In this document: piece by piece, positions 1 through 57,742 of the stretch | Layout of the letters: each line of letters begins with the position of its first letter | Numbering within the stretch: position 1 is the stretch's first letter | Source: a virus | Taxonomy: Duplodnaviria; Caudoviricetes | Reading direction: 5' to 3' (one strand) | IMG/VR virus record: IMGVR_UViG_3300032246_001167 | Span: 1 to 57,742 of that record | DNA length: 57,742 bases | The notes under the pieces: model-generated | What the model saw: only the letters and a program-made list of their open reading frames with translations | Databases searched by the model: none | What the model was told of the DNA's origin: nothing | Program-made: the position numbers and the translations under genes

Positions 1-12
1 AAAATTAAAACC

Positions 13-405
13 GTGCCAGTTTATGAGTTTAACAACAGGTCAGAGGTTGTTGTATCAACTTACTCATACACAGAACAAGATCTAGTAAAAATGGTATGGG
101 CATATTTGCTATTTATTGAACCAAAATCAGAGTACAAAAAACTAATAGACAAGAGCTCATTAGATATAAAAGATATTTATACAAAACTTGTAGATTGGTC
201 CATGTCGCAACCTTACTACGAGCCCCTAAGAAAATTTTTATTATCTAAGTTTACGGGGGCGCTAAAGATTAATAACAGCTCAACATCTTTTGTAATGTTT
301 GATAAAATTAAAAAAGAATTTGACGTGGTTTATATAAAACATAAAAAAGAATTTGATTTAGAAGTTAATAAAATACTAAATAAATCTTTTAATAGGGCTG
401 CATAA
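13..405 (+). CDS. hypothetical protein (very AT-rich)
   Basis: 130-aa ORF with GTG start; no recognised motif; start may lie upstream of the window. Confidence 0.55.
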   Translation: MPVYEFNNRSEVVVSTYSYTEQDLVKMVWAYLLFIEPKSEYKKLIDKSSLDIKDIYTKLVDWSMSQPYYEPLRKFLLSKFTGALKINNSSTSFVMFDKIKKEFDVVYIKHKKEFDLEVNKILNKSFNRAA

Positions 406-412
406 AACTTGT

Positions 413-991
413 ATGTATCAATATACTAGAGATTGGTTTAGCGCTAACATTCCATTTTGGGAGCGTTTGCTGCCCAACCCAAAGCAACAGGCATTGGAAA
501 TTGGATCGTATGAAGGGCGCTCTGCCTGTTGGCTGCTGCAGAACGCGCTCAACACGGATGGCACGTTGGTATGTGTAGACGCATGGGGAGTAGAGCGGTA
601 CATGGACAACCCTATGGAAGGCGTGTATGAACGGTTCATCAACAACATTGAGCTGGCCAGGATGGAGACACAATCTGTGATTGCCATGCAGAAAAATTCT
701 GTGGATGCTTTGGCCGAGCTGCTGGTTACTGGCAGTCGAAACAGATTTGATTTTATTTACATAGATGGCGCGCATAGAGCTGTTGATACGCTTACTGATG
801 CGTGCATGGCATTTCAGCTGCTGGCGCCAGACGGCATAATGGTGTTTGATGACTATTTCATAGGCTCGGTGTGTGGCACAACGGTAGACAAGAAAAATGC
901 AGTGGATGCGTTTGTTAACTGTTTTAAAGATTTTTGCTCTGTTGTAATGAACAACAAGCAGGTTGGAGTAAAAAAAATTTCTTCAATGTAA
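413..991 (+). CDS. class I SAM-dependent methyltransferase (Methyltransf_24-like)
   Basis: Motifs LEIGSYEGRS, CVDAW, FDFIYIDGAH, GIMVFDDY. Confidence 0.85.
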   Translation: MYQYTRDWFSANIPFWERLLPNPKQQALEIGSYEGRSACWLLQNALNTDGTLVCVDAWGVERYMDNPMEGVYERFINNIELARMETQSVIAMQKNSVDALAELLVTGSRNRFDFIYIDGAHRAVDTLTDACMAFQLLAPDGIMVFDDYFIGSVCGTTVDKKNAVDAFVNCFKDFCSVVMNNKQVGVKKISSM

Positions 992-1011
992 AAATCTAAA
1001 AAATAAGCTCA

Positions 1012-1581
1012 TTGCAAATAAATCAATCATTGGATGCCAATATTGTGAACCCCAAGTTAGAATCAAACAATTACTTGTACGTTCCTCAGTTAATCTCTGC
1101 CGATAGGGCTGTGGAGATGAGCAATCATTTTAGGGGTTTTGCTCAAAACAACATTCTTGAGAAAGATCATCAGGCGCCTAACTCTCCGGCAATTTATAAT
1201 TATCAACCGTTCCTTGAGCTATTGTGCGAGCTGACGCCTAAAGTAAGCGAACAGTTAGAAGAGCCAGCACTTCCAACCTATACATATGCAAGGGTATACA
1301 AAGGCGCAGAAGAGCTTAAGCGTCACCGTGATCGTCCTGCGTGCGAAGTAAGTCTTACGCTTCATCTGCAGGGGGATGTTGACTGGCCCATTTGGATTCA
1401 AAAGCCCGATGGCGAAGAAGTGTCTTTGACGCTAGCCCCGGGCGATGCAATGATGTATTTGGGTTGTGTAGCAGATCACTGGCGAGAAACTTATACAGGC
1501 GAATGGTATTCACAAGTATTTTTGCACTATGTGCGCAGCAGGGGTCCTTGCGCTTGGGCATATTTTGATAAGGTGAAATAA
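1012..1581 (+). CDS. 2OG-Fe(II) oxygenase (prolyl-hydroxylase-like)
   Basis: HxD motif HRDRPACEVS, PGDAMMY, distal His in DHWRE, QVFLHYV; exact start uncertain (TTG). Confidence 0.8.
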   Translation: MQINQSLDANIVNPKLESNNYLYVPQLISADRAVEMSNHFRGFAQNNILEKDHQAPNSPAIYNYQPFLELLCELTPKVSEQLEEPALPTYTYARVYKGAEELKRHRDRPACEVSLTLHLQGDVDWPIWIQKPDGEEVSLTLAPGDAMMYLGCVADHWRETYTGEWYSQVFLHYVRSRGPCAWAYFDKVK

Positions 1582-2139
1582 ATGCACGAACTAGATAAAT
1601 ATGTAATTGTTCTAGAAGACGTAGTGGATAAAGACCTTAGAGAAGAATTTATAGGTGAGTACAATAACTCTTCTGATTGGATAGAATCAGAAACTGGTGG
1701 CGGATTAGATAAAAATATAAGAAATTGCGCAGCTATTGCTACTTCAGCTCCGGGGATTATTCAAAAAAACCCGGTTCGTCGCATGGAGTTGGATAGAAAA
1801 TTTTTTAATTGTGCATCAAAAGCTATACAAGCATATTTGGATATGTTCCCGCTGTGCACAATTGAATCAGACTCTGGATATGAAATCTTGCGCTATCAAG
1901 AAGGGCAATTCTATACAGAGCACACAGATTCATTTAAGAAAATACCTCGCGCCGTGTCATGTTCTTTTGCTCTAAATGACGACTATGAAGGTGGAGAGTG
2001 GGGCTTTTGGGGGCGTTCAAAGATTTTGAAGCCCCCCGTTGGGTCAGCGCTTATGTTTCCATCTAACTTTATGTTCCCGCACGAAATCATGCCAGTGACC
2101 AAGGGCACGCGGTACTCGGTAATTACTTGGTTCATATGA
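1582..2139 (+). CDS. 2OG-Fe(II) oxygenase (P4H-like)
   Basis: HTD, LNDDYEGGE, HEIMPVTKGTRYSVITW: complete facial triad plus RxS. Confidence 0.9.
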   Translation: MHELDKYVIVLEDVVDKDLREEFIGEYNNSSDWIESETGGGLDKNIRNCAAIATSAPGIIQKNPVRRMELDRKFFNCASKAIQAYLDMFPLCTIESDSGYEILRYQEGQFYTEHTDSFKKIPRAVSCSFALNDDYEGGEWGFWGRSKILKPPVGSALMFPSNFMFPHEIMPVTKGTRYSVITWFI

Positions 2140-2690
2140 TGTTTGAGCGCGTGGCCCCTAACGTCTATAGATACCGCGAAGGGGCCTTAGCTGAGCATTC
2201 GCCGTTGGTTGGCAGCGTTATGCAGGGGCTAGACGAGGGCTGGCGGACTCAGGGCAGCAATGGTTGGAACTATCAAGTGCAGCCTAGTGCCGAGACAGAG
2301 CGGTTGTACGGCGCTTGTTTGCAAGTGGCGCGTGAGCTCTTTAAAGATTTTGATGTTGCGGAGTCAAACAGTTCTGGCGTCTGGGCGTATGTCACCCACG
2401 GCTCCAGGGATGTGCAAGGGCCGGTTCACTCCCATGCCAACACGGCCACAATCAATATGGTGTACTACCTGCAGGTCCCTCAAGAGCCTTTCCCCATGGG
2501 ATGTTTGTTGTTGTTTGATGAACCAAAGGTAACCGCAGTCACGCCAATGTCGGGCGACCTACTGATCTTCCCCGGCTCAATGCATCACATGCCTATCAGT
2601 AATGTTAGCCAGGAGTTTCGGATAGCACTAAACTTAGAGGTGCGATGCACTCAGCCAGAAGAAGAATTGTTTGCAAACATCAACTATTGA
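2136..2690 (+). CDS. putative 2OG-Fe(II) oxygenase (TIGR02466-like)
   Basis: HSH...VYYL...P..GDLLIFPG..HH...RIA pattern; ATGA overlap with the upstream stop. Confidence 0.75.
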   Translation: MMFERVAPNVYRYREGALAEHSPLVGSVMQGLDEGWRTQGSNGWNYQVQPSAETERLYGACLQVARELFKDFDVAESNSSGVWAYVTHGSRDVQGPVHSHANTATINMVYYLQVPQEPFPMGCLLLFDEPKVTAVTPMSGDLLIFPGSMHHMPISNVSQEFRIALNLEVRCTQPEEELFANINY

Positions 2691-2696
2691 ACTGCG

Positions 2697-2858
2697 ATGC
2701 AAGACCTTTTAGCCCTCATCAACACCTTATGGCCCATTGCAGTGGGCTTTACGGCTTTGGTGTTTTGGTTGGCTAAGTCACACTCTGACATCGAGCAGCT
2801 AAAAGAGAAGGTCCGCGTACTGTTTGAGCTGTTCAACGAGAAGATGAAGGGGAAATAA
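2697..2858 (+). CDS. small membrane protein of lysis region (53 aa)
   Basis: Read manually: MQDLLALINTLWPIAVGFTALVFWLAK...KGK; one TM segment plus coiled coil; stop overlaps next ATG. Confidence 0.7.
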   Translation: MQDLLALINTLWPIAVGFTALVFWLAKSHSDIEQLKEKVRVLFELFNEKMKGK

Positions 2859-3124
2859 TGAACTGGGCAAACATTGTTCCAATGGTCTTTCCCATCCTTG
2901 TGGCGGCGGTGGGCTGGATGATTACGTCGGTCAACTCCCTGCAGTCTGACCTGATCGACATCAAGTCCAAGATGCCTGCGCTGATTACTCCGCAAGGTAC
3001 GCCGACTGATTCACCGATATCTGCGGCTGCTAGAGTTCAGCTTAAAGAAGACCTAGTAACGCGCATCCAAGAACTAGAAGTGCGTGTCCGTCTATTAGAA
3101 GAACGCACAAAGGAGCGCCGCTGA
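2858..3124 (+). CDS. membrane-anchored coiled-coil protein (lysis region)
   Basis: N-terminal TM helix, C-terminal coiled coil; translationally coupled on both sides. Confidence 0.65.
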   Translation: MNWANIVPMVFPILVAAVGWMITSVNSLQSDLIDIKSKMPALITPQGTPTDSPISAAARVQLKEDLVTRIQELEVRVRLLEERTKERR

Positions 3125-3609
3125 TGTTTACCATCCTGTCTACCATCCTGGGCTTTGCCTCATCCGGCCTTCCCAAGATCCTCGACTTTTTCCAAGACAA
3201 GTCCGACAAGAAGCATGAGCTGGAGCTAGCCCGCATCCAGAACGAGCGCGAGCTGGCCATGGCAGAGCGTGGTTATGCCTCTCAGCAGAAGATTGAAGAG
3301 ATCAAGCTGGAAGAAGTCCAGACTGAGGGCTACTACAAAGAGCGTGAGGCCCTGTACCAGCACGACATGAAGATTGGTGAAGGTGCATCACAGTGGGTCA
3401 TTAACCTGCGCGCTTCTGTCCGTCCTGTTGTGACTTACTTGTTTGTGGCACTGTTGGTGGTTGTGGATATCTCCGGCATCTGGTGGGCGTGGTCAACCGG
3501 CGTGGATTTTGCCAAGGCTATGGAGCTTTGCTTTGACGACCAAGAGATGCAAATCCTAGCCACCATCATCGCGTTCTGGTTTGGTAGTCAGGCATTTCAG
3601 AAAAAATGA
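3124..3609 (+). CDS. holin (GTA 3TM holin-like)
   Basis: RASVRPVVTYLF and IIAFWFGS motifs, hydrophobic segments, directly upstream of lysozyme. Confidence 0.7.
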   Translation: MFTILSTILGFASSGLPKILDFFQDKSDKKHELELARIQNERELAMAERGYASQQKIEEIKLEEVQTEGYYKEREALYQHDMKIGEGASQWVINLRASVRPVVTYLFVALLVVVDISGIWWAWSTGVDFAKAMELCFDDQEMQILATIIAFWFGSQAFQKK

Positions 3610-4049
3610 AAGCTTCTGACAAATGCAAAGCCATGATCAAGCACCATGAGGGCGTTAGACCAAAGCCATACAAATGCCCAGCTGGGCTATGGACGGTGGG
3701 GGTTGGGCACCTTATCGGGGATGGCAAAACGCTACCGCCAGAGTGGAATCGAACACTCTCGCCGAACGAGGTTGATTCGTTGCTTGCGGCTGACCTACGA
3801 CGTTTTGAAAGAGGCGTCCTTCGTTTGTGCCCTGTGGATCTTACTCAAGGGCAGTTTGACGCCTTGGTCAGCTTTTCGTTTAATCTGGGGCTAGGCGGTC
3901 TGCAACGCAGCTCGGTTCGGATGTGCACCAACCGTGACGATAAAGATGGCGCTGTACGTGGACTGATGAAGTACACCAAAGCTGGCGGCAAGGTGCTGCC
4001 CGGGTTGGTTAGGCGACGTCAAGACGAGTCTGCTCTTTATATGAGTTGA
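3606..4049 (+). CDS. endolysin, GH24 lysozyme
   Basis: HEG..PY.CPAGLWTVGVGH, QFDALVSFSFNLG, GLVRRR..E. Confidence 0.95.
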   Translation: MKASDKCKAMIKHHEGVRPKPYKCPAGLWTVGVGHLIGDGKTLPPEWNRTLSPNEVDSLLAADLRRFERGVLRLCPVDLTQGQFDALVSFSFNLGLGGLQRSSVRMCTNRDDKDGAVRGLMKYTKAGGKVLPGLVRRRQDESALYMS

Positions 4050-4052
4050 GCC

Positions 4053-6359
4053 ATGCCACTACAGAAGATACTTTTCAAGCCAGGCGTCAACCGCGAAAAC
4101 ACCCGGTACACCACTGAAGGTGGTTGGTATGAGGGCGACAAGATTCGCTTCCGTCAAGGCAACCCGGAAAAGATTGGCGGCTGGACACGGTACAGCGCTA
4201 ACAAGTTTGTGGGCGTGTGTCGGGCCTTGTGGAACTGGATCACCCTAGCGTCCGCTAATTTGGTGGGCGTTGGCACTAATCTGAAGTACTACATTGTGCA
4301 AGGCGGCGCGTTCTATGACGTCACGCCCATTCGTCGCACGGCCACCCTGACCAACCCGTTTCAAGCTGCGTATAGCACGCTGAGCTCATCCATCACGGCA
4401 ACGTCAACGTCGATGACTGTGGTATCGGCAACTAACTTTGCTGCTACCAGTGGTGTAGTCAGGGTTGGTTCAGAGGATATTTTTTACTCTTACATTGCCG
4501 GCAACACCATGTACAACCTGGTGCGTGGTTACAACGGCACCACAGCTGCGTCACACGCATCCACTACTGGGGTTGGATCGTACAACCTAACGGTGACGGA
4601 TAGCGGCAATGGCGCTTTGGTTAACGACTACGTGACCTACAGCGGCGGGGGCATTACTAGCTTGGGTGGAAATATCACAGCCACCGTGCTTAAAAACGAA
4701 TTTCAAATTGTGTTGGTTGGTTCGACGACTTACGTCATCAAGCTTTCAACGTATGCAACCGCAGCTGACACTGGAAATGGCGGTACGGTAATCGCCCAGT
4801 ACCAAGTTAACACTGGTTATGAGTATCAGGTTCCTTTGGTGGGGTGGGGCGCAGGCACATGGGGTAGCGGCACATGGGGCGTTGGTACGTCTACCACTGG
4901 CAATGCAATTCAGATCTGGGACCACTACAACTGGGGACAAGATCTTCTTTACGGTCCAAGGGGCGGCCAGCTTTACTTTTGGAATGCAGGGGTAGGCACC
5001 GTGCCTGTGCAAGTGACCATCTCCATTGCCTCTCCGGCAGTGATTACGATGCCGGCCGGGTTTAGCGTGCTTGATGGCAACACCATCACCTTTACCACTA
5101 CTGGCGCTTTGCCTACTGGGCTGTCCGTAGGCACGGTGTACTTTGTTGTCAACTCAACCGGGAATACGTTCAACCTGTCTACCACTTTTGGCGGATCCCT
5201 GGTCACTACATCAGCTGTAGGTTCAGGTACTTATTACATTTCCCCGCGTGGTATTAGCCTTGTGAGTTCGGGTGATGCAGACGCGCCACTGTTCCAGAAC
5301 TACGTCATGGTTTCAGACACATCAAGATTTGTGATTGTGTTTGGCACCAATGACTACGGTCAAACTTACCTTGATCCAATGTTGATACGGTGGTCTGACC
5401 AAGAAGACCCGTACACATGGACGCCATCAGCCACCAACCAGGCAAGGTCGCTCAGGCTTTCGCACGGTTCTCAAATTATTACTGCGGTTCAAACCAGACA
5501 GGAAATTGCAGTTATCACCGACCAGGCCGTGTATTCATTGCAAAACGTTGGGCCGCCTCTTGTTTGGCAATCACAATTGATGGGCGACAACATCTCTATC
5601 GCTGGCCCCAACGCAGCGGTTGTGGCATCGGGCGTGGTGTACTGGATGGGGGTAGATAAGTTTTACAAATACGATGGTCGCACACAAACATTGAATTGCG
5701 ATTTGCGTCGGTATGTGTTTAACGACTTTAACCAAACACAAAATGATCAGGTGTATTGCAGCACCAATGAAGGCTTTAATGAAGTTTGGTGGTTCTACCC
5801 GTCAGCTAACAGCAACACCGTCGATAAGTATGTGATCTACAACTACCTTGAGAACACATGGTATTACGGCAGCATGGCCCGCACGGCTTGGATTGATTCT
5901 GGTCTTTTGCCTTACCCGGTGGCGGCTACGTACAACGGATATCTTGTAAACCATGAAGATGGCGTAGATAACAATGAGACGGGCACCGCCGTTCCCATCG
6001 AGGCATACATTTCATCTTCAGAGTTTGACATTGAAGATGGCCATAACCTGGGGTTTGTGTGGCGCGTATTGCCTGACTTGACGTTCGCGGGTTCCAGTAC
6101 AGATCCCACAACCAATGCTCCGCCGCAGGTCACGATGACGCTTTATCCATTGCAGAACTCAGGTTCTGGCGTGGGCAAAACCGATACGGATACGGTGAAG
6201 TATGGGTCTTCTTATAACATCACTGAAGAATTCACCGGCCAGGTGTACACCAGAGTGCGCGGTCGCCAGTTGATCTTTGAAATTGAGTCGACTCAGCTTG
6301 GCACTACGTGGCAGCTAGGCGCTCCGCGCATTGATATCCGCAAGGATGGCAGACGATGA
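4053..6359 (+). CDS. tail nozzle / packaged-DNA stabilisation protein (P22 gp10/T7 gp12-like)
   Basis: 768 aa, beta-rich; IRWSDQED, NEVWWFYP, WYYG motifs typical of podovirus tail hub; Thr/Gly-rich inserts. Confidence 0.7.
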   Translation: MPLQKILFKPGVNRENTRYTTEGGWYEGDKIRFRQGNPEKIGGWTRYSANKFVGVCRALWNWITLASANLVGVGTNLKYYIVQGGAFYDVTPIRRTATLTNPFQAAYSTLSSSITATSTSMTVVSATNFAATSGVVRVGSEDIFYSYIAGNTMYNLVRGYNGTTAASHASTTGVGSYNLTVTDSGNGALVNDYVTYSGGGITSLGGNITATVLKNEFQIVLVGSTTYVIKLSTYATAADTGNGGTVIAQYQVNTGYEYQVPLVGWGAGTWGSGTWGVGTSTTGNAIQIWDHYNWGQDLLYGPRGGQLYFWNAGVGTVPVQVTISIASPAVITMPAGFSVLDGNTITFTTTGALPTGLSVGTVYFVVNSTGNTFNLSTTFGGSLVTTSAVGSGTYYISPRGISLVSSGDADAPLFQNYVMVSDTSRFVIVFGTNDYGQTYLDPMLIRWSDQEDPYTWTPSATNQARSLRLSHGSQIITAVQTRQEIAVITDQAVYSLQNVGPPLVWQSQLMGDNISIAGPNAAVVASGVVYWMGVDKFYKYDGRTQTLNCDLRRYVFNDFNQTQNDQVYCSTNEGFNEVWWFYPSANSNTVDKYVIYNYLENTWYYGSMARTAWIDSGLLPYPVAATYNGYLVNHEDGVDNNETGTAVPIEAYISSSEFDIEDGHNLGFVWRVLPDLTFAGSSTDPTTNAPPQVTMTLYPLQNSGSGVGKTDTDTVKYGSSYNITEEFTGQVYTRVRGRQLIFEIESTQLGTTWQLGAPRIDIRKDGRR

Positions 6360-7744
6360 GTTTTATTGTCACGACTGACTATGAGCTGCAAAAGCTCCCG
6401 CCGCCAAACTTGCCGCTGGCGCCGCCGCAGTACAGTTCTCAATACACAGAGCAGTTTAACAACGTACTACGGCTGTACTTTAACCGTCTCACCAACATCC
6501 TGGGGCAGCTGATGGCTAGTGGAAATTATGTGCCGGTTACTTTCCCCGGCATGGAGACCGATGCGTTTGGTCGACTACGTATCAGCCAACCCTATACGTT
6601 GTTTGATAGCCAGAACAGATATGCGGCAGACAATCAATTTGATGTAGCAACCACTGGGACTGGGACGACGACGTTCTTGTCTAACGAGGCGGCCCTTCAA
6701 ATGTCAGTCACGGCTGGTGGTGTTGGGTCTGTGACTCGACAAACCTACCGGTCTTTCCCCTATCAGCCGGGCAAAAGTCTTTTGGTCTTGGCTACGTTCG
6801 TGATGAGCGGTAGCACAAGCGCTAGCTTGACTCAGCGGGTTGGGTACTTCAATACCCAGAACGGTGTCTTCTTCCAAAATGTCGGCGGCGTTAATTCGTT
6901 TGTTTTGCGTTCTAACTCTACTCCTACCCCTGGAACACCGAGTGATGTGCGGACTGTGACCCAGGCCAACTGGAATGGAGACAAGCTGGATGGTACGGGA
7001 GACTCAGGTTACACCCTGGATACCTCTAAAGCTCAGATCCTGTTCATGGACTTTGAGTGGCTAGGAGTTGGTTCCGTTAGATGCGGATTCATCATCAACG
7101 GCGAGTACGTCATTTGCCACACTTTCAACAACGCTAACGATATTGCTAGCGTCTACATGACAACGGCTATTCTGCCGATGCGTTATGAGATCACGTCGAC
7201 AGCAGCTGTGGCAGCTTCGATGAAGGCTATTTGCTGCTCAGTGGTATCGGAAGGTGGCTTTGAGCAAACCTCTATTGAACATGTGGCAAGAAGAGTAAAT
7301 GCTACGTCAGCCTCAACTATTACAACTTCTTTTTACCCGATTGCCTCTATACGTTTGGCGTCTGGCGCACTTGATGCCGTTGTGGTTCCTTCGTCGTATA
7401 ACTTTTTGCCAACAACAGCTGATAACTATGAAATTGCGCTGATAAAAAATACAACTCTAACTAGTCCATCTTGGACCGCTGTGCCGACCGATGCAAATGT
7501 CCAATTTGATATTTCCGCCACAGCCATGACTGGCGGCGCGATTGCATCAAGTTCATTCACGACTGGTAAATCTGGCGCTGTTCCATTAACGGCTGGTTCT
7601 GCATACAACTTTGATTTACAGCTTGGCGCATCTATTGCAGGCGTAAGCGATATTTATACTTTGGCAGCACGGGTTGTAACTACAGGAGGGGCTGGCACAG
7701 GCGGTGGTGTAGGCTCCCTTTCCTTCTACGACTTGACTCAGTAA
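6356..7744 (+). CDS. virion structural protein (tail-associated)
   Basis: N-terminal PNLPLAP..Y...FNNVLRLYFN anchor followed by DAFGRLR beta-rich domain; position after nozzle. Confidence 0.6.
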   Translation: MSFIVTTDYELQKLPPPNLPLAPPQYSSQYTEQFNNVLRLYFNRLTNILGQLMASGNYVPVTFPGMETDAFGRLRISQPYTLFDSQNRYAADNQFDVATTGTGTTTFLSNEAALQMSVTAGGVGSVTRQTYRSFPYQPGKSLLVLATFVMSGSTSASLTQRVGYFNTQNGVFFQNVGGVNSFVLRSNSTPTPGTPSDVRTVTQANWNGDKLDGTGDSGYTLDTSKAQILFMDFEWLGVGSVRCGFIINGEYVICHTFNNANDIASVYMTTAILPMRYEITSTAAVAASMKAICCSVVSEGGFEQTSIEHVARRVNATSASTITTSFYPIASIRLASGALDAVVVPSSYNFLPTTADNYEIALIKNTTLTSPSWTAVPTDANVQFDISATAMTGGAIASSSFTTGKSGAVPLTAGSAYNFDLQLGASIAGVSDIYTLAARVVTTGGAGTGGGVGSLSFYDLTQ

Positions 7745-7775
7745 ACTAGTAACTAATTGACGTGCGGAGAGCACC

Positions 7776-8948
7776 ATGGACGGCGGAATAGTTGAAAGCA
7801 TTTTGATCGGAGCCGCTGTCGGCGGGGGCACTTCTGCGCTTACTGGTGGAGATCCTCTTAAGGGCGCCCTGATGGGTGGCGTGACTGGCGGCGTGTTTGG
7901 TGGTGCGGGCGGAGCTGCAGAAGCAGCTGGAACGGCTGGCGGAACAGGCATTACCGCAACCAATCCTTTGACCGCCGCTGGCGTTACATCGGGCGCCGAG
8001 GCCGGCACCACTGCATCTAGCTTGGTTAATGCTGCTCAAGCGGCTGGCGCGCCTATTCAAGGTTTTGCTGGAACCCCAGCTGGGGCAGCCATCCCATCAG
8101 CACCCATCCCAACGGGCGGTATTTCTGATTTGCTCCAACAGCCGATTGGCACGGCAACTGGTGGAATTGGCTTTAAGGCTCCGGCTGATTTTGCAAACCC
8201 TCTGGCTACCAGTGGCGGTTCGGCAATGCCGCAGTTGCCGCCCAGCCTGGCGGGCATGTCACAAGATACTTTGTGGAACACGATTGGGGCAGGCAAGGCC
8301 GCCGGCGCTGAAGCGGCAGCCGCTCCAAAGTCAGTGTTTGGTGATGTCAAAGATTGGTGGAAAGGTCTTACACCCAAAGAAAGGCTTCTTTACGGCGCTG
8401 GCGGTAGCTTGGCACTTAATATGCTTATGCAGCAGGCTAACTATGAGCCGCCGGAAAAGGAAAAGTACAAGGGACCTTTATCAAAGTTCCAGTACGACCC
8501 TAGCTACTACACCCCAACAACCGTTGTGCCGTCTGTATACAGATACGCAGATGGCGGGATTGCCTCTCTTGGTGGGGGTAATATTGCTGTAGGCGGGGAT
8601 CCACGCCGCAATCCATCCCCTCTTGTGGAAAACAGCACGCCGGTAAGTGTAATGGCATCCGGTGGTATTGCCAGTTTGGGCTCATACTCAGATGGCGGCC
8701 AGCTTCTTAAAGGCCCGGGCGATGGCATGAGCGATCACATCCCGGCAATGATTGGTCGCGGGCAGCCGGCTCGTTTGGCAGAAGGCGAATTTGTGGTGCC
8801 CGCTGATGTGGTGTCGCATCTTGGCAACGGGTCGACGGACGCAGGTGCCAAGCAGCTGTATGCAATGATGAACAAAGTTCGCCGCGCACGTACCGGCAAT
8901 GCGAAGCAAGGTCGAGAAATTAACGCCCGCAAATACTTGCCGGCATAA
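7776..8948 (+). CDS. internal virion / DNA ejection protein
   Basis: Gly/Ala-rich N-terminus, repeated xxGGIASL, C-terminal GPGDGMSDHIPA...LAEGEFVVPADVVS domain. Confidence 0.65.
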   Translation: MDGGIVESILIGAAVGGGTSALTGGDPLKGALMGGVTGGVFGGAGGAAEAAGTAGGTGITATNPLTAAGVTSGAEAGTTASSLVNAAQAAGAPIQGFAGTPAGAAIPSAPIPTGGISDLLQQPIGTATGGIGFKAPADFANPLATSGGSAMPQLPPSLAGMSQDTLWNTIGAGKAAGAEAAAAPKSVFGDVKDWWKGLTPKERLLYGAGGSLALNMLMQQANYEPPEKEKYKGPLSKFQYDPSYYTPTTVVPSVYRYADGGIASLGGGNIAVGGDPRRNPSPLVENSTPVSVMASGGIASLGSYSDGGQLLKGPGDGMSDHIPAMIGRGQPARLAEGEFVVPADVVSHLGNGSTDAGAKQLYAMMNKVRRARTGNAKQGREINARKYLPA

Positions 8949-8958
8949 GGAGATAAAC

Positions 8959-9792
8959 ATGGCAGCAGGCGGACAAACAGGTGGTATGGGCGGCGCACAA
9001 ACGGCAGCCCCTGGTGGCGGCACGGGCGTAGGTACTGGCCAACCACCGGCTATGGGTTCAATGCAAATGCCCTCGTATATGCAACAGCCCATGATGGGCA
9101 TGATGGGCGGTTATGGCGGCATGCGAGGTGGTATGCAACAACCCATGATGGGCGGCTATGGCCAGTCGCCGTTTATGGGTGGTGGTTTTGGTGGTGACTA
9201 TGGTGGTTATGGTCAATCACCGTTTATGGGCGGTATGCGTGGCCCGCGAGGCGGTATGGGCTTCAACCCGTACGGTGGCGGCATGGGCTTCAACCCCTAT
9301 GGCGGCATGAACAGGCCCTACGATGGCTTGTATAGCCCGCAGGAGCTGGCAGCCCGAGCAGCACCGGCATCGCCGGGCACTCAGTTTTACCCTAGCTCTA
9401 TGAGCAAACAAGATATTTTGGGGATGCGTTCGCTGGGCGATCAACAAATGCCACAAATGAACCCGCAGCAGGCCCAATATATAGCTAATGAAGGATACAG
9501 GTCCATACCCGCAGCCCCGCGAGCACCCATGACGCAGCAAGATTATCAAAACGCACAAAACCGTATGGGTCAGTTGTTTGGTATGCCTACTAGCGCGTTT
9601 TCGCAATTTGCGTCAAATGCACAAGCTCGACAACCCCAAACACTAAATGATATGTATGGCAACATGGCCACACTCCCGCAGGGATATGCGCGCGATTCAA
9701 GTGGGAATGTGGTGTTTTCTGACGCAGGAATCTCTCTCGCTCACGGTGTTATGTTAGCAAAAGGCGGGATCGCCAGTTTGATCAAAAAATGA
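8959..9792 (+). CDS. Gly/Met/Gln-rich low-complexity protein, probable internal virion protein
   Basis: AGGAG RBS before ATG 8959; GGMGFNPY and GYGQSPFMGG repeats; ends LAKGGIASLIKK. Confidence 0.6.
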   Translation: MAAGGQTGGMGGAQTAAPGGGTGVGTGQPPAMGSMQMPSYMQQPMMGMMGGYGGMRGGMQQPMMGGYGQSPFMGGGFGGDYGGYGQSPFMGGMRGPRGGMGFNPYGGGMGFNPYGGMNRPYDGLYSPQELAARAAPASPGTQFYPSSMSKQDILGMRSLGDQQMPQMNPQQAQYIANEGYRSIPAAPRAPMTQQDYQNAQNRMGQLFGMPTSAFSQFASNAQARQPQTLNDMYGNMATLPQGYARDSSGNVVFSDAGISLAHGVMLAKGGIASLIKK

Positions 9793-10220
9793 ACCTTGTA
9801 CTCCGACCGGTAGATGCGGCCTACGTTAACCAGACGTGGCCGCTGGCGGAGCAGTACATTCGGGATGCTTTAACAAGTAGTCCAGACTTTCCCGACTGGG
9901 CTGCTAACTACAGAACGGAGCATGTGCAAGCGTTCTTGGCAGCCGGCACGTGGTTGTTGATTGTTGCGGTAGATGAAGAAGCAAACGTACATGGTGCATG
10001 CACGGTGTCGTTCATGAACTATCCGTTGCACCGTGTAGCTTTCATTACTTCTATTGGCGGCAAGCTCGTTTCCAATCAGAATACGTTTGAACAACTGAAG
10101 CGCATACTACAAGCGTACGGCGCAACAAAGATCCAAGGTTATGGTCGCGAGTCTATTGTCAGACTGTGGAAGCGCTATAACTTTGAACCTAGGAATACTC
10201 TTGTAGAGGTGCTGTTATGA
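9789..10220 (+). CDS. putative GNAT-fold acetyltransferase-like virion assembly protein
   Basis: 143 aa, alpha/beta pattern and position between tail and ejection genes, as for the small GNAT-like proteins of podoviruses. Confidence 0.5.
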   Translation: MNLVLRPVDAAYVNQTWPLAEQYIRDALTSSPDFPDWAANYRTEHVQAFLAAGTWLLIVAVDEEANVHGACTVSFMNYPLHRVAFITSIGGKLVSNQNTFEQLKRILQAYGATKIQGYGRESIVRLWKRYNFEPRNTLVEVLL

Positions 10221-12001
10221 GCTATTCGCGCAGACAAATAGAAGCGCTTGGTGAGCCGCTTGGCGATAGCGTTACCCGCAAAGAAGCGGGTCGTATTGTT
10301 TATGGCGGCGGCGGTGGTAGTCCTGGCCCACAGACGGTCACTCAAACGACTTCCAATATCCCAGACTGGATGCGTCCGCAAGTCGAGACGCTTCTTGGCG
10401 CTGGTATGCAACAGCTGTTCCAAACTGAGCCGGTTAAAGATGCCAAAGGCAATGTGACTGGGCAAAAAATTGTCGGGATGAAATCGTACACCCCGTACAG
10501 CAAAAACCCGGAAGATTACGTTGCTGGCTTTAACCCACTGCAGCAGCAGGTTCAGGCAAATGCAGCCAACTTACAAGTCCCCGGTCAATTTAATCAAGCG
10601 ACGCAACTAGCCAATCAAGCTGGTCAGGGTGCAATGATGACGCCCGATCAAGCCATGATGTATGGTCAAGCCGGGTATAACTCTGGCATGGCTGGCCAGG
10701 GTTTGGGCCTTCAAGCCTATCAAAACGCAGCACAGCAAGCGGGTACAGCTCAAGGCGCCGCTTATGGCTATGGCGGTCAAGGCGCAGGCTATGGAGCGCA
10801 GGCTGCAGGTCTAGCTCCACAGGCGCAAGGATACGGCAGGCAGGGCGCTGGCTATGGACAGACGGCCGCTGATATTGGTCTTATGGGTTTGCAAGCCCAA
10901 GACTACGGCATGGGCGTTGGTCAACAAGCCCGCAACTATGCAAACCAGGCAGCCATGGCAGGTCAGCAGTACGCCATGAATGCAACAGATCCCAACGCCA
11001 TCCAGGCGTACATGTCTCCGTTTCAACAAAATGTTGTGCAGGGACAATTGCTTGAGGCGCAACGTCAAGCCGATATAGCCAAGATGCAGCGCAAAGCTCA
11101 GTTTGGCCGTGCTGGTGCGCTAAGTGGTTCTGCCAGAGCAATTGAGGATGCGGAAGCAGACCGAAACTTGGCAACTCAGAAGAACGCCATCATGGCGCAA
11201 GGTTTGCAAAACGCATTCCAAAACGCCCAACAAGCGCAGCAATTTGGATCAACATTGGGATTGCAAGGATTGGCTGGCGCTCAGGCCGGTCTAGGCACAG
11301 CGCTTCAAGGCGGTCAACTTGGTTTGTCAGGTATTGGCCAAGCCATCTCGGGCCAACAAGCCGGCATGCAAGGCGCTGGCGTTGGCCTTCAGGGTCTTGG
11401 TCAAGCAGGTCAACTGTATGGCTTGGGCATGCAAGGCTCCGGTCTCGGCTTGCAGGGCGTTGGTCAGGCCATAAACGCTGGCCAACTTGGATTGCAAGGT
11501 GCCGGAGTTGGTTTGCAAGGTACCGGTCAGGGCATGCAGGGCGCTGGCTACGGACTGCAAGGCGTTCAAGGCGCACAAGCGGGTTATGGCCTTGGCGGAA
11601 CCCTGGCACAAATCCTTGGCGGCCTGGGTACGCAACAGCTGGCTGGGCAAACGGGCGTTCTTAATTTTCAGAATCAAATTGGTGGGCAACAGCAACAACA
11701 AGTTCAAAACGTCATCAATCAGGCTATTTCGGATTATGCGCAAGCACAAAACTATCCGATGCAGCAGTTGAATTCGTTTAACGCGTTGCTCCGAGGGTAT
11801 GTAGTGCCGGGCCAAACAGCTACGCAATATCAAGCGCCGCCCAGCACTGCATCACAGCTGGCATCAGCAGGTGTAGGCGCGTACGGTTTGTCGCAACTTG
11901 CCGGCATGCTTGGTGGTGGTAAGAAGAAAGGCGGCGTCATCAAGACTGGTGGCATCGAGCAATTAGCTATGCGGCGCGCTCTGCGGGGAGGAAAGCAATG
12001 A
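10217..12001 (+). CDS. DNA ejection (pilot) protein
   Basis: GGGGGS leader, YMSPFQQNVV, long Gly/Gln/Ala repeats (GLQGxGQ), typical of P22 gp7/gp20-like ejection proteins. Confidence 0.7.
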   Translation: MSYSRRQIEALGEPLGDSVTRKEAGRIVYGGGGGSPGPQTVTQTTSNIPDWMRPQVETLLGAGMQQLFQTEPVKDAKGNVTGQKIVGMKSYTPYSKNPEDYVAGFNPLQQQVQANAANLQVPGQFNQATQLANQAGQGAMMTPDQAMMYGQAGYNSGMAGQGLGLQAYQNAAQQAGTAQGAAYGYGGQGAGYGAQAAGLAPQAQGYGRQGAGYGQTAADIGLMGLQAQDYGMGVGQQARNYANQAAMAGQQYAMNATDPNAIQAYMSPFQQNVVQGQLLEAQRQADIAKMQRKAQFGRAGALSGSARAIEDAEADRNLATQKNAIMAQGLQNAFQNAQQAQQFGSTLGLQGLAGAQAGLGTALQGGQLGLSGIGQAISGQQAGMQGAGVGLQGLGQAGQLYGLGMQGSGLGLQGVGQAINAGQLGLQGAGVGLQGTGQGMQGAGYGLQGVQGAQAGYGLGGTLAQILGGLGTQQLAGQTGVLNFQNQIGGQQQQQVQNVINQAISDYAQAQNYPMQQLNSFNALLRGYVVPGQTATQYQAPPSTASQLASAGVGAYGLSQLAGMLGGGKKKGGVIKTGGIEQLAMRRALRGGKQ

Positions 12002-13524
12002 GCATCGTTAGTCAGATCCTCGCCAATCCTGACCGTTACTCGGTGCAGGAGCTTCAACAGGGCATGCAAAGCGGCATGATCCCAGGCTATGTAGCCATCC
12101 CGCTTATTCAAGACAAAGTCAAAAAACAGCAGCGCATGCAGATGGCCATGCAAGGCCAAGGCGCTCCGGGCGAAGATGCCCCGACTGTTGCTGAAGATGT
12201 TCTTCAACAAGCCGATCAGTCGCAAGGTCTGCCAATGTTGGAATCCAACCTACCAGCTGAAGAGCAGTCCTATGCACCCGGCGGTATCGTCGCGTTTGAG
12301 CACGGCGGCCCGGTCAAGCATTTCAAAGTGGGCGGTCTTGATATCGACCCAGAGGATTACGCCAGTTTTGGCGCTAGGGAGTTGTTGGGCCAGGACTATG
12401 TGGATACCTCCAAGGGTATTGCTGCGCTTGAGCCATATGCCAATCTGGATGATGACACCAACCCATCTGGCGGTTTGGCTGACGAGGTTCGCCGCAACAT
12501 GGCGGTTATGCGTCAGTTTTATGGCGAAGCACCTAGCAGCAAAGAAGATATTGGCAAGTTGCGCACTCTCTTGGAGCAGCGTTCAGCACAAGCAGCAGAA
12601 GACGCCAAGACGGCAAAAGAGCGCAACATTATTGGACTGTTGGCTAACATTGCAGCCAATCCATCACAGTACTCAAGCGTAGCCATTGGTTCTGGTACAG
12701 CTAAGAGCCTGCCTGAGTTTGCCGCAGCTGAAGCAGCGCAACGCAAACAGCAGATGGACGACGCAATGGCTGGCCTGTCGCTTACCAAAGCAGAACGTGA
12801 AGAAGCCCTGGCAGGTCTGCCGGGCGCTTTGCAACTTACTGGCTACGGTGCGGACACGGAAGCCAAGAAGGCAGCAGCCAGAGCAAAGGTTGCAATAGCA
12901 CGCATCAACGCAAACAAAGAAAGGTACGGTGGTTTTGACATCCAAGCCATGACTGCTCGTGCAAACGCCATGGCCTTTGAACAGTTTGACAAGCCACTTG
13001 ATCAGCTTGGCCCCAAAGAAAAGGCGAAGGTTTTGGGCGCGGCGGCAACAGCGCAACAGCGAGATAAGCAGGCAGCGCAGTTTGATGCCAATGCAATTAG
13101 AAATGCACTTGGTCTGGGCAACCTAGGTCTCCAGCAATCCAACATTAACCACGAAGCATACTCAGCTTCACTTGCGTCGTTTGACAGAAACAAAGCCACG
13201 GACCGCAGAATCCAGCGTAATTACGACGCAATTGAAAAACAGTTTGGCACTGATGTTGCATTGGATTGGAAAAATAACCAAGTTGCGGCTATTTACAACG
13301 CTAACCCTGGCATTCCGCAAAGACTTCCAATGAAGCAGTTGCCAGAAGGCGTTGCCGCGTTGGTGCAAAAGAAGGGCGGAGAGGCGCCTGCACCAGCCAC
13401 TGCACCTAAGGCCGCCGGTTCAAGTACACTGTCTGCTGTAGACCAGAAGGCTTTGGAATGGGCAAACGCAAACCCCAAAGATCCAAGAGCCGATCAGATT
13501 AAAGCGAGACTAGGAAGCAGGTAA
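11998..13524 (+). CDS. internal virion / ejection protein
   Basis: Ala/Gln-rich helical protein between the pilot protein and the giant protein; YAPGGIV, FEHGGPV, FKVGGL motifs. Confidence 0.6.
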   Translation: MSIVSQILANPDRYSVQELQQGMQSGMIPGYVAIPLIQDKVKKQQRMQMAMQGQGAPGEDAPTVAEDVLQQADQSQGLPMLESNLPAEEQSYAPGGIVAFEHGGPVKHFKVGGLDIDPEDYASFGARELLGQDYVDTSKGIAALEPYANLDDDTNPSGGLADEVRRNMAVMRQFYGEAPSSKEDIGKLRTLLEQRSAQAAEDAKTAKERNIIGLLANIAANPSQYSSVAIGSGTAKSLPEFAAAEAAQRKQQMDDAMAGLSLTKAEREEALAGLPGALQLTGYGADTEAKKAAARAKVAIARINANKERYGGFDIQAMTARANAMAFEQFDKPLDQLGPKEKAKVLGAAATAQQRDKQAAQFDANAIRNALGLGNLGLQQSNINHEAYSASLASFDRNKATDRRIQRNYDAIEKQFGTDVALDWKNNQVAAIYNANPGIPQRLPMKQLPEGVAALVQKKGGEAPAPATAPKAAGSSTLSAVDQKALEWANANPKDPRADQIKARLGSR

Positions 13525-16500
13525 TGGCTTTTGACCCCGATGCTTATCTGCGTGAAAAATCAAAGCCTGAGTTTGACCCTGATGAGTATCTAAGCACAAC
13601 GCCATCAGAGCCCTTTGATCCTGACGCATACCTAGCCTCTACCAAAAAGGCAGAGCCCAGCTTTTTTGACCGTGCCAAAACAGCGGTAACCGACTTTTTC
13701 ACGCCGCATCCCAGCAAAGATGCTGGGCCCGCCATGCTCACGCCTGAAGAAGAGGTGATGGGCGCTGTTGCTGCAGCCCCTCCTCAAGCTGCCCCCAAGG
13801 TTGCACCGCCCCCGCCGGCGCCGATGGTTTATAAGAACCGCCGCGAAGCTTTGGATGACGCGGTCAACATGCTTGAAGAAGGCTTTGACCAGAAGAAAGT
13901 AATCGAGGCATTCCAAAAGCTCAATGTGCCTTGGGATGAGATTGTTAAGTACGGCAAGTCACGTGGCAGCGAGTACTTTGCACCAGGCATCCCGGCCACT
14001 GCAGAGCAAAAGCGTCGTGCTGCTGCAGCACCTCCGGCACCGGTATCGGAGCTGAAGCCCGGTCCTGAGCCGACTTACCTTGAAGGTGCAATGAACGCGT
14101 TTAAGCGCGGAAAAGCCAACATGTCCGATGTAGCAACCGGGATGTTGTTTGAAAGTCGCGTTCTCAACCCAGACGAAGCAGGGCAGATCCTGGCTCGCAA
14201 TGCAAATCAACGCGCTGCAGCTGCACCTTCTTATGAAGTGCAAAAGGGCATGGAGGCCATTGGCAGCGCCAAGACTTATGGCGAAGCAGTAGATGCCCTG
14301 TGGAACAACAAGAGCGCGACTCTAACAATGTTAGTCGACTCGCTGTTTCAAACGGCACCGACTCTTGGAGCGACGGCCGTTGCGGCGCCGCTGGGTGCAT
14401 TGTCACGTTTTGTCTCGACCTTTGGCGCGTCGGGCTCAATGGAATATGCGGGCGTTATCAATGACGTTTTGAATGAAAACGGCGTTGACCTGCGTAACCC
14501 GTCGGCCATTTCCAAGGCATTGAGTGACCCCAAAGTGTTGGAGCAGATGAAAGACAAGGGCATGAAGCGTGGCCTTGTCGTTGGTTTGTTTGATGGTCTT
14601 ACCGCTGGCATTGCTAGTTCTTTCATGAGGCCGGCCGAGGAAATCATTGCGGCCAACAAACTTACGGGCATGCAAGCCAAGAAAGTTGCGGCTGCCACGT
14701 GGGCAAAAGAACTGTCTTTGCAAATGGCTGGCGGTGCCGGTGGTGAATTTGCCGCACAACAGATCACTGGCGAAAACAAACCAGCCGACGTGATCATGGA
14801 AGCGCTAGCGGAAGGCCTAACCGCTCCAGCAGAAGTCATAAGCGCCATGCAAGCTGGCAAAGCCCCTCCGGCTCCAGCAGCAGAAGTCCCGCCGCAAGCA
14901 CCGCCACCTGAGCCCCCGCAAACGCCTCCTAGCCGGGTTGAGCCATTTGTTGGTGAAGAACCGCCAGCCCCAGCGCCAGCCCCCACGGAAGGTATCCCCG
15001 GCATTGTGTCGGCAGCGGAGACCATTCCAGAATCAACTGCTGACCTGACTGAGGAAGAGCAGAACCTTGTTACTGGCTACCTGGCCACTGGGTTTAGCGA
15101 AGAGGAAGCGTTTGACCGGATCATGAAGCGCCGGGAGCGTAAGGGTGGAACTCGTGCCCTGCCTCCAGTTGAAACGCCGATGCCGCCGGTTCAGGCAGAG
15201 CCCAAGCTTCCTGAGCTGCCTTCTAATGAAACAGCAGCTGTCGGCATGCCAACGGTTGAGGTGCCGCTCAAAGATTTGACCCTCTCTAAAGATGTGCCGC
15301 AGTTCAAGATGGGCGCCAATGAGAAGGGCGTGGTTGAGCCTCTTGGCGGCAAGTTTGAGCGCACTGGGGTCGCGCCCATTCAAGTGTGGCGTCGCAACGA
15401 TGGCAGCCTAGAGGTCATCTCTGGTCGGCACCGTTTGGATCTGGCTCGCCGCAGTGGTGAAACAACCATCCCGGCACAGATTCACGATGAGGCCCAAGGC
15501 TTCACGCCGCAGATGGCAGCCGTGTTGGATGCCGAGCTGAACATCCGTGATGGACAAGGAAAGGTCAAAGACTATGTCAATTACTTCAAAGCGTCCGGGA
15601 TCACCCCGCAAGATGCCGAGTCAAGAGGACTTCTGGCAAGAGCAACGGGCAAAAGGGCTTTCACCGTCGCATCTCAGGGCAGTGATGAACTCATTGCCGC
15701 AGTTCGTAACGACCAAGTCCCCGATGAAGCGGCGTACTTCATCGCGCTAAACGCACCTAACGACTCACGTCTTCAGGGCGTGGGTCTGCAGGCTGTCATG
15801 GATGGCAAGTCGGCCAACATTGCGGTCAACACGATGCAAGCCGTCAAGGCGTTGGGCATAGAGAACAACACCACGACGGACATGTTTGGCTTTGACGACA
15901 GCGCTTTGAAAGAAGCGCAAGCCATGGCACAAGTCGCGGCTCGCAAGCAAAGAGAAATCCAAACTCGCCTATCGGCTATCAGCGGTGCAGCCAAGAACCC
16001 GGCGATCGCCAAAGCAGAAGGCATCGACATCCGCGACCCTAACGCTGTTAATCAGCGCATCCAAGAGCTGCGCCAGATGAAGGCAGCTTGGGATAACTGG
16101 TCGACCAACCCGGACCTGATTGGCGAGATCCGCCAGGCTCGCGGTGTTGAAGCTCCCTCACTTACTTTGCGTGGTGAAACGGAAGAAGAGATCCGTGCGC
16201 GTGAAGAAGCAGCTGCAGCAGAGGAGCGTCGCCGCCGGGCTGAAGAAGATGCTGCTAAGAAGGCAGAGCAAGAGGCAGCAGAGCGTGCTCGTGCTGAGCA
16301 GACCGTTGGCCTATTTGAGCTGGGCCAGACCGCAGACCAACAATTGTCTGGCATGGGCGACCTGTTCGCCTCGCAAGAACCGGCTGTTGCGAAAGAGAAG
16401 CCAGCTGAGACAAAGGTCGAGCCTACTGGTGCAGCGCGATTGGTGATGGACAGGGCTCAACGCCTTGCTAATGCTGAAAATAACTTCCGCACATCAGTCA

Positions 16501-19500
16501 TGGAACAGTTTGGCCTGACGGCTGAACAGGCCGACGCGGCGCTACAAAAACTGATTAAGGAAAAGCTGGTTACGCTGAACCCAGATACCGGCCAGGCCGA
16601 CCTGAAGACCGGTGCAGCTTGGGACCGCGATGTCATGCTGCGCGCAGCTGGCGCTGAAGAAGAGCCAAAGGAAGAGCGCAAGCCCGGCGCTACTGATGAC
16701 GAAATCAAGAAGGTCGGTGAGGTCTTTGAAGGTGCTCAAGAGAGCCAGGTCGAAGACGACTTTGAAATTCACCACCTCTTTGATCCTCCCGCAAAGGAGG
16801 ACATTGTTCGCCTGAGCGAGAAGGAAGACTTCCTTACGCCCGAGCAAGCCAAGGCCAAGATTGCCGAGTGGCGCAAGAACGCCGAAGAGCAAGACAAGAA
16901 GGGTCGGGCTAAAGGGCAGATGAACCCCAACTCCGACAAGGTGGTTCTGTCGTTGTTTGACCTGACCGGTGCTTGGAGTGAGCCGTGGGTTGAGGCCGGT
17001 TATCAGGTCTACCGCTTTGACATTCAAGACAAGTGGACGATGAAGGACGAGACCACTGGCGAAGAGGTCAACCTTGGTGACATCAACCAGTTCAGCGTCA
17101 AGTATTTCCAAGACCTCTTTGGCGACTTTGAGGGTAACGACGTCTACGCCATCCTGGCTGCCTGTCCGTGTACAGACTTTGCTTCTAGTGGAGCGCGTCA
17201 CTTCAAGGCCAAGGACGCTAACGGCAAGACGATGGACTCCATCAACCTTGTCAAAAAGACACTGGCCGTTATTGATTACTGGAAGCCTTCCATCTGGGCT
17301 ATTGAAAACCCGGTAGGCCGGATTGAAAAGTTGGGCGGTCTTCCCCCATGGCGGATGTCGTTTGACCCGTACATGTTTGGCGACCCGTATACCAAGAAGA
17401 CTTTGCTGTGGGGCCGCTTCAACGCCGACCTGCCGACTGCTCCTGTTGAACCCACCGAGGGTTCCAAGATGCACCGTCAGTACGGCGGCAAGTCTTTGGC
17501 TACCAAGAACGCCCGCAGCGTTACACCGGAAGGTTTTGCCTATGCGTTCTTCCAAGCCAACAACGCCATCGACAACCCGGTGCTGGCAATCGCTGGCAAG
17601 TATGACCGCCTAGATCGTGACCTTATTCAACAGGCGTTGGATGCTGGCCTTACGGAATACGAAATCCAGCAGTTGGTTGATGACCCGTACTATTTTGATG
17701 GCGACGACGAGGCGGCAGAGAACGCCCTGCGTGCAGCTATTGCGGAGAAGAAATCGCAAAAGCCGGCTGTTGCGAAAGAAAAGCCCACAGAAGAAAAGGA
17801 CCTCTTTGGCGAGCCCACCGAAGAGGCTTTGAAAGCGCAAGCCAGAGAGCTGATGAATACGAAGGTTCGTATTTATGCGTCTGGCATGTCTGCTATCAGC
17901 GATTTGTCTAGGGCTGGCCGTGGCGCTGGCGGTCTTGATCTCAAGGGCGTTGGCGTGGATGTTGGCGAGCTGTCGGCTAACGCCATCAACATGCTTGCCC
18001 ACACGATTGTTAATTTTAACGGTGCCGCGTTTATCGACTCCGGCGCGTTCGGTGCGTTTAGGCGTGGCCTGAAGTCAGGGACCATTACGCCCATTAACTT
18101 TGACAACGTGCTCAAAAAGTACGACGCCATCATTGATGCCGTTGGCCAGACGGCAGAAGAGAATGGTGGGGATTGGTCTGATGTGCCCAACAAGCCGATG
18201 CTCGTCATGCCTGACGTTGTTGGCGACCAAACCGCCTCTCTGGCTGAGCTGAAGAAGCATCTGCGGTGGGTCAAGACTGAGCTCAAACTTAACCATCTGC
18301 AGCTGATCGTCCCGTTGCAACGCGGTGACCTGTCTCTAAGCGATGCCTACAAGGCAATCGTCGACATGCTGGGCACCGATAACTTTGTGGTTGGCATCCC
18401 ATCCAACGCAGCTGCCATCACGCCGCAGGAACTTGAGGCGTTCCTCCGTGAGTCCAAGCCCAAGGCTATTCACATCCTGGGTGCTGGTTCTGAAAAGAAT
18501 CTGCTGCCCCGACTAATCAGTGCCATCAACGCAGGCGTAGCGGACACCACCAAGATCACGGCTGATGCCTCGCCTATCCGTAGCGCTGTGTTGGCCGCAG
18601 TTGCCAACGGGGCAAAACGCGGTGATGCCATTGAACAGTTTGTGTTTGATGAGCGTGACCCGGCCCTTCTAAGGGATCTTGAACGAGCAAAAGCCGAGCC
18701 TGCCGCACCAGCAGCTCCGGTGGAAGCAGTTGCCGAAGAGCCTGTTGCGCCCGCCGAGAAACCAGCCAAGGCACCAAAGGTAGCCAAAGAAAAGCTGCCC
18801 TATACGCCTGAGCAACGCAAGGAAGCAGAGGGTCACGCCGAAGAAATTAAGGGTGATCTGTTCTGGCAGAAGGGCGACTACGCTCTGGTGCGCACCTATT
18901 CACTGACCGGCGACACCATTTACATACCCACAATGGGTTCTAGAAGGGCGATGGTTGTAGACGTCAGGTCGTTTACCAACAAAGCCCTGCCTGAAGACAT
19001 TAAGCAGGAGATGCTTGCGGCTAGAGAACAAGCCGAGCGCGAAGCTGAGATCCGTCACGAGTTTGCTCCGTTCATCAAGTTCAAGGATGGGATTGCTCTA
19101 TCTGAAGACATTCCAGACAACCTGGCTGGCGTCATCCGTGGGTGGAAGGATCTTCTCAAGCTGGATGCGCCGATCTATGTATCCACGATTGAGGATGCAA
19201 GACGCAACAAGAACAATTTCACTGGTCCGCATCGCCGCATCGGGTCTGGCACGATCAATGAAAACGATGCCGGCTCTATGCGCCGCATGAATGATGGCAG
19301 CTATTACATCCTGTTCACCAAGTCGACCAGCCCAACCGTCATGCTGGAAATTTTGGGCCACGAGCTTGGGCACTTGCATCAAGCGTTGGTGTTCGACAGA
19401 GCGCCCCGTGAAACTCAGCAAGCCATCAGAGATGCGCATAAAAATTGGTTGGCATCCCAAAAGGGCAAAACCGCCAAAGAGCTAGTTGCCTCTATGCGTG

Positions 19501-22500
19501 GCCGCGCAACAGCTCGCCGCGTGCGTTACGCAAGCGAAGACCTGAAGGCTGAAGAGGCCAGCTCATACTGGCATTCTTTCAAAGAGTGGTATGCCGACCA
19601 GGTATCGCGCTGGGCTGTATCGGCCGAGGCTCCTACCACCATTGTGGAGAAGTTCTTTAAGCGCCTTGGCAACCAGCTACGCCAGTTCTACCAGCAACTG
19701 AAGAACAAGAAGTACCTGCCTGATGAGACGTTTGCCAAGTACATCAACGAAGTCACGGCCCGCGCTCCAGAACTAACTCCGCCGAAGGATATAAGCGATT
19801 TAGCAGAGCAGTCGCGCAAGATGGTGGAGCCGGAACAAACAAATGAAGATGAAGACGACAAGCTGCTGAGCAAGTACAACCGGCCGAACACGCCGATGTT
19901 GGATGGCAAACCGCTGGGCACGTTCCTTCTGGGACAGTGGAAGAACGGCAAGCAGCTGTTCAAAGACTTCATCAACGACCCGGTAGAAGCGGCAAAGGAT
20001 GCGGGTGATTCAGCATTCGATGCGGTGATCTCAGCCCGGATGCAGACCGTTTGGTTTGGCGCCGGCCTAGAGTCGCGTGATTTCAATCGCTATGGCCGCC
20101 AGCTGCGGACCAGCGAAGGCTTGGCTATTGCCTCGGTTGCTTTGGATAACGCCATCCACAGCGCCAACATTGGCATCCAAGTCTTGTTCCAAGGTGGCTT
20201 GAAGTACGACTCCAAGTTTGGTCGCTTTGTTGCCGTCGAACGCAAGCTTGGTATGCGTGGCGTGTACGAAGCAGAAAAGCGCATGAAGGATCGTATCGGC
20301 GCCCAGAAGGCCACGAACCTTATCAATGGTTATCTGGAAGCCAAGCGTTCGATCAGCATCATGAACGAGCTCTACGATCGCCAGGCCAATTACGAAGATC
20401 TGAAGGCGCATTTAGAAGAGCTGGTCAATCAAGGCGCCAAAGAGGCAGACATCCAGGATGCCCGCGATGATTTGATAGACGCCCAGAATGATCTCAAGGC
20501 CATCCAGAAGGCCGCCTCTTCTGTGCTGATGTCAGAGCAAGAGATGCGCGACTTTGCTGCTTTGGATAAGAGCCATCCAGAGCTGCGCGAGATCATGAAG
20601 AACTTCAACGCCATCAACCAAAACCTGCTTAGGGTTTGGCGTGACGTTGGCCTGTTGTCTGAAAAGCGTTACAACACCCTGGCTGACATTCAGGACTACG
20701 TGCCGTGGCAGCGCCTTATGGAAGACGGCGAAGATCCGCATACGCCGCTCCAGTCGACTAATCGAAACCTGACCAACATCGGCCGGGAGAAGTTGTTCAA
20801 GCGCGGCGCACCAACGGACGTCTTGGACTTTAAGGCTCAGGTAGGTCAGAACACTTTTGAGCTTCCTGCCTCTACAGTCTTAAAGGTTACCGTTGACGGC
20901 AAGCGTGTGCCGGCAGATCTTCTGTCTGTGACTGAAGACGGCAAGTTGCGTATCGACCAGCCGATTGAAGAAGGCGCCTTGGTGGTGTTTAAGGTCACCC
21001 GACCGATCAACAACATCATTGAAAACATGACGCAGAACGTCATGCGCATGAGCATGAACGCCATCCGTCACTACGCAGCTGCGCGGATTGTTTATGAATA
21101 CGGCACGCGTGCGCCTGATGGCAAGTTGATGACCTTCCCCAAGGTGGACAAGGCAAAGAACCGCTTCAACTTCATCATTGATGGGCAAAAGGTTGTGGTG
21201 GAAATCAGCGATCCTTTGGTTGCTGGATCCATCTACGGCATGGAGAACCTTGACCTAGAGATGTGGAAGCCTTTGGCCATGGTCACTAACCTTGTTCGAC
21301 GGTCTATTACTTTGTCTGGGGCGTTCCAGCTTGAGCAGGTTTTGAAAGACGCGCCCACAGCAGCCATGGTTACCGGCGTTAAGCGTCCTGACTTGTTGAT
21401 TGGCGGCGTGCTCAAGGGCCTTATAACCTCTTTGGTCCAGCCTGCCGGCAAAGCGGCGGGTGTTGATATTGAACCCACAGTCAACATCCTTAGAGCTGCC
21501 GGTATTGGTGGATTCCATAGTCCATCCCGTACGTCAGAAGAAACAGTTAAGCGCCGCATTGGGGTGATGAACCGCAATGTTTATTCGGCATCGATTCAAA
21601 TGCTTGACCACATTGGCGACTCTGCCGATATGGCGCAGCGCGTGGCTGTGTACAAGCGCGTCCTTGCAGAAACCGGGGATGAGATGCAGGCGTTGCATCA
21701 GGCGGCCAATGTCATCAACTTCTTGCACCGGGGTTCTGCTGGTTACGCCCAGGTGTTGTTCAAGATCGTGCCGTTTATGAGCGCATACGCCAATGCAACG
21801 GACGTTCTGGCCAACGCTTTGATTGGCGGAAACCTCAAGGGCATGAGCCGCGCCAAGGCCATACGCCGATTGGCTATCGCAACTGCCATGCTGTCCAGCC
21901 TGACGTTAATGTATTGCATGCTTGTGGGCGGTGACCCGGATTATGAAGAGCTTGATGACCAGACGAAGATGCGCAACATCATCGTGCCGGGAACCAAGAT
22001 AAAAATCCCCATGAACACCTCGGCCGCGTACATCTGGAAGGCCGTGCCGGAGATGCTCTACAACACGGTCATCAACGAAGGCACCCAGAACGAAGTAGAC
22101 CGCACCCGCCTTAAGAAGGCTTTGTCTCAAGCGGCTAAAGATATGTTGCTTGGCCCCCCGCCCATTCCGGCTGGCGTTGGCAAAGTAGCAGAAGTGGTTT
22201 TGGACCACGACTTCTACACTGGGCGTGGCGTAATCCCCGAAAACCTCAAGCACGTTGAAGCTTTTGAACAATGGGATGCCTCTACATCTGAGCTAGCCAA
22301 GAAGCTGAGCGCTTATACCGAGGTTCCGGGCACTGATGGCAAGCGTGTCTTGAGCCCCATCGAGGCGGACCACCTGGTGCGTGGTTTGTTTGGTTCAGTT
22401 GGCTTCACCGCTCAGTGGATTTCCAACGCTATTGGTGAGCGCAATGGCGATCGTCCTGAACTGACTGGCCGTGAAACTCCGGTGATTGGCCGGTTTATCA

Positions 22501-22838
22501 GACCTGAAGTTGGCCGGGCTAACGAGGATCTGTTCTACGACCTCAAGCAGCGCGTCGACGAGAAGTATCAGACGTGGAAGACAATGACCGACCGTGGTGA
22601 TGACGATGCGGCCGATGCTTATGAAAACAAGCATGAGGGCTTGCTTGATATGTATCGCGAGGTCAACCAGATCAACGATGCGCTTGGTCAGATCAACGCA
22701 GAAATCCGCGAACTTGGCACAGCCAAGGGCCTAGACATGACTCCTGAGCAGCGTCGCAAGGAAATCACTGATCTCCAGCGCGAGAAGATGGAGCTGGTCG
22801 ACGACATCCGAGAGCTTAGGAAAGAGGCCGGACTTTAA
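13524..22838 (+). CDS. giant polyvalent internal virion protein (ParB-like, C5 DNA methyltransferase, TGT/DpdA-like, zincin, LPD38-like domains)
   Basis: 3104 aa; FDPDAYL N-terminal repeats; VISGRHRL (~15.4 kb); PCTDF and IENP (~17.2-17.3 kb); IDSGAF, PDVVGD, IHILG (~18.0-18.5 kb); HELGH (~19.36 kb); helical C-terminus; last gene of ejection module. Confidence 0.85.
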   Translation: MAFDPDAYLREKSKPEFDPDEYLSTTPSEPFDPDAYLASTKKAEPSFFDRAKTAVTDFFTPHPSKDAGPAMLTPEEEVMGAVAAAPPQAAPKVAPPPPAPMVYKNRREALDDAVNMLEEGFDQKKVIEAFQKLNVPWDEIVKYGKSRGSEYFAPGIPATAEQKRRAAAAPPAPVSELKPGPEPTYLEGAMNAFKRGKANMSDVATGMLFESRVLNPDEAGQILARNANQRAAAAPSYEVQKGMEAIGSAKTYGEAVDALWNNKSATLTMLVDSLFQTAPTLGATAVAAPLGALSRFVSTFGASGSMEYAGVINDVLNENGVDLRNPSAISKALSDPKVLEQMKDKGMKRGLVVGLFDGLTAGIASSFMRPAEEIIAANKLTGMQAKKVAAATWAKELSLQMAGGAGGEFAAQQITGENKPADVIMEALAEGLTAPAEVISAMQAGKAPPAPAAEVPPQAPPPEPPQTPPSRVEPFVGEEPPAPAPAPTEGIPGIVSAAETIPESTADLTEEEQNLVTGYLATGFSEEEAFDRIMKRRERKGGTRALPPVETPMPPVQAEPKLPELPSNETAAVGMPTVEVPLKDLTLSKDVPQFKMGANEKGVVEPLGGKFERTGVAPIQVWRRNDGSLEVISGRHRLDLARRSGETTIPAQIHDEAQGFTPQMAAVLDAELNIRDGQGKVKDYVNYFKASGITPQDAESRGLLARATGKRAFTVASQGSDELIAAVRNDQVPDEAAYFIALNAPNDSRLQGVGLQAVMDGKSANIAVNTMQAVKALGIENNTTTDMFGFDDSALKEAQAMAQVAARKQREIQTRLSAISGAAKNPAIAKAEGIDIRDPNAVNQRIQELRQMKAAWDNWSTNPDLIGEIRQARGVEAPSLTLRGETEEEIRAREEAAAAEERRRRAEEDAAKKAEQEAAERARAEQTVGLFELGQTADQQLSGMGDLFASQEPAVAKEKPAETKVEPTGAARLVMDRAQRLANAENNFRTSVMEQFGLTAEQADAALQKLIKEKLVTLNPDTGQADLKTGAAWDRDVMLRAAGAEEEPKEERKPGATDDEIKKVGEVFEGAQESQVEDDFEIHHLFDPPAKEDIVRLSEKEDFLTPEQAKAKIAEWRKNAEEQDKKGRAKGQMNPNSDKVVLSLFDLTGAWSEPWVEAGYQVYRFDIQDKWTMKDETTGEEVNLGDINQFSVKYFQDLFGDFEGNDVYAILAACPCTDFASSGARHFKAKDANGKTMDSINLVKKTLAVIDYWKPSIWAIENPVGRIEKLGGLPPWRMSFDPYMFGDPYTKKTLLWGRFNADLPTAPVEPTEGSKMHRQYGGKSLATKNARSVTPEGFAYAFFQANNAIDNPVLAIAGKYDRLDRDLIQQALDAGLTEYEIQQLVDDPYYFDGDDEAAENALRAAIAEKKSQKPAVAKEKPTEEKDLFGEPTEEALKAQARELMNTKVRIYASGMSAISDLSRAGRGAGGLDLKGVGVDVGELSANAINMLAHTIVNFNGAAFIDSGAFGAFRRGLKSGTITPINFDNVLKKYDAIIDAVGQTAEENGGDWSDVPNKPMLVMPDVVGDQTASLAELKKHLRWVKTELKLNHLQLIVPLQRGDLSLSDAYKAIVDMLGTDNFVVGIPSNAAAITPQELEAFLRESKPKAIHILGAGSEKNLLPRLISAINAGVADTTKITADASPIRSAVLAAVANGAKRGDAIEQFVFDERDPALLRDLERAKAEPAAPAAPVEAVAEEPVAPAEKPAKAPKVAKEKLPYTPEQRKEAEGHAEEIKGDLFWQKGDYALVRTYSLTGDTIYIPTMGSRRAMVVDVRSFTNKALPEDIKQEMLAAREQAEREAEIRHEFAPFIKFKDGIALSEDIPDNLAGVIRGWKDLLKLDAPIYVSTIEDARRNKNNFTGPHRRIGSGTINENDAGSMRRMNDGSYYILFTKSTSPTVMLEILGHELGHLHQALVFDRAPRETQQAIRDAHKNWLASQKGKTAKELVASMRGRATARRVRYASEDLKAEEASSYWHSFKEWYADQVSRWAVSAEAPTTIVEKFFKRLGNQLRQFYQQLKNKKYLPDETFAKYINEVTARAPELTPPKDISDLAEQSRKMVEPEQTNEDEDDKLLSKYNRPNTPMLDGKPLGTFLLGQWKNGKQLFKDFINDPVEAAKDAGDSAFDAVISARMQTVWFGAGLESRDFNRYGRQLRTSEGLAIASVALDNAIHSANIGIQVLFQGGLKYDSKFGRFVAVERKLGMRGVYEAEKRMKDRIGAQKATNLINGYLEAKRSISIMNELYDRQANYEDLKAHLEELVNQGAKEADIQDARDDLIDAQNDLKAIQKAASSVLMSEQEMRDFAALDKSHPELREIMKNFNAINQNLLRVWRDVGLLSEKRYNTLADIQDYVPWQRLMEDGEDPHTPLQSTNRNLTNIGREKLFKRGAPTDVLDFKAQVGQNTFELPASTVLKVTVDGKRVPADLLSVTEDGKLRIDQPIEEGALVVFKVTRPINNIIENMTQNVMRMSMNAIRHYAAARIVYEYGTRAPDGKLMTFPKVDKAKNRFNFIIDGQKVVVEISDPLVAGSIYGMENLDLEMWKPLAMVTNLVRRSITLSGAFQLEQVLKDAPTAAMVTGVKRPDLLIGGVLKGLITSLVQPAGKAAGVDIEPTVNILRAAGIGGFHSPSRTSEETVKRRIGVMNRNVYSASIQMLDHIGDSADMAQRVAVYKRVLAETGDEMQALHQAANVINFLHRGSAGYAQVLFKIVPFMSAYANATDVLANALIGGNLKGMSRAKAIRRLAIATAMLSSLTLMYCMLVGGDPDYEELDDQTKMRNIIVPGTKIKIPMNTSAAYIWKAVPEMLYNTVINEGTQNEVDRTRLKKALSQAAKDMLLGPPPIPAGVGKVAEVVLDHDFYTGRGVIPENLKHVEAFEQWDASTSELAKKLSAYTEVPGTDGKRVLSPIEADHLVRGLFGSVGFTAQWISNAIGERNGDRPELTGRETPVIGRFIRPEVGRANEDLFYDLKQRVDEKYQTWKTMTDRGDDDAADAYENKHEGLLDMYREVNQINDALGQINAEIRELGTAKGLDMTPEQRRKEITDLQREKMELVDDIRELRKEAGL

Positions 22839-22851
22839 CAATGTTAAAGTA
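22832..22851. promoter_or_regulatory. palindromic operator-like site ACTTTAACA-A-TGTTAAAGT
   Basis: Perfect inverted repeat between convergent gene ends; recurs at ~28200 and three times at 38394-38493. Confidence 0.6.
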
Positions 22852-22852
22852 C

Positions 22853-23197
22853 TCAGAGCGTGTGTATCACAATGGTACACACGCCGCCCTTCTTAACTTC
22901 TTGCCGGGTGATGTGTAGCTCATCTATCTGACTGTCGGACTCATAGCATCCGGCGTGCTCGCAGGCATCCAGCAGGGCCTTCAAAATGTTGTCAACATCC
23001 CTCTTCCGGCGATCGGGCGGAAAGAGAGTAATGTGCACGGCCAGCCTTCCTTCCAGCGCTATAACACCGTTGCACGACTCAATCACTGACGCACGAAATT
23101 GCTGTCCGCGCTTTGATATGAAACGACTTTTTCCTGATTGCCCCCAGTAGTGGTTGACGGATGGAGGCCAGGGCAAGAGCAGTTGTATATGCTGCAT
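22853..23197 (-). CDS. rusA: RusA-family Holliday junction resolvase
   Basis: LPWPPSVNHYW, PPDRRKRDVDNILKALLDA, DSQID. Confidence 0.9.
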   Translation of the reverse strand: MQHIQLLLPWPPSVNHYWGQSGKSRFISKRGQQFRASVIESCNGVIALEGRLAVHITLFPPDRRKRDVDNILKALLDACEHAGCYESDSQIDELHITRQEVKKGGVCTIVIHTL

Positions 23198-23231
23198 AAA
23201 CACCACACATGGAAGAATTGGCATGCACCTA

Positions 23232-23260
23232 TTGACATGCGGATAGGTAGGTATAAGAAT
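23232..23260 (+). promoter_or_regulatory. putative sigma70 promoter of recombination operon
   Basis: TTGACA at 23232, 17-nt spacer, AAGAAT; AGGAG RBS before GTG 23285. Confidence 0.5.
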
Positions 23261-23284
23261 ACCCCTAACAACTAGGAGACAACA

Positions 23285-24169
23285 GTGAAGCTGACCAACA
23301 AGCACAACATCCCGCAGACGTTCATCAACATCTTGGAGCGTCCTACGTACAGCAAGGGCTCTGCCCACCTGTCTGTGACCCAGCTCATCAACAGCCCAAA
23401 GATCGTAGCGCTGACCAATAAGTTTGCCGATGACATCGAGCAAGACGTGTCGGACATGGTGTGGTCAATCTTTGGTTCAGCTATCCACAAGGTCTTGGAG
23501 CACGGTGCCGATGACAACCATCTGATTGAAGAGCGCCTGCACACGCAGGTCGACGGCTGGAAGATCTCCGGTGCTATCGACCTTCAGATCCTCAACGAGG
23601 ATGGCATCTCCGTTCGTGACTACAAGACCACCTCGGCGTGGTCGGTGATGAACGACAAGATCGAATGGGAGCAGCAGCTAAACATCTACGCGTGGCTGGT
23701 TGAAACGGTCAAGGAGAAGCCGGTCAAGGACCTTGGCATCGTTGCCATCATCCGGGACTGGAGCCGTAGAGATGCGGCTACGCGGGAGGGTTATCCTACT
23801 GCCCCCATCAAGGAGATCCCCATCAATCTGTGGAGCTATGCGGAGCGCGACAAGTTTGTGCGTGACCGTATATCTCTCCACTCGGCATGCGAGTTCGCCC
23901 TTGAGGCTGAAGAGCTTCTGCCTCCCTGCACTCCTGAGGAGATGTGGGAGAAGCCCACCGTGTACGCGGTGAAGAAGAAAGGCGCAGTCCGCGCCAAGTC
24001 ACTGCACGACAACGAGCCAGAGGCGAATGTCATCGCCATGCAGTTGGGCAGTGAATATGAAGTGGAGACCAGGCTTGGTGAGCGCACGCGCTGTGCAAAC
24101 TTCTGCTCGGTCAACACATGGTGCCAGCAATGGCGTGATTACCAGCAAGGCTGGAAGGAGAGCGAATGA
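23285..24169 (+). CDS. PD-(D/E)XK exonuclease (RecB/Cas4-like)
   Basis: G.AIHKVLE, ISGAIDL, DYKTTS, QLNIYAWL, C-terminal Cys cluster RCANFC...C. Confidence 0.85.
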   Translation: MKLTNKHNIPQTFINILERPTYSKGSAHLSVTQLINSPKIVALTNKFADDIEQDVSDMVWSIFGSAIHKVLEHGADDNHLIEERLHTQVDGWKISGAIDLQILNEDGISVRDYKTTSAWSVMNDKIEWEQQLNIYAWLVETVKEKPVKDLGIVAIIRDWSRRDAATREGYPTAPIKEIPINLWSYAERDKFVRDRISLHSACEFALEAEELLPPCTPEEMWEKPTVYAVKKKGAVRAKSLHDNEPEANVIAMQLGSEYEVETRLGERTRCANFCSVNTWCQQWRDYQQGWKESE

Positions 24170-24543
24170 GCGCGAATGATATGCAGATCGGCGGTAGCCA
24201 CTACAAGGATATGGGTCAACAACCTTGGGATGTGCTGCGTGATTGGCTGACCGCAGAGGAGTATCGGGGTTACATGAAAGGGAACGCCATTGTGTATCTC
24301 GCAAGGGAGCGCAACAAGGGTTCCAACGAGGACCTGAGGAAGGCCCTGCATACCTTAACAAAGTTGGTTGAGGTAACCAGCGAGAAGAAAGTTGTGACCG
24401 TGGCAATGCTTGAGGATTTGGTTGCCGAGCTTGAGCAGCCGAAGCGCAAGTACGTCAAGAAGACCCCGACCAAAGCTGCGCCGTTTGGCTTTAAGAAGAA
24501 CGGCGAGCCCCGTAAGTACAAGCCGAAAGGATGGACAACATGA
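24166..24543 (+). CDS. DUF3310 (SaV-like) protein
   Basis: QIGGSHY, GYMKGNAIVYLAR..KG..EDLRKA. Confidence 0.8.
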   Translation: MSANDMQIGGSHYKDMGQQPWDVLRDWLTAEEYRGYMKGNAIVYLARERNKGSNEDLRKALHTLTKLVEVTSEKKVVTVAMLEDLVAELEQPKRKYVKKTPTKAAPFGFKKNGEPRKYKPKGWTT

Positions 24544-25226
24544 GTGTTCACAAGAAGTTGATGGAAGCCCGCGTCAAGCTGCACAGCATGGAGTTGAAGA
24601 AGTCTGGTGAGAACAAGTTTGCTGGCTACCGTTACTTTGAGCTTGGAGACTTCATCCCGCAGACCATGCAGATCTTTAATGACCTGGGCCTGTGTAGCGT
24701 GATCTCGTTTGATACCGACTACGCGACCATGCTTATTACTGATGTGGAAGACGGCACGGTCATTGCGATCAAGAGCCCGATGGCAGAGGCTAGCCTCAAG
24801 GGCGCTCACCCGATTCAGAACCTGGGTGCGGCCGAGTCTTACCAGCGTCGTTACCTGTGGCTCAACGCCATGGAGATCACGGAGAGCGACGTCATTGATG
24901 CCTCTCCTAGGCCGGAGTCCAAACCCGTAGCCAAGCCTGTAGAAAAGGTAGAGAAGCCGCGCCCTCCGGCAGAGATTGAGGGGGCTGTTGGCAGCTGGTC
25001 TATCAAGACCACCCTGTCTCCTGAGGGTAGCGTGGATAATTGGCTTGTCGTTGTTAACGATGCCGTGTTGGCCGGTCTTGCTATGGCCAACAAGGAAGAC
25101 GACGTCATGCAGATCTTCAAGCAAAACAAGCAGCTGTTTGATTCGATCAAGGCCGCAGATGCTGAGTACTTCAAAGACCTGATGGCCAAATTCACCGAAA
25201 CCAAAAATAAATTGAAAGGGAATTAA
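24540..25226 (+). CDS. erf: ERF-family single-strand annealing protein
   Basis: KKSGENKFAGYRYFELGD, IQNLGAAESYQRRYL. Confidence 0.85.
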   Translation: MSVHKKLMEARVKLHSMELKKSGENKFAGYRYFELGDFIPQTMQIFNDLGLCSVISFDTDYATMLITDVEDGTVIAIKSPMAEASLKGAHPIQNLGAAESYQRRYLWLNAMEITESDVIDASPRPESKPVAKPVEKVEKPRPPAEIEGAVGSWSIKTTLSPEGSVDNWLVVVNDAVLAGLAMANKEDDVMQIFKQNKQLFDSIKAADAEYFKDLMAKFTETKNKLKGN

Positions 25227-25514
25227 ATGAGCAATTTTATTCCGCGCCCGAATACCGGCACGCTGTGGCCCAACCGCAAGGTTAGCCAGAACCATCCCGA
25301 CGTACGCGGTGATGTGTTTCTAGACCGGGCGTTTCTTGAGGGTCTGTTGCGCAAGACAGGCGATGACCTAGTCAAGATCCAGGTGTCGGGTTGGAACAAG
25401 GTCCTTGCCGGCAAGGAGTGCCTGTCCCTTCAGGTCTCTGAGCCGTACGTCAAGCCGGAAGAGGCTCGGCCGCAGTATTCGTCATCGGTTGACGAGTCCG
25501 ACGTTCCCTTCTGA
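25227..25514 (+). CDS. putative ssDNA-binding protein
   Basis: HPDVRG, VSGW, LSLQVSEP and acidic DESDVPF tail; follows ERF. Confidence 0.65.
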   Translation: MSNFIPRPNTGTLWPNRKVSQNHPDVRGDVFLDRAFLEGLLRKTGDDLVKIQVSGWNKVLAGKECLSLQVSEPYVKPEEARPQYSSSVDESDVPF

Positions 25515-25927
25515 TGAAGACGCTGCAATTTGAGGCGGTCAAGGTTGCGTTCAAGCAGGACAAGAACGGCTACATCCTGACGCTTTGCATTCACCCTGAC
25601 GAAGTGCCTGAGGACTTACTCCGGTCCTTTGTCGGGGCTGTCTACCAGGTTGTCATGGTGCGCCTTGACCGTAACGCCGACCCCCAAGAAGAGTTTGAGT
25701 CGGACAAGGCCGTGAAGATGGCTGGCATGTTGTGCCGGGACCCCAAGTTCTGGGAGTTCCTGCATGAGGATAGTCAGATCTTTACGGCTACCGAAAAAGA
25801 TGCGACCGACTGGTTGCGCGACTTCTTGGAAATCCAATCCCGAACCGAGCTCAAGGACAACGCGGAAGCGCGCTCCCGGCTTGATTCATTGCACAAGGAA
25901 TTCTTGGCATGGAAGCAAAGAAACTAA
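25514..25927 (+). CDS. hypothetical protein
   Basis: Coupled ORF, 137 aa; AGMLCRDPKFWEFL. Confidence 0.7.
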   Translation: MKTLQFEAVKVAFKQDKNGYILTLCIHPDEVPEDLLRSFVGAVYQVVMVRLDRNADPQEEFESDKAVKMAGMLCRDPKFWEFLHEDSQIFTATEKDATDWLRDFLEIQSRTELKDNAEARSRLDSLHKEFLAWKQRN

Positions 25928-26190
25928 TTCCCTACAGCTTGTACTTGCCGCCCAAGTACCACGACAAGCTCAAAGAGCTGGCCAAGGTACGCAAGGCATC
26001 GTCGACGATCCGTGATGCCATCACTTTGTTATTGGACAACCAAGACGTCTACAAGTCTGCGTACAACAAAGGCATTGGTGATGCAGCTCAGGTTGTGTAC
26101 GACTGCGATGAAGCGCAGATGGTTGCCGTGAAAGGCAAAGACCTGGGCGCCATCCTGACCGAGCGGATCAAGGGACTGGAGATGAAATGA
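25909..26190 (+). CDS. putative ribbon-helix-helix DNA-binding protein
   Basis: YSLYLP...KLKELAK...SSTIRDAI pattern. Confidence 0.5.
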   Translation: MEAKKLIPYSLYLPPKYHDKLKELAKVRKASSTIRDAITLLLDNQDVYKSAYNKGIGDAAQVVYDCDEAQMVAVKGKDLGAILTERIKGLEMK

Positions 26191-26432
26191 TTGCCGAGCT
26201 CCAGACTGAGGTTGCTGAAACGGAATGCACTGTGCGCCTGTACAACTGGACACCTTACCGGCCGGCCTACATCAGCGGAGCCCCGGAGAATTGTTATCCA
26301 GCCGAGGGTGGCTACGGTGACTGGGCGCTGTTTGTCAACGGCCAAAGGGCTGAGTGGCTAGAGGCTCAGCTAACGCCTCAACAGATCGACAGTATTGAGG
26401 CGCAACTATTTGAAATGATGGAGCAGTCATGA
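26187..26432 (+). CDS. hypothetical protein
   Basis: ATGA-coupled ORF; GAPENCYPAEGG motif. Confidence 0.7.
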   Translation: MIAELQTEVAETECTVRLYNWTPYRPAYISGAPENCYPAEGGYGDWALFVNGQRAEWLEAQLTPQQIDSIEAQLFEMMEQS

Positions 26433-26620
26433 CGGAGTTTCGGGATTATTCAACTTACCTCCAAAAGCTGGTTTACATGGAGCGCAAGACGCACGAAATG
26501 TGCAATGAAAGGCAGTACCAGGCGGCCAAGCGTTATGCCATGGAAATGCAGCGCATCTCCGGCGAGCTGGTCATGTGGCTAGATGAGCAAGTTCATGGAG
26601 CTGAAGAATGCAAGAACTAA
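26429..26620 (+). CDS. hypothetical protein
   Basis: ATGA-coupled 63-aa ORF. Confidence 0.6.
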   Translation: MTEFRDYSTYLQKLVYMERKTHEMCNERQYQAAKRYAMEMQRISGELVMWLDEQVHGAEECKN

Positions 26621-26718
26621 TCGGCGGGGCATTTATTTTGATTCTGCTGTTGTTTGCTTTGTTTATCGTGTCCGTTATTGCACAGCTGGTATGGACAGCG
26701 ATTAGGAAACGCAAATGA
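26608..26718 (+). CDS. small membrane protein (36 aa)
   Basis: Read manually: MQELIGGAFILILLLFALFIVSVIAQLVWTAIRKRK; GGAG upstream; stop overlaps next ATG. Confidence 0.55.
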   Translation: MQELIGGAFILILLLFALFIVSVIAQLVWTAIRKRK

Positions 26719-26903
26719 AACGCGATGACATCATCCGTATGGCAACGGAAAGCAACCTATCAGAAGAACATATGAACGAGTGCGGATATTACTGCGTGAT
26801 TTGTAACAGGATTCTGCCAGCAGACGATTGTGGGGTAATTGTGCATGACCCTATCCCACACCCACCAGACATGGACTTTGCAGAAGAGGAGAAACCACAA
26901 TGA
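26715..26903 (+). CDS. hypothetical protein with CxxC/His motif
   Basis: MKRDDIIRMA leader, YYCVICNR...VHDPIPHP. Confidence 0.6.
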   Translation: MKRDDIIRMATESNLSEEHMNECGYYCVICNRILPADDCGVIVHDPIPHPPDMDFAEEEKPQ

Positions 26904-27244
26904 AACCTGACGACCTAAAGCGGAACTACAGAGCGAACCGCGATGACATTGTCCTTATGGCTCGCAAGGCTGGCGGGATTGAATGTGATTGTTGTTTGCC
27001 ATACCTGCAGGACTACTCGGAGAAAGAGCTTGCCGATTTTTTGGAGCGCTTTGCCGAACTAGTTGCCGCTGCCGAGCGTGAGAAGGTAGCCCGGTGGATG
27101 ATGGAGCGTGGCTACGCTACAGGCCACGGCGACACCATTGAAGAACTGCTGAACGAACTGGAGTGGCAGGTGGTGGAGCGTGAGCGTGAGATCCACACCA
27201 AATTGCCAGTACGACAACAGAGCAGTAGACAAGAAGTGCAGTAG
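26900..27244 (+). CDS. hypothetical protein
   Basis: RDDIVLMAR, LERFAELVAAAERE, WMMERGYATGHGDTIEELL: common phage accessory motifs. Confidence 0.7.
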   Translation: MKPDDLKRNYRANRDDIVLMARKAGGIECDCCLPYLQDYSEKELADFLERFAELVAAAEREKVARWMMERGYATGHGDTIEELLNELEWQVVEREREIHTKLPVRQQSSRQEVQ

Positions 27245-27280
27245 CTGTAGATGGATCAAACCTCAATAAAGGAGATACCT

Positions 27281-27436
27281 ATGAACGAAATCACTTTGAA
27301 GTTCACCACCGATGAAGTCAGCATGCTGTTGGCTGCCCTGTCTGCATTGCCCACCGGGTCGGGTGCATGGCCCCTGGCGATCCGCATCAAGACCGATGCC
27401 GAGTCTCAGTTTGTTCCAGCAGAAACTACGCAATGA
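27281..27436 (+). CDS. hypothetical protein
   Basis: AGGAG RBS, 51 aa. Confidence 0.6.
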   Translation: MNEITLKFTTDEVSMLLAALSALPTGSGAWPLAIRIKTDAESQFVPAETTQ

Positions 27437-27669
27437 GCCCGGACATGATTCGTGAGTGGGCCAAGCAGACCATCCCGGCGTTGGCGTTTAGCGCTACCGA
27501 TGAGGAGCTGGAAAGCTTGGCTAAGCTGATTGGTGCAAGCACCAGAGAACAATGTGCTCAAGCGTGCGAGCGGGCTTACCTTAGTGGCTACAGCACACTG
27601 GCTGCGGCATCGCTGATTAGAAGGGGAGAGAAATGGACCGATACGTCGACGTCACCCTGTACGACTTGA
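27433..27669 (+). CDS. hypothetical protein
   Basis: ATGA-coupled; REQCAQACE...AASLIR motif. Confidence 0.6.
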   Translation: MSPDMIREWAKQTIPALAFSATDEELESLAKLIGASTREQCAQACERAYLSGYSTLAAASLIRRGEKWTDTSTSPCTT

Positions 27670-27863
27670 GCTTTCCGGTTACGTATGAGCAGCTGTGCAT
27701 GATGCGCAACCTCATAGAGACTGGGATTGATAACTCGTACGACCGCGAGGAAAGGATGGAGCTTAGGACTCTTTTGTCCTCTCTCTACTCCGTTCAGATG
27801 GAAGGCGGCCGCACCTTTGGCGAGCTGATCAGGATGATCGAGACAGAAGGAAAAATTGAATAA
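27633..27863 (+). CDS. hypothetical protein
   Basis: GGAGAG RBS, 76 aa. Confidence 0.55.
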   Translation: MDRYVDVTLYDLSFPVTYEQLCMMRNLIETGIDNSYDREERMELRTLLSSLYSVQMEGGRTFGELIRMIETEGKIE

Positions 27864-28149
27864 CAAGCTCACCCCTTCTGAGAGACGTCACCTGCAAAAG
27901 GTTAAGTCCTTGCCGTGTGGAGTCTGCGGAGCTGCTGGACCGAGCGATGCCCACCACATTGAGCAGCACAAGCAGTACCTGTGCATTCCTTTATGTCGGG
28001 ACTGTCACCAGGGATCTCATAACGGTATCCATGGCGAGAAGCGGATCTGGTCTGTCTACAAGAAGACCGAGCTGTCGGTTCTCAACGACACCATTAAGAC
28101 GTTGCTGGACAATCCACAACCGTGTCAGAATGCGCGGGCCTCCTCCTAG
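27856..28149 (+). CDS. HNH/Ref-like zinc-binding nuclease (DUF968-like)
   Basis: PCGVCG, DAHHI, IPLCRDCHQG..GIHG. Confidence 0.75.
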   Translation: MNNKLTPSERRHLQKVKSLPCGVCGAAGPSDAHHIEQHKQYLCIPLCRDCHQGSHNGIHGEKRIWSVYKKTELSVLNDTIKTLLDNPQPCQNARASS

Positions 28150-28168
28150 TGGCGATAAGTAAAGCTCA

Positions 28169-28195
28169 GCCCCCTCTTCGTGAGGGGGTCTTTTT
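28169..28195 (+). terminator. intrinsic terminator
   Basis: GCCCCCTC-TTCGT-GAGGGGGT stem-loop followed by CTTTTT at end of operon. Confidence 0.8.
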
Positions 28196-28197
28196 GA

Positions 28198-28220
28198 GTA
28201 CTTTAACAATGTTAAAGTAC
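28198..28220. promoter_or_regulatory. palindromic operator-like site GTACTTTAACA-A-TGTTAAAGTAC
   Basis: Perfect 11-bp inverted repeat with the same core as 22832; immediately precedes the hammerhead. Confidence 0.65.
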
Positions 28221-28225
28221 AGACA

Positions 28226-28271
28226 GTCCTTCTGATGAGCCGTGAGTCGGCGAAACCTACGGGTAAAGGAC
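28226..28271 (+). ncRNA. type I hammerhead ribozyme
   Basis: Stem I GTCCTT/AAGGAC; core CTGATGA; stem II GCCG-TGAGT-CGGC; GAAA; stem III CC-TACG-GG; GTA cleavage triplet (cut after 28265); intergenic. Confidence 0.9.
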
Positions 28272-28281
28272 AGCGTGACCT

Positions 28282-28374
28282 TCCGGTGTAGCGGGCTGCG
28301 TGGGGTTTTCCCGAGGACGAAAGGGTGAAGTAAGGGGTCGCGAACCCGAGCTGCAGCCTGATTAGTAAACCGGA
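28282..28374 (+). ncRNA. putative multi-stem structured RNA downstream of hammerhead
   Basis: Nested stems TCCGGT/ACCGGA and GGCTGC/GCAGCC enclosing hairpins GGG-GTTTT-CCC and GGGT-CGCGA-ACCC. Confidence 0.45.
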
Positions 28375-28377
28375 CTG

Positions 28378-28406
28378 TTGACAACGGATTTAGTTGGACA
28401 TACGAT
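28378..28406 (+). promoter_or_regulatory. sigma70 promoter
   Basis: TTGACA, 17-nt spacer, TACGAT. Confidence 0.75.
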
Positions 28407-28412
28407 GCACGT

Positions 28413-28554
28413 GTCTGGGGTGGCTCCCGGGCGACGATAGGAACCCCGATATTTTGGTAGGGGCTTTGTGTGACTCAAATCGCATCCTATCTGCGCCTAG
28501 AGTTGCCCAACGCCAAGGGCCTAAGCCTCTACCAAAGTGTCGGGGTTTTTCTTT
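28413..28554 (+). ncRNA. putative small RNA / attenuator leader
   Basis: Starts at the expected TSS; 5' hairpin GTCTGGG-GTGGCT-CCCGGGC; ~23-bp stem 28444-28466/28523-28545 with G-U pairs followed by TTTTTCTTT. Confidence 0.6.
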
Positions 28555-28866
28555 GGCCAGACCGCTCAGCTTGTGGGGTAACCGCAGGAGCTGGGGGATA
28601 AGCGAGACTGTGGGATAGTTCTGAGAACTCGCAAACGGCGGCGAAGAGAGCACCGTTGGAACGAAAAGGCTGTCGGGTGCTGTGGCTCCGTAGAGGGATA
28701 CAGTTGAAGGCGCACCTGGGATGGGCTAGGTGCGTCCACCATAGCGGGATGTTCGGGGTTAAGGTGTTGAAGTTAAGGTGTTAGGGGTAGACAGCGTTGG
28801 CCGGGTGGTAAAATGACCACACATGCAACAGATGAAACTGTTAGCATGCAACTGTTAGGAGGAGAT

Positions 28867-29103
28867 ATGGCATACCTTTGGTACACGATCAGGCAATCCA
28901 AGTACGGTCCTGGCTATGACGTTCACGGCTTCAAAGAGGCTGACAAGAACAGCGTTCTGGAGGGCCAAACGCTCAAGTGTTTTGTCGCTGTGTTTGACAC
29001 TTTGGAAGACGCTCAGAGTGCTTATCCGCAGGCCAAGATGGGTAGCGAATGGACCGATCCCCAGGTGTCTTTGAATCACCTGCCAGATGATGGTGGGTGG
29101 TGA
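28867..29103 (+). CDS. hypothetical protein
   Basis: AGGAGG RBS before ATG 28867; SVLEGQ.....V..FDTLEDA. Confidence 0.7.
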   Translation: MAYLWYTIRQSKYGPGYDVHGFKEADKNSVLEGQTLKCFVAVFDTLEDAQSAYPQAKMGSEWTDPQVSLNHLPDDGGW

Positions 29104-29151
29104 CATAGCCCGGCCGAATCCATAAACTGACAGATCCCACAAGGAGAACAC

Positions 29152-29991
29152 ATGAAGAAGCTGAACCTGGACATCATCCGCCTGGATGGTGGCACACAAG
29201 CCCGCGTATCGCTTAACACTGACGTTGTTGCCGAGTATGCGGCGCACTTGCAAGATGGCGATATCTTCCCGCCGATCACCGTGTTTCACGATGGTGGCGA
29301 CTACTGGCTGGCAGACGGCTTTCATCGCTACATGGCGAATAAGCAGAACGGCTCAGTCGAGATTGAGTGTGACGTGAGGATCGGCACGCTGGAAGACGCC
29401 AAGCTGTATGCCTATGGCGCTAACGGCAAGCGCGGCCTGTCGATGTCACGTGAAGACAAGCGCAAAGTTATTCTCCTCATGCTTCAGCACCCGGAGTGGA
29501 GCAAGTGGGCAAACACCGAGATTGCCAAGCATATCGGCGTGTCGAGTATGACCATTGGCCGGGTGAAGTCGGGCCTGATCTACGACGCTGAAAAAGATTC
29601 AGAGCCCAAGCAGTTCACCAAACAGGGCAAGGTCCAAAAGATGGACACCACAAAACTTGGCCGCTTCAAGAAGGAGCCGGTTGAACCTGTTGTTGAAGAG
29701 CCCAAGTTTGATGAGACGCAAGAGTTCATTGATGAACTCACAGACACCATCAATGCGTTGAGTCTTGAGAACCAGAAGCTCAAGGACATCATTGCGGTTG
29801 GGGCGTGGGATGCTACCGAGTTTGAGAAGATGGACATTCAAGAAACCATCGAGCAGTTGCGCGAGCAGATCCGCGTGTTGGAGATTGATAACAGCGCCCT
29901 GCGGGAAAGCCGGGACATGTTCCAGTCTCGCAATGCCGAACTGATGGATACTGTGAAGTCGCTGCAAAACAAGCTGAAGAAAGCCGCTTAA
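29152..29991 (+). CDS. ParB-like N-terminal domain protein with HTH and coiled coil
   Basis: FPPITVF, WLADGFHRY, NTEIAKHIGVSSMTIGRV, C-terminal coiled coil; AGGAG RBS. Confidence 0.85.
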   Translation: MKKLNLDIIRLDGGTQARVSLNTDVVAEYAAHLQDGDIFPPITVFHDGGDYWLADGFHRYMANKQNGSVEIECDVRIGTLEDAKLYAYGANGKRGLSMSREDKRKVILLMLQHPEWSKWANTEIAKHIGVSSMTIGRVKSGLIYDAEKDSEPKQFTKQGKVQKMDTTKLGRFKKEPVEPVVEEPKFDETQEFIDELTDTINALSLENQKLKDIIAVGAWDATEFEKMDIQETIEQLREQIRVLEIDNSALRESRDMFQSRNAELMDTVKSLQNKLKKAA

Positions 29992-30036
29992 GCGGTCCAA
30001 CCCAAGCCGGAGGGTTTCCGGTCGCTAGGAGAACAC

Positions 30037-31530
30037 ATGGAGCTGCAATTACGCGAGCACCAGATGCGAGTCATCGAGGAGCTTAGGGAAGGGTTTCGTC
30101 AGGGGCATCGAGCACAGCTGTTGTACGCCCCGACAGGATTTGGCAAGACCGAGGTAGCCATTTACCTCATGAAGGCCGCCAGAGAGAAGTGCAAGAAGTC
30201 AGCCATGGTGATGGACCGCATCGTTCTTGTCGACCAGACAAGCATGCGGCTAACAAAGTACAACCTACCCCATGGGGTCTATCAGTCGGGCCATTGGAAG
30301 TGGGATCCGACCGAGCTCATCCAGATCTGTAGTGCTCAAACTTTGGAGCGGCGGGAGACTGTCCCCGGCATGAACCTGATGATTGTGGATGAATGCCACA
30401 TCGCCAGAAAACAGACGATCGAGTTCATCAAGAACAACCCGCACGTATCTGTGATTGGTTTGACGGCAACGCCGTTCACCAAAGGACTGGGTGATGTTTA
30501 CGACAATGTCGTCACCGGGGCGACAAACAGCTGGCTCGTCGACAACAGCTGGCTAACCCCGCTCAAGGTCTACATCGCCAAAGAGATCGACATGGCCGGT
30601 GCAAAGAAGGTTGCCGGCGAGTGGGCCCAGGATGAAGTTACCGAGCGTGGCATGAAGATCACCGGGGACATCGTTGAGGAGTGGATTAAAAAAACCCACG
30701 AGGTCTACGGTAAACCAGAAAAGACCATCGTCTTCTGTGCTGGCGTAACCCATGGGGCAGACCTGGTTCAACAGTTTGCCCGGCATGGCTATAACTTTGT
30801 TTCGGTCAGCTACAAAGATAACGACGACTTCAAACGCCAGGCCATTGAAGACTTTTCCAGATCGGACACAGAGATCCACGGCCTGATCGCAACCGACATC
30901 CTGACTAGGGGTTTTGATGTCCCCGACGTCAAGATCGGCGTCTCGGCTAGACCATTCTCTAAATCCCTATCGAGCCATGTTCAGCAGATGGGGCGCGTTA
31001 TGAGGCCCCACCACTCAAAACAGTTTGCCCTGTGGCTGGATCATTCAGGCAACTATCTGCGGTTCAGAGATGAGTGGGACCAGCTTTACGCTGAGGGCGT
31101 CAAAGACCTCGACGATACGGTCGAGAAGGCTAAAAAAGAACCCACCATCAAGGAGAAGGAGGCATCCAAGTGCCCATCCTGCGCTTTCCTGTGGCCTCGG
31201 GGTGCAGATATGTGCCCGGCATGTGGTCACGTACGGCAACGTCGCAATCAAGTATCTGCCGTTGCTGGTGAGCTGGAGGAGTTAACGTCTAGCGTTACGA
31301 AGATGGACATCAAGCAGCAGTTCTACTCTGAGCTCATCTCATACGCCATGGCTAAGGGCTACAACCCAAACTGGGCGAAACACAAATACAAAGAAAAGTT
31401 CGGCGTGTGGCCCAAGGGTCTGCATGAATCACCCGCCCCCATCAGCGGGCCGACAGCGCAATGGATCAAGAGCCGGATGATTGCCTACGCCAAGACGCAG
31501 CGCATCCGTGTGCCATCTTTGAGGGTATGA
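30037..31530 (+). CDS. superfamily 2 DNA helicase (ResIII/RadD-like) with Zn finger
   Basis: PTGFGKT, DECH, LTATP, RGFDVP, QQMGRVMR, CPSC..CPACG. Confidence 0.92.
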   Translation: MELQLREHQMRVIEELREGFRQGHRAQLLYAPTGFGKTEVAIYLMKAAREKCKKSAMVMDRIVLVDQTSMRLTKYNLPHGVYQSGHWKWDPTELIQICSAQTLERRETVPGMNLMIVDECHIARKQTIEFIKNNPHVSVIGLTATPFTKGLGDVYDNVVTGATNSWLVDNSWLTPLKVYIAKEIDMAGAKKVAGEWAQDEVTERGMKITGDIVEEWIKKTHEVYGKPEKTIVFCAGVTHGADLVQQFARHGYNFVSVSYKDNDDFKRQAIEDFSRSDTEIHGLIATDILTRGFDVPDVKIGVSARPFSKSLSSHVQQMGRVMRPHHSKQFALWLDHSGNYLRFRDEWDQLYAEGVKDLDDTVEKAKKEPTIKEKEASKCPSCAFLWPRGADMCPACGHVRQRRNQVSAVAGELEELTSSVTKMDIKQQFYSELISYAMAKGYNPNWAKHKYKEKFGVWPKGLHESPAPISGPTAQWIKSRMIAYAKTQRIRVPSLRV

Positions 31531-31531
31531 C

Positions 31532-32371
31532 ATGACGTTTGAAGACTTTGCCAGGGCTTATGGCCTGATGTTGAATCATGTTGTATTGGGTAAATGGGTG
31601 GCCGTCCCCACGGAAGATCACCCCAGAAAAAGGAACGGTAGGTACAAGTTTATGGGTGGCGTGGGCTGGGTTCAGAACTGGGCGACCATGACCAAGCCTG
31701 AAATGTGGCGCTCAGACGTCACCAAAACGCCCACAATCGATTGGAAGCGCGAGCAAAGGGTAGCTGATGAGGCGCGTATAGATGCGTCACGCAGAGCCGC
31801 TCAAAGGGCCGGCTGGATCATGCACCAAACTGAATCCACCAAGCACCCCTACCTGTCGAGAAAAGGGTTCCCTGATGAAATGGCTAACGTCTGGGACAAC
31901 GATGGGGAAAAGATTTTAGTTGTGCCAATGCGGATGGAAAACCGCCTGGTCGGGGCCCAGCTCATCACCGAGGAAGGGCAGAAGAAGTTCCTCCCCGGTC
32001 AGAAGACGAAGGGGGCATCGTTTGTTCTGGATGCAAAGGGTGTCCCCATCTTTGTGGAAGGGTATGCGACGGCCCTTAGCGTCCGTGCCGCGATGAAAGC
32101 CATGAAGATTCGCTACACCATCCATGTGTGCTTCTCGGCAGGAAACATAAAGGCTGTGGCTAGCCTGATCCCAGGCGGGATCGTCGTCGCAGACAAAGAC
32201 CTCAACGGGGTCGGCGAGGCTGCCGCCCGGGAAACAGGCAAGCCGTATTGGGTATCCGATACAGTCGGTGAAGACTTTAACGATTTTCATATCCGCGTCG
32301 GACTGTTCCATGCCACCTCCTCGCTTAGGAAGTTTCTTGTTGAGAATGCCAAAGACTCAATAGCCTCCTGA
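31532..32371 (+). CDS. TOPRIM-domain DNA primase
   Basis: HPYLSRKG, VEGYATA, VADKD, DFND; follows helicase. Confidence 0.85.
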   Translation: MTFEDFARAYGLMLNHVVLGKWVAVPTEDHPRKRNGRYKFMGGVGWVQNWATMTKPEMWRSDVTKTPTIDWKREQRVADEARIDASRRAAQRAGWIMHQTESTKHPYLSRKGFPDEMANVWDNDGEKILVVPMRMENRLVGAQLITEEGQKKFLPGQKTKGASFVLDAKGVPIFVEGYATALSVRAAMKAMKIRYTIHVCFSAGNIKAVASLIPGGIVVADKDLNGVGEAAARETGKPYWVSDTVGEDFNDFHIRVGLFHATSSLRKFLVENAKDSIAS

Positions 32372-32627
32372 ACCTGGCCTCGATCTGGCGAACCCTTTCG
32401 CGCGTGAGTCCGTAGGGTTTGCCAGCTTCAGCCAAAGTCGCCCCATCTTTCCGTGCATTGAGAATTGCCCAGTATTTTTTACGCGCCTGATCTGGCGTGT
32501 ATCCCGGAGCGATATCCTCGTACAAGGTGTTGAACAGCTCTGGTGAGGGAAAGTCCACCAGCGTGATGGGTTGATTAGGGTCCGTCCCCGCAATAGGCAC
32601 GCGGCCGCCGAATGAGCTCAGATTCAT
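32325..32627 (-). CDS. sigma70 region-4-like HTH protein
   Basis: TLAEAGKPYGLTRERVRQIEAR. Confidence 0.8.
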   Translation of the reverse strand: MNLSSFGGRVPIAGTDPNQPITLVDFPSPELFNTLYEDIAPGYTPDQARKKYWAILNARKDGATLAEAGKPYGLTRERVRQIEARFRRLLSLWHSQQETS

Positions 32628-32797
32628 AGCCAGCCGTATCCCACCCAAACCAAAACCCATAGCGTCACGCCGGCCAGAAACCAGCCGCTCATGTCACGGT
32701 CGTCCTCAACGTACAGTGGCGCGTCAAACCCATACGCCTCCCGCATTGAGCGTGGCGTGTGGTAGTCCTTAAAACGGTACTCGGTGAATTTTTTCAT
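32624..32797 (-). CDS. small membrane protein (57 aa)
   Basis: Read manually: MKKFTEYRFKDYHTPRSMREAYG...GWFLAGVTLWVLVWVGYGWL; ATGA-coupled at both ends. Confidence 0.65.
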   Translation of the reverse strand: MKKFTEYRFKDYHTPRSMREAYGFDAPLYVEDDRDMSGWFLAGVTLWVLVWVGYGWL

Positions 32798-32982
32798 GTT
32801 AACCCCCTGTCGTATGCCTCGCGGCGCAGGTCGTCGTCGGTCATGTTGTGATAACCGACGAAACCGTCCCGTAAAATCATTTTGAAATAGTCCTCACGCC
32901 CGGCCGGGGCAGCGTAACTGCCCACGTCCAGGTCAAAATCAACAAGACTGCGGATCAACCGCAGCCGCTCTTGATGCGTCAC
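32794..32982 (-). CDS. hypothetical early protein
   Basis: Coupled 62-aa ORF; ILRDGFVGYHNMTDDDL. Confidence 0.65.
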   Translation of the reverse strand: MTHQERLRLIRSLVDFDLDVGSYAAPAGREDYFKMILRDGFVGYHNMTDDDLRREAYDRGLT

Positions 32983-33530
32983 TCAACCTCCTCATAAGCC
33001 GAAAGAATGTCGAACATCTCGACAATGTCGTGCGGCAATTGCGCCGCTTCCTCCCGGCTGGACATCTCGTGGTAGTCGTCGACGCCATCGTCGTAGCGTC
33101 CGGCAAAACCGCAGCCCGGTTCAAAGTAGTATGCATTGACTTGCAAGCGTTCTGCAACAAGCTCTTCATAAACCTCGATGGGCGGCGTCCATGCAGACTC
33201 AAACTCGACCGACATATGGGCGAGGCCATTGGGTAGTTGCGTAACTTTGCAATACGCCTCCGGTCCCCCGACGTCCCACTTGGTCCCCCAATTGGCTAGT
33301 CGCCACTCGTACCACCCGGTATATCCGTACTCGGCTTTGAGCCTGGCACGCAGCTCGTCCTTGGCGTCGGCGTCCAGGCCACCGAATGAGCCCGTGTCGT
33401 TATTCATTAGCGGCGCAGGGACCGGCAGAATGAATTCCAACAGTTCGCCCTTGGCAAAAGCCTCGGCCAGGTTATTGATCCGCTCGCGCGGGCCCGTGAT
33501 TTCCAACGTGTTCATGCACCAGTTCGGCAT
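32979..33530 (-). CDS. DUF1281/YubB ferredoxin-like protein
   Basis: MPNWCMN, WYEWRLANWGTKWD, FESAWTPP, YFEPG..FAG. Confidence 0.8.
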   Translation of the reverse strand: MPNWCMNTLEITGPRERINNLAEAFAKGELLEFILPVPAPLMNNDTGSFGGLDADAKDELRARLKAEYGYTGWYEWRLANWGTKWDVGGPEAYCKVTQLPNGLAHMSVEFESAWTPPIEVYEELVAERLQVNAYYFEPGCGFAGRYDDGVDDYHEMSSREEAAQLPHDIVEMFDILSAYEEVE

Positions 33531-33539
33531 GTTGCTCTC

Positions 33540-33635
33540 CTAGAAAAACAGCCCTAAAAATGCCAGCGACAGCCAAAACAGGCATGCCGCCAGCGTCCAC
33601 AGTTTCCCCTTGTGCCGGGGTTCTTTGCCCTTCAC
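33540..33635 (-). CDS. small membrane protein (31 aa)
   Basis: GTG start overlapping upstream stop; ...KLWTLAACLFWLSLAFLGLFF. Confidence 0.45.
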   Translation of the reverse strand: MKGKEPRHKGKLWTLAACLFWLSLAFLGLFF

Positions 33636-33838
33636 TCCAAAATGCCCGCCTCGCGCAGGCGTGCGTCAAACTCAGCTAAAAGCTTCGTCCGTCCCCGCGT
33701 CTGGGTTCCCAGAATCTCGCGGATGATGGTCGCGGCCGACCGGCCCCGGCGGTGCATGCCCGCAATCTCAAGCTTTAGGGCGGCCCGCAGGGTGATAAGT
33801 CGAAAGCGTTCGATGTTGCCCCCGGTCAGCATTGGCAT
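33632..33838 (-). CDS. hypothetical early protein
   Basis: GGAG RBS; FRLITLRAALKLEIAGM..RGRSA. Confidence 0.7.
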   Translation of the reverse strand: MPMLTGGNIERFRLITLRAALKLEIAGMHRRGRSAATIIREILGTQTRGRTKLLAEFDARLREAGILE

Positions 33839-34206
33839 CTCCAAATTACTTTGTCGATGATCTGCAGGACCTCCTCGCCGCCCGGCTTGTCCTCGGCCCA
33901 TTCCCGAATGGTGGCAAATGCGTTGCGCAGGGCCATGGCGTTTTCGCTTTTCCGCGAGTTAAAAACGACGTCATTGCCAAGCTCGACCATTTCGATCTCG
34001 GAGTCGTTGTCCACATGGCGGCCGTAGACGTCTATGTCGCCCGCGATTTGCTCCAGGTCGTCCCGGTCATCAAACCGGGCCCGCGCTATGGCAAGGCCAA
34101 GTGTGTGCCAGTCTTCGCGCGTCCATGCCGACGTGTCCACCGTATCCGGCAAGTCCGCCCGGATTTCGTACAAATCGCTTTCTTCCAAAATCACAATTAC
34201 TTGCAT
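33826..34206 (-). CDS. hypothetical early protein
   Basis: GAGGAG RBS, 126 aa, acidic. Confidence 0.65.
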   Translation of the reverse strand: MQVIVILEESDLYEIRADLPDTVDTSAWTREDWHTLGLAIARARFDDRDDLEQIAGDIDVYGRHVDNDSEIEMVELGNDVVFNSRKSENAMALRNAFATIREWAEDKPGGEEVLQIIDKVIWRCQC

Positions 34207-34328
34207 TTTTTGCTCCTCAGTGCGGCGAGCGCCGCTTGATAGGTTGAATACCGGCCGCCCATTGGCATGTGGTGCGGGCCCCGGACGATGTACCAGCCGC
34301 CCAGAAGCTTGTTGTGTGTGATTTTCAT
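34197..34328 (-). CDS. hypothetical early protein (43 aa)
   Basis: Read manually: MKITHNKLLGGWYIVRGPHHMPMGGRY...; ATGA-coupled. Confidence 0.6.
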   Translation of the reverse strand: MKITHNKLLGGWYIVRGPHHMPMGGRYSTYQAALAALRSKKCK

Positions 34329-34999
34329 GCGGCCCTCACAATGTTAATGACGCGCTTGGATTGCGAACCGTGTGCCTCAAAGGCCACTATGTGGGTGCGT
34401 TTCTTCGCGCACAGTTGGCACGTGGCGCAGGTAGTGTATTCGCGGTGCTGTGCCGGGCAAACTACGTAGTGCCGGCCGGCCGGCGTCTTCCCCCATAAGG
34501 GACCGCCCGGCTCCACGATTGCCACCACCGGCCCGATGTTCAAGTCGGCCAGCGCGTCGGCTTGTTTCAGTGAGTCCGCGCTAAGGTTGATGGTGAACCC
34601 GCTCAGGTTGGCATTGAGCACCGCGCTGCGATTGTCCCGGTCTTCATCGAGCCGCAGCATCGAATGGTGGGTGTACGTAAACCCCCGCTTGCCACGATTA
34701 GCGTCGACGATCCGCTGCAAAGCTTCGACGTCGATGCGGCCGTCGGTGTGCGGCAGGTCGCCCGCTTGGTTGTGTCGCCACAGTTGGCCCCTGGGTAGCC
34801 GTTTAACCTGGGCGGCGAACGCCTCCAGGCTCACGCCCTTGGTTTTTACTTGTCGCCACCAGATGCCTAGGCGGCCCTGTTCGGCGTAGCATCCGGCCCC
34901 TTTGAGTGAGCACGTTGGCGGGCATGAATCCGACGTGGTGGTTGAGACCGGAATCGGCCCCGTCTTTCGATTGCTGCTGACTCTCGTCAAGTGATACAT
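34325..34999 (-). CDS. Cys-rich conserved phage protein (gp88/DUF7227-like)
   Basis: SNRKTGPIPVS, CPPTC...CYA, WRHNQAGD, GFTYTH, CPAQ...CATCQLC...FEAHG; AGGAG RBS. Confidence 0.65.
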   Translation of the reverse strand: MYHLTRVSSNRKTGPIPVSTTTSDSCPPTCSLKGAGCYAEQGRLGIWWRQVKTKGVSLEAFAAQVKRLPRGQLWRHNQAGDLPHTDGRIDVEALQRIVDANRGKRGFTYTHHSMLRLDEDRDNRSAVLNANLSGFTINLSADSLKQADALADLNIGPVVAIVEPGGPLWGKTPAGRHYVVCPAQHREYTTCATCQLCAKKRTHIVAFEAHGSQSKRVINIVRAA

Positions 35000-35043
35000 G
35001 GTTTCGTCTCCTAGTAGATGCAAGTCTTCGCTTGCATGTCATG

Positions 35044-35072
35044 AGAATGCGGGCCCGACAGTAGACTGTCAA
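35044..35072 (-). promoter_or_regulatory. early sigma70 promoter
   Basis: Minus strand TTGACA, 17-nt spacer, CATTCT; overlaps the palindrome GACAGT-AG-ACTGTC. Confidence 0.65.
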
Positions 35073-35085
35073 GGCCCGCGCTGGT

Positions 35086-35322
35086 TTAAATTATCCCTTC
35101 CGCCTTAAACTTGGCCAGCAGTGCTTTGGGTGAATAGATTTCTTTTTGAGTCCAAACCCGAATACCGCGCGGGTGAAACTCAACACCAAACCCTGCGCGA
35201 TCCGCCGCCTGCATGGCCTCAAGTTGTTTCGCTGGAGTTTTTGCCTGGCTGATTAAATCCGCCACCGCTTGCGTGTCGCCGTGGTCGAACAAAAACGCCA
35301 TCTTTTCCTCAATGGTTCGCAT
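35086..35322 (-). CDS. hypothetical early protein
   Basis: AGGGGG RBS before MRTIEEK, 78 aa. Confidence 0.6.
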   Translation of the reverse strand: MRTIEEKMAFLFDHGDTQAVADLISQAKTPAKQLEAMQAADRAGFGVEFHPRGIRVWTQKEIYSPKALLAKFKAEGII

Positions 35323-35368
35323 ACTGCCCCCTGTCATGTTAAAGAGCGCGAGACTGGCCCGCGCCCCT

Positions 35369-35397
35369 ATTGTAACACACTCTTGACAGTCAAGCAA
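35369..35397 (-). promoter_or_regulatory. early sigma70 promoter with internal palindrome
   Basis: Minus strand TTGCTT, 17-nt spacer, TACAAT with TGn extension; contains CTTGAC-A-GTCAAG. Confidence 0.65.
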
Positions 35398-35408
35398 GTC
35401 GCCCCGAA

Positions 35409-35660
35409 TCAGATGAATCGGGAAAGGTTGCGGATCCAATGGTCGGCGTCGATATGGCTACCCTTGACGGTGAAGGTTAGCCCGGCCGCCTTCATGGCCT
35501 CCGCAAATCGGCTCGCGTCGCAATCCTCTTCCAAGTAGGCCCGGTCCCCGCGAATGTAAGAGTAGTCCGAGATATCCCCGGCGATGCCGAGCGTGTCCAG
35601 TAGTCCGCGTGGGACTTCAAGCCAACCATGGCCAGGGTCAGAGTGCATTGTTAGTTGCAT
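35409..35660 (-). CDS. conserved phage early protein (DPGHGWL family)
   Basis: HSDPGHGWLEV, ISDYSY, YLEEDCDA; GAGG RBS. Confidence 0.75.
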   Translation of the reverse strand: MQLTMHSDPGHGWLEVPRGLLDTLGIAGDISDYSYIRGDRAYLEEDCDASRFAEAMKAAGLTFTVKGSHIDADHWIRNLSRFI

Positions 35661-35742
35661 GGTGTTTTCCTCAAAAGGGTCTCGATACGCTCGGGTGTCC
35701 AGCCGAGCCGGGTCAGTGCAGCGCGGAGCGCGTCGGCGAACG

Positions 35743-36039
35743 TCATTGGTAAAGGTCCGGTGCATCGACTAGGTCGGCGCACGCGAGCCACAAAAGGCGC
35801 ATCAGGTTAGCCTCCCGGTCGGAAAGGTGCGTTTCCGTCCACGCCCCGGTTTCCCTGAGCGTAGCCGCCACGGCCTCGGGGTCTAAGCTTTCCAGTTGAC
35901 CGCGTACAAAGGGGTCTCGCATCAGGTCGACAATGTCGCCTTCACAATCCCCGGAGTGATAACCCCGGTGTGCCTCGCTCATGGTTAGCTGAAGCTCTAC
36001 CCGGCCCGAACTGCTAGACCAAAAAATGACGTCGCTCAT
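35743..36039 (-). CDS. hypothetical early protein
   Basis: ATGA-coupled; HSGDCEGD...GAW...NLMRLLWLA. Confidence 0.7.
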   Translation of the reverse strand: MSDVIFWSSSSGRVELQLTMSEAHRGYHSGDCEGDIVDLMRDPFVRGQLESLDPEAVAATLRETGAWTETHLSDREANLMRLLWLACADLVDAPDLYQ

Positions 36040-36284
36040 GCCGTCCGCCCTTCGCCCACATCGGGCACAAATACCCAGCCGGTCTGCAATTCGGCGCCGT
36101 GGTAAGCCCACGACCATTCAAGCTTGCGGATCAATTCGCTAGCGGCTTTCCAATGGGCGGCCTCGCCATCGAGCTCGTGCGGATAGCCGATGGTCACGGA
36201 ATGGCGGCCGCCGCTCGTCACGGCTTTGATTCGGGCGCCTCGAAAGGTCGTCGGGCCTAGATACTTGGTCACAATGCATTGCAT
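36036..36284 (-). CDS. conserved phage early protein
   Basis: IVTKYLGPTTFRGARIKA...H..AA..L; GGAG RBS. Confidence 0.75.
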   Translation of the reverse strand: MQCIVTKYLGPTTFRGARIKAVTSGGRHSVTIGYPHELDGEAAHWKAASELIRKLEWSWAYHGAELQTGWVFVPDVGEGRTA

Positions 36285-36353
36285 GGTTTTTGTCTCCCAG
36301 TAAGGTGCAGGGCGCACCACAAGGCGCTCATCGAGCGCCCTAGTCGAGCCCGG

Positions 36354-36842
36354 CTATTTTTCCGGTCTTAGTCCGGTGAGCACTTCAAGTGCGTAGGCCA
36401 CGGAGTCAAGCGCGCCAAGTTCTAACTTCATGTCACGGCAGGCGTTCCAGACATCGTAAAGGGCGTCGACAGCGACCCATATTTTGTAGTCGTCGGGCGC
36501 GGCATCGCGTGGGTAGATTTCCCAAAACGCCTCGCCTTGAAATACGCAATAGCCAGCGTTCGAGGCGCGGGTGGTGGCGTCGCGCTCGCACGCCTCAATC
36601 CCCGGCCAGCCGCCGCCGGTCTGCATGAATAGGTCGGCGTAGTGCCCGGGCGGCACGTCAAGCTTGAGAGTTGTGCACCACGAGCCGAAAACATTTTCGC
36701 ATCGGTTCGCGACGGCCTCGGGCGCGGTGGCTAGTGCGTCGTCAAGGTAGGCAATCGAATAGTCTTCGCCCTCGGGCAGGAACCAGCAGTCGTAATGGGT
36801 AAATTGGATAGGGTCGGCGTCGGGCTGGGTGTCGAGAAACAT
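36354..36842 (-). CDS. hypothetical early protein
   Basis: GGAG RBS before MFLDTQPD, 162 aa. Confidence 0.6.
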   Translation of the reverse strand: MFLDTQPDADPIQFTHYDCWFLPEGEDYSIAYLDDALATAPEAVANRCENVFGSWCTTLKLDVPPGHYADLFMQTGGGWPGIEACERDATTRASNAGYCVFQGEAFWEIYPRDAAPDDYKIWVAVDALYDVWNACRDMKLELGALDSVAYALEVLTGLRPEK

Positions 36843-37027
36843 TATTTTTGCTCCAGTTTGGAATGGTCGAAAGCGGCCGCTAGATAGTCGCGCAGGGCAA
36901 CAAGCTCGGAGAGCTCGGTAGATTCCATGGGCGCGTGGTACTGGCGGAACGCCGGCAAAGCCCGGAGGGCTTCTAGTATCAGGTCGCACTCTGTCAGGGT
37001 CAGATGTACGCGGGGAGTGATAACCAT
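36842..37027 (-). CDS. hypothetical early protein
   Basis: GGAGG RBS before MVITPRVH, 61 aa. Confidence 0.6.
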   Translation of the reverse strand: MVITPRVHLTLTECDLILEALRALPAFRQYHAPMESTELSELVALRDYLAAAFDHSKLEQK

Positions 37028-37029
37028 GG

Positions 37030-37299
37030 TCAGGCCTCCAGCCCGCGCATAGCGGCGCGCACGCTCGTTACGGTGTAAGGCGCGCCGTCGGGCGTATGGG
37101 TGACGTCGACGGCCTCCAGGCGTTCCACGAACCACTGAGCGGCTCGCTCGCGCGGGGTCGGACCGTGCCGGTCAAATCCATGCCAAGACCGGGACCGGCG
37201 CACGCACGCGCACGCCAAGCGGTAGAGGCCCTCATCATTGTTAAGCCACAGCGATACGTTCCAGTGGTTCCAGTTTTTGTGTCCGTCAAAGGTAGACAT
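37030..37299 (-). CDS. conserved phage early protein
   Basis: GHKNWNHWNVSLWLNNDEGLY...TPDGAPY; GGAG RBS. Confidence 0.75.
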   Translation of the reverse strand: MSTFDGHKNWNHWNVSLWLNNDEGLYRLACACVRRSRSWHGFDRHGPTPRERAAQWFVERLEAVDVTHTPDGAPYTVTSVRAAMRGLEA

Positions 37300-37311
37300 A
37301 GTGCAAGCTCC

Positions 37312-37336
37312 AAAAAAAGGCGGCCCGGAGCCCGCC
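37312..37336 (-). terminator. possible terminator/attenuator after first early gene
   Basis: Minus strand GGCGG-N8-CCGCC followed by T7. Confidence 0.4.
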
Positions 37337-37342
37337 GGGTGA

Positions 37343-37522
37343 TTAGTCAGAAAAAAGCTCGTAATCCTCAAGGGCGCTCACGAGACCGTCGAAGTCCTCG
37401 GACGGCCCCAGCAAGTCAGCCAGGGTATGGACTACGTGCAGCGGTACGCCGGTCTCGTCGGCAAGGTCGGCAAGGTAGGCGCGGCGGTTCGGAAAGCCGT
37501 GGACGACATATGGATTAGACAT
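37343..37522 (-). CDS. conserved small phage early protein
   Basis: GFPNRRAYLADLADETG...LGPSEDFDGLVSALED; AGGA RBS. Confidence 0.75.
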   Translation of the reverse strand: MSNPYVVHGFPNRRAYLADLADETGVPLHVVHTLADLLGPSEDFDGLVSALEDYELFSD

Positions 37523-37564
37523 AGTTAGAGTTCCTAGTGGCACGCGGACGGCCCGCGCACAATC

Positions 37565-37593
37565 ATTGTCGGGCGCATGGCATTGACTGTCAA
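37565..37593 (-). promoter_or_regulatory. first early sigma70 promoter
   Basis: Minus strand TTGACA, 17-nt spacer, GACAAT; -35 is half of the palindrome TTGAC-W-GTCAA. Confidence 0.7.
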
Positions 37594-37671
37594 GCGTTAC
37601 AGGTGCGGCCTGGTTGGGCGGTTTAGTGCGAAGCACGCTAGACTAGTGCACCGATTCCCGAGGCGTACCCG

Positions 37672-38295
37672 ATGACAAGGCTAACCCGAAAGCTAGTAGC
37701 AGAAACACTAGAGGCTGTCCCGATAGAGCAAATCCTGGTTGGCGCATCTCGCGGATCGCCAAAGGCACTCACGGCGAAACAAAAGCGGTTTGCGGAGGCC
37801 GTGGCGATGGGTGCGACTAAGGCGGGAGCGTACCGGGAGGCGTACGATACACACACAACACCCGGCGCACAGAGTGTAGAAGGGCGGAGGATTGCAGCTA
37901 ACCCTCGCGTGGCACTGCAGATTGAGGCGTTCAAGGTAGCTGCGGAGGCGAAGAGATACGCAACCCCAGCCGCGCTGCGGTCTTTAGTCATCGAACAGCT
38001 GACGGCGATGGCAGTGAACCCGGACGTGAAAGACGCCCAGCGGCTGCGCGCGCTCGAGCTACTCGGCAAAGTGACAGAAGTCGCGGCTTTCACTGAGCGC
38101 CGGGAGCTGGTCAAGGTAACGGATGCTGGCGATGCGCGAACCAGGCTGGTCGACTCCCTGCGCCAGGCTCTGGCCGTGGTCGACGTCCAGGCTATCGAGC
38201 CGGACTTGCTGGCGGAGCTCAAGCCAGCCGGTGATGCGGAGGGGCCGGGCCTTGTCGATTCGGCCGGCGACGCGCCAGCACCCCCCACCCCCTGA
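37672..38295 (+). CDS. terS: terminase small subunit
   Basis: LTAKQKRFAEAVA.G.T...AYREAY HTH and AQRLRALELLGK motifs; upstream of terL. Confidence 0.7.
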   Translation: MTRLTRKLVAETLEAVPIEQILVGASRGSPKALTAKQKRFAEAVAMGATKAGAYREAYDTHTTPGAQSVEGRRIAANPRVALQIEAFKVAAEAKRYATPAALRSLVIEQLTAMAVNPDVKDAQRLRALELLGKVTEVAAFTERRELVKVTDAGDARTRLVDSLRQALAVVDVQAIEPDLLAELKPAGDAEGPGLVDSAGDAPAPPTP

Positions 38296-38391
38296 ATCGG
38301 CCGGCGGCCGCGCAGCGGCATAGCTTAGTATTCCGCACATCCGATCATTTAACTTTAAGATGTCGGCTACTACCCCGCTCCTACTGCCCCG

Positions 38392-38496
38392 CACTTTAAC
38401 ATTTGTTAAAGACTGACTTGCTTGTCAAACCCTACTTTAACAATTGTTAAAGAGCACCTTGACTGTCAAGCCCTACTTTAACATTTGTTAAAGTAG
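38392..38496. repeat. three palindromes CTTTAACA-NN-TGTTAAAG at 41-bp period
   Basis: Copies start at 38394, 38435, 38476; spacers share TGTCAAnCCCTA; one spacer holds CTTGACTGTCAAG. Confidence 0.85.
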
Positions 38497-38608
38497 GAAT
38501 TATCGATAATTGTTTTAGGTAACACCCCCCCCTTATGTGCAAAGTGCTTGACCCCCGGGGGGTATATTTTGTAAATTTCGAGATGGGTATATTTGTACTG
38601 AGGACCGT

Positions 38609-38812
38609 ATGGACATTGCGTCGAATAGAAGGGCTGAGGGTGACCAGGCTGTTATGTACTTTGTTAAGTCACAACCTTGGCTGCCGCACTACACAAGAAA
38701 AGGTATCTACGTGGCACCAGGTGGGATAGAGAGGACAGAAGAGGAGCTGATCTCTATGGGTGCTTATAGGAAAGTAACAGTGTTATGGAGCCGGCTATGG
38801 CAGAAACGCTGA
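38609..38812 (+). CDS. hypothetical protein
   Basis: GAGGA RBS; WLPHY...YVAPGG. Confidence 0.55.
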   Translation: MDIASNRRAEGDQAVMYFVKSQPWLPHYTRKGIYVAPGGIERTEEELISMGAYRKVTVLWSRLWQKR

Positions 38813-39078
38813 GGGAGATGATTGGGGAGCTTAATGAAGAAGCTCTTTTGTTGAATCCTGACTTCTTTGACCAAGCCCTTATTGGCTACGCTGAGCGATG
38901 TGGGATGTTGGTTGCGGCGTACTCCAGGGAAAAGTGTGTGGAGCTGCTTGTTACCCATGAAGAGATGACGTGGGAAGAGGCGATTGAGCACTTTGAGTAC
39001 AACATCTTGGGGTCTTGGGTTGGGGAGCACACCCCTGTGTTTATAACGGAGTTGACTTATGACCCCGGCACAACATGA
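38797..39078 (+). CDS. conserved phage protein
   Basis: FDQALIG...AYS...MTWEEAIEHFEYNILGSWVGEHTPVF. Confidence 0.8.
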   Translation: MAETLREMIGELNEEALLLNPDFFDQALIGYAERCGMLVAAYSREKCVELLVTHEEMTWEEAIEHFEYNILGSWVGEHTPVFITELTYDPGTT

Positions 39079-39283
39079 TCTTTACTTAGTGATAGATGAG
39101 TGGTGGAAGAAGTTCGGCTACGGGCCGAGCGTGGATGACCTCATGACGGTCTTGAATGTTAAAGGTCGGGGGAATGTCCACAGGAAGATGAAGCGACTTG
39201 TTGAATTAGGTTACTGCAAGTACATCAAAGGCGCTGCTAGGACTATCCGACCTTCTTACTTAAGGATTAGAAACATTGAGTGA
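39059..39283 (+). CDS. LexA-like winged-helix DNA-binding protein (no peptidase domain)
   Basis: MTPAQ..LY..I......GYGPSVDDL...GNVHR..KRLVELGY....ARTIR. Confidence 0.75.
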   Translation: MTPAQHDLYLVIDEWWKKFGYGPSVDDLMTVLNVKGRGNVHRKMKRLVELGYCKYIKGAARTIRPSYLRIRNIE

Positions 39284-40820
39284 TCTGTTTGAGCTCTTGC
39301 AGAGTCTCCCTGAGGACAAACTTCTCAAGGTGATCGATGCCATGCCGGAAGGGCAGAGGGAGCATTTATTAGAGATTGCTGATGAGTACGCTAACTCTGT
39401 TAAGCGGGAGAAGGGTCAGCAAGACTTTATGGTCTTTGTTAAGACCATGTGGCCCAACTTCATCTCCGGTCGACATCATGGTGTGATGGCCAAGGCTTTT
39501 GAGCGTGTAGCTAAGGGTGAGCTTAAGAGGCTAATCATCAACATGCCTCCTAGACATACCAAGTCGGAGTTTGCTTCTTATCTTTTACCGGCTTGGTTTT
39601 TGGGTAAGTACCCGGATAAAAAGATCATTCAGTGTTCTAACACGGCAGAACTAGCCGTGGGTTTTGGTCGCAAGGTTAGAAACCTTGTGGATGGGGAGAC
39701 CTATGCAAAGATCTTTCCTAACGTAGCGCTTAGAACAGACTCCAAAGCGGCAGGACGATGGTCGACCAATAGAAATGGCGAGTATTTCGCTATTGGGACG
39801 GGTGGTGCGGTGACAGGTAAAGGCGCCGACCTATTGATTATTGACGATCCACATAGTGAACAAGAAGCAACCCTGGCTGAAACAAGCCCGGAAATCTACG
39901 ACAAGGTGTATGAATGGTTCACTTCTGGTCCACGGCAGCGTTTACAGCCTGGTGGCTCTATCATTATTGTGCAAACGCGCTGGTCAAAAAGGGATTTGAC
40001 CGGCCAAGTCTTAAAAGCCTCTGCCCAAAGAGGTGGAGACGAGTGGGAAGTCATTGAATTTCCTGCAATTTTGCCCTCAGATAACCCATTGTGGCCGGAG
40101 TTTTGGAGCAAAAAAGAATTACAGGCTCTTAAGGATGAACTGCCCAACTCCAAATGGATGGCGCAGTACCAGCAAAACCCAACTTCTGACTCATCGGCTA
40201 TTGTTAAAAGAGAATGGTGGCAGGAATGGGATCATCCCCATCCTCCGCCGTGTGAGTTTGTCTTGATGGCAGCCGATACGGCTTATGAAGCACACAATAA
40301 GGCTGACTATTCGGCCTTTACGGTGTGGGGTGTGTTCTATCAAGCTGATGATAATGGGATAGAACAAGCAAATATCATCCTTTTGAACGCTGAAAGAGAC
40401 CGTATTGAGTTCCCTGAGCTTAAAAGAAAGACCTTGGAGCTATATAAAGAGTGGGATCCTGACGCGGTGATGATTGAAAAGAAAGCCTCGGGTGGTCCTT
40501 TGATCTATGAACTAAGGGCTATGGGCATACCAGTCCAAGAATTCACCCCAGTGAGAGGTAAAGCAGGTCAGAGTAACGACAAGATCGCCCGATTGAACGC
40601 TGTTTCAGACATCTTTGCCTCGGGGAGGGTGTGGGCGCCTAACACCCAGTGGGCAGAAGAGGTCATTGATGAAGTTGCCAGCTTTCCAGCTGGAGAACAT
40701 GATGACTACGTAGATACTGTATCTTTGGCGCTCATGCGATTTAGACGGGGCGGGTTCATTCGTACGACCCTGGACGAGGAAGACGAGCCGGTGTATCAGA
40801 GAAAACGCGAGTATTACTAA
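39276..40820 (+). CDS. terL: terminase large subunit
   Basis: INMPPRHTKS, LLIIDDPH, QTRW, AQYQQNP, IEKKASG, FPAGEHDDYVD. Confidence 0.95.
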   Translation: MSDLFELLQSLPEDKLLKVIDAMPEGQREHLLEIADEYANSVKREKGQQDFMVFVKTMWPNFISGRHHGVMAKAFERVAKGELKRLIINMPPRHTKSEFASYLLPAWFLGKYPDKKIIQCSNTAELAVGFGRKVRNLVDGETYAKIFPNVALRTDSKAAGRWSTNRNGEYFAIGTGGAVTGKGADLLIIDDPHSEQEATLAETSPEIYDKVYEWFTSGPRQRLQPGGSIIIVQTRWSKRDLTGQVLKASAQRGGDEWEVIEFPAILPSDNPLWPEFWSKKELQALKDELPNSKWMAQYQQNPTSDSSAIVKREWWQEWDHPHPPPCEFVLMAADTAYEAHNKADYSAFTVWGVFYQADDNGIEQANIILLNAERDRIEFPELKRKTLELYKEWDPDAVMIEKKASGGPLIYELRAMGIPVQEFTPVRGKAGQSNDKIARLNAVSDIFASGRVWAPNTQWAEEVIDEVASFPAGEHDDYVDTVSLALMRFRRGGFIRTTLDEEDEPVYQRKREYY

Positions 40821-40829
40821 GGACAAGCC

Positions 40830-43316
40830 ATGGCAATCGAAAAAAGCCTTTATGCGGCACCGCAGGGTATTGAAGAGCTAGCCGTTCCCGATATTCAGAT
40901 TGAGATCGAAGATCCTGAAGCGGTCAGGATTGGCATTGATGGGATGGAGATGGAGATCCGACCTCAAGAGCCTGAGTTCAGCGCTAACCTGGCTGAAGAC
41001 ATGGGCGAGCAAGAGCTCCATATGATCGCGGGAGACCTTCTTGGCGAGTTTGAAGAAGACGTCTCCTCCCGTAGAGATTGGATGCAGACCTATGTAGATG
41101 GCCTTGAGCTGCTAGGTCTTAAGATCGAAGAGCGCGCAGAACCATGGGAAGGGGCGTGTGGTGTTTACCACCCCATGTTGTCTGAAGCCCTGGTTAAGTT
41201 CCAATCTGAAACCATGATGGCTACCTTTCCGGCCGCTGGTCCGGTTAGAACCAAAATCATTGGTAAAGAGACCCCAGATAAGAAGCAGTCAGCCATTCGT
41301 GTTCAAGACGACATGAACTACCAGCTGACAGAAGTGATGAGGGAGTACCGCCCCGAGCATGAAAGAATGCTGTGGGGCCTGGGCCTTTCCGGCAACGCGT
41401 TTAAGAAAGTCTATTACGACCCGTCGTTTGAACGTCAGGTCTCAGTCTTTGTGCCGGCTGAAGATATGGTTGTGCCCTATGGCGCGGCCAATCTTGAGAC
41501 CTCGCCACGTGTGACGCACGTCATGCGCAAAACGGAGAACGAGCTCAAAAAGCTACAAGTAGCAGGTTTTTATCGTGATATCGACCTCGGCGCGCCAGAC
41601 AACATGCTGGACGAGGTTGAGAAGAAGATTGCTGAGAAGCTGGGTTTTAGAGCAACTTCTGACGATCGCTACAAGATCCTTGAAATGCACGTGGATCTGG
41701 ACCTTCCGGGTTTTGAACATACTGATAAAGATGGTGAGCCCACAGGGATTGCTCTTCCTTATGTAGTAACGATTGAAAAGGGCACCCAGCGTATTCTGGC
41801 TATTCGTCGGAACTGGGAAGAGGGAGACCCCACTCACTGTAAGCGCCAGCACTTTGTGCACTACGGTTATGTGCCTGGTTTTGGCTTCTACTACTTTGGC
41901 CTGATTCATCTTCTTGGCGCGTTTGCCAAGAGTGGAACATCGTTAATCCGTCAGCTTGTAGATGCGGGGACGCTATCTAACCTACCTGGTGGTTTTAAAA
42001 CCCGTGGTATGCGGGTTAAAGGGGACGACACCCCGATCTCTCCGGGCGAATGGCGAGATGTAGACGTTCCCTCGGGGACTTTGCGGGACAACCTACTGCC
42101 GCTTCCTTATAAGGAGCCAAGCCAAGTCCTGGCTGCTTTGATGGACAAGATTGTTGAAGAAGGTCGACGGGCTGCTAACTCGACCGATCTTCAGATCAGT
42201 GACATGTCCTCTCAAGCTCCTGTAGGAACAACCCTAGCAATTCTTGAGCGCACGCTGAAGAACATGTCGGCTATCCAAGCGCGTGTTCATTACTCAATGA
42301 AGCAAGAATTGGGCCTCCTCAAGGAGATCATTGCTTCATACACCCCGCCGGATTATTCGTATGAGCCGGATGTTGGGACGCGCTTTGCCAAGCGATCGGA
42401 CTATGACGATGTAGATGTCATCCCTGTATCTGACCCCAACGCTGCGACTATGGCGCAGAAGATTGTTCAGATGCAGGCTGTTTTTCAAATGGCTCAGTCC
42501 AATCCTCAGATCTTCAACATGCCGCTACTCAATCGGCAGATGTTGGATGTGATGGGGATTAAGGATGCAGAGAAGCTTGTCCCCATGGAAGAGGACATGC
42601 GGCCGGTTGATCCTGTGACTGAAAACCAAAACATCATCATGATGAAGCCGGTTAAAGCGTTTATTAACCAAGACCACCAGGCTCATATCATTGTTCACAT
42701 GTCAGCTATGCAGGACCCCAAGCTTCAGCAGCTGATGCAGAACAACCCGCAAGCCCAACAACTTCAGTCATCCATGATGGCGCATATCGCAGAGCACGTA
42801 GCTTTTGCTTACCGCCGGCAGATTGAAGAACAGCTTGGCATGCCCCTTCCACCTGAAAAGGATGAAAGCGGCGACACCAATTATATGGACCCGCAGATCG
42901 AGGCTCGATTGTCACCCTTGTTGGCCCAAGCCGCGCAAAGGCTCTTGGCCAAGAACTCACAAGAGGTTTCCCAACAGGCTGCCCAACAGCAAGCCCAGGA
43001 TCCTCTGGTTCAGATGCAGCAACAAGAGCTGCAGATCAAGATGCAAGAAGCCCAGCGCAAAGCCCAGAAAGATCAGATGGATGCGCAACTTAAGTCGGAG
43101 CAGCTTCAGATTGAGCGCGAGCGCATCCAATCCCAAGCTGAAACTGAAGACAAGCGGACTCGTGTTGATGCAATGAAGTCAGTTGCCAAGATGCGCAACG
43201 ACCGGGCTAGCGAAATGGAGCAGTTGAGCATTGATGTCTTGAAGCACCTATCAGACAAGCACCATGCCGACCAAGATCGATTACAACGTGAGCGCTTTCA
43301 AAACAGGGGTGAGTGA
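40830..43316 (+). CDS. portal protein
   Basis: 828 aa directly after terL; GNAFKKVYYD, Gln-rich C-terminal barrel as in P22-like portals. Confidence 0.88.
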   Translation: MAIEKSLYAAPQGIEELAVPDIQIEIEDPEAVRIGIDGMEMEIRPQEPEFSANLAEDMGEQELHMIAGDLLGEFEEDVSSRRDWMQTYVDGLELLGLKIEERAEPWEGACGVYHPMLSEALVKFQSETMMATFPAAGPVRTKIIGKETPDKKQSAIRVQDDMNYQLTEVMREYRPEHERMLWGLGLSGNAFKKVYYDPSFERQVSVFVPAEDMVVPYGAANLETSPRVTHVMRKTENELKKLQVAGFYRDIDLGAPDNMLDEVEKKIAEKLGFRATSDDRYKILEMHVDLDLPGFEHTDKDGEPTGIALPYVVTIEKGTQRILAIRRNWEEGDPTHCKRQHFVHYGYVPGFGFYYFGLIHLLGAFAKSGTSLIRQLVDAGTLSNLPGGFKTRGMRVKGDDTPISPGEWRDVDVPSGTLRDNLLPLPYKEPSQVLAALMDKIVEEGRRAANSTDLQISDMSSQAPVGTTLAILERTLKNMSAIQARVHYSMKQELGLLKEIIASYTPPDYSYEPDVGTRFAKRSDYDDVDVIPVSDPNAATMAQKIVQMQAVFQMAQSNPQIFNMPLLNRQMLDVMGIKDAEKLVPMEEDMRPVDPVTENQNIIMMKPVKAFINQDHQAHIIVHMSAMQDPKLQQLMQNNPQAQQLQSSMMAHIAEHVAFAYRRQIEEQLGMPLPPEKDESGDTNYMDPQIEARLSPLLAQAAQRLLAKNSQEVSQQAAQQQAQDPLVQMQQQELQIKMQEAQRKAQKDQMDAQLKSEQLQIERERIQSQAETEDKRTRVDAMKSVAKMRNDRASEMEQLSIDVLKHLSDKHHADQDRLQRERFQNRGE

Positions 43317-43507
43317 TGGACCGTAACTTTGAATACCTAATTAGCGCTTACCAAGACCGCATCAAAATGCTGTCAGAGGCTATTTCGTTAGGTAATTGCA
43401 CGTCTTACGAAGAGTACAAGTTTGCATGTGGCCAAATTCGGGGTCTTGAGGCTGCGTGTGGAATTATCCAAGACCTCGCATCTAATCTGGAGAATGCGGA
43501 TGACTGA
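43313..43507 (+). CDS. conserved small phage protein
   Basis: SYEEYKFACGQIRGL motif between portal and GroES-like gene. Confidence 0.75.
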   Translation: MMDRNFEYLISAYQDRIKMLSEAISLGNCTSYEEYKFACGQIRGLEAACGIIQDLASNLENADD

Positions 43508-43922
43508 TAGCATCCTGCTGGCTACAAACGCCAGCAACCCCGAAGTTGTGGGGGCCTATAGCTTTACAGCTACAAGTGAAGACAAGGCAAAACAACTCCC
43601 CCGGCCTAGTGGTTACCGGATCCTTTGCGCTATTCCTGAGATTGACAAAGAGTTTGAGGAAAGTGGTTTGGTCAAAGCAGACCTGACCATTCGCAATGAG
43701 GAGCTGATGACCACGGTGTTGTTTGTCGTCGACCTAGGTCCTGATTGCTATAAGGACGAGAAAAGGTTTCCGACGGGTCCGTGGTGCAAACAGGGCGATT
43801 TTGTATTAGTCCGTCCGCACGCCGGCTCAAGGCTGGTGATCCATGGCCGCGAATTCAGGATCATTAACGATGACTCCGTAGAAGGAGTTGTTGATGACCC
43901 GCGCGGTATCAAACGCAAATAA
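43500..43922 (+). CDS. GroES-like co-chaperonin
   Basis: PSGYRIL, ESGLV, VVDLGPDCY, WCKQGDFV, FRIINDDSVEGVV. Confidence 0.8.
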   Translation: MTDSILLATNASNPEVVGAYSFTATSEDKAKQLPRPSGYRILCAIPEIDKEFEESGLVKADLTIRNEELMTTVLFVVDLGPDCYKDEKRFPTGPWCKQGDFVLVRPHAGSRLVIHGREFRIINDDSVEGVVDDPRGIKRK

Positions 43923-43934
43923 GGAGCAGACAAG

Positions 43935-44855
43935 ATGCCTCAAATGGACGTTGAAGAATTTAAGTTCCCCGATGAACAAGAGCGATCTTCTATTGAGATC
44001 GAGATCGAGGACGACACCCCCAATGATGACCGGGGCCGTGAGCCTATGCCGCGCTCGCTTGTGGAAGAGCTGGAGCGCGACGAGCTAGACCAGTACGACG
44101 ATGTCGTAAAGGAGAAGCTCAAGCAGATGCGCAAGGTGTGGCACGACGAGCGTCGCGAGAAAGAGGCTGCGCTCCGTGAGCACAATGAGGCTCTATCTTT
44201 GGCCCAGCAGCTTGTTGAAGAAAACAAGCGGATGAAAAACATCCTGTCTGTTGGTGAAAAGGAATATGTCAGCACGATTCAAAGCAACGCCAATATGGAA
44301 CTGGATATGGCGAAGCGTGCTTATAAAGAGGCATACGATTCGGGCGACAGCGACAAACTTGTAGAAGCCCAGCAGGCCATGCAGGCTGCTAATTTGAAAC
44401 TGATGCAGGCAAACAGTTTCAGGATCCCCTCTTTACAAGAGCAAGAATTCGCAGTACAACAACAGCCACAGTATCAACCGCCCCCGCGCGTTGACCGTAA
44501 AGCTGAAGCGTGGCAAGAGCGCAATCAGTGGTTTGGACGCAATAAGGGAATGACGGCATATGCCCTTGGCTTGCACGAAGAGCTTAGGGATAGTGGCGTA
44601 CCGGTTGGTTCTGATGAGTATTACAACGCACTGGACAGAACAATGCGTTCACGTTTCTCCGAGGAATTTGGAGAAGACGAGCAAGGCCAGCAGTCCCGTT
44701 CAAAACCGGCAACTGTGGTAGCTCCCGCAACTCGCAGCACGGCCCCCAAGAAGGTCAGGCTGAAGCAGAGCCAGCTTACTTTGATTAAGAAGCTGAACAT
44801 CACACCTGAACAATATGTCAGGGAGTTTTTGAAGACGGAGACACAAAATGGCTGA
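43935..44855 (+). CDS. capsid scaffolding protein
   Basis: Acidic coiled coil, AWQERNQWFG, C-terminal KKLNITPEQY; upstream of capsid genes. Confidence 0.7.
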   Translation: MPQMDVEEFKFPDEQERSSIEIEIEDDTPNDDRGREPMPRSLVEELERDELDQYDDVVKEKLKQMRKVWHDERREKEAALREHNEALSLAQQLVEENKRMKNILSVGEKEYVSTIQSNANMELDMAKRAYKEAYDSGDSDKLVEAQQAMQAANLKLMQANSFRIPSLQEQEFAVQQQPQYQPPPRVDRKAEAWQERNQWFGRNKGMTAYALGLHEELRDSGVPVGSDEYYNALDRTMRSRFSEEFGEDEQGQQSRSKPATVVAPATRSTAPKKVRLKQSQLTLIKKLNITPEQYVREFLKTETQNG

Positions 44856-45294
44856 AACTAGAATTGCTCGTGAAATTGAAACCCGCGCAGCTCAAGAGCG
44901 CCCCAAGCAGTGGATGCCCCCTGAATTGCTGCCGGAACCGGATCGTCAGCCTGGTTATGCCTATCGCTGGATCCGTGTTGCCACTCTCAATACCGCTGAC
45001 CCGCGCAACCTATCGGCCAAGCTCCGTGAAGGTTGGGAGCCGGTCACTATTGAGGAACAACCGAAATTTCAACTGCTAGTCGATCCGTCGTCCCGTTATA
45101 AGGACAACATTGAGATCGGCGGGTTGTTGCTCTGCAAGACGCCTGTGGAGTTTGTTGAACAACGTAATGATTACGTGAATAAGCAGACTCAAGCGCAGAC
45201 GGAAGCTGTGGACAACAACTTGATGCGTCAAAGTGACCCGCGCATGCCGCTCTTCAAAGAGCGCAAGTCGTCGACGTCCTTTGGCAAAGGTTAA
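44848..45294 (+). CDS. conserved head-module protein
   Basis: GYAYRWIR, LREGWEPV, IGGLLLCK. Confidence 0.75.
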   Translation: MAETRIAREIETRAAQERPKQWMPPELLPEPDRQPGYAYRWIRVATLNTADPRNLSAKLREGWEPVTIEEQPKFQLLVDPSSRYKDNIEIGGLLLCKTPVEFVEQRNDYVNKQTQAQTEAVDNNLMRQSDPRMPLFKERKSSTSFGKG

Positions 45295-45315
45295 ATATAA
45301 TTTAAGGAGCTATAA

Positions 45316-46197
45316 ATGGCTTATCCGACTGTTTCTGCCCCGTATGGGTTTAAGCCAGTCAACCGTCTTGACGGTTTGCCGTATGCTGGCGCTACCCGCA
45401 AGCTACCGATTGAGTACAACTACAGCCAAAACATTTTCTATGGTGACGTAGTTCAAATCTCTAGCGGTACTGTTGTTCGTTCGTCGATGTCCGCCGCTTC
45501 GTCGCCGGGCACCGCTGTTGCCGGTACCATCGGTGTTTTCTTGGGTTGCTCGTACACCAGCCCGACCACTGGTCAAAAGCTGTTTGCCCAGTACTATCCC
45601 GCCAGCACCGCCGCTAACGATATTGAAGCTATCGTTGTGGATGACCCCCGCGCTCTGATGAAGGTCGTGGTTACGACCCAAGGCACCTCGCTGGCTAACA
45701 CCAGCACCACCGTTGGTTATCTGAACCCGTACTACATCGGCTCTAACCTGTATATGGTTGGTGGCGCTGGCGGCGTTACTGGTAGCACGACCACCGGTAA
45801 CTCGGCCCAATCGGTTTCGGGCGCTGTGGTTACCTCGGGTACTTCGGGTGCTGGTGACCGCGTAACTTCGGCTCTGCCGTGGCGCATGGTTGGTGTTGTT
45901 ACTGACACCGCTTATACCCTGAGCGGTACCGGTAGCACTTCGGGTTCATCGACTACTGTGACCCTGACCGCCGCTGTTACTGGCCTGACTCCGGGTATGC
46001 AGTTGATTTGCCCGACCGGCACCGGCACTCTGGCTGGCCAATACGCAACCGTCATTAACGTGTCTACCACCACGCTGACTCTGGACGCCGCAGTTACTCT
46101 GGCAGCTAGTTCGGTTCTGTCGTTTGTTGGCTACCCCGAAGTTCTGGTTGCTTGGAACGGCAGCTTCCATAGCTATTTCAACACCACTGGCGTCTAA
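45316..46197 (+). CDS. capsid decoration/cement protein
   Basis: APYGFKPV, IFYGDVV, GVFLGCSY, VVDDP; strong codon bias; immediately before MCP. Confidence 0.65.
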   Translation: MAYPTVSAPYGFKPVNRLDGLPYAGATRKLPIEYNYSQNIFYGDVVQISSGTVVRSSMSAASSPGTAVAGTIGVFLGCSYTSPTTGQKLFAQYYPASTAANDIEAIVVDDPRALMKVVVTTQGTSLANTSTTVGYLNPYYIGSNLYMVGGAGGVTGSTTTGNSAQSVSGAVVTSGTSGAGDRVTSALPWRMVGVVTDTAYTLSGTGSTSGSSTTVTLTAAVTGLTPGMQLICPTGTGTLAGQYATVINVSTTTLTLDAAVTLAASSVLSFVGYPEVLVAWNGSFHSYFNTTGV

Positions 46198-46208
46198 GGA
46201 GATAAATC

Positions 46209-47120
46209 ATGGCAATTTCTCGTGCCCAGCTACTGAAAGAACTCCTGCCAGGTCTGAACGCTTTGTTTGGTCTGGAATACGCCCGTTACGGCGAGGAGCA
46301 CAAAGAGATCTACGAAACCGAAACCTCGGAACGTAGCTTTGAAGAAGAAACCAAGCTGTCGGGCTTCTCGGCCGCGCCGGTCAAGAACGAAGGCACTGCC
46401 ATTCGTTATGACAACGCGCAAGAAGCTTGGACCGCACGCTATAACCACGAAACCATCGCTTTGGGTTTCTCGCTGACTGAAGAAGCCATTGAGGACAACC
46501 TCTATGACTCGCTGTCGGCTCGTTACACCAAGGCCCTGGCTCGTGCTATGGCGTACACCAAGCAAGTGAAGGCAGCTGCTGTTATCAACAACGGCTTTAA
46601 CAGTGCTTATGTTGGCGGTGACGGCGTTGCGCTGTTCTCGACCGCTCACCCGCTGGTCTCGGGTGGCACCAACAGCAACACCCCGGCAGTCGCTGCTGAC
46701 CTGAATGAAACGTCACTTGAAGCGGCTGTCATTCAGATCGCTGCGTGGACCGATGAACGTGGCCTTCTGATCGCTGCTAAGCCCAAGAAGTTGGTCGTCC
46801 CGCCTGCTCTGCAGTTCGTTGCTACTCGTCTGTTGGAAACCGAACTCCGTGTTTCGACCGCTGACAACGATATCAACGCGTTGAAGAACAACGGTTCGAT
46901 CCCGGAAGGCTATACGATCAACCACTTCCTGACCGACACGAACGGCTGGTATTTGACCACCGACGTTCCGAACGGCATGAAGCACTTTGAGCGTACACCG
47001 CTGCAAAACAGCATGGACGGTGACTTCGATACGGGCAACGTCCGTTACAAGTCGCGCGAGCGTTATTCGTTCGGCTGGTCGGATCCGCTGGGCATGTTCG
47101 GTTCGCCGGGCGCTTCGTAA
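46209..47120 (+). CDS. major capsid protein
   Basis: MAISRAQLLKELLPGLNALFG, PKKLVVP, DFDTGNVRYKSRERYSFG; strong RBS, high codon bias, followed by terminator. Confidence 0.92.
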   Translation: MAISRAQLLKELLPGLNALFGLEYARYGEEHKEIYETETSERSFEEETKLSGFSAAPVKNEGTAIRYDNAQEAWTARYNHETIALGFSLTEEAIEDNLYDSLSARYTKALARAMAYTKQVKAAAVINNGFNSAYVGGDGVALFSTAHPLVSGGTNSNTPAVAADLNETSLEAAVIQIAAWTDERGLLIAAKPKKLVVPPALQFVATRLLETELRVSTADNDINALKNNGSIPEGYTINHFLTDTNGWYLTTDVPNGMKHFERTPLQNSMDGDFDTGNVRYKSRERYSFGWSDPLGMFGSPGAS

Positions 47121-47124
47121 GGAG

Positions 47125-47150
47125 AGGGGGCTTCGGCCCCCTTTTCTTTT
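47125..47150 (+). terminator. intrinsic terminator after MCP
   Basis: GGGGGC-TTCG-GCCCCC followed by TTTTCTTTT. Confidence 0.9.
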
Positions 47151-47176
47151 GTACCCCTAGGTGTATGATTCATGCA

Positions 47177-47236
47177 CGTCTAGGATTTTTTTAACTCTAT
47201 CGACTGGCCTAGCAGACGTTGTGGAGACGATAGAGT
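47177..47236 (+). ncRNA. candidate structured RNA / leader element
   Basis: Stem ACTCTATCG/CGATAGAGT; loop CCTAGCAGAC is complementary to upstream GTCTAGG. Confidence 0.35.
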
Positions 47237-47260
47237 GAGTGCCACAACACGGAGATGTAA

Positions 47261-47626
47261 ATGGCTAATACTACGTTTAATGGACCAGTTCGTTCGCAGA
47301 ACGGCTTCCAAACTGTTTCTATTGACTCGACCACTGGCGCAGTCACCACCACTTCGACCATCGGCGCTGCAACTTCTGTCACCACCCTGACTGCTACCGG
47401 CAACATTACCGCCGATTCGACTCAAGCTGTTGTTGCTGGCGGCACCGCTGCATTCCTTGCAACCACTACCGCTGGTCTGGGCATCTATGTGGGTTCGGGC
47501 GCACCGACCGTGTCGGCTGCTCAAGGCTCGCTGTATATCCGCACTGACGGCTCTTCGACTAGCACCCGCCTGTATGTAAATACGAACGGTTCTACGACTT
47601 GGACTAACGTTACCACCGCAGCCTAA
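47261..47626 (+). CDS. minor capsid / head fibre protein
   Basis: MANTTFNGPVRSQNGF, GSGAPTVSAAQGSLYIRTDG. Confidence 0.65.
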   Translation: MANTTFNGPVRSQNGFQTVSIDSTTGAVTTTSTIGAATSVTTLTATGNITADSTQAVVAGGTAAFLATTTAGLGIYVGSGAPTVSAAQGSLYIRTDGSSTSTRLYVNTNGSTTWTNVTTAA

Positions 47627-47638
47627 TAGGAGTGCGTC

Positions 47639-48430
47639 ATGGCGAATATTGGAACTTGGCGGTCTATAACCCAAGTGGGGACGTACGAGCCGTTTGAATT
47701 GCAAGTAAGCCGTGGACAAGTTAATGGGCACACACCGGTATTTGTGTCTGGTTTTAATACAACTGTTGGCACTTCATATGAAACTGTATGGAGTGAGAGT
47801 ACGGTTTATGCGTACCCAGCAAGCGCGGTTGCAATAAAAGTTTCGAGTTCAGACGCAAACGATACTGCGGCTGGAACTGGTGCAAGAACTGTCACTGTTT
47901 ACGGTCTTGATGGCAGTTACAACCAAATCAATGAAACAGTTTCATTGAATGGCCAGACCGCTGTTACTACTACTGCTACTTTTTTGCGTGTATTGCATTT
48001 AATGGTCAATACAGCGGGTTCTGGCGGTGCGGCGGCTGGGAATATTTACGCGGGGGTTGGGGCGGTAACGACAGGCAAACCTGCTACTGTATATGGTGTT
48101 TATACCGCTGATGGCGGCGCAACGGCTTGTATTTACACCGTTCCTGCTGGATATACGGGTTACATTTTTGATTTTCTTTGTTCTTCCGGTGTTTCTGCGG
48201 TCGCTAATGCATATACAAACATTGTTTTGTACACTAGGCCGTTGGGCGGGGTTTTTGACAACACAATTCAAGGCAGATGCGCAAACGGCGGTTCTTTTAC
48301 CATCCCGTTGAATTACCCGATAGGTTTTACGGAAAAAACAGACATCGAAGTCCGGGCAAGCGCCACATCGTCTGCAAACGTTACTGCTAACTTTAGTATC
48401 GTACTTATCCAAAACAACATTACTACTTAA
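47639..48430 (+). CDS. virion structural protein
   Basis: Beta/Thr-rich; SSSDANDT..GTGARTV, YTVPAGYTGY. Confidence 0.6.
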   Translation: MANIGTWRSITQVGTYEPFELQVSRGQVNGHTPVFVSGFNTTVGTSYETVWSESTVYAYPASAVAIKVSSSDANDTAAGTGARTVTVYGLDGSYNQINETVSLNGQTAVTTTATFLRVLHLMVNTAGSGGAAAGNIYAGVGAVTTGKPATVYGVYTADGGATACIYTVPAGYTGYIFDFLCSSGVSAVANAYTNIVLYTRPLGGVFDNTIQGRCANGGSFTIPLNYPIGFTEKTDIEVRASATSSANVTANFSIVLIQNNITT

Positions 48431-48432
48431 TC

Positions 48433-48687
48433 ATGGCTAAGACCGCAGCATGGACAAGGAAAGAAGGCAAGAACCCCAAAGGCGGTTTGAATGCCAAGGG
48501 CCGAGCCTCCTATAACAAAGCCAATCCGGGAAAACCTGGCCTGAAGGCTCCGCAGCCTGAAGGTGGAGCTCGCAAGAAATCTTTTTGCGCCCGGATGACT
48601 GGGATGAAAAAGAAGCTGACATCAGCCAAGACTGCCAATGATCCAAACTCGCGCATCAATAAAAGTTTAAGAGCGTGGAATTGTTAA
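48433..48687 (+). CDS. small basic conserved protein (DUF6321-like)
   Basis: AWTRKEGKNPKGGLNAKGRASY...RKKSFCARM...SLRAWNC. Confidence 0.75.
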   Translation: MAKTAAWTRKEGKNPKGGLNAKGRASYNKANPGKPGLKAPQPEGGARKKSFCARMTGMKKKLTSAKTANDPNSRINKSLRAWNC

Positions 48688-48948
48688 ATGGAAATGATGA
48701 TTTGGAATGTTGTTCTGACAGCTCTGGTTGGAGTCATGGCGTTCATGATCAAAGCCAAGTTTGAAGAGCTGGATCGTCTTGGCATCTTGTTAAATAAGAC
48801 AAGAGAGGAGGTAGCGCGCGATCACATCACCCGCGCAGAAGTGCGCAGTGATATGGAAAGGCTGATGGAGCGCTTTGATGCGGGCATCCAAAGGCTTGAG
48901 AACAAGATTGACGAACTGGCTAAGAGTAGTCGAAATGCCCAGCGTTAG
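48688..48948 (+). CDS. membrane-anchored coiled-coil protein
   Basis: N-terminal TM, LLNKTREEVAR, RLENKIDEL. Confidence 0.7.
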   Translation: MEMMIWNVVLTALVGVMAFMIKAKFEELDRLGILLNKTREEVARDHITRAEVRSDMERLMERFDAGIQRLENKIDELAKSSRNAQR

Positions 48949-49405
48949 CCGCAAGCAGCACAATTTAATGGCCATGGTCGCTCACGATCCTAAGGCTGCT
49001 AAGCGCCTCGGCATACCAAGCAAGGTTGGCGAGGAATTTATGAAGGCGGACAAGGGCCGCACATTTTCAAAGGGTGGTGAAATGGCTGAAGCAAAGAAGA
49101 TGGTTAAGAAGGAAGTGGCCTTTATGAAGTCCAAGGGCGCTCCCAAGTCGATGGTCAAACACGAACAAGCTGAGATGATGGGTATGAAGAAGGGCGGCAT
49201 GGCCATGAAGAAGGGTGGCTGCGCCAAGATGGCTATGGGTGGTTCGGTCAAAGCCTCTGCTATGGGCAAGGTTAAGACCGCAGCTCCGAGCCGTGATGGT
49301 GTAGCTACCAAGGGCAAGACCCGTGGTACCAACCTTGGTAACTCTGGCAAAAATGTTCCGATCCAGTCTGGCGCTCGCAACATGAAGCGCGGCGGCAAGT
49401 GCTAA
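48935..49405 (+). CDS. Lys/Met/Gly-rich small basic protein
   Basis: MPSVSRKQHNLMA; repeated MKKGG; DGVATKGKTRG. Confidence 0.7.
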   Translation: MPSVSRKQHNLMAMVAHDPKAAKRLGIPSKVGEEFMKADKGRTFSKGGEMAEAKKMVKKEVAFMKSKGAPKSMVKHEQAEMMGMKKGGMAMKKGGCAKMAMGGSVKASAMGKVKTAAPSRDGVATKGKTRGTNLGNSGKNVPIQSGARNMKRGGKC

Positions 49406-49415
49406 GGAGCTGATC

Positions 49416-49712
49416 ATGCCTATTGATAAACGCACTGGAAAGAAATACAGGGCAGAAGAAGGTTTGGGCGATAAAACTGATCCGATGCCGGGCATGCCCA
49501 GCCCAATTGAACAAGCATTGATTGATAAGATCACGGCGGCTAAGGCTGCAGCGGCTGCTCGGCCAATGCCCGTTCAGCGACCCATGCCCCCGGCTATGCC
49601 AGCAGCTGCACCAGCAGCGCCTGGCATGAAGAAAGGCGGCAAGGTGTCGTCTGCTTCAAAGCGTGCTGATGGTTGCTGCGTTAAAGGCAAGACCAAAGGG
49701 AAGATCGTATGA
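49416..49712 (+). CDS. small basic protein
   Basis: Ends MKKGGKV...RADGCCVKGKTKGKIV. Confidence 0.7.
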   Translation: MPIDKRTGKKYRAEEGLGDKTDPMPGMPSPIEQALIDKITAAKAAAAARPMPVQRPMPPAMPAAAPAAPGMKKGGKVSSASKRADGCCVKGKTKGKIV

Positions 49713-49960
49713 GACCGAGTCGCGGTATGGGGTGCATTAGAGCTTCCAAGATGCCTACTGGTAAGACCAAGGCACGCCGCGACGATACGGACTTTACGGA
49801 ATACGCCAAAGGCGGAAAGGTAGGCTTGTATGCCAACATCAATGCAAAACGTCGTCGCATCGCTGCAGGCTCTGGTGAAAAGATGCGTAAGCCTGGTTCA
49901 AAAGGCGCCCCAACAGCCGACGCTTTCATCCAATCAGCCAAAACAGCCAGGAGAAAGTGA
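49709..49960 (+). CDS. small basic protein
   Basis: MRPSRGMG, YAKGGKV, GLYANINAKR..GSGEKMRKPG.KGAPT. Confidence 0.7.
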   Translation: MRPSRGMGCIRASKMPTGKTKARRDDTDFTEYAKGGKVGLYANINAKRRRIAAGSGEKMRKPGSKGAPTADAFIQSAKTARRK

Positions 49961-50136
49961 TGGCGGAGAAGTGGATCCAAAAGGCGATCAAGAAGCCGGG
50001 AGCCCTGCGCAAGTCGCTGGGAGTCAAGTCGGGCAAAACAATTTCCGCCGCCAAGCTGGCAAAAGCAGCAAAAGCTCCGGGAACGCTCGGAAAGCGGGCT
50101 CGCCTAGCTCAAACGCTAAAAAAGCTCGGTAAGTAA
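49960..50136 (+). CDS. small Lys-rich protein (58 aa)
   Basis: Read manually: MAEKWIQKAIKKPGALRKSLG...KRARLAQTLKKLGK; fills the gap exactly. Confidence 0.75.
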   Translation: MAEKWIQKAIKKPGALRKSLGVKSGKTISAAKLAKAAKAPGTLGKRARLAQTLKKLGK

Positions 50137-51096
50137 ATGACTACCACTGGCACCTCAGTTTTTAACCTCGACGTCAATGACCTGATTGAAGAGGCGTTTG
50201 AGCGTTGCGGCCAAGAGCTGCGTACGGGCTATAACTTCCGTACGGCTCGCCGCAGCTTGAACCTGTTGACGATTGAGTGGGCCAACCGTGGTATCAACTT
50301 GTGGACGATTGAAGAGGGGCAGATCCCGCTGTACCCCAATCAAGTCATCTACGCTCTGCCGAACGATACGATTGACCTGTTGGATCAAGTGACTCGCACC
50401 AACGCTGGTGTTGGGACCACTCAAGTTGACATCAACATCAACCGCATCAGCGAGTCGACTTATTCGACCATCCCCAACAAGTACGCCCAAGGTCGACCGA
50501 TCCAAGTGTGGATCAACCGGCAGACTGGGGAGACTAATGCCACTACGGCGCTTGTGAACACTCAACAAGTTAGCACCACTGATACGACGATCTATCTGGA
50601 TGACGTGACTCAGCTGGGTGCTGCTGGTTTTATTACTTTGGGCAGCGAGCTAATCAGCTACAGCCAGCTGACTCAACCCAGCCCCAGTTCGACTGCTGGC
50701 TATCTAAGTTATTGTGGTCGAGGCCAGCAAAATACAATTCCTGCCATCCACGCGATTGGTACATCTGTATCGGTATCGCGCCCGCCCAACATCAACATTT
50801 GGCCGGTGCCCAACCAGGGATCGGTTGGCAATCCGTTCTACATGTTTGTCTACTGGCGCATGCGCCGCATCCAAGACACTGGGACTGGCGTAAAGACCCA
50901 AGACATCCCATTCCGTTTCTTGGAGTGCATGGTTGCCGGCCTGGCTTACAAGATGTCCCTGAAGCTCCCGGACATGGATCCCAATCGTATTGCCATGCTT
51001 AAGTCTGAGTATGAGCAGCAGTTCCAGCTGGCCGCAGATGAAGACCGGGATAAGTCTAATGACCGGTTTGTGCCGCGTGTTCTGTATTACAGCTAA
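50137..51096 (+). CDS. head-tail adaptor / neck protein
   Basis: LIEEAFERCG, ARRSLNLL..EWANRG, YSTIPNK..QGRP, IPFRFLECMVAGLAY. Confidence 0.65.
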   Translation: MTTTGTSVFNLDVNDLIEEAFERCGQELRTGYNFRTARRSLNLLTIEWANRGINLWTIEEGQIPLYPNQVIYALPNDTIDLLDQVTRTNAGVGTTQVDININRISESTYSTIPNKYAQGRPIQVWINRQTGETNATTALVNTQQVSTTDTTIYLDDVTQLGAAGFITLGSELISYSQLTQPSPSSTAGYLSYCGRGQQNTIPAIHAIGTSVSVSRPPNINIWPVPNQGSVGNPFYMFVYWRMRRIQDTGTGVKTQDIPFRFLECMVAGLAYKMSLKLPDMDPNRIAMLKSEYEQQFQLAADEDRDKSNDRFVPRVLYYS

Positions 51097-51098
51097 TC

Positions 51099-51449
51099 AT
51101 GGCAAAGACTCTAACAAAGTTAAGCCCGGACGAAGAAAGTCGGTTTCAGTCCGACTATTCCGAGTACGCCAAGAACACGGGCATGAGCCCAAACCCAGAC
51201 GATAAAGAGCACTACTACGACTATCGCGGGGCGTGGAAGAGCGGAGTGGATCTGACCGGCGTGGACGCTGGGGATCACCTGACCAGTCAATTTAAGCTGC
51301 CTGGCCATCCGCGCACGTATGTGAATCCTCAAACTGACGAAGGCAGCGCAAAGCCCAAGAAGGGCTATGTCAAAACGTACAAGAAGGGCGGCACTGTTCG
51401 TGGTCACGGATGTGAGCTGCGCGGCAAAACCAAAGGTAGGTTTGTGTAA
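51099..51449 (+). CDS. hypothetical protein with C-terminal KKGG tag
   Basis: YYDYRGAW...HLTSQFKLPGHP domain plus YKKGGTVRGHGCELRGKTKG. Confidence 0.65.
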   Translation: MAKTLTKLSPDEESRFQSDYSEYAKNTGMSPNPDDKEHYYDYRGAWKSGVDLTGVDAGDHLTSQFKLPGHPRTYVNPQTDEGSAKPKKGYVKTYKKGGTVRGHGCELRGKTKGRFV

Positions 51450-51880
51450 TGTCCGGGCCTAAGTATGCCTCTGGCAAATACTCGATTGCCGAGTGCGATC
51501 GTTGTGGTCAGCGGTACATGTTGAAGCAGCTGAAGAAACTGACCATCAAGACCAAGATGGTCAATATCAAAGTTTGCCCGGAGTGTTGGGAACCTGATCA
51601 ACCGCAGCTGCAGCTTGGTATGTATCCCGTGTATGACCCGCAAGCTGTGCGTGAGCCAAGGCCTGATGTGAGTTATTACTTGTCTGGCACGACTGGCCTG
51701 CAGATTGCATTGAACGGCGGCACCAGCCCTAATGCCGTTGGGTACTCTGGTGAAGGCAGTAGAATTATCCAGTGGGGATGGAATCCTGTTGGCGGATCAA
51801 GGGCCAATGACGCTGATTTAACTCCTAACTATTTGGTGTTGGGCGTGCAAATCGGTACAGTAACGGTAGTCACGACTTAG
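51449..51880 (+). CDS. zinc-finger-containing conserved protein
   Basis: CDRCG...VCPECWEPDQPQL...DPQAVREPRPD. Confidence 0.75.
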   Translation: MSGPKYASGKYSIAECDRCGQRYMLKQLKKLTIKTKMVNIKVCPECWEPDQPQLQLGMYPVYDPQAVREPRPDVSYYLSGTTGLQIALNGGTSPNAVGYSGEGSRIIQWGWNPVGGSRANDADLTPNYLVLGVQIGTVTVVTT

Positions 51881-51889
51881 GAGTCAACC

Positions 51890-52087
51890 ATGGACAAATC
51901 AGATTTGAAGCAAGACAAAGCCCTGATCAAAAAGGCTTTTAAGCAGCATGATGCCCAAGAGCACAAGGGTAGCAAGGGTACTGTGCTCAAGCTGCGCAAG
52001 GGCGGCAAGACTAACGAAGAAATGAAGCGTTTGGGTCGCGGTATGGCTAAGGTCATGAACCAACGCACGTCATCGCGGAGTCGATAA
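51890..52087 (+). CDS. small basic protein
   Basis: AGGAG RBS; LRKGGK motif. Confidence 0.65.
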   Translation: MDKSDLKQDKALIKKAFKQHDAQEHKGSKGTVLKLRKGGKTNEEMKRLGRGMAKVMNQRTSSRSR

Positions 52088-52353
52088 TGGCTAAATTCAG
52101 TATGAAGAAAGGTGGCAAGGAAGTCGGCTCTGCCAAAGTCTATGCTGAACCGCACACTATGACCGGCGGTAGCGTTCATCTTGGCAATGGATATAGCGCA
52201 GAACCGACCAAGGCAGATAAAGTGAATATGTCGGTAGGCAATATCACCCGTGATGGCTATAACCCCGATCCGTACAAAGAAAACGATGGCATTAAAATTC
52301 GTGGCACTGGCGCTGCTACCAAGGGCACCAGGGCTCGGGGCCCGATGGCATGA
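52087..52353 (+). CDS. small basic protein
   Basis: MKKGGK...IRGTGAATKGTRARGPMA. Confidence 0.7.
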   Translation: MAKFSMKKGGKEVGSAKVYAEPHTMTGGSVHLGNGYSAEPTKADKVNMSVGNITRDGYNPDPYKENDGIKIRGTGAATKGTRARGPMA

Positions 52354-53066
52354 ACTATAGCGAGCTTGTTGCAACGATCCAAACGTACACCGAGAACCAG
52401 TTCCCGGATACGTATTTGGCTGATGGTTCGACAGTAACGTCGACCCAACAGATCAATCGTTTTATTCAACAAGCCGAGCAGCGCATCTACAACACCGTTC
52501 AGTTTCCTTCATTGCGGAAGAACGTGAAGGGGGTTTTGACATCAGGAAACAAGTATCTGTCCGCGCCAGATGATTTCCTGGCCGTGTATTCCATGGCTGT
52601 GGTCTCGGGAGTCACCGGAGGCAACTTGGACACGGGCACGTATGAGTATCTGTTGAACAAGGATGTGAACTACATCCGCCAGGCGTATCCGCAACCTAGT
52701 GATCAGGGTCTACCCAGGTACTACGCTTTGTTTGGACCGACTGTCAGCGGCAGCACAATTACCAATGAGCTGACGTTTATCCTTGGCCCTACGCCGGATT
52801 CTGGTTACAACGTAGAACTGCATTACTACTACTACCCGCAGTCAATCACCACGGCCACCACAACGTGGCTGGGCGATAACTTTGATAGCGTGTTGCTATA
52901 CGGATCTTTGGTAGAGGCGTACACATACATGAAGGGCGAGCAAGACATGATGGCCGTGTACGACGGCAAGTACAAAGAAGCCCTTGCTTTGGCTAAGCGC
53001 CTTGGTGATGGCATGGAGCGCCAGGATGCTTATCGTTCTGGCCAGTATCGTCAGCCGGTGACCTAA
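52350..53066 (+). CDS. head-tail adaptor (tail tubular A-like)
   Basis: FIQQAEQRIY, GLPRYYA, GPTPD..Y.VELHY, LLYGSLVEAYTYMKG. Confidence 0.7.
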   Translation: MNYSELVATIQTYTENQFPDTYLADGSTVTSTQQINRFIQQAEQRIYNTVQFPSLRKNVKGVLTSGNKYLSAPDDFLAVYSMAVVSGVTGGNLDTGTYEYLLNKDVNYIRQAYPQPSDQGLPRYYALFGPTVSGSTITNELTFILGPTPDSGYNVELHYYYYPQSITTATTTWLGDNFDSVLLYGSLVEAYTYMKGEQDMMAVYDGKYKEALALAKRLGDGMERQDAYRSGQYRQPVT

Positions 53067-53067
53067 G

Positions 53068-53490
53068 ATGGCTCTCACTCAGACCGCGACCAATCAGTTC
53101 AAGACGGGCCTTATGAATGGCTCGTACAACTTTACGTCTGACACGTTCAAGATCGCCCTGTATACCGCTGCCGCGACGTTGGATGAGACTACTGCAACAT
53201 ACACCACCAACAATGAGATCACCGGTACGGGCTACACAGCTGGTGGCCAAGCTTTAACGGTCAGCGTTACGCCAACGGTGGGTAACTCTGGGAACATTGC
53301 ATACATTTCGTTTAGCAATGTGTCGTGGACCGGGTCTTTGACGGCCCGTGGCGCTTTGATTTACGACGTGACCAACAGCAACAAAACAGTATGCGTGTTG
53401 GATTTTGGCGCAGACAAGACCGCTACCACTACGTTCCAAGTGCAGTTTCCGGCAGCAACAGACACCTCCGCAATCATAAGGATCGCTTAA
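53068..53490 (+). CDS. virion structural protein
   Basis: FKIALYT, TGYTAGG, ARGALIY, VLDFGADKT; paralogue of 53697-54152. Confidence 0.7.
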   Translation: MALTQTATNQFKTGLMNGSYNFTSDTFKIALYTAAATLDETTATYTTNNEITGTGYTAGGQALTVSVTPTVGNSGNIAYISFSNVSWTGSLTARGALIYDVTNSNKTVCVLDFGADKTATTTFQVQFPAATDTSAIIRIA

Positions 53491-53684
53491 TGGCACTGAT
53501 CAATACCACCAAAGGTGAAATGGACGAAACCCTTCTTGAGAAAAAAGAGGGTGAGATTGATAATGACAATGAAAATACCAAATGGATTGAGTACTGGCAC
53601 GAAGGTGAATTGGTGCATCGTTCTGTGCATGTCCATTTGAAACAAAACGTATTGGCGGATGGAATTGCCGCCATGCTTGGATAA
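53490..53684 (+). CDS. conserved small protein
   Basis: INTTKGEMDETLLEK...WIEYW..GELVHRSVHV. Confidence 0.7.
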   Translation: MALINTTKGEMDETLLEKKEGEIDNDNENTKWIEYWHEGELVHRSVHVHLKQNVLADGIAAMLG

Positions 53685-53696
53685 CAGGAGTTTTAA

Positions 53697-54152
53697 ATGG
53701 CTAACACTCAAGCGATGTGCACCTCTTTCAAGGGGGAAATTCTTACCGCTACTCATAACTTTGGTACGGCACCGATTCGTGCTGCCACTACGGCTGATAC
53801 GTTCAAGGCTGCTTTGTACCTGGCCTCGGCAACCATCAACGCATCCACCACCGCGTACACAGCTACCGGCGAAGTAACCGGCACTAACTACACGGCTGGC
53901 GGTATTACTGTTACCAACGCGACTGCCCCGGCTACCAGCGGTACCACTGCGTATTGGACCCCGTCGGCATCGTTGGTTTATACCAACGTGACCCTATCGA
54001 CTGCCTTTGATACTGTTTTGATCTACAACAGCACTCAAAGCAACAAGTCGGTTAGCGTTCACACGTTTGGCTCGCAAACCGTTACGGCTGGTAACTTCAC
54101 GTTGACCATGCCGACCAATGGTGCTGGTACCGCGCTGCTGAATATCGCGTAA
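53697..54152 (+). CDS. virion structural protein
   Basis: MCTSFK, FKAALY, TNYTAGG, LIYNST, AGNFTLTMP. Confidence 0.7.
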   Translation: MANTQAMCTSFKGEILTATHNFGTAPIRAATTADTFKAALYLASATINASTTAYTATGEVTGTNYTAGGITVTNATAPATSGTTAYWTPSASLVYTNVTLSTAFDTVLIYNSTQSNKSVSVHTFGSQTVTAGNFTLTMPTNGAGTALLNIA

Positions 54153-54176
54153 ATCTAACCCGCAAAGGTAGTAACT

Positions 54177-55742
54177 ATGGCTACCGGATGGGGTGTAGGT
54201 GCGTGGGGTGATTACACCTGGGGTGGTAGTCAAGATACTGCTACGGGTGTAACTGGCACGGGGTCGGTTGGTAGCGTTACCGCCACCCCAACAGTTGCGT
54301 TAAGCGGTGTTACAGCGACCGGATCGGTTGGCACCGTAACGCAGAGCAGGACTGTTGCGCTATCAGGCGTCACGGCAACAGGCTCTCCGGGCACGGCAAC
54401 ACACAACACCAGCGTTGCCATATCTGGCGTATCCGCCACCGGCTCCGTTGGCTCTGTTGGTGTCGCGCCTTCAATTCCTATTACTGCTGTTACGGCTACT
54501 GGATCAGTTGGCACTGTAACAACAAGCACTGCCGTTTCTCTTTCAGGCGTCACTGCAACTGGCACGGCTGGAAATGAAACGCCGACGCCACAGATACCCC
54601 TTACAGCCGTTACGGCCACCGGATCTGTTGGCACCGTCACACAAAGCAGGACTGTTGCGCTGACCGGGGTTTCTGCCACTGGATCTGCAGGTACGGTTAC
54701 TGCTAACACCACTCTTGAGATTTCTGGCGTATCGGCCACCACGTCAGTAGGTTCGGTTGTAGCTACCCCAACCGTTGCGCTTTCGGGCGTCACCGCAACA
54801 GGGTCGGTCGGCACTGTAACGACAAGTAGGACTGTTGATATCTCGGGTGTAACGGCCACCGCATCTGTTGGAACTGTTGTAGCTACACCGCAAATAAATA
54901 TTTCTGGCGTCACGGCGACTGGGTCTGTAGGTACGGTCACGCAAAGCAGAACCGTTGCGCTTACTAGCGTTACAGCTACAGGTTCAGCTGGCGTTGTTGT
55001 TCCATACAACGAAACAATTGGCGGATCTGTTTTTGGCTATGGATCCGTAGGCACTGTTACCGCAACGCCCACGATTGCATTGTCTGGCGTTACCGCCACA
55101 GGATCAGTCGGCAATGTTACCAATGGTGGCATTTCTGTATCACTCAGTGGAGTCACTGGGACCGGATCTGTTGGCACCCAAACGCCCAACATAACGGTTG
55201 CCATATCCGGCGTCACCGCGACTGGTAGTGTTGGGTCCGTAGCGGTTGATGTCTTGGTGACACTTTCTGGGGTTACAGCAACAGGATCTGTTGGCTCCGT
55301 ATCACCTGAGAAAGAACTAGCGCTGAGTGGAGTTACCGCCACCACAAGTGTTGGCTTGGTTGGCGTATCACTGGTTAGAGCTTTAACTAAGGTATCGGCC
55401 GCTGGTTCTGTGGGTAATGTTACCCCGGGCTACGAACAGCCAATTGCTGGCGTTTCGTCGACAGGGTCTGCGGGTAGCGTTAAAGCAGCTCAAGCGATTG
55501 CACTATCGGGCGTTGCCGCGATAGGCACAGTTGGTAATGTTGGCTTAAGGTACTGGAGTCTTATTGATGACTCCGAAATTGCAAATTGGAACGCAATACA
55601 AAGCGCGCAATCTGCTGTTTGGCAATTGCTAGATGACATGCAGTCCGGCACTTGGCAGAATGTGGCTACCACGCAGTCAGCTGGTTGGCAATTGATAGAT
55701 GACGCCGAGACTCCAGACTGGCAAGAAGTAGTAACTGAATAG
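54177..55742 (+). CDS. repeat-rich fibre/whisker protein
   Basis: About 22 tandem ~20-aa repeats (LSGVTATGSVGTV), N-terminal GWGxGxWG, C-terminal Trp repeats. Confidence 0.75.
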   Translation: MATGWGVGAWGDYTWGGSQDTATGVTGTGSVGSVTATPTVALSGVTATGSVGTVTQSRTVALSGVTATGSPGTATHNTSVAISGVSATGSVGSVGVAPSIPITAVTATGSVGTVTTSTAVSLSGVTATGTAGNETPTPQIPLTAVTATGSVGTVTQSRTVALTGVSATGSAGTVTANTTLEISGVSATTSVGSVVATPTVALSGVTATGSVGTVTTSRTVDISGVTATASVGTVVATPQINISGVTATGSVGTVTQSRTVALTSVTATGSAGVVVPYNETIGGSVFGYGSVGTVTATPTIALSGVTATGSVGNVTNGGISVSLSGVTGTGSVGTQTPNITVAISGVTATGSVGSVAVDVLVTLSGVTATGSVGSVSPEKELALSGVTATTSVGLVGVSLVRALTKVSAAGSVGNVTPGYEQPIAGVSSTGSAGSVKAAQAIALSGVAAIGTVGNVGLRYWSLIDDSEIANWNAIQSAQSAVWQLLDDMQSGTWQNVATTQSAGWQLIDDAETPDWQEVVTE

Positions 55743-55753
55743 GAGCACAAAGA

Positions 55754-57670
55754 ATGGCGGTCACTAATTACACCACACTGCTTGGACTGGCACTTCCGAC
55801 TACGGGCGATCTTTCCGGCACCTGGGGCGACACGGTCAATACCTCAATTACGTCGCTGCTAGATTCAGCTATCGCGGGAACAACGACGCTTAGCACTGAT
55901 GTTGATACCACCCTGTCAACAACCAATGGCGCAAGCAACCAGGCTCGTCAGCAGATCATTGTGTGTTCAGGCGCCAGGACTGCACTGCGCACCATTACAG
56001 CTCCGGCGGCATCTAAGTCCTACATCATCATCAACTCAACGACTGGCGGGTTTGGCGTCAAGATTGTTGGAGCTGGGCCTACCACTGGCGTAACTATCGC
56101 TAACGGCGATAAAGCCTTGGTGGCATGGAACGGTTCAGATTTTGTAGTTGTGTCACACGCCGCTCTTACTACTAGCGATATTTCAAACCTTGGCACCGGC
56201 GTGGCCTCGGCGTTAACAACTAACGTAGGCACCGCAGGATCGTTTGTAGTCAATGGTGGTGTTCTAGGTACTCCATCATCGGGCACTGTCACTAACCTGA
56301 CTGGTACAGCCTCGATCAACATCAACGGTACGGTTGGTGCAACCACGCCTGCTGCGGGTACGTTTACGTCTCTGTCTGACAGCGGCAACCTGACCTTCAC
56401 CGGCACGGGCAATCGTATTACTGGTGACTTTAGCAATGCGACTATTGCTAGCCGTGTGATGTTTCAAACAAGTACTACGAATGGCGTAACAGCGATTGGT
56501 GTGTTGCCCAACGGAACAGCCACAGCTACTCTTTTGGATGTTTATAACAACTCTGACCCAACGAATGCATCTCGGCTGCGAATTACCGCAGATAACTCGA
56601 CAGCATATATTGAATCGGGAAGATTTGGCACCGGCACCTACCTGCCAATGGTCTTCAACACCGGCGGCAATGAGCGGATGCGCATCACCTCCACCGGTAA
56701 CGTGCAAATTGGGGACGCTGCTGCAACTGCGGCTGCGGGCGGACGTTTTCTAGATTTATACAACCTTGAAAACACCAGCGCCGCATCATACGTTGTCTCT
56801 CGGTACATCACCTACAATACGGCAGGTTCAGCTACTACATCTTTTGATATTGGAAAGAATAAAGGTGGAGCTGCATTCCTTACGAATAATGAACCTAGCT
56901 CTAGCAGCATTATTACATTTGGCACGCAGGGCACTGAACGGATTCGTATCACCGCGAACGGCGGTGTGTCGTTTGGTGCTTCGGGTACAGCTTACGGAAC
57001 TGCCGGTCAGGTTCTAACTTCAAATGGAGATGCTGCTCCCACTTGGTCATCGGCAGCCTCGGGGTTTGATGCCGGCACGCGTCTGATCTTTGCCCAAACA
57101 TCAGCACCGACCGGGTGGACAAAAGACACCACCAACTACAATAACCACGCGTTGCGTGTTGTAACCGGCGCGGCTAGTACTGGTGGTACGGTAGACTTTA
57201 CAACTGCGTTTACATCACAAGGTGTAGGCGGATCGTTGTCTAGCACCACCGCAACCAACCAATCGTATACACCAACTGGTACTGTATCCGTGACAGGGGT
57301 TACCGGTAGTGCTGGCGCGACAACACTAACTACTCCGCAGATTCCTAGTCATAACCACCCTGCCGTATCTAGATCGGCGAGCCCCTATGGCTCACCCAGT
57401 GGAGTTGGATATCCAGAATTGGGAGGAGGCTCTTTCTATTGGGGTTACGCCACTCAGCCAGGACTAGCCAATAATGCCGGGCCTCGTGTGGTTGCCACTC
57501 AAGGTGGTGATGGATCTCACACTCACCCGTTTAGTTTTACTAGTGGTACTGGCTCGTTTACTGGCGATGCAGCTAGCATTTTGCAAAACTCGCACACTCA
57601 CACGTTTACCGGAACTGCAATTAACCTAGCTGTTAAATATCTTGACGTTATTACTGCGACGAAAAACTAA
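55754..57670 (+). CDS. tail fibre protein
   Basis: GTWGDTVN N-terminus, ERMRITS/ERIRITA repeats, GQVLTSNG, APTGWTK, TLTTPQIPSHNH...HTH tip. Confidence 0.8.
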   Translation: MAVTNYTTLLGLALPTTGDLSGTWGDTVNTSITSLLDSAIAGTTTLSTDVDTTLSTTNGASNQARQQIIVCSGARTALRTITAPAASKSYIIINSTTGGFGVKIVGAGPTTGVTIANGDKALVAWNGSDFVVVSHAALTTSDISNLGTGVASALTTNVGTAGSFVVNGGVLGTPSSGTVTNLTGTASININGTVGATTPAAGTFTSLSDSGNLTFTGTGNRITGDFSNATIASRVMFQTSTTNGVTAIGVLPNGTATATLLDVYNNSDPTNASRLRITADNSTAYIESGRFGTGTYLPMVFNTGGNERMRITSTGNVQIGDAAATAAAGGRFLDLYNLENTSAASYVVSRYITYNTAGSATTSFDIGKNKGGAAFLTNNEPSSSSIITFGTQGTERIRITANGGVSFGASGTAYGTAGQVLTSNGDAAPTWSSAASGFDAGTRLIFAQTSAPTGWTKDTTNYNNHALRVVTGAASTGGTVDFTTAFTSQGVGGSLSSTTATNQSYTPTGTVSVTGVTGSAGATTLTTPQIPSHNHPAVSRSASPYGSPSGVGYPELGGGSFYWGYATQPGLANNAGPRVVATQGGDGSHTHPFSFTSGTGSFTGDAASILQNSHTHTFTGTAINLAVKYLDVITATKN

Positions 57671-57742
57671 TGCAAATTAAAAACGGAACATTTTGCCCGC
57701 TTATTAAAAAAGATTGTGTTGGCCTGCAATGTGCATGGTTTA
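57670..57742 (+). CDS. Cys-rich protein, truncated by window end
   Basis: MQIKNGTFCPLIKKDCVGLQCAWF...; ATG overlaps the fibre stop. Confidence 0.6.
   Translation, partial: MQIKNGTFCPLIKKDCVGLQCAWF

What the first reader, a model, noticed from the sequence alone, without database searches (positions are those of the whole stretch)
28226..28271. Canonical type I hammerhead ribozyme between recombination and replication operons
Seen: every conserved core base and all three helices are present in an intergenic region: GTCCTT (28226-31), CTGATGA, GCCG-TGAGT-CGGC, GAAA, CC-TACG-GG (cUACGg tetraloop), GTA, AAGGAC (28266-71). Established: this is the hammerhead consensus with a GUA triplet, predicting cleavage after 28265 and a 5'-OH downstream product. 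Phage hammerheads are known but mostly without function. Inference: it matures the 5' end of the RNA that follows. AAGG (28266-69) can alternatively pair with CCTT (28279-82), which could aid product release or act as a switch.
Basis: partly seen in the sequence, partly recalled or inferred. Interest (0 to 1): 0.88.

Follow-up and report, generated by a model that had tools for sequence, protein, structure and literature searches.

The report
Hammerhead ribozyme heading knotted phage RNA
A genuine self-cutting hammerhead RNA in this lake phage most likely trims the front end of a conserved, knotted small RNA that many unrelated phages carry, often among their tRNA genes, and whose job is still unknown.

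Summary
The motif is at 28226-28271 exactly as described. It is real: no shuffle of the window gave one as good (0 of 300). In 27 related viral sequences the core is kept while stems II and III change by compensating substitutions. Rfam scores it 20.1 bits, below its cut-off of 34, so a standard scan misses it.

The ribozyme never stands alone. In every relative it is fused to a conserved RNA of about 110-135 nt that begins at the predicted cut (A28266). That RNA has a covarying hairpin P1, a 13-nt loop ACCUNNNGGUGUA, and a covarying long-range pseudoknot to AACCNNN. No Rfam family matches it.

The cassette is accessory. Close relatives lack it at the same site. In 10 of 27 loci there are tRNA genes nearby. 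One member has the RNA but no hammerhead.

Best reading: the hammerhead gives this small RNA a precise 5'-OH end. Cleavage, expression and the RNA's function are untested. Earlier notes of this scan describe the same family on other DNA.

The parts
28169..28195 (+). Intrinsic-terminator-like hairpin plus U-run that ends the upstream (recombination) operon
   Evidence: 8-pair stem, 6 G-C pairs, then CTTTTT. Conserved in L005-L007.
28198..28220 (.). Palindrome ACTTTAACAATGTTAAAGTAC, operator-like, with a second copy at 22832-22852. It contains TGTTAAAGT, which I read as a possible extended -10 ending about 7 nt before the hammerhead.
   Evidence: (second copy). L099 carries a symmetric variant, ACTCTAACAATGTTAGAGT. 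The promoter reading is my inference; the scan tool called no promoter here.
28226..28271 (+). Type I hammerhead ribozyme. Stem I 28226-31/28266-71; core CUGAUGA 28232-38; stem II 28239-42/28248-51 with loop UGAGU; GAAA 28252-55; stem III 28255-57/28262-64 with loop UACG. Predicted cut after A28265.
28266..28374 (+). Conserved knotted RNA released by the cut. It has a 5' tail AAGGACA 28266-72. P1 is 28274-76/28291-93, with a lower CAG/CUG part at 28271-73/28296-98. Loop L1 is 28277-90. Hairpin P2 lies at about 28303-12, and the J2/3 AGG at 28314-16. A variable domain follows, with the helix GGCUGC/GCAGCC at 28294-99/28353-58. The A-rich linker and pseudoknot strand ACCGGA end the RNA.
   Evidence: R1 model hit 28266-28377 at 71.2 bits.
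28282..28287 (+). 5' strand of the long-range pseudoknot (UCCGGU in L1)
   Evidence: Pairs with 28369-28374. Three of the six pairs covary across the family.
28369..28374 (+). 3' strand of the pseudoknot (ACCGGA), preceded by the conserved AA
28378..28406 (+). Promoter-like site TTGACA-17-TACGAT directly after the RNA. It marks the downstream edge of the cassette.
   Evidence: 10 of 12 matches. Relatives without the cassette have a promoter-like TTGACA...TATAAC directly after the DUF968-like gene.

Best explanation
The 46-nt element is a working-type (type I, minimal) hammerhead. It is the front module of a portable two-part RNA cassette. The + strand is transcribed either by read-through of the upstream terminator or from a promoter in or near the palindrome. 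The hammerhead folds first and cuts itself after A28265. This discards itself and everything upstream, and leaves a 5'-OH on A28266. The released RNA of about 110 nt folds into a compact double pseudoknot. P1 closes the loop ACCUUCCGGUGUA. The 3' half of that loop pairs with ACCGGA about 80 nt downstream. The CCU of the loop pairs either with the freed AGG of the 5' tail or with the conserved AGG after P2. The product is a small stable RNA with an exact, triphosphate-free 5' end that does not depend on where transcription starts. The same cassette therefore works behind a promoter, behind an ORF or inside a tRNA precursor. I think this RNA acts on its own, in trans, on a host or phage macromolecule. 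What it binds is unknown. Shown here: motif, conservation, covariation of the hammerhead stems, of P1 and of the pseudoknot, fusion at the cleavage site, and accessory status. Inferred: transcription, cleavage in vivo, the 5'-OH end, the tail re-pairing and the stability. Unknown: function.
For: Core and helices sit at the stated coordinates. Among 27 family hammerheads the core is CUGA[U 17/C 9/A 1]GA. GAAA is present in 24 of 27. H17 is A in 10 and C in 17. There are 9 different complementary versions of stem II and 19 different complementary versions of stem III across the 27 rows. On the 24-row alignment A2, 94.2% of cells are paired and 72 cells have a change on both sides. Shuffles reached the observed cell count, paired percentage or covariation score in 0 of 500, and the count of pairs changed on both sides in 2 of 500. 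Slid controls pair 30-47%. Fusion: all 16 loci found with a hammerhead-only pattern carry the downstream RNA. Of 13 new loci found with an RNA-only pattern, 11 have a complete hammerhead, 1 is cut by the contig end and 1 is a chance hit. RNA structure on 27 distinct rows: 87.8% of cells paired. The pseudoknot is 95.1% paired, with pair types CG 12, AU 5, GC 3, UA 2, GU 1 at one position and CG 16, UA 9, UG 2 at another. Four of the five upper P1 pairs change on both sides. RNAalifold on its own predicts the tail-loop helix and the pseudoknot. Accessory cassette: L011-L013 keep the flanking gene and the downstream RNAs but lack about 260 nt holding the unit. None of 74 hammerhead-less DUF968 loci has the RNA. 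tRNA context: 10 of 27 loci hold tRNA genes. In 7 a tRNA on the same strand lies within about 110 nt of the unit. Promoter-like sites end 9-19 nt before the hammerhead in L086 and L096. No neighbouring protein family is shared. The largest cluster is in 7 of 28 loci, at varying positions.
Against: No experiment or RNA read supports transcription or cleavage. The Rfam score is below the family cut-off (20.1 bits for the window; 30.7 and 30.1 for L090 and L105; cut-off 34). I could find no stem I/loop II tertiary contact of the kind natural fast hammerheads use, and stem III has only 3 pairs, so activity at cellular Mg2+ is unproven. Three members (L106-L108) carry GUAA instead of GAAA; from recall, that position is essential in minimal hammerheads. 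A terminator lies 30 nt upstream, and the scan tool calls no promoter before the ribozyme in the window. One member (L287) has the RNA without a hammerhead or the AAGG tail, so the ribozyme is dispensable for the RNA. The tail-loop pairing has no covariation. No terminator or processing signal defines the 3' end of the RNA in the window.
Confidence: 0.75

Rival explanations
1. The hammerhead's main job is mRNA processing. It severs read-through transcripts of the recombination operon from the replication operon, as proposed for prophage hammerheads that flank genes. On this reading the downstream structure is only a stabilising or insulating fold.
For: The unit sits between two operons, just after a terminator. 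Perreault et al. 2011 (PMC3088659, passages read) suggest that phage hammerheads cut long transcripts into gene-length mRNAs. They also report that the halovirus HF2 hammerhead lies before a helicase gene, with a mapped 5' end within 3 nt of the cut.
Against: The same unit sits inside tRNA arrays, where there is no mRNA to separate. The downstream RNA has about 17 conserved unpaired or knot-forming bases and a covarying pseudoknot. A conserved promoter-like site lies between the unit and the operon. Relatives do without the unit at this site.
Confidence: 0.1
2. Hammerhead plus knotted RNA form one cis-acting control device for what lies downstream. Examples would be a 5' protective knot against 5'-end-dependent decay, or an RNA that modifies the transcribing polymerase.
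For: There is no terminator after the RNA, so transcripts would run on into the next promoter region. The hammerhead-less member L287 lies between two same-strand genes. The 5' tail can be tucked into the knot.
Against: In arrays the next element is a tRNA 4-10 nt away. From textbook knowledge, RNase P would cut it off. Downstream genes differ among loci. Nothing points to a polymerase contact.
Confidence: 0.1
3. The motif is a chance or decayed hammerhead look-alike with no activity.
For: The Rfam score is below the cut-off. The form is minimal, with no visible tertiary contact. The fold energy is unremarkable.
Against: No shuffle of 300 gave a motif as good. The core is kept and the stems covary in 24 aligned relatives from many different contigs.
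Confidence: 0.03
4. The region encodes a small protein on the minus strand (ORF 28166-28384, 72 aa, TTG start).
For: An open frame exists. Look-alike minus-strand frames occur in L010, L089 and L099.
Against: In L007 the same place carries a 46-nt insertion inside stem III, and L007 is absent from that ORF cluster. The substitutions are paired across helices. Frame lengths vary from 72 to 175 aa.
Confidence: 0.02

Closest known systems
Type I hammerhead ribozymes of bacteria, prophages and phages (Rfam RF00163; Perreault et al. 2011, PMC3088659, passages read: intergenic hammerheads of phages PaP3 and Bcep176, HHphage of haloviruses HF1/HF2)
   Same: Identical catalytic core, three helices and open stem I. 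It lies in an intergenic region of a phage. In HF2 the ribozyme also precedes early replication genes (a helicase), and the transcript 5' end maps at the cut.
   Different: Here the ribozyme is obligately fused to one particular conserved structured RNA. Stem I is almost invariant: GUCCUU/AAGGAC in 24 of 27 rows, and in 21 of 22 family loci found with a pattern that left stem I free. The scores are below Rfam's cut-off. I could not test whether PaP3 or Bcep176 belong to this subfamily. blastn of three family members against 50,697 phage records found nothing.
HDV-like 'theta' ribozymes beside phage tRNA genes
   Same: A small self-cleaving ribozyme embedded in phage tRNA clusters, used for end maturation of a neighbouring RNA.
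   Different: A different ribozyme class that cuts at its own 5' edge and serves tRNA 3' ends. The hammerhead here cuts at its 3' edge and serves a non-tRNA RNA.
COG2908 RNA motif (Rfam RF02939)
   Same: A hairpin whose loop reads ACCUUUcGGUGUAG, the same conserved bases as loop L1 (ACCUNNNGGUGUA), flanked by a helix.
   Different: The match scores only 10.8-14.4 bits against a cut-off of 58.7. That motif is 45 nt, has no hammerhead, and Rfam types it as cis-regulatory. I found no true example to compare: 0 of 121 Burkholderiales genomes scored over the cut-off.
GOLLD and ROOL large RNAs (Weinberg et al. 2017, PMC5737381, passages read)
   Same: Structured RNAs of unknown function that are often next to tRNAs and in prophages, possibly co-transcribed with them.
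   Different: Those are 500-800 nt, have no ribozyme module and belong to other sequence families. Rfam found neither here.
Stable small RNAs in the tRNA gene cluster of phage T4 (species 1 and 2 RNAs; recalled, no call)
   Same: Non-tRNA stable RNAs encoded among phage tRNA genes, with function still unknown.
   Different: No sequence comparison was made, and no hammerhead is known there.

Membership tests
Hammerhead ribozyme, type I (RF00163) | Conserved core C3 U4 G5 A6 N7 G8 A9 ... G12 A13 A14, the A15.1-U16.1 pair, and H17 (not G) before the cut | tested here: met
   CUGAUGA 28232-38, GAAA 28252-55, A28255-U28264, A28265. The Rfam alignment covers the full model 1-45.
Hammerhead ribozyme, type I (RF00163) | Three helices around the core, supported by covariation, with a G10.1-C11.1 pair | tested here: met
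   stem II has 3 of 4 pairs and stem III 5 of 7 pairs with changes on both sides. G-C at 10.1/11.1 in 23 of 24 rows; the 24th is a misaligned row.
Hammerhead ribozyme, type I (RF00163) | Open helix is stem I (both RNA ends leave through stem I) | tested here: met
   Stems II and III are closed by loops, and stem I is formed by 28226-31 with 28266-71.
Hammerhead ribozyme, type I (RF00163) | Score at or above Rfam's gathering cut-off (34 bits) | tested here: not met
   20.1 bits for the window. 30.7 and 30.1 bits for relatives L090 and L105. This is a curation threshold, not a biochemical feature.
Hammerhead ribozyme, type I (RF00163) | Tertiary contact between stem I and loop II that gives fast cleavage at low Mg2+ | tested here: inconclusive
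   Stem I is a plain 6-bp helix. By eye I found no complementarity between loop II (UGAGU) and the flanks.
Hammerhead ribozyme, type I (RF00163) | Site-specific self-cleavage giving 2',3'-cyclic phosphate and 5'-OH | not testable with these tools
   Needs in vitro transcription or end mapping. No RNA run holding the stretch was listed.
Any Rfam 15 family, for the downstream RNA 28266-28374 | Covariance-model match | tested here: not met
   Nothing but weak partial COG2908 hits (10.8-14.4 bits) at E<=10 in the window, L090 and L105.
RNase P RNA (considered because of GAAAGGGUG..GUAAG and a P4-like pseudoknot; the resemblance is recalled) | Match to the Rfam RNase P models; conserved regions CR-I to CR-V | tested here: not met
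   No RNase P hit at E<=10. The GAAAGGGUG stretch lies in the variable domain and is absent from most subgroups.

The most novel reading that the evidence does not exclude
The knotted RNA is a new class of phage-borne functional RNA whose activity needs the hammerhead-made 5'-OH end. One option is a decoy or antitoxin mimic aimed at a host RNA-cleaving or tRNA-targeting defence. That would explain three things: its place among phage tRNA genes and in an early accessory slot, its spread among unrelated phages, and the lack of a phage protein partner. The other option is a new small ribozyme whose 5'-OH tail and 3' strand are laid side by side on loop L1. Either way, this would give bacterial and phage hammerheads a defined biological task.
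Probability: 0.2. Interest if true: 0.85.

Novelty: new variant of a known kind. Interest (0 to 1): 0.62.

Why it matters
Hundreds of hammerheads are known in bacteria and phages. The papers I read still call their biological role unclear (PMC3088659) and the reason for their gene associations unknown (PMC10085705, passages). Here the ribozyme has a readable task: it makes the exact 5' end of one conserved, uncatalogued small RNA. That turns the open question into a testable one: cut site, 5'-OH end, and the fate and partner of a ~110-nt RNA. It also adds a structured RNA family to the little-understood non-tRNA cargo of phage tRNA arrays. The unit escapes standard annotation because it scores below Rfam's cut-off.

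Tried and rejected
Expression:
- No RNA holder was listed for 28100-28900.
- I laid two runs labelled RNA-Seq that are probably DNA, one metatranscriptome and one DNA run. All are kept as contigs, and none showed starts or ends. The metatranscriptome laid nothing. This says nothing about expression.

Cultured relatives:
- blastn of the window region and of members L090 and L105 against 50,697 phage records found nothing.
- blastn of the window unit against E. coli genomes found nothing.

Bacterial genomes:
- My one genome-contig scan used too loose a pattern. None had a hammerhead; one that passed my screen and the eight I read are coding-like. It therefore says nothing about prophages.
- Model R1 hit 0 of 151 sampled Burkholderiales genomes. 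There was no positive control genome.

COG2908 lead:
- 0 of 121 genomes scored over the cut-off. The four weak hits do not carry the loop.

RNase P idea: rejected (see membership test).

Drum RNA: my recollection that Drum RNA associates with hammerheads was wrong. The paper links it to DUF3800-type proteins.

- A pattern placing the RNA's 3' part before the hammerhead gave 8 loci, all chance hits.
- Only subgroups with AGUAG were covered.

Other checks:
- Protein partner: none shared.
- Stem I/loop II contact: none found by eye.
- Literature searches (and for Betaproteobacteria-1) turned up no paper describing a hammerhead fused to such an RNA. Supplements were closed, so the hammerhead alignments of PMC3088659 and the motif files of PMC5737381 could hold members that I could not see.
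- Rows dropped. A2 used 24 of 27 hammerheads; three identical to another row were left out. A3 used 25 of 28 RNAs; one identical and two near-identical were left out. In one search, 43 of 48 new loci had no CTGANGA within 60 nt and were not examined further. Three of the five that did (L242, L270, L275) were set aside by eye as coding-like.

Full report
**Observation.**
- GTCCTT, 28226-31
- CTGATGA, 28232-38
- GCCG-TGAGT-CGGC, 28239-51
- GAAA, 28252-55
- CC-TACG-GG, with A28255 pairing U28264
- A28265 as the base before the cut
- AAGGAC, 28266-71

The minimum-free-energy fold of 28220-28277 is the three-way hammerhead junction. Its energy is not unusual (z -0.48). Rfam finds no hammerhead at its gathering cut-off over the window, and none at E<=10 over 801 nt. 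When only 81 nt are searched, RF00163 aligns over its full length at 20.1 bits, against a cut-off of 34. My own descriptor hits once in the window, at this place. Three of 300 dinucleotide shuffles gave any hit, and none gave one as good.

**Is it a real hammerhead?**
The window is an IMG/VR virus record of 57,742 bases. I fetched relatives in four ways:
- By the upstream DUF968-like protein. This gave 80 loci, and 6 of them carry the motif.
- By a pattern for stem I plus core. This gave 16 loci.
- By a pattern for the RNA downstream of the cut. This gave 22 loci, 13 of them new.
- By a pattern that leaves stem I free. This gave 68 loci. Twenty were family loci already known, two were new members, and the rest lacked a hammerhead core or looked coding.

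Together these give 27 distinct hammerheads:
- The core is CUGAUGA in 17, CUGACGA in 9 and CUGAAGA in 1.
- GAAA is kept in 24. Three (L106-L108) read GUAA.
- The base before the cut is A in 10 and C in 17.
- Stem II occurs in nine different complementary versions.
- Stem III is complementary in every row, in 19 different versions, from 3 to 13 pairs, with loops or inserts of up to 57 nt.

On the 24-row alignment A2, 94.2% of cells form pairs and 72 cells have changes on both sides. Shuffles reached the observed cell count, paired percentage or covariation score in 0 of 500, and the count of pairs changed on both sides in 2 of 500. With partners slid by 1-3 columns, pairing falls to 30-47%. This is the signature of a selected hammerhead fold.

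The ribozyme is never alone.
- All 16 loci found with the hammerhead-only pattern continue, right after the cut, with a conserved RNA.
- Of the 13 new loci found with the RNA-only pattern, 11 have a complete hammerhead directly upstream. One is cut by the contig end, with only the 3' part of a hammerhead visible. One is a chance hit.

The RNA is about 110-135 nt long and has these parts:
- a 5' tail, AAGGACA
- hairpin P1, with the loop ACCUNNNGGUGUA (L1)
- a small hairpin, P2
- a conserved AGG
- a variable domain
- an A-rich linker ending in ACC plus three bases

Those three bases, together with ACC, pair with NNNGGU of L1. The variable positions covary: UCC/GGA, GCC/GGC, UAU/AUA, UGU/ACA, UGU/GCG.

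RNAalifold, given only a MAFFT alignment of 25 RNAs, predicted this pseudoknot. It also predicted a 3-bp helix between the tail AGG and the CCU of L1. On a model-guided alignment of 27 distinct rows (model R1):
- 87.8% of cells pair.
- The pseudoknot is 95.1% paired, with three covarying pairs.
- Four of the five upper P1 pairs change on both sides.
- Shuffles reached the observed values in 0 of 500 for four of the five measures, and in 13 of 500 for the fifth, further pair types.

That alignment is fitted to P1 and P2, so those two lean towards the model. The pseudoknot was not in the model. One subgroup of about nine rows is out of register in P1, which lowers the P1 figure. The tail-CCU helix is possible in all rows. 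Both of its sides are invariant, so it has no covariation support.

No Rfam family matches the RNA in the window, L090 or L105. The only recurring weak hit is COG2908 (RF02939, 10.8-14.4 bits), whose hairpin loop has the same conserved letters.

**Context.**
In the window all flanking genes are on the + strand.
- Upstream lie a PD-(D/E)XK nuclease, an ERF recombinase and a DUF968-like protein. Downstream lie a helicase and a Toprim protein.
- After the stop codon at 28149 comes a terminator-like hairpin (28169-95).
- Next is a palindrome that recurs at 22832-52.
- Then come the hammerhead and the RNA, immediately followed by a promoter-like TTGACA-17-TACGAT (28378-406).
- Relatives L011-L013 have the same flanking gene and the same downstream RNA region. 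In them a promoter-like site follows the gene directly, and about 260 nt holding the unit are missing.
- None of 74 DUF968 loci without the hammerhead has the RNA.

So the unit is an accessory cassette.

Elsewhere, 10 of 27 loci hold tRNA genes. In seven of these (L088, L090, L098, L104, L106-L108) the unit lies on the tRNA strand. A tRNA ends 0-9 nt before the hammerhead, or begins 4-10 nt after the RNA. The window itself has no tRNA. In L086 and L096 a promoter-like site ends 9 and 19 nt before the hammerhead; in L236 there is none. No protein family accompanies the unit. One locus, L287, has the RNA directly after a stop codon (R1 46.9 bits), with neither a hammerhead nor the AAGG tail.

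**Mechanism.**
The simplest reading is that the hammerhead is a self-contained 5'-end maker. Wherever the cassette lands, it yields the same RNA starting at A28266 with a 5'-OH and no triphosphate. This holds behind a promoter, behind an ORF, or within a tRNA precursor, where RNase P cannot help a non-tRNA.

Stem I is almost invariant, while the other stems drift freely. It is GUCCUU/AAGGAC in 24 of 27 rows, with one compensated GUCCCU/AGGGAC and two AUCCUU. With the pattern that left stem I free, it was the same in 21 of 22 family loci. That points to a second constraint on the tail. That would make the cut irreversible and bury the 5' end. The conserved AGG after P2 is an equally good partner for CCU, and L287 shows that the RNA can exist without the tail.

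In the window subgroup, the hammerhead's 5' flank (ACAGUCC) is also complementary to the RNA's 3' end (GGACUGU). The full-length MFE uses that pairing instead of stem I. Cleavage would therefore have to happen during transcription.

Cleavage, transcription, the 5'-OH and the stability are all inferred. The RNA's function is unknown. My guess is a trans-acting stable RNA that binds a conserved host component.

**Rivals.**
- mRNA separation between operons is possible here, but it does not explain the tRNA-array copies or the conserved knot.
- A cis-acting stabiliser or polymerase modifier fits the missing terminator, but not the arrays.
- Chance is excluded by covariation.
- A minus-strand ORF is contradicted by a 46-nt insert in L007 and by the paired substitutions.

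**Known and new.**
Phage and prophage hammerheads are known, and the papers I read still call their role unclear and the reason for their gene associations unknown (PMC3088659; PMC10085705; passages only). What is new relative to Rfam 15 and to the papers I could search is the obligate fusion to one uncatalogued knotted RNA.

This scan has met the same family before on other DNA (e1-270463, e1-5880153, e1-5880154, e1-466822, e1-5995897). Those are AI notes. I reached the same reading from my own calls before reading them. I took from them only the lead to look for hammerhead-less forms (found) and rearranged forms (not found).

**Habitat.**
DNA runs that hold half or more of the stretch's words are labelled freshwater, lake-water or plain 'metagenome'. 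One lake-water run was laid and covers all 30 bins. A Betaproteobacteria-1 RNA lies 190 nt downstream, which suggests a betaproteobacterial host.

Noticed in passing
window 28563-28678, and on to 28741: Betaproteobacteria-1 RNA (RF02932) at 92.6 bits, well over its cut-off of 49.4. The stretch 28670-28741 just behind it recurs in many other contigs of three runs, with unrelated flanks. The natural RNA may therefore extend beyond the Rfam model, or a second conserved element may follow.
   Followed up: partly
window 28198-28220 and 22832-22852: The 21-nt palindrome ACTTTAACAATGTTAAAGTAC occurs twice in the genome. Relative L099 carries a symmetric double change, ACTCTAACAATGTTAGAGT, as expected for a dimer-binding operator or a hairpin. 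One copy sits at the end of a + strand gene next to a likely immunity region, and the other sits before the hammerhead.
   Followed up: partly
window 28378-28552: Promoter-like TTGACA-17-TACGAT, followed by a long hairpin (28446-28543; a spurious MIR8622 hit) and a U-run. This looks like a separate sRNA of about 140 nt. The region is conserved in L011-L013, which lack the hammerhead cassette.
   Followed up: partly
L106:2131-2245(-), L107:8531-8642(-), L108:9439-9550(-): Three family hammerheads read GUAA instead of GAAA and carry 49-57-nt inserts in stem III. ARAGORN calls no tRNA inside them. They may be slow, regulated or dead ribozymes.
   Followed up: no
L287:8239-8354(-): A family member without the hammerhead or the AAGG tail, starting 9 nt after a stop codon.
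   Followed up: partly
window 28274-28293; L090:8694-8728(-): Loop L1 and its stem resemble the hairpin of the COG2908 RNA motif (RF02939), with consensus ACCUUUcGGUGUAG, at 10.8-14.4 bits. This may be a shared module or a coincidence.
   Followed up: partly
window 28222-28229 with 28371-28378: The 5' flank and first bases of the hammerhead (GACAGUCC) are complementary to the 3' end of the knotted RNA (GGACUGUU). The full-length MFE uses this pairing instead of stem I. It is seen only in the window subgroup, with no covariation.
   Followed up: no
L088:695-770, L104:2443-2518(-), L095:3857-3933, L101:13289-13365: The first tRNA after the unit is tRNA-Asn(GUU) in four of the ten loci that have tRNAs. 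It is adjacent in two of them and about 400 nt away in the other two.
   Followed up: no

Follow-up and report, generated by a model that had tools for sequence, protein, structure and literature searches.

Which RNA does a hammerhead ribozyme serve when it lies between two gene blocks of a tailed phage? Hammerheads between phage genes have been known since 2011, and according to the accessible part of the report describing them they flank genes and may process long transcripts (PMC3088659). Hundreds of bacterial and phage hammerheads are now known; the available sections of a 2019 account describe their biological purpose as largely open and the transcript-processing role of the phage examples as still unproven (PMC6765202). 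We address this question for a hammerhead motif in a 57.7-kb IMG/VR virus contig that is estimated to be 91% complete; the whole analysed stretch of 57,742 nucleotides is called the window. The locus is of interest here because it ties the hammerhead to a specific conserved RNA product, and not to a protein-coding cistron.

The hammerhead motif and its setting

The motif sits in a non-coding gap between a recombination and a replication gene block, the location that the original prediction had given. The upstream genes encode an exonuclease, Erf, a DUF968-like protein and small ORFs, the downstream genes a ParB-like protein, helicase and primase, and all are on the + strand. The following elements were recognized in the gap, each given with its evidence or position.

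28169..28195, + strand: intrinsic-terminator-like hairpin (8 bp, of which 6 G-C) with a T-run, ending the recombination gene block (terminator scan)
28198..28220, no strand assigned: 23-nt palindrome with 10-bp A/T-rich arms and a 3-nt centre, 5 nt upstream of helix I
28226..28271, + strand: type I hammerhead ribozyme motif (core, three helices, fold, conservation, compensatory changes)
28272..28374, + strand: conserved structured RNA of about 105 nt (alignments, pair counts)
28378..28406, + strand: sigma-70-like promoter (TTGACA, 17 nt, TACGAT), directly 3' of the module formed by the two preceding elements

Read from the sequence, helix I (6 bp) is formed by GTCCTT at 28226-31 and AAGGAC at 28266-71, and its 5' strand is followed by the core heptamer CTGATGA (CUGAUGA) at 28232-38. 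Helix II (4 bp) consists of GCCG (28239-42) and CGGC (28248-51) around the loop TGAGT, with a G-C pair adjoining the core. GAAA occupies 28252-55, and its last A opens helix III, in which A28255-C-C and G-G-T28264 enclose the loop TACG (28258-61) and form 3 bp including A15.1-U16.1. With A28265 as the last nucleotide before the predicted cut, the triplet at the cleavage site is GUA; the scissile bond is predicted between A28265 and A28266. All bases of the catalytic core are present, namely C3, U4, G5, A6, N7, G8 and A9, G12, A13 and A14, the pair A15.1-U16.1, and an H (not G) at position 17. The accessible text of PMC3088659 accepts as hammerheads those with three helices and standard pairs at 10.1-11.1, 1.1-2.1 and 15.1-16.1; the core-adjacent pairs found here, G28239-C28251, T28231-A28266 and A28255-T28264, are all standard. 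Helix I is open, while TGAGT closes helix II and TACG closes helix III, as in the type I topology. The core bases, helices and coordinates of the original prediction all match on this direct reading.

The minimum-free-energy fold of the 46 nt is exactly the three-helix junction. This fold is retained in a 101-nt context (30 nt more upstream and 24 nt more downstream) and in a 149-nt context with the whole downstream RNA; the minimum-free-energy structure of a 411-nt stretch lacks helices I and II. Applied to both strands, a strict descriptor, defined as the full core with helices of at least 4, 3 and 3 bp, gave a single site in the real window and likewise a single one over 300 dinucleotide-preserving shuffles. 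A chance origin of the motif is unlikely. The shuffle rate is small for one window but not negligible over very many windows, and it is therefore the comparison with relatives that settles genuineness. The heptamer CTGANGA by itself occurs 59 times on both strands of the window, against a mean of 26.8 in dinucleotide-preserving shuffles, and only one of these copies belongs to a hammerhead; the excess may stem from overlapping stop and start codons.

A search with Rfam hammerhead models, proposed as a check of the original prediction, gave a divided result. On a 66-nt stretch, cmscan aligned RF00163 (Hammerhead_1, clan CL00010) end to end, model positions 1-45 of 45 falling on exactly 28226-28271, yet the score of 20.1 bits (E 0.0045) does not reach the gathering score of 34 bits. 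All core positions and the three helices are matched over this full-length alignment; deviations from the consensus of the model concern the sequence of helix I, position 17 (A where the model has C) and the loop of helix III. Wider scans returned nothing: there was no hammerhead at the gathering score in the Rfam scan of the whole window, none at E<=10 in a scan of 701 nt, and no match of RF00163 to the whole record. RF02276 and RF00008 gave weak, irrelevant or partial matches and were set aside. As a control, the hammerhead of a related phage (L038) reached only 20.3-20.8 bits, on other hammerhead models, and the L006 variant described below reached 16.2 bits in a partial type III alignment. 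A gathering-level Rfam scan of ten related loci found no hammerhead, whereas the strict descriptor finds five there. Because clean hammerheads in related phages also score about 20 bits, the low score is not diagnostic, and the Rfam cut-off is not informative for the hammerheads of these phages.

The motif had been called a canonical type I hammerhead. By core, helices, topology and the covariation described below, the sequence at 28226-28271 is assigned to type I; 'canonical' needs a caveat, given the Rfam score below the cut-off, the 3-bp helix III and the missing loop-loop contact. When the flanks were read by eye, loop II showed no complementary partner for a stem I/loop II tertiary contact, and in L006 loop II is altered while the flanks are identical, an observation that speaks against a conserved Watson-Crick pseudoknot. 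Helix I has a conserved CA/AG extension (28224-25 and 28272-73), in which an internal loop could arise. Since no stem I/loop II contact was found, the speed of the ribozyme in vivo at low Mg2+ is uncertain.

Some hammerheads with a short stem III cleave as dimers, in which stem III and its loop are self-complementary and two copies pair. This arrangement was rejected, as CCTACGGG (28256-63) differs from its reverse complement. The minus-strand ORF 28166-28384 was likewise rejected as a protein gene, because relatives differ by indels of 46, 8, 3 and 7 nt and because the hammerhead is identical between lineages whose neighbouring RNA differs by a third.

A conserved unit of hammerhead and downstream RNA

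Relatives were collected with several queries. The helicase led to 52 related viral loci, a hammerhead pattern scan to 4 viral stretches, and a pattern from the downstream sequence to 5 viral and 7 metagenome stretches; the latter pattern gave 0 matches in bacterial genomes. The 663-nt gap had no DNA match among cultured phages. The closest helicase match (55%) was to an uncultured Caudoviricetes record, and among bacterial genomes the helicase found one 3.2-kb MAG contig and one weak match only. After duplicates had been merged, the region was present in ten contigs besides the window, and six sequence variants can be distinguished, counting the window. The samples from which these contigs derive are freshwater samples.

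Window (= L058/L066)
L005 (= L060, L063, L067)
L065
L006 (= L062)
L007 (= L059, L056/L057, L068)
L064

A metagenome match, L069, had only the pattern in common with these and lacked the hammerhead, and was taken as chance. The same holds for six extra viral contigs found with a looser downstream-RNA pattern, four of which are the same stretch: they shared nothing beyond the pattern and were without hammerhead.

By the strict descriptor, the hammerhead is intact in all ten other contigs found via the downstream RNA or the flanks, and its core bases are invariant in all six variants. Loss of the core in relatives with conserved flanks, which had been named as a refutation of the ribozyme, was not encountered. 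The hammerhead is identical in four of the six variants, which leaves few independent events, and the differences that do occur are informative. Between the window and L007, the hammerhead shows 0/46 differences and the adjoining downstream RNA 34/103. The comparison with L006 gives the reverse picture, with 8/46 differences and a 46-nt insertion in the helix III loop of the hammerhead and 0/103 differences in the downstream RNA. All eight L006 changes keep the fold and none affects a core base: two compensatory pair changes (CG to GC and GC to CG) turn helix II into GGCC/GGCC, two positions of loop II are changed, and two changes in the helix III loop add pairs at the base of an extended helix III. 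In L064, one helix I pair has changed from G-C to G-U. This pattern of variation is the one to be expected if the hammerhead works. In L006 (4209-4300), the 46-nt insertion makes helix III a long, probably branched arm in a background that is otherwise as in the window, and this variant looks like a cassette-like replacement inside the ribozyme.

On this evidence the motif is very probably a genuine ribozyme. The contrary reading, that it is inactive, either a chance look-alike or a decayed relic conserved through close kinship or through another role of the DNA or RNA, can draw on the sub-threshold Rfam score, the short helix III, the lack of an identified tertiary contact and the small number of independent lineages, and at the shuffle rate some chance descriptor matches are expected over the roughly 250,000 windows scanned. 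We nevertheless consider inactivity highly improbable: the hammerhead and the adjoining RNA contrast at 0/46 against 34/103, L006 has its fold-preserving changes while the background is otherwise identical, a helix I pair has become G-U in L064, and clean hammerheads of related phages score equally low.

Together with the ~105 nt 3' of it, the hammerhead makes up a single conserved module, as each of the 11 contigs with either part carries both. In twelve of the helicase loci the DUF968-like gene upstream is retained (59-76% identity), and both parts of the module are absent from all of them. The extent of the unit is delimited by L064 and L007, in which the sequence between terminator and hammerhead is unrelated and near-identity begins a few bases 5' of helix I, with 1/46 differences in the hammerhead and 1/103 in the downstream RNA. 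Since the upstream sequence of L064 has been replaced while hammerhead and RNA are nearly unchanged, the moving unit is the ribozyme with the downstream RNA, and not the terminator with the ribozyme.

The downstream RNA has a conserved fold. Its first hairpin (28274-28293) has an internal loop. A long-range helix (28294-28300/28352-28358) follows, inside which there are hairpins near 28302-28312 and 28334-28347; the RNA also has a conserved purine-rich stretch (28314-28332). In a model of five helices with 19 pairs, 94.7% of cells over five variants are paired, compared with 22-42% when the partners are slid. Four pairs are changed on both sides, in the hairpins 28274-76/28291-93 and around 28334-36/28345-47, and one of these compensations distinguishes the window from L005, neither of which has a downstream ORF. 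As the sample is small and comprises three lineages, the proposed fold is provisional. A narrow Rfam scan assigned the RNA to no family; the only match, a partial one at 14.4 bits, linked the first hairpin to the COG2908 RNA motif, and neither a tRNA nor a tmRNA was predicted downstream of the hammerhead.

In L007 (2938-3087, + strand), and also in L056, L064 and L068, a 49-aa ORF with a good Shine-Dalgarno sequence lies directly 3' of the module. This putative membrane-protein ORF has a hydrophobic C-terminal segment and had no PHROG match. A convergent gene for a 384-aa DNA-repair-exonuclease-like protein follows it.

Proposed role of the predicted cut

Further strict descriptor matches in the related phages show where other hammerheads of this group are placed.

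L031 13342-13430, - strand: hammerhead match
L038 12727-12784, - strand: hammerhead match
L043 11950-12046, - strand: hammerhead match
L044 8255-8306, - strand: hammerhead match

None of these four reaches the Rfam gathering score. The matches in L031, L038/L039, L043 and L044/L048 are on the strand opposite the helicase, in another operon. The three that were inspected (L031, L038 and L044) lie between cistrons, with the stop codon of the upstream ORF inside the ribozyme and a Shine-Dalgarno sequence and ATG 18-23 nt 3' of it. We propose that the hammerheads of this phage group would cut polycistronic RNA just 5' of the next functional unit. Because the next unit at the present locus is the conserved RNA, a function in freeing the 5' end of that RNA is favoured.

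Our preferred reading, which we hold at slightly better than even confidence, is that the hammerhead would cleave + strand transcripts, whereby the downstream RNA would acquire a defined 5'-OH end and be separated from the upstream operon. Transcription of the + strand would come about by passage through the terminator at 28169-28195 or from a promoter that overlaps this terminator. The segment 28226-28271 would then fold locally in the transcript and cut itself between A28265 and A28266. The upstream piece would keep the terminator hairpin and the ribozyme body and end in a 2',3'-cyclic phosphate, while the downstream piece, the conserved structured RNA of about 105 nt, would begin with a 5'-OH at A28266 and is predicted to carry this end together with 28266-71. 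In this way the ribozyme would fix the 5' end of the downstream RNA regardless of the transcription start and detach it from the recombination-operon mRNA, with a possible effect on the stability or function of the RNA. The original prediction had proposed 5' maturation of the following RNA, and this fits the occurrence of hammerhead and RNA as one module in all 11 contigs. A point against the preferred reading is that the terminator is strong-looking and lies 30 nt upstream of the hammerhead.

The sources of transcription differ between lineages. A terminator-like hairpin with T-run is found 5' of the module in every variant, with a different sequence in L007 and L064. In the window lineage, a promoter and terminator scan combined with reading revealed no convincing promoter between terminator and ribozyme. 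In the L007 lineage, TTGAAA and TACAAT, 16 nt apart, were read as a promoter that overlaps the terminator and would start transcription a few bases 5' of helix I. L064 has neither this arrangement nor the palindrome. Terminator read-through is thus the only predicted transcription source common to all variants. The promoter at 28378-28406 has both hexamers identical in L005 and L006, with a different spacer in L005; it probably starts the transcript into the replication genes, and so would mark the 3' limit of the module in the window lineage.

It is also conceivable that the ribozyme serves the upstream mRNA, with the downstream RNA merely adjoining. It would then trim read-through, give the recombination mRNA a compact 3' end and uncouple early transcription from the replication operon with its separate promoter (28378-28406). 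The conserved position directly 3' of the terminator, the conserved promoter 3' of the module and the placement of the inspected hammerheads of related phages, all at operon-internal boundaries, agree with such a role, and the available text of PMC6765202 allows that processing may alter transcript stabilities. We judge it unlikely, as hammerhead and downstream RNA always occur together, both being absent from the 12 related loci, and as the sequence 5' of the hammerhead was replaced in L064 while hammerhead and RNA stayed nearly identical.

The contiguity of the 3' strand of helix I with the conserved RNA would also agree with a regulated ribozyme, in which the downstream RNA would sense a ligand, protein or temperature, control helix I formation or cleavage and make expression of what follows conditional. 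Regulated cleavage was raised as a possibility for phage hammerheads by Perreault et al., in the accessible part of their paper (PMC3088659), and in the window a second AGGAC-like stretch (28314-28318) could compete for the 5' strand of helix I. This competitor is not conserved, as it reads AGGTC in L005 and AGGGG in L007. Nor is the alternative pairing of AAGG with a downstream CCTT, which the original prediction had offered as a possible switch and which we abandon: CCTT is CCTG in the L007/L064 lineage, and its two C's belong to the covariation-supported hairpin 28274-28293. In addition, the downstream hairpins form next to the hammerhead in local folds and do not compete with it, and the narrow Rfam scan of the downstream RNA matched no known aptamer family. 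Regulation of this kind therefore appears highly improbable.

The preferred reading, release of the downstream RNA with a defined 5' end, has parallels in several known systems. With the prophage and phage hammerheads of PMC3088659, as far as the accessible part describes them, the present one shares the consensus core, the three helices, an intergenic position in a phage transcription unit and the proposed cutting of long transcripts. Their classic form, 18-23 nt before a Shine-Dalgarno sequence and ATG, is seen in the related phages L031, L038 and L044, whereas the hammerhead of the window follows an intrinsic terminator and is succeeded by the conserved ~105-nt RNA, and not directly by a ribosome-binding site. 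Compared with the hammerheads described there, it also has a GUA triplet, a 3-bp helix III and a UACG loop. The same text reports that the HHphage hammerhead of haloviruses HF1/HF2 lies 13 nt before the helicase start and that a 5' end has been mapped no more than 3 nt from its cleavage site, which suggests 5'-end formation in vivo (PMC3088659). Like the present motif, HHphage heads the early/replication (helicase) block of a tailed virus. It is described as a structural variant 13 nt from the helicase start codon, whereas here the helicase starts about 1.8 kb downstream, and the intervening stretch contains the promoter, a long hairpin, a Betaproteobacteria-1 RNA and two ORFs.

The VIPR vrRNA arrays, in the accessible part of their description, resemble the present locus in that a phage hammerhead is placed to release a non-coding RNA of about 100 nt; vrRNAs consist of 9-16 YNNGG repeats followed by a tail (bioRxiv 10.64898/2026.04.26.720920). 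A hammerhead-interspersed vrRNA was rejected, as neither strand of the window contains a GGY run of at least 5 units at a 5-nt period, the best run being 4 units and far from the hammerhead, and the hammerhead-RNA module differs from these arrays in being single-copy. Synthetic ribozyme insulators such as RiboJ use a hammerhead 5' of a functional RNA to strip off the variable sequence upstream, and the RNA is left with a 5'-OH. RiboJ is engineered, whereas the hammerhead described here is natural and conserved, and its insulating effect is putative.

The ribozyme itself adds little that is new. What is new, to a modest degree, is its constant association with a structured RNA not described before. 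We tentatively suggest that the hammerhead may be a dedicated 5'-processing device of an undescribed phage non-coding RNA family, with a three-helix fold of about 105 nt and a first hairpin resembling the COG2908 motif, kept both where the RNA leads the 49-aa membrane-protein ORF and where it stands free just 5' of the replication-operon promoter. If true, a DNA phage would possess a natural regulatory or decoy RNA that is matured by a ribozyme and acts at the recombination/replication expression switch. The locus offers natural variants for comparison, namely the compensated helix II swap, the helix III enlarged by 46 nt, and the module with and without a downstream ORF. Together with the defined RNA partner, they make the purpose of the cut testable on a defined substrate, as a 5'-OH end can be set against removal of the upstream sequence.

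Other elements of the gap

The palindrome at 28198-28220 lies outside the ribozyme, is absent from the L007 lineage and is predicted to form a hairpin; in L005, both of its arms carry symmetric changes. A second copy (21-23 nt) at 22832-22855 overlaps the stop codon of a 3104-aa ORF, where two convergent genes meet. The palindrome may form a hairpin at RNA 3' ends or be bound by a protein. The 3104-aa ORF is a single reading frame at 13524-22838 (+ strand) of the window.

Downstream of the module, the + strand of the window at 28378-28556 comprises the promoter, a small hairpin, a long, nearly perfect hairpin (~28440-28545) and then a T-run. This arrangement could represent a small RNA of about 140 nt or an attenuator ahead of the Betaproteobacteria-1 RNA. 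Weak Rfam matches to MIR8622 reflect only the long hairpin.

The Betaproteobacteria-1 RNA (RF02932) itself is present at full length at 28563-28678 (+ strand), in the leader of the replication block, with 92.6 bits against a cut-off of 49.4. A full-text literature search returned no relevant text on this motif, and the main text of PMC5737381 does not use the term, although its supplements may describe the motif. The sequence comparisons place this orphan motif in leaders of phage replication modules and hint at a betaproteobacterial host. The motif also occurs 5' of the ParB-like gene in L038 (4381-4501) and L006 (4592-4707), and BLAST similarity to its 3' half and about 60 nt beyond was found in L032, L034, L035, L039-L042 and L046.
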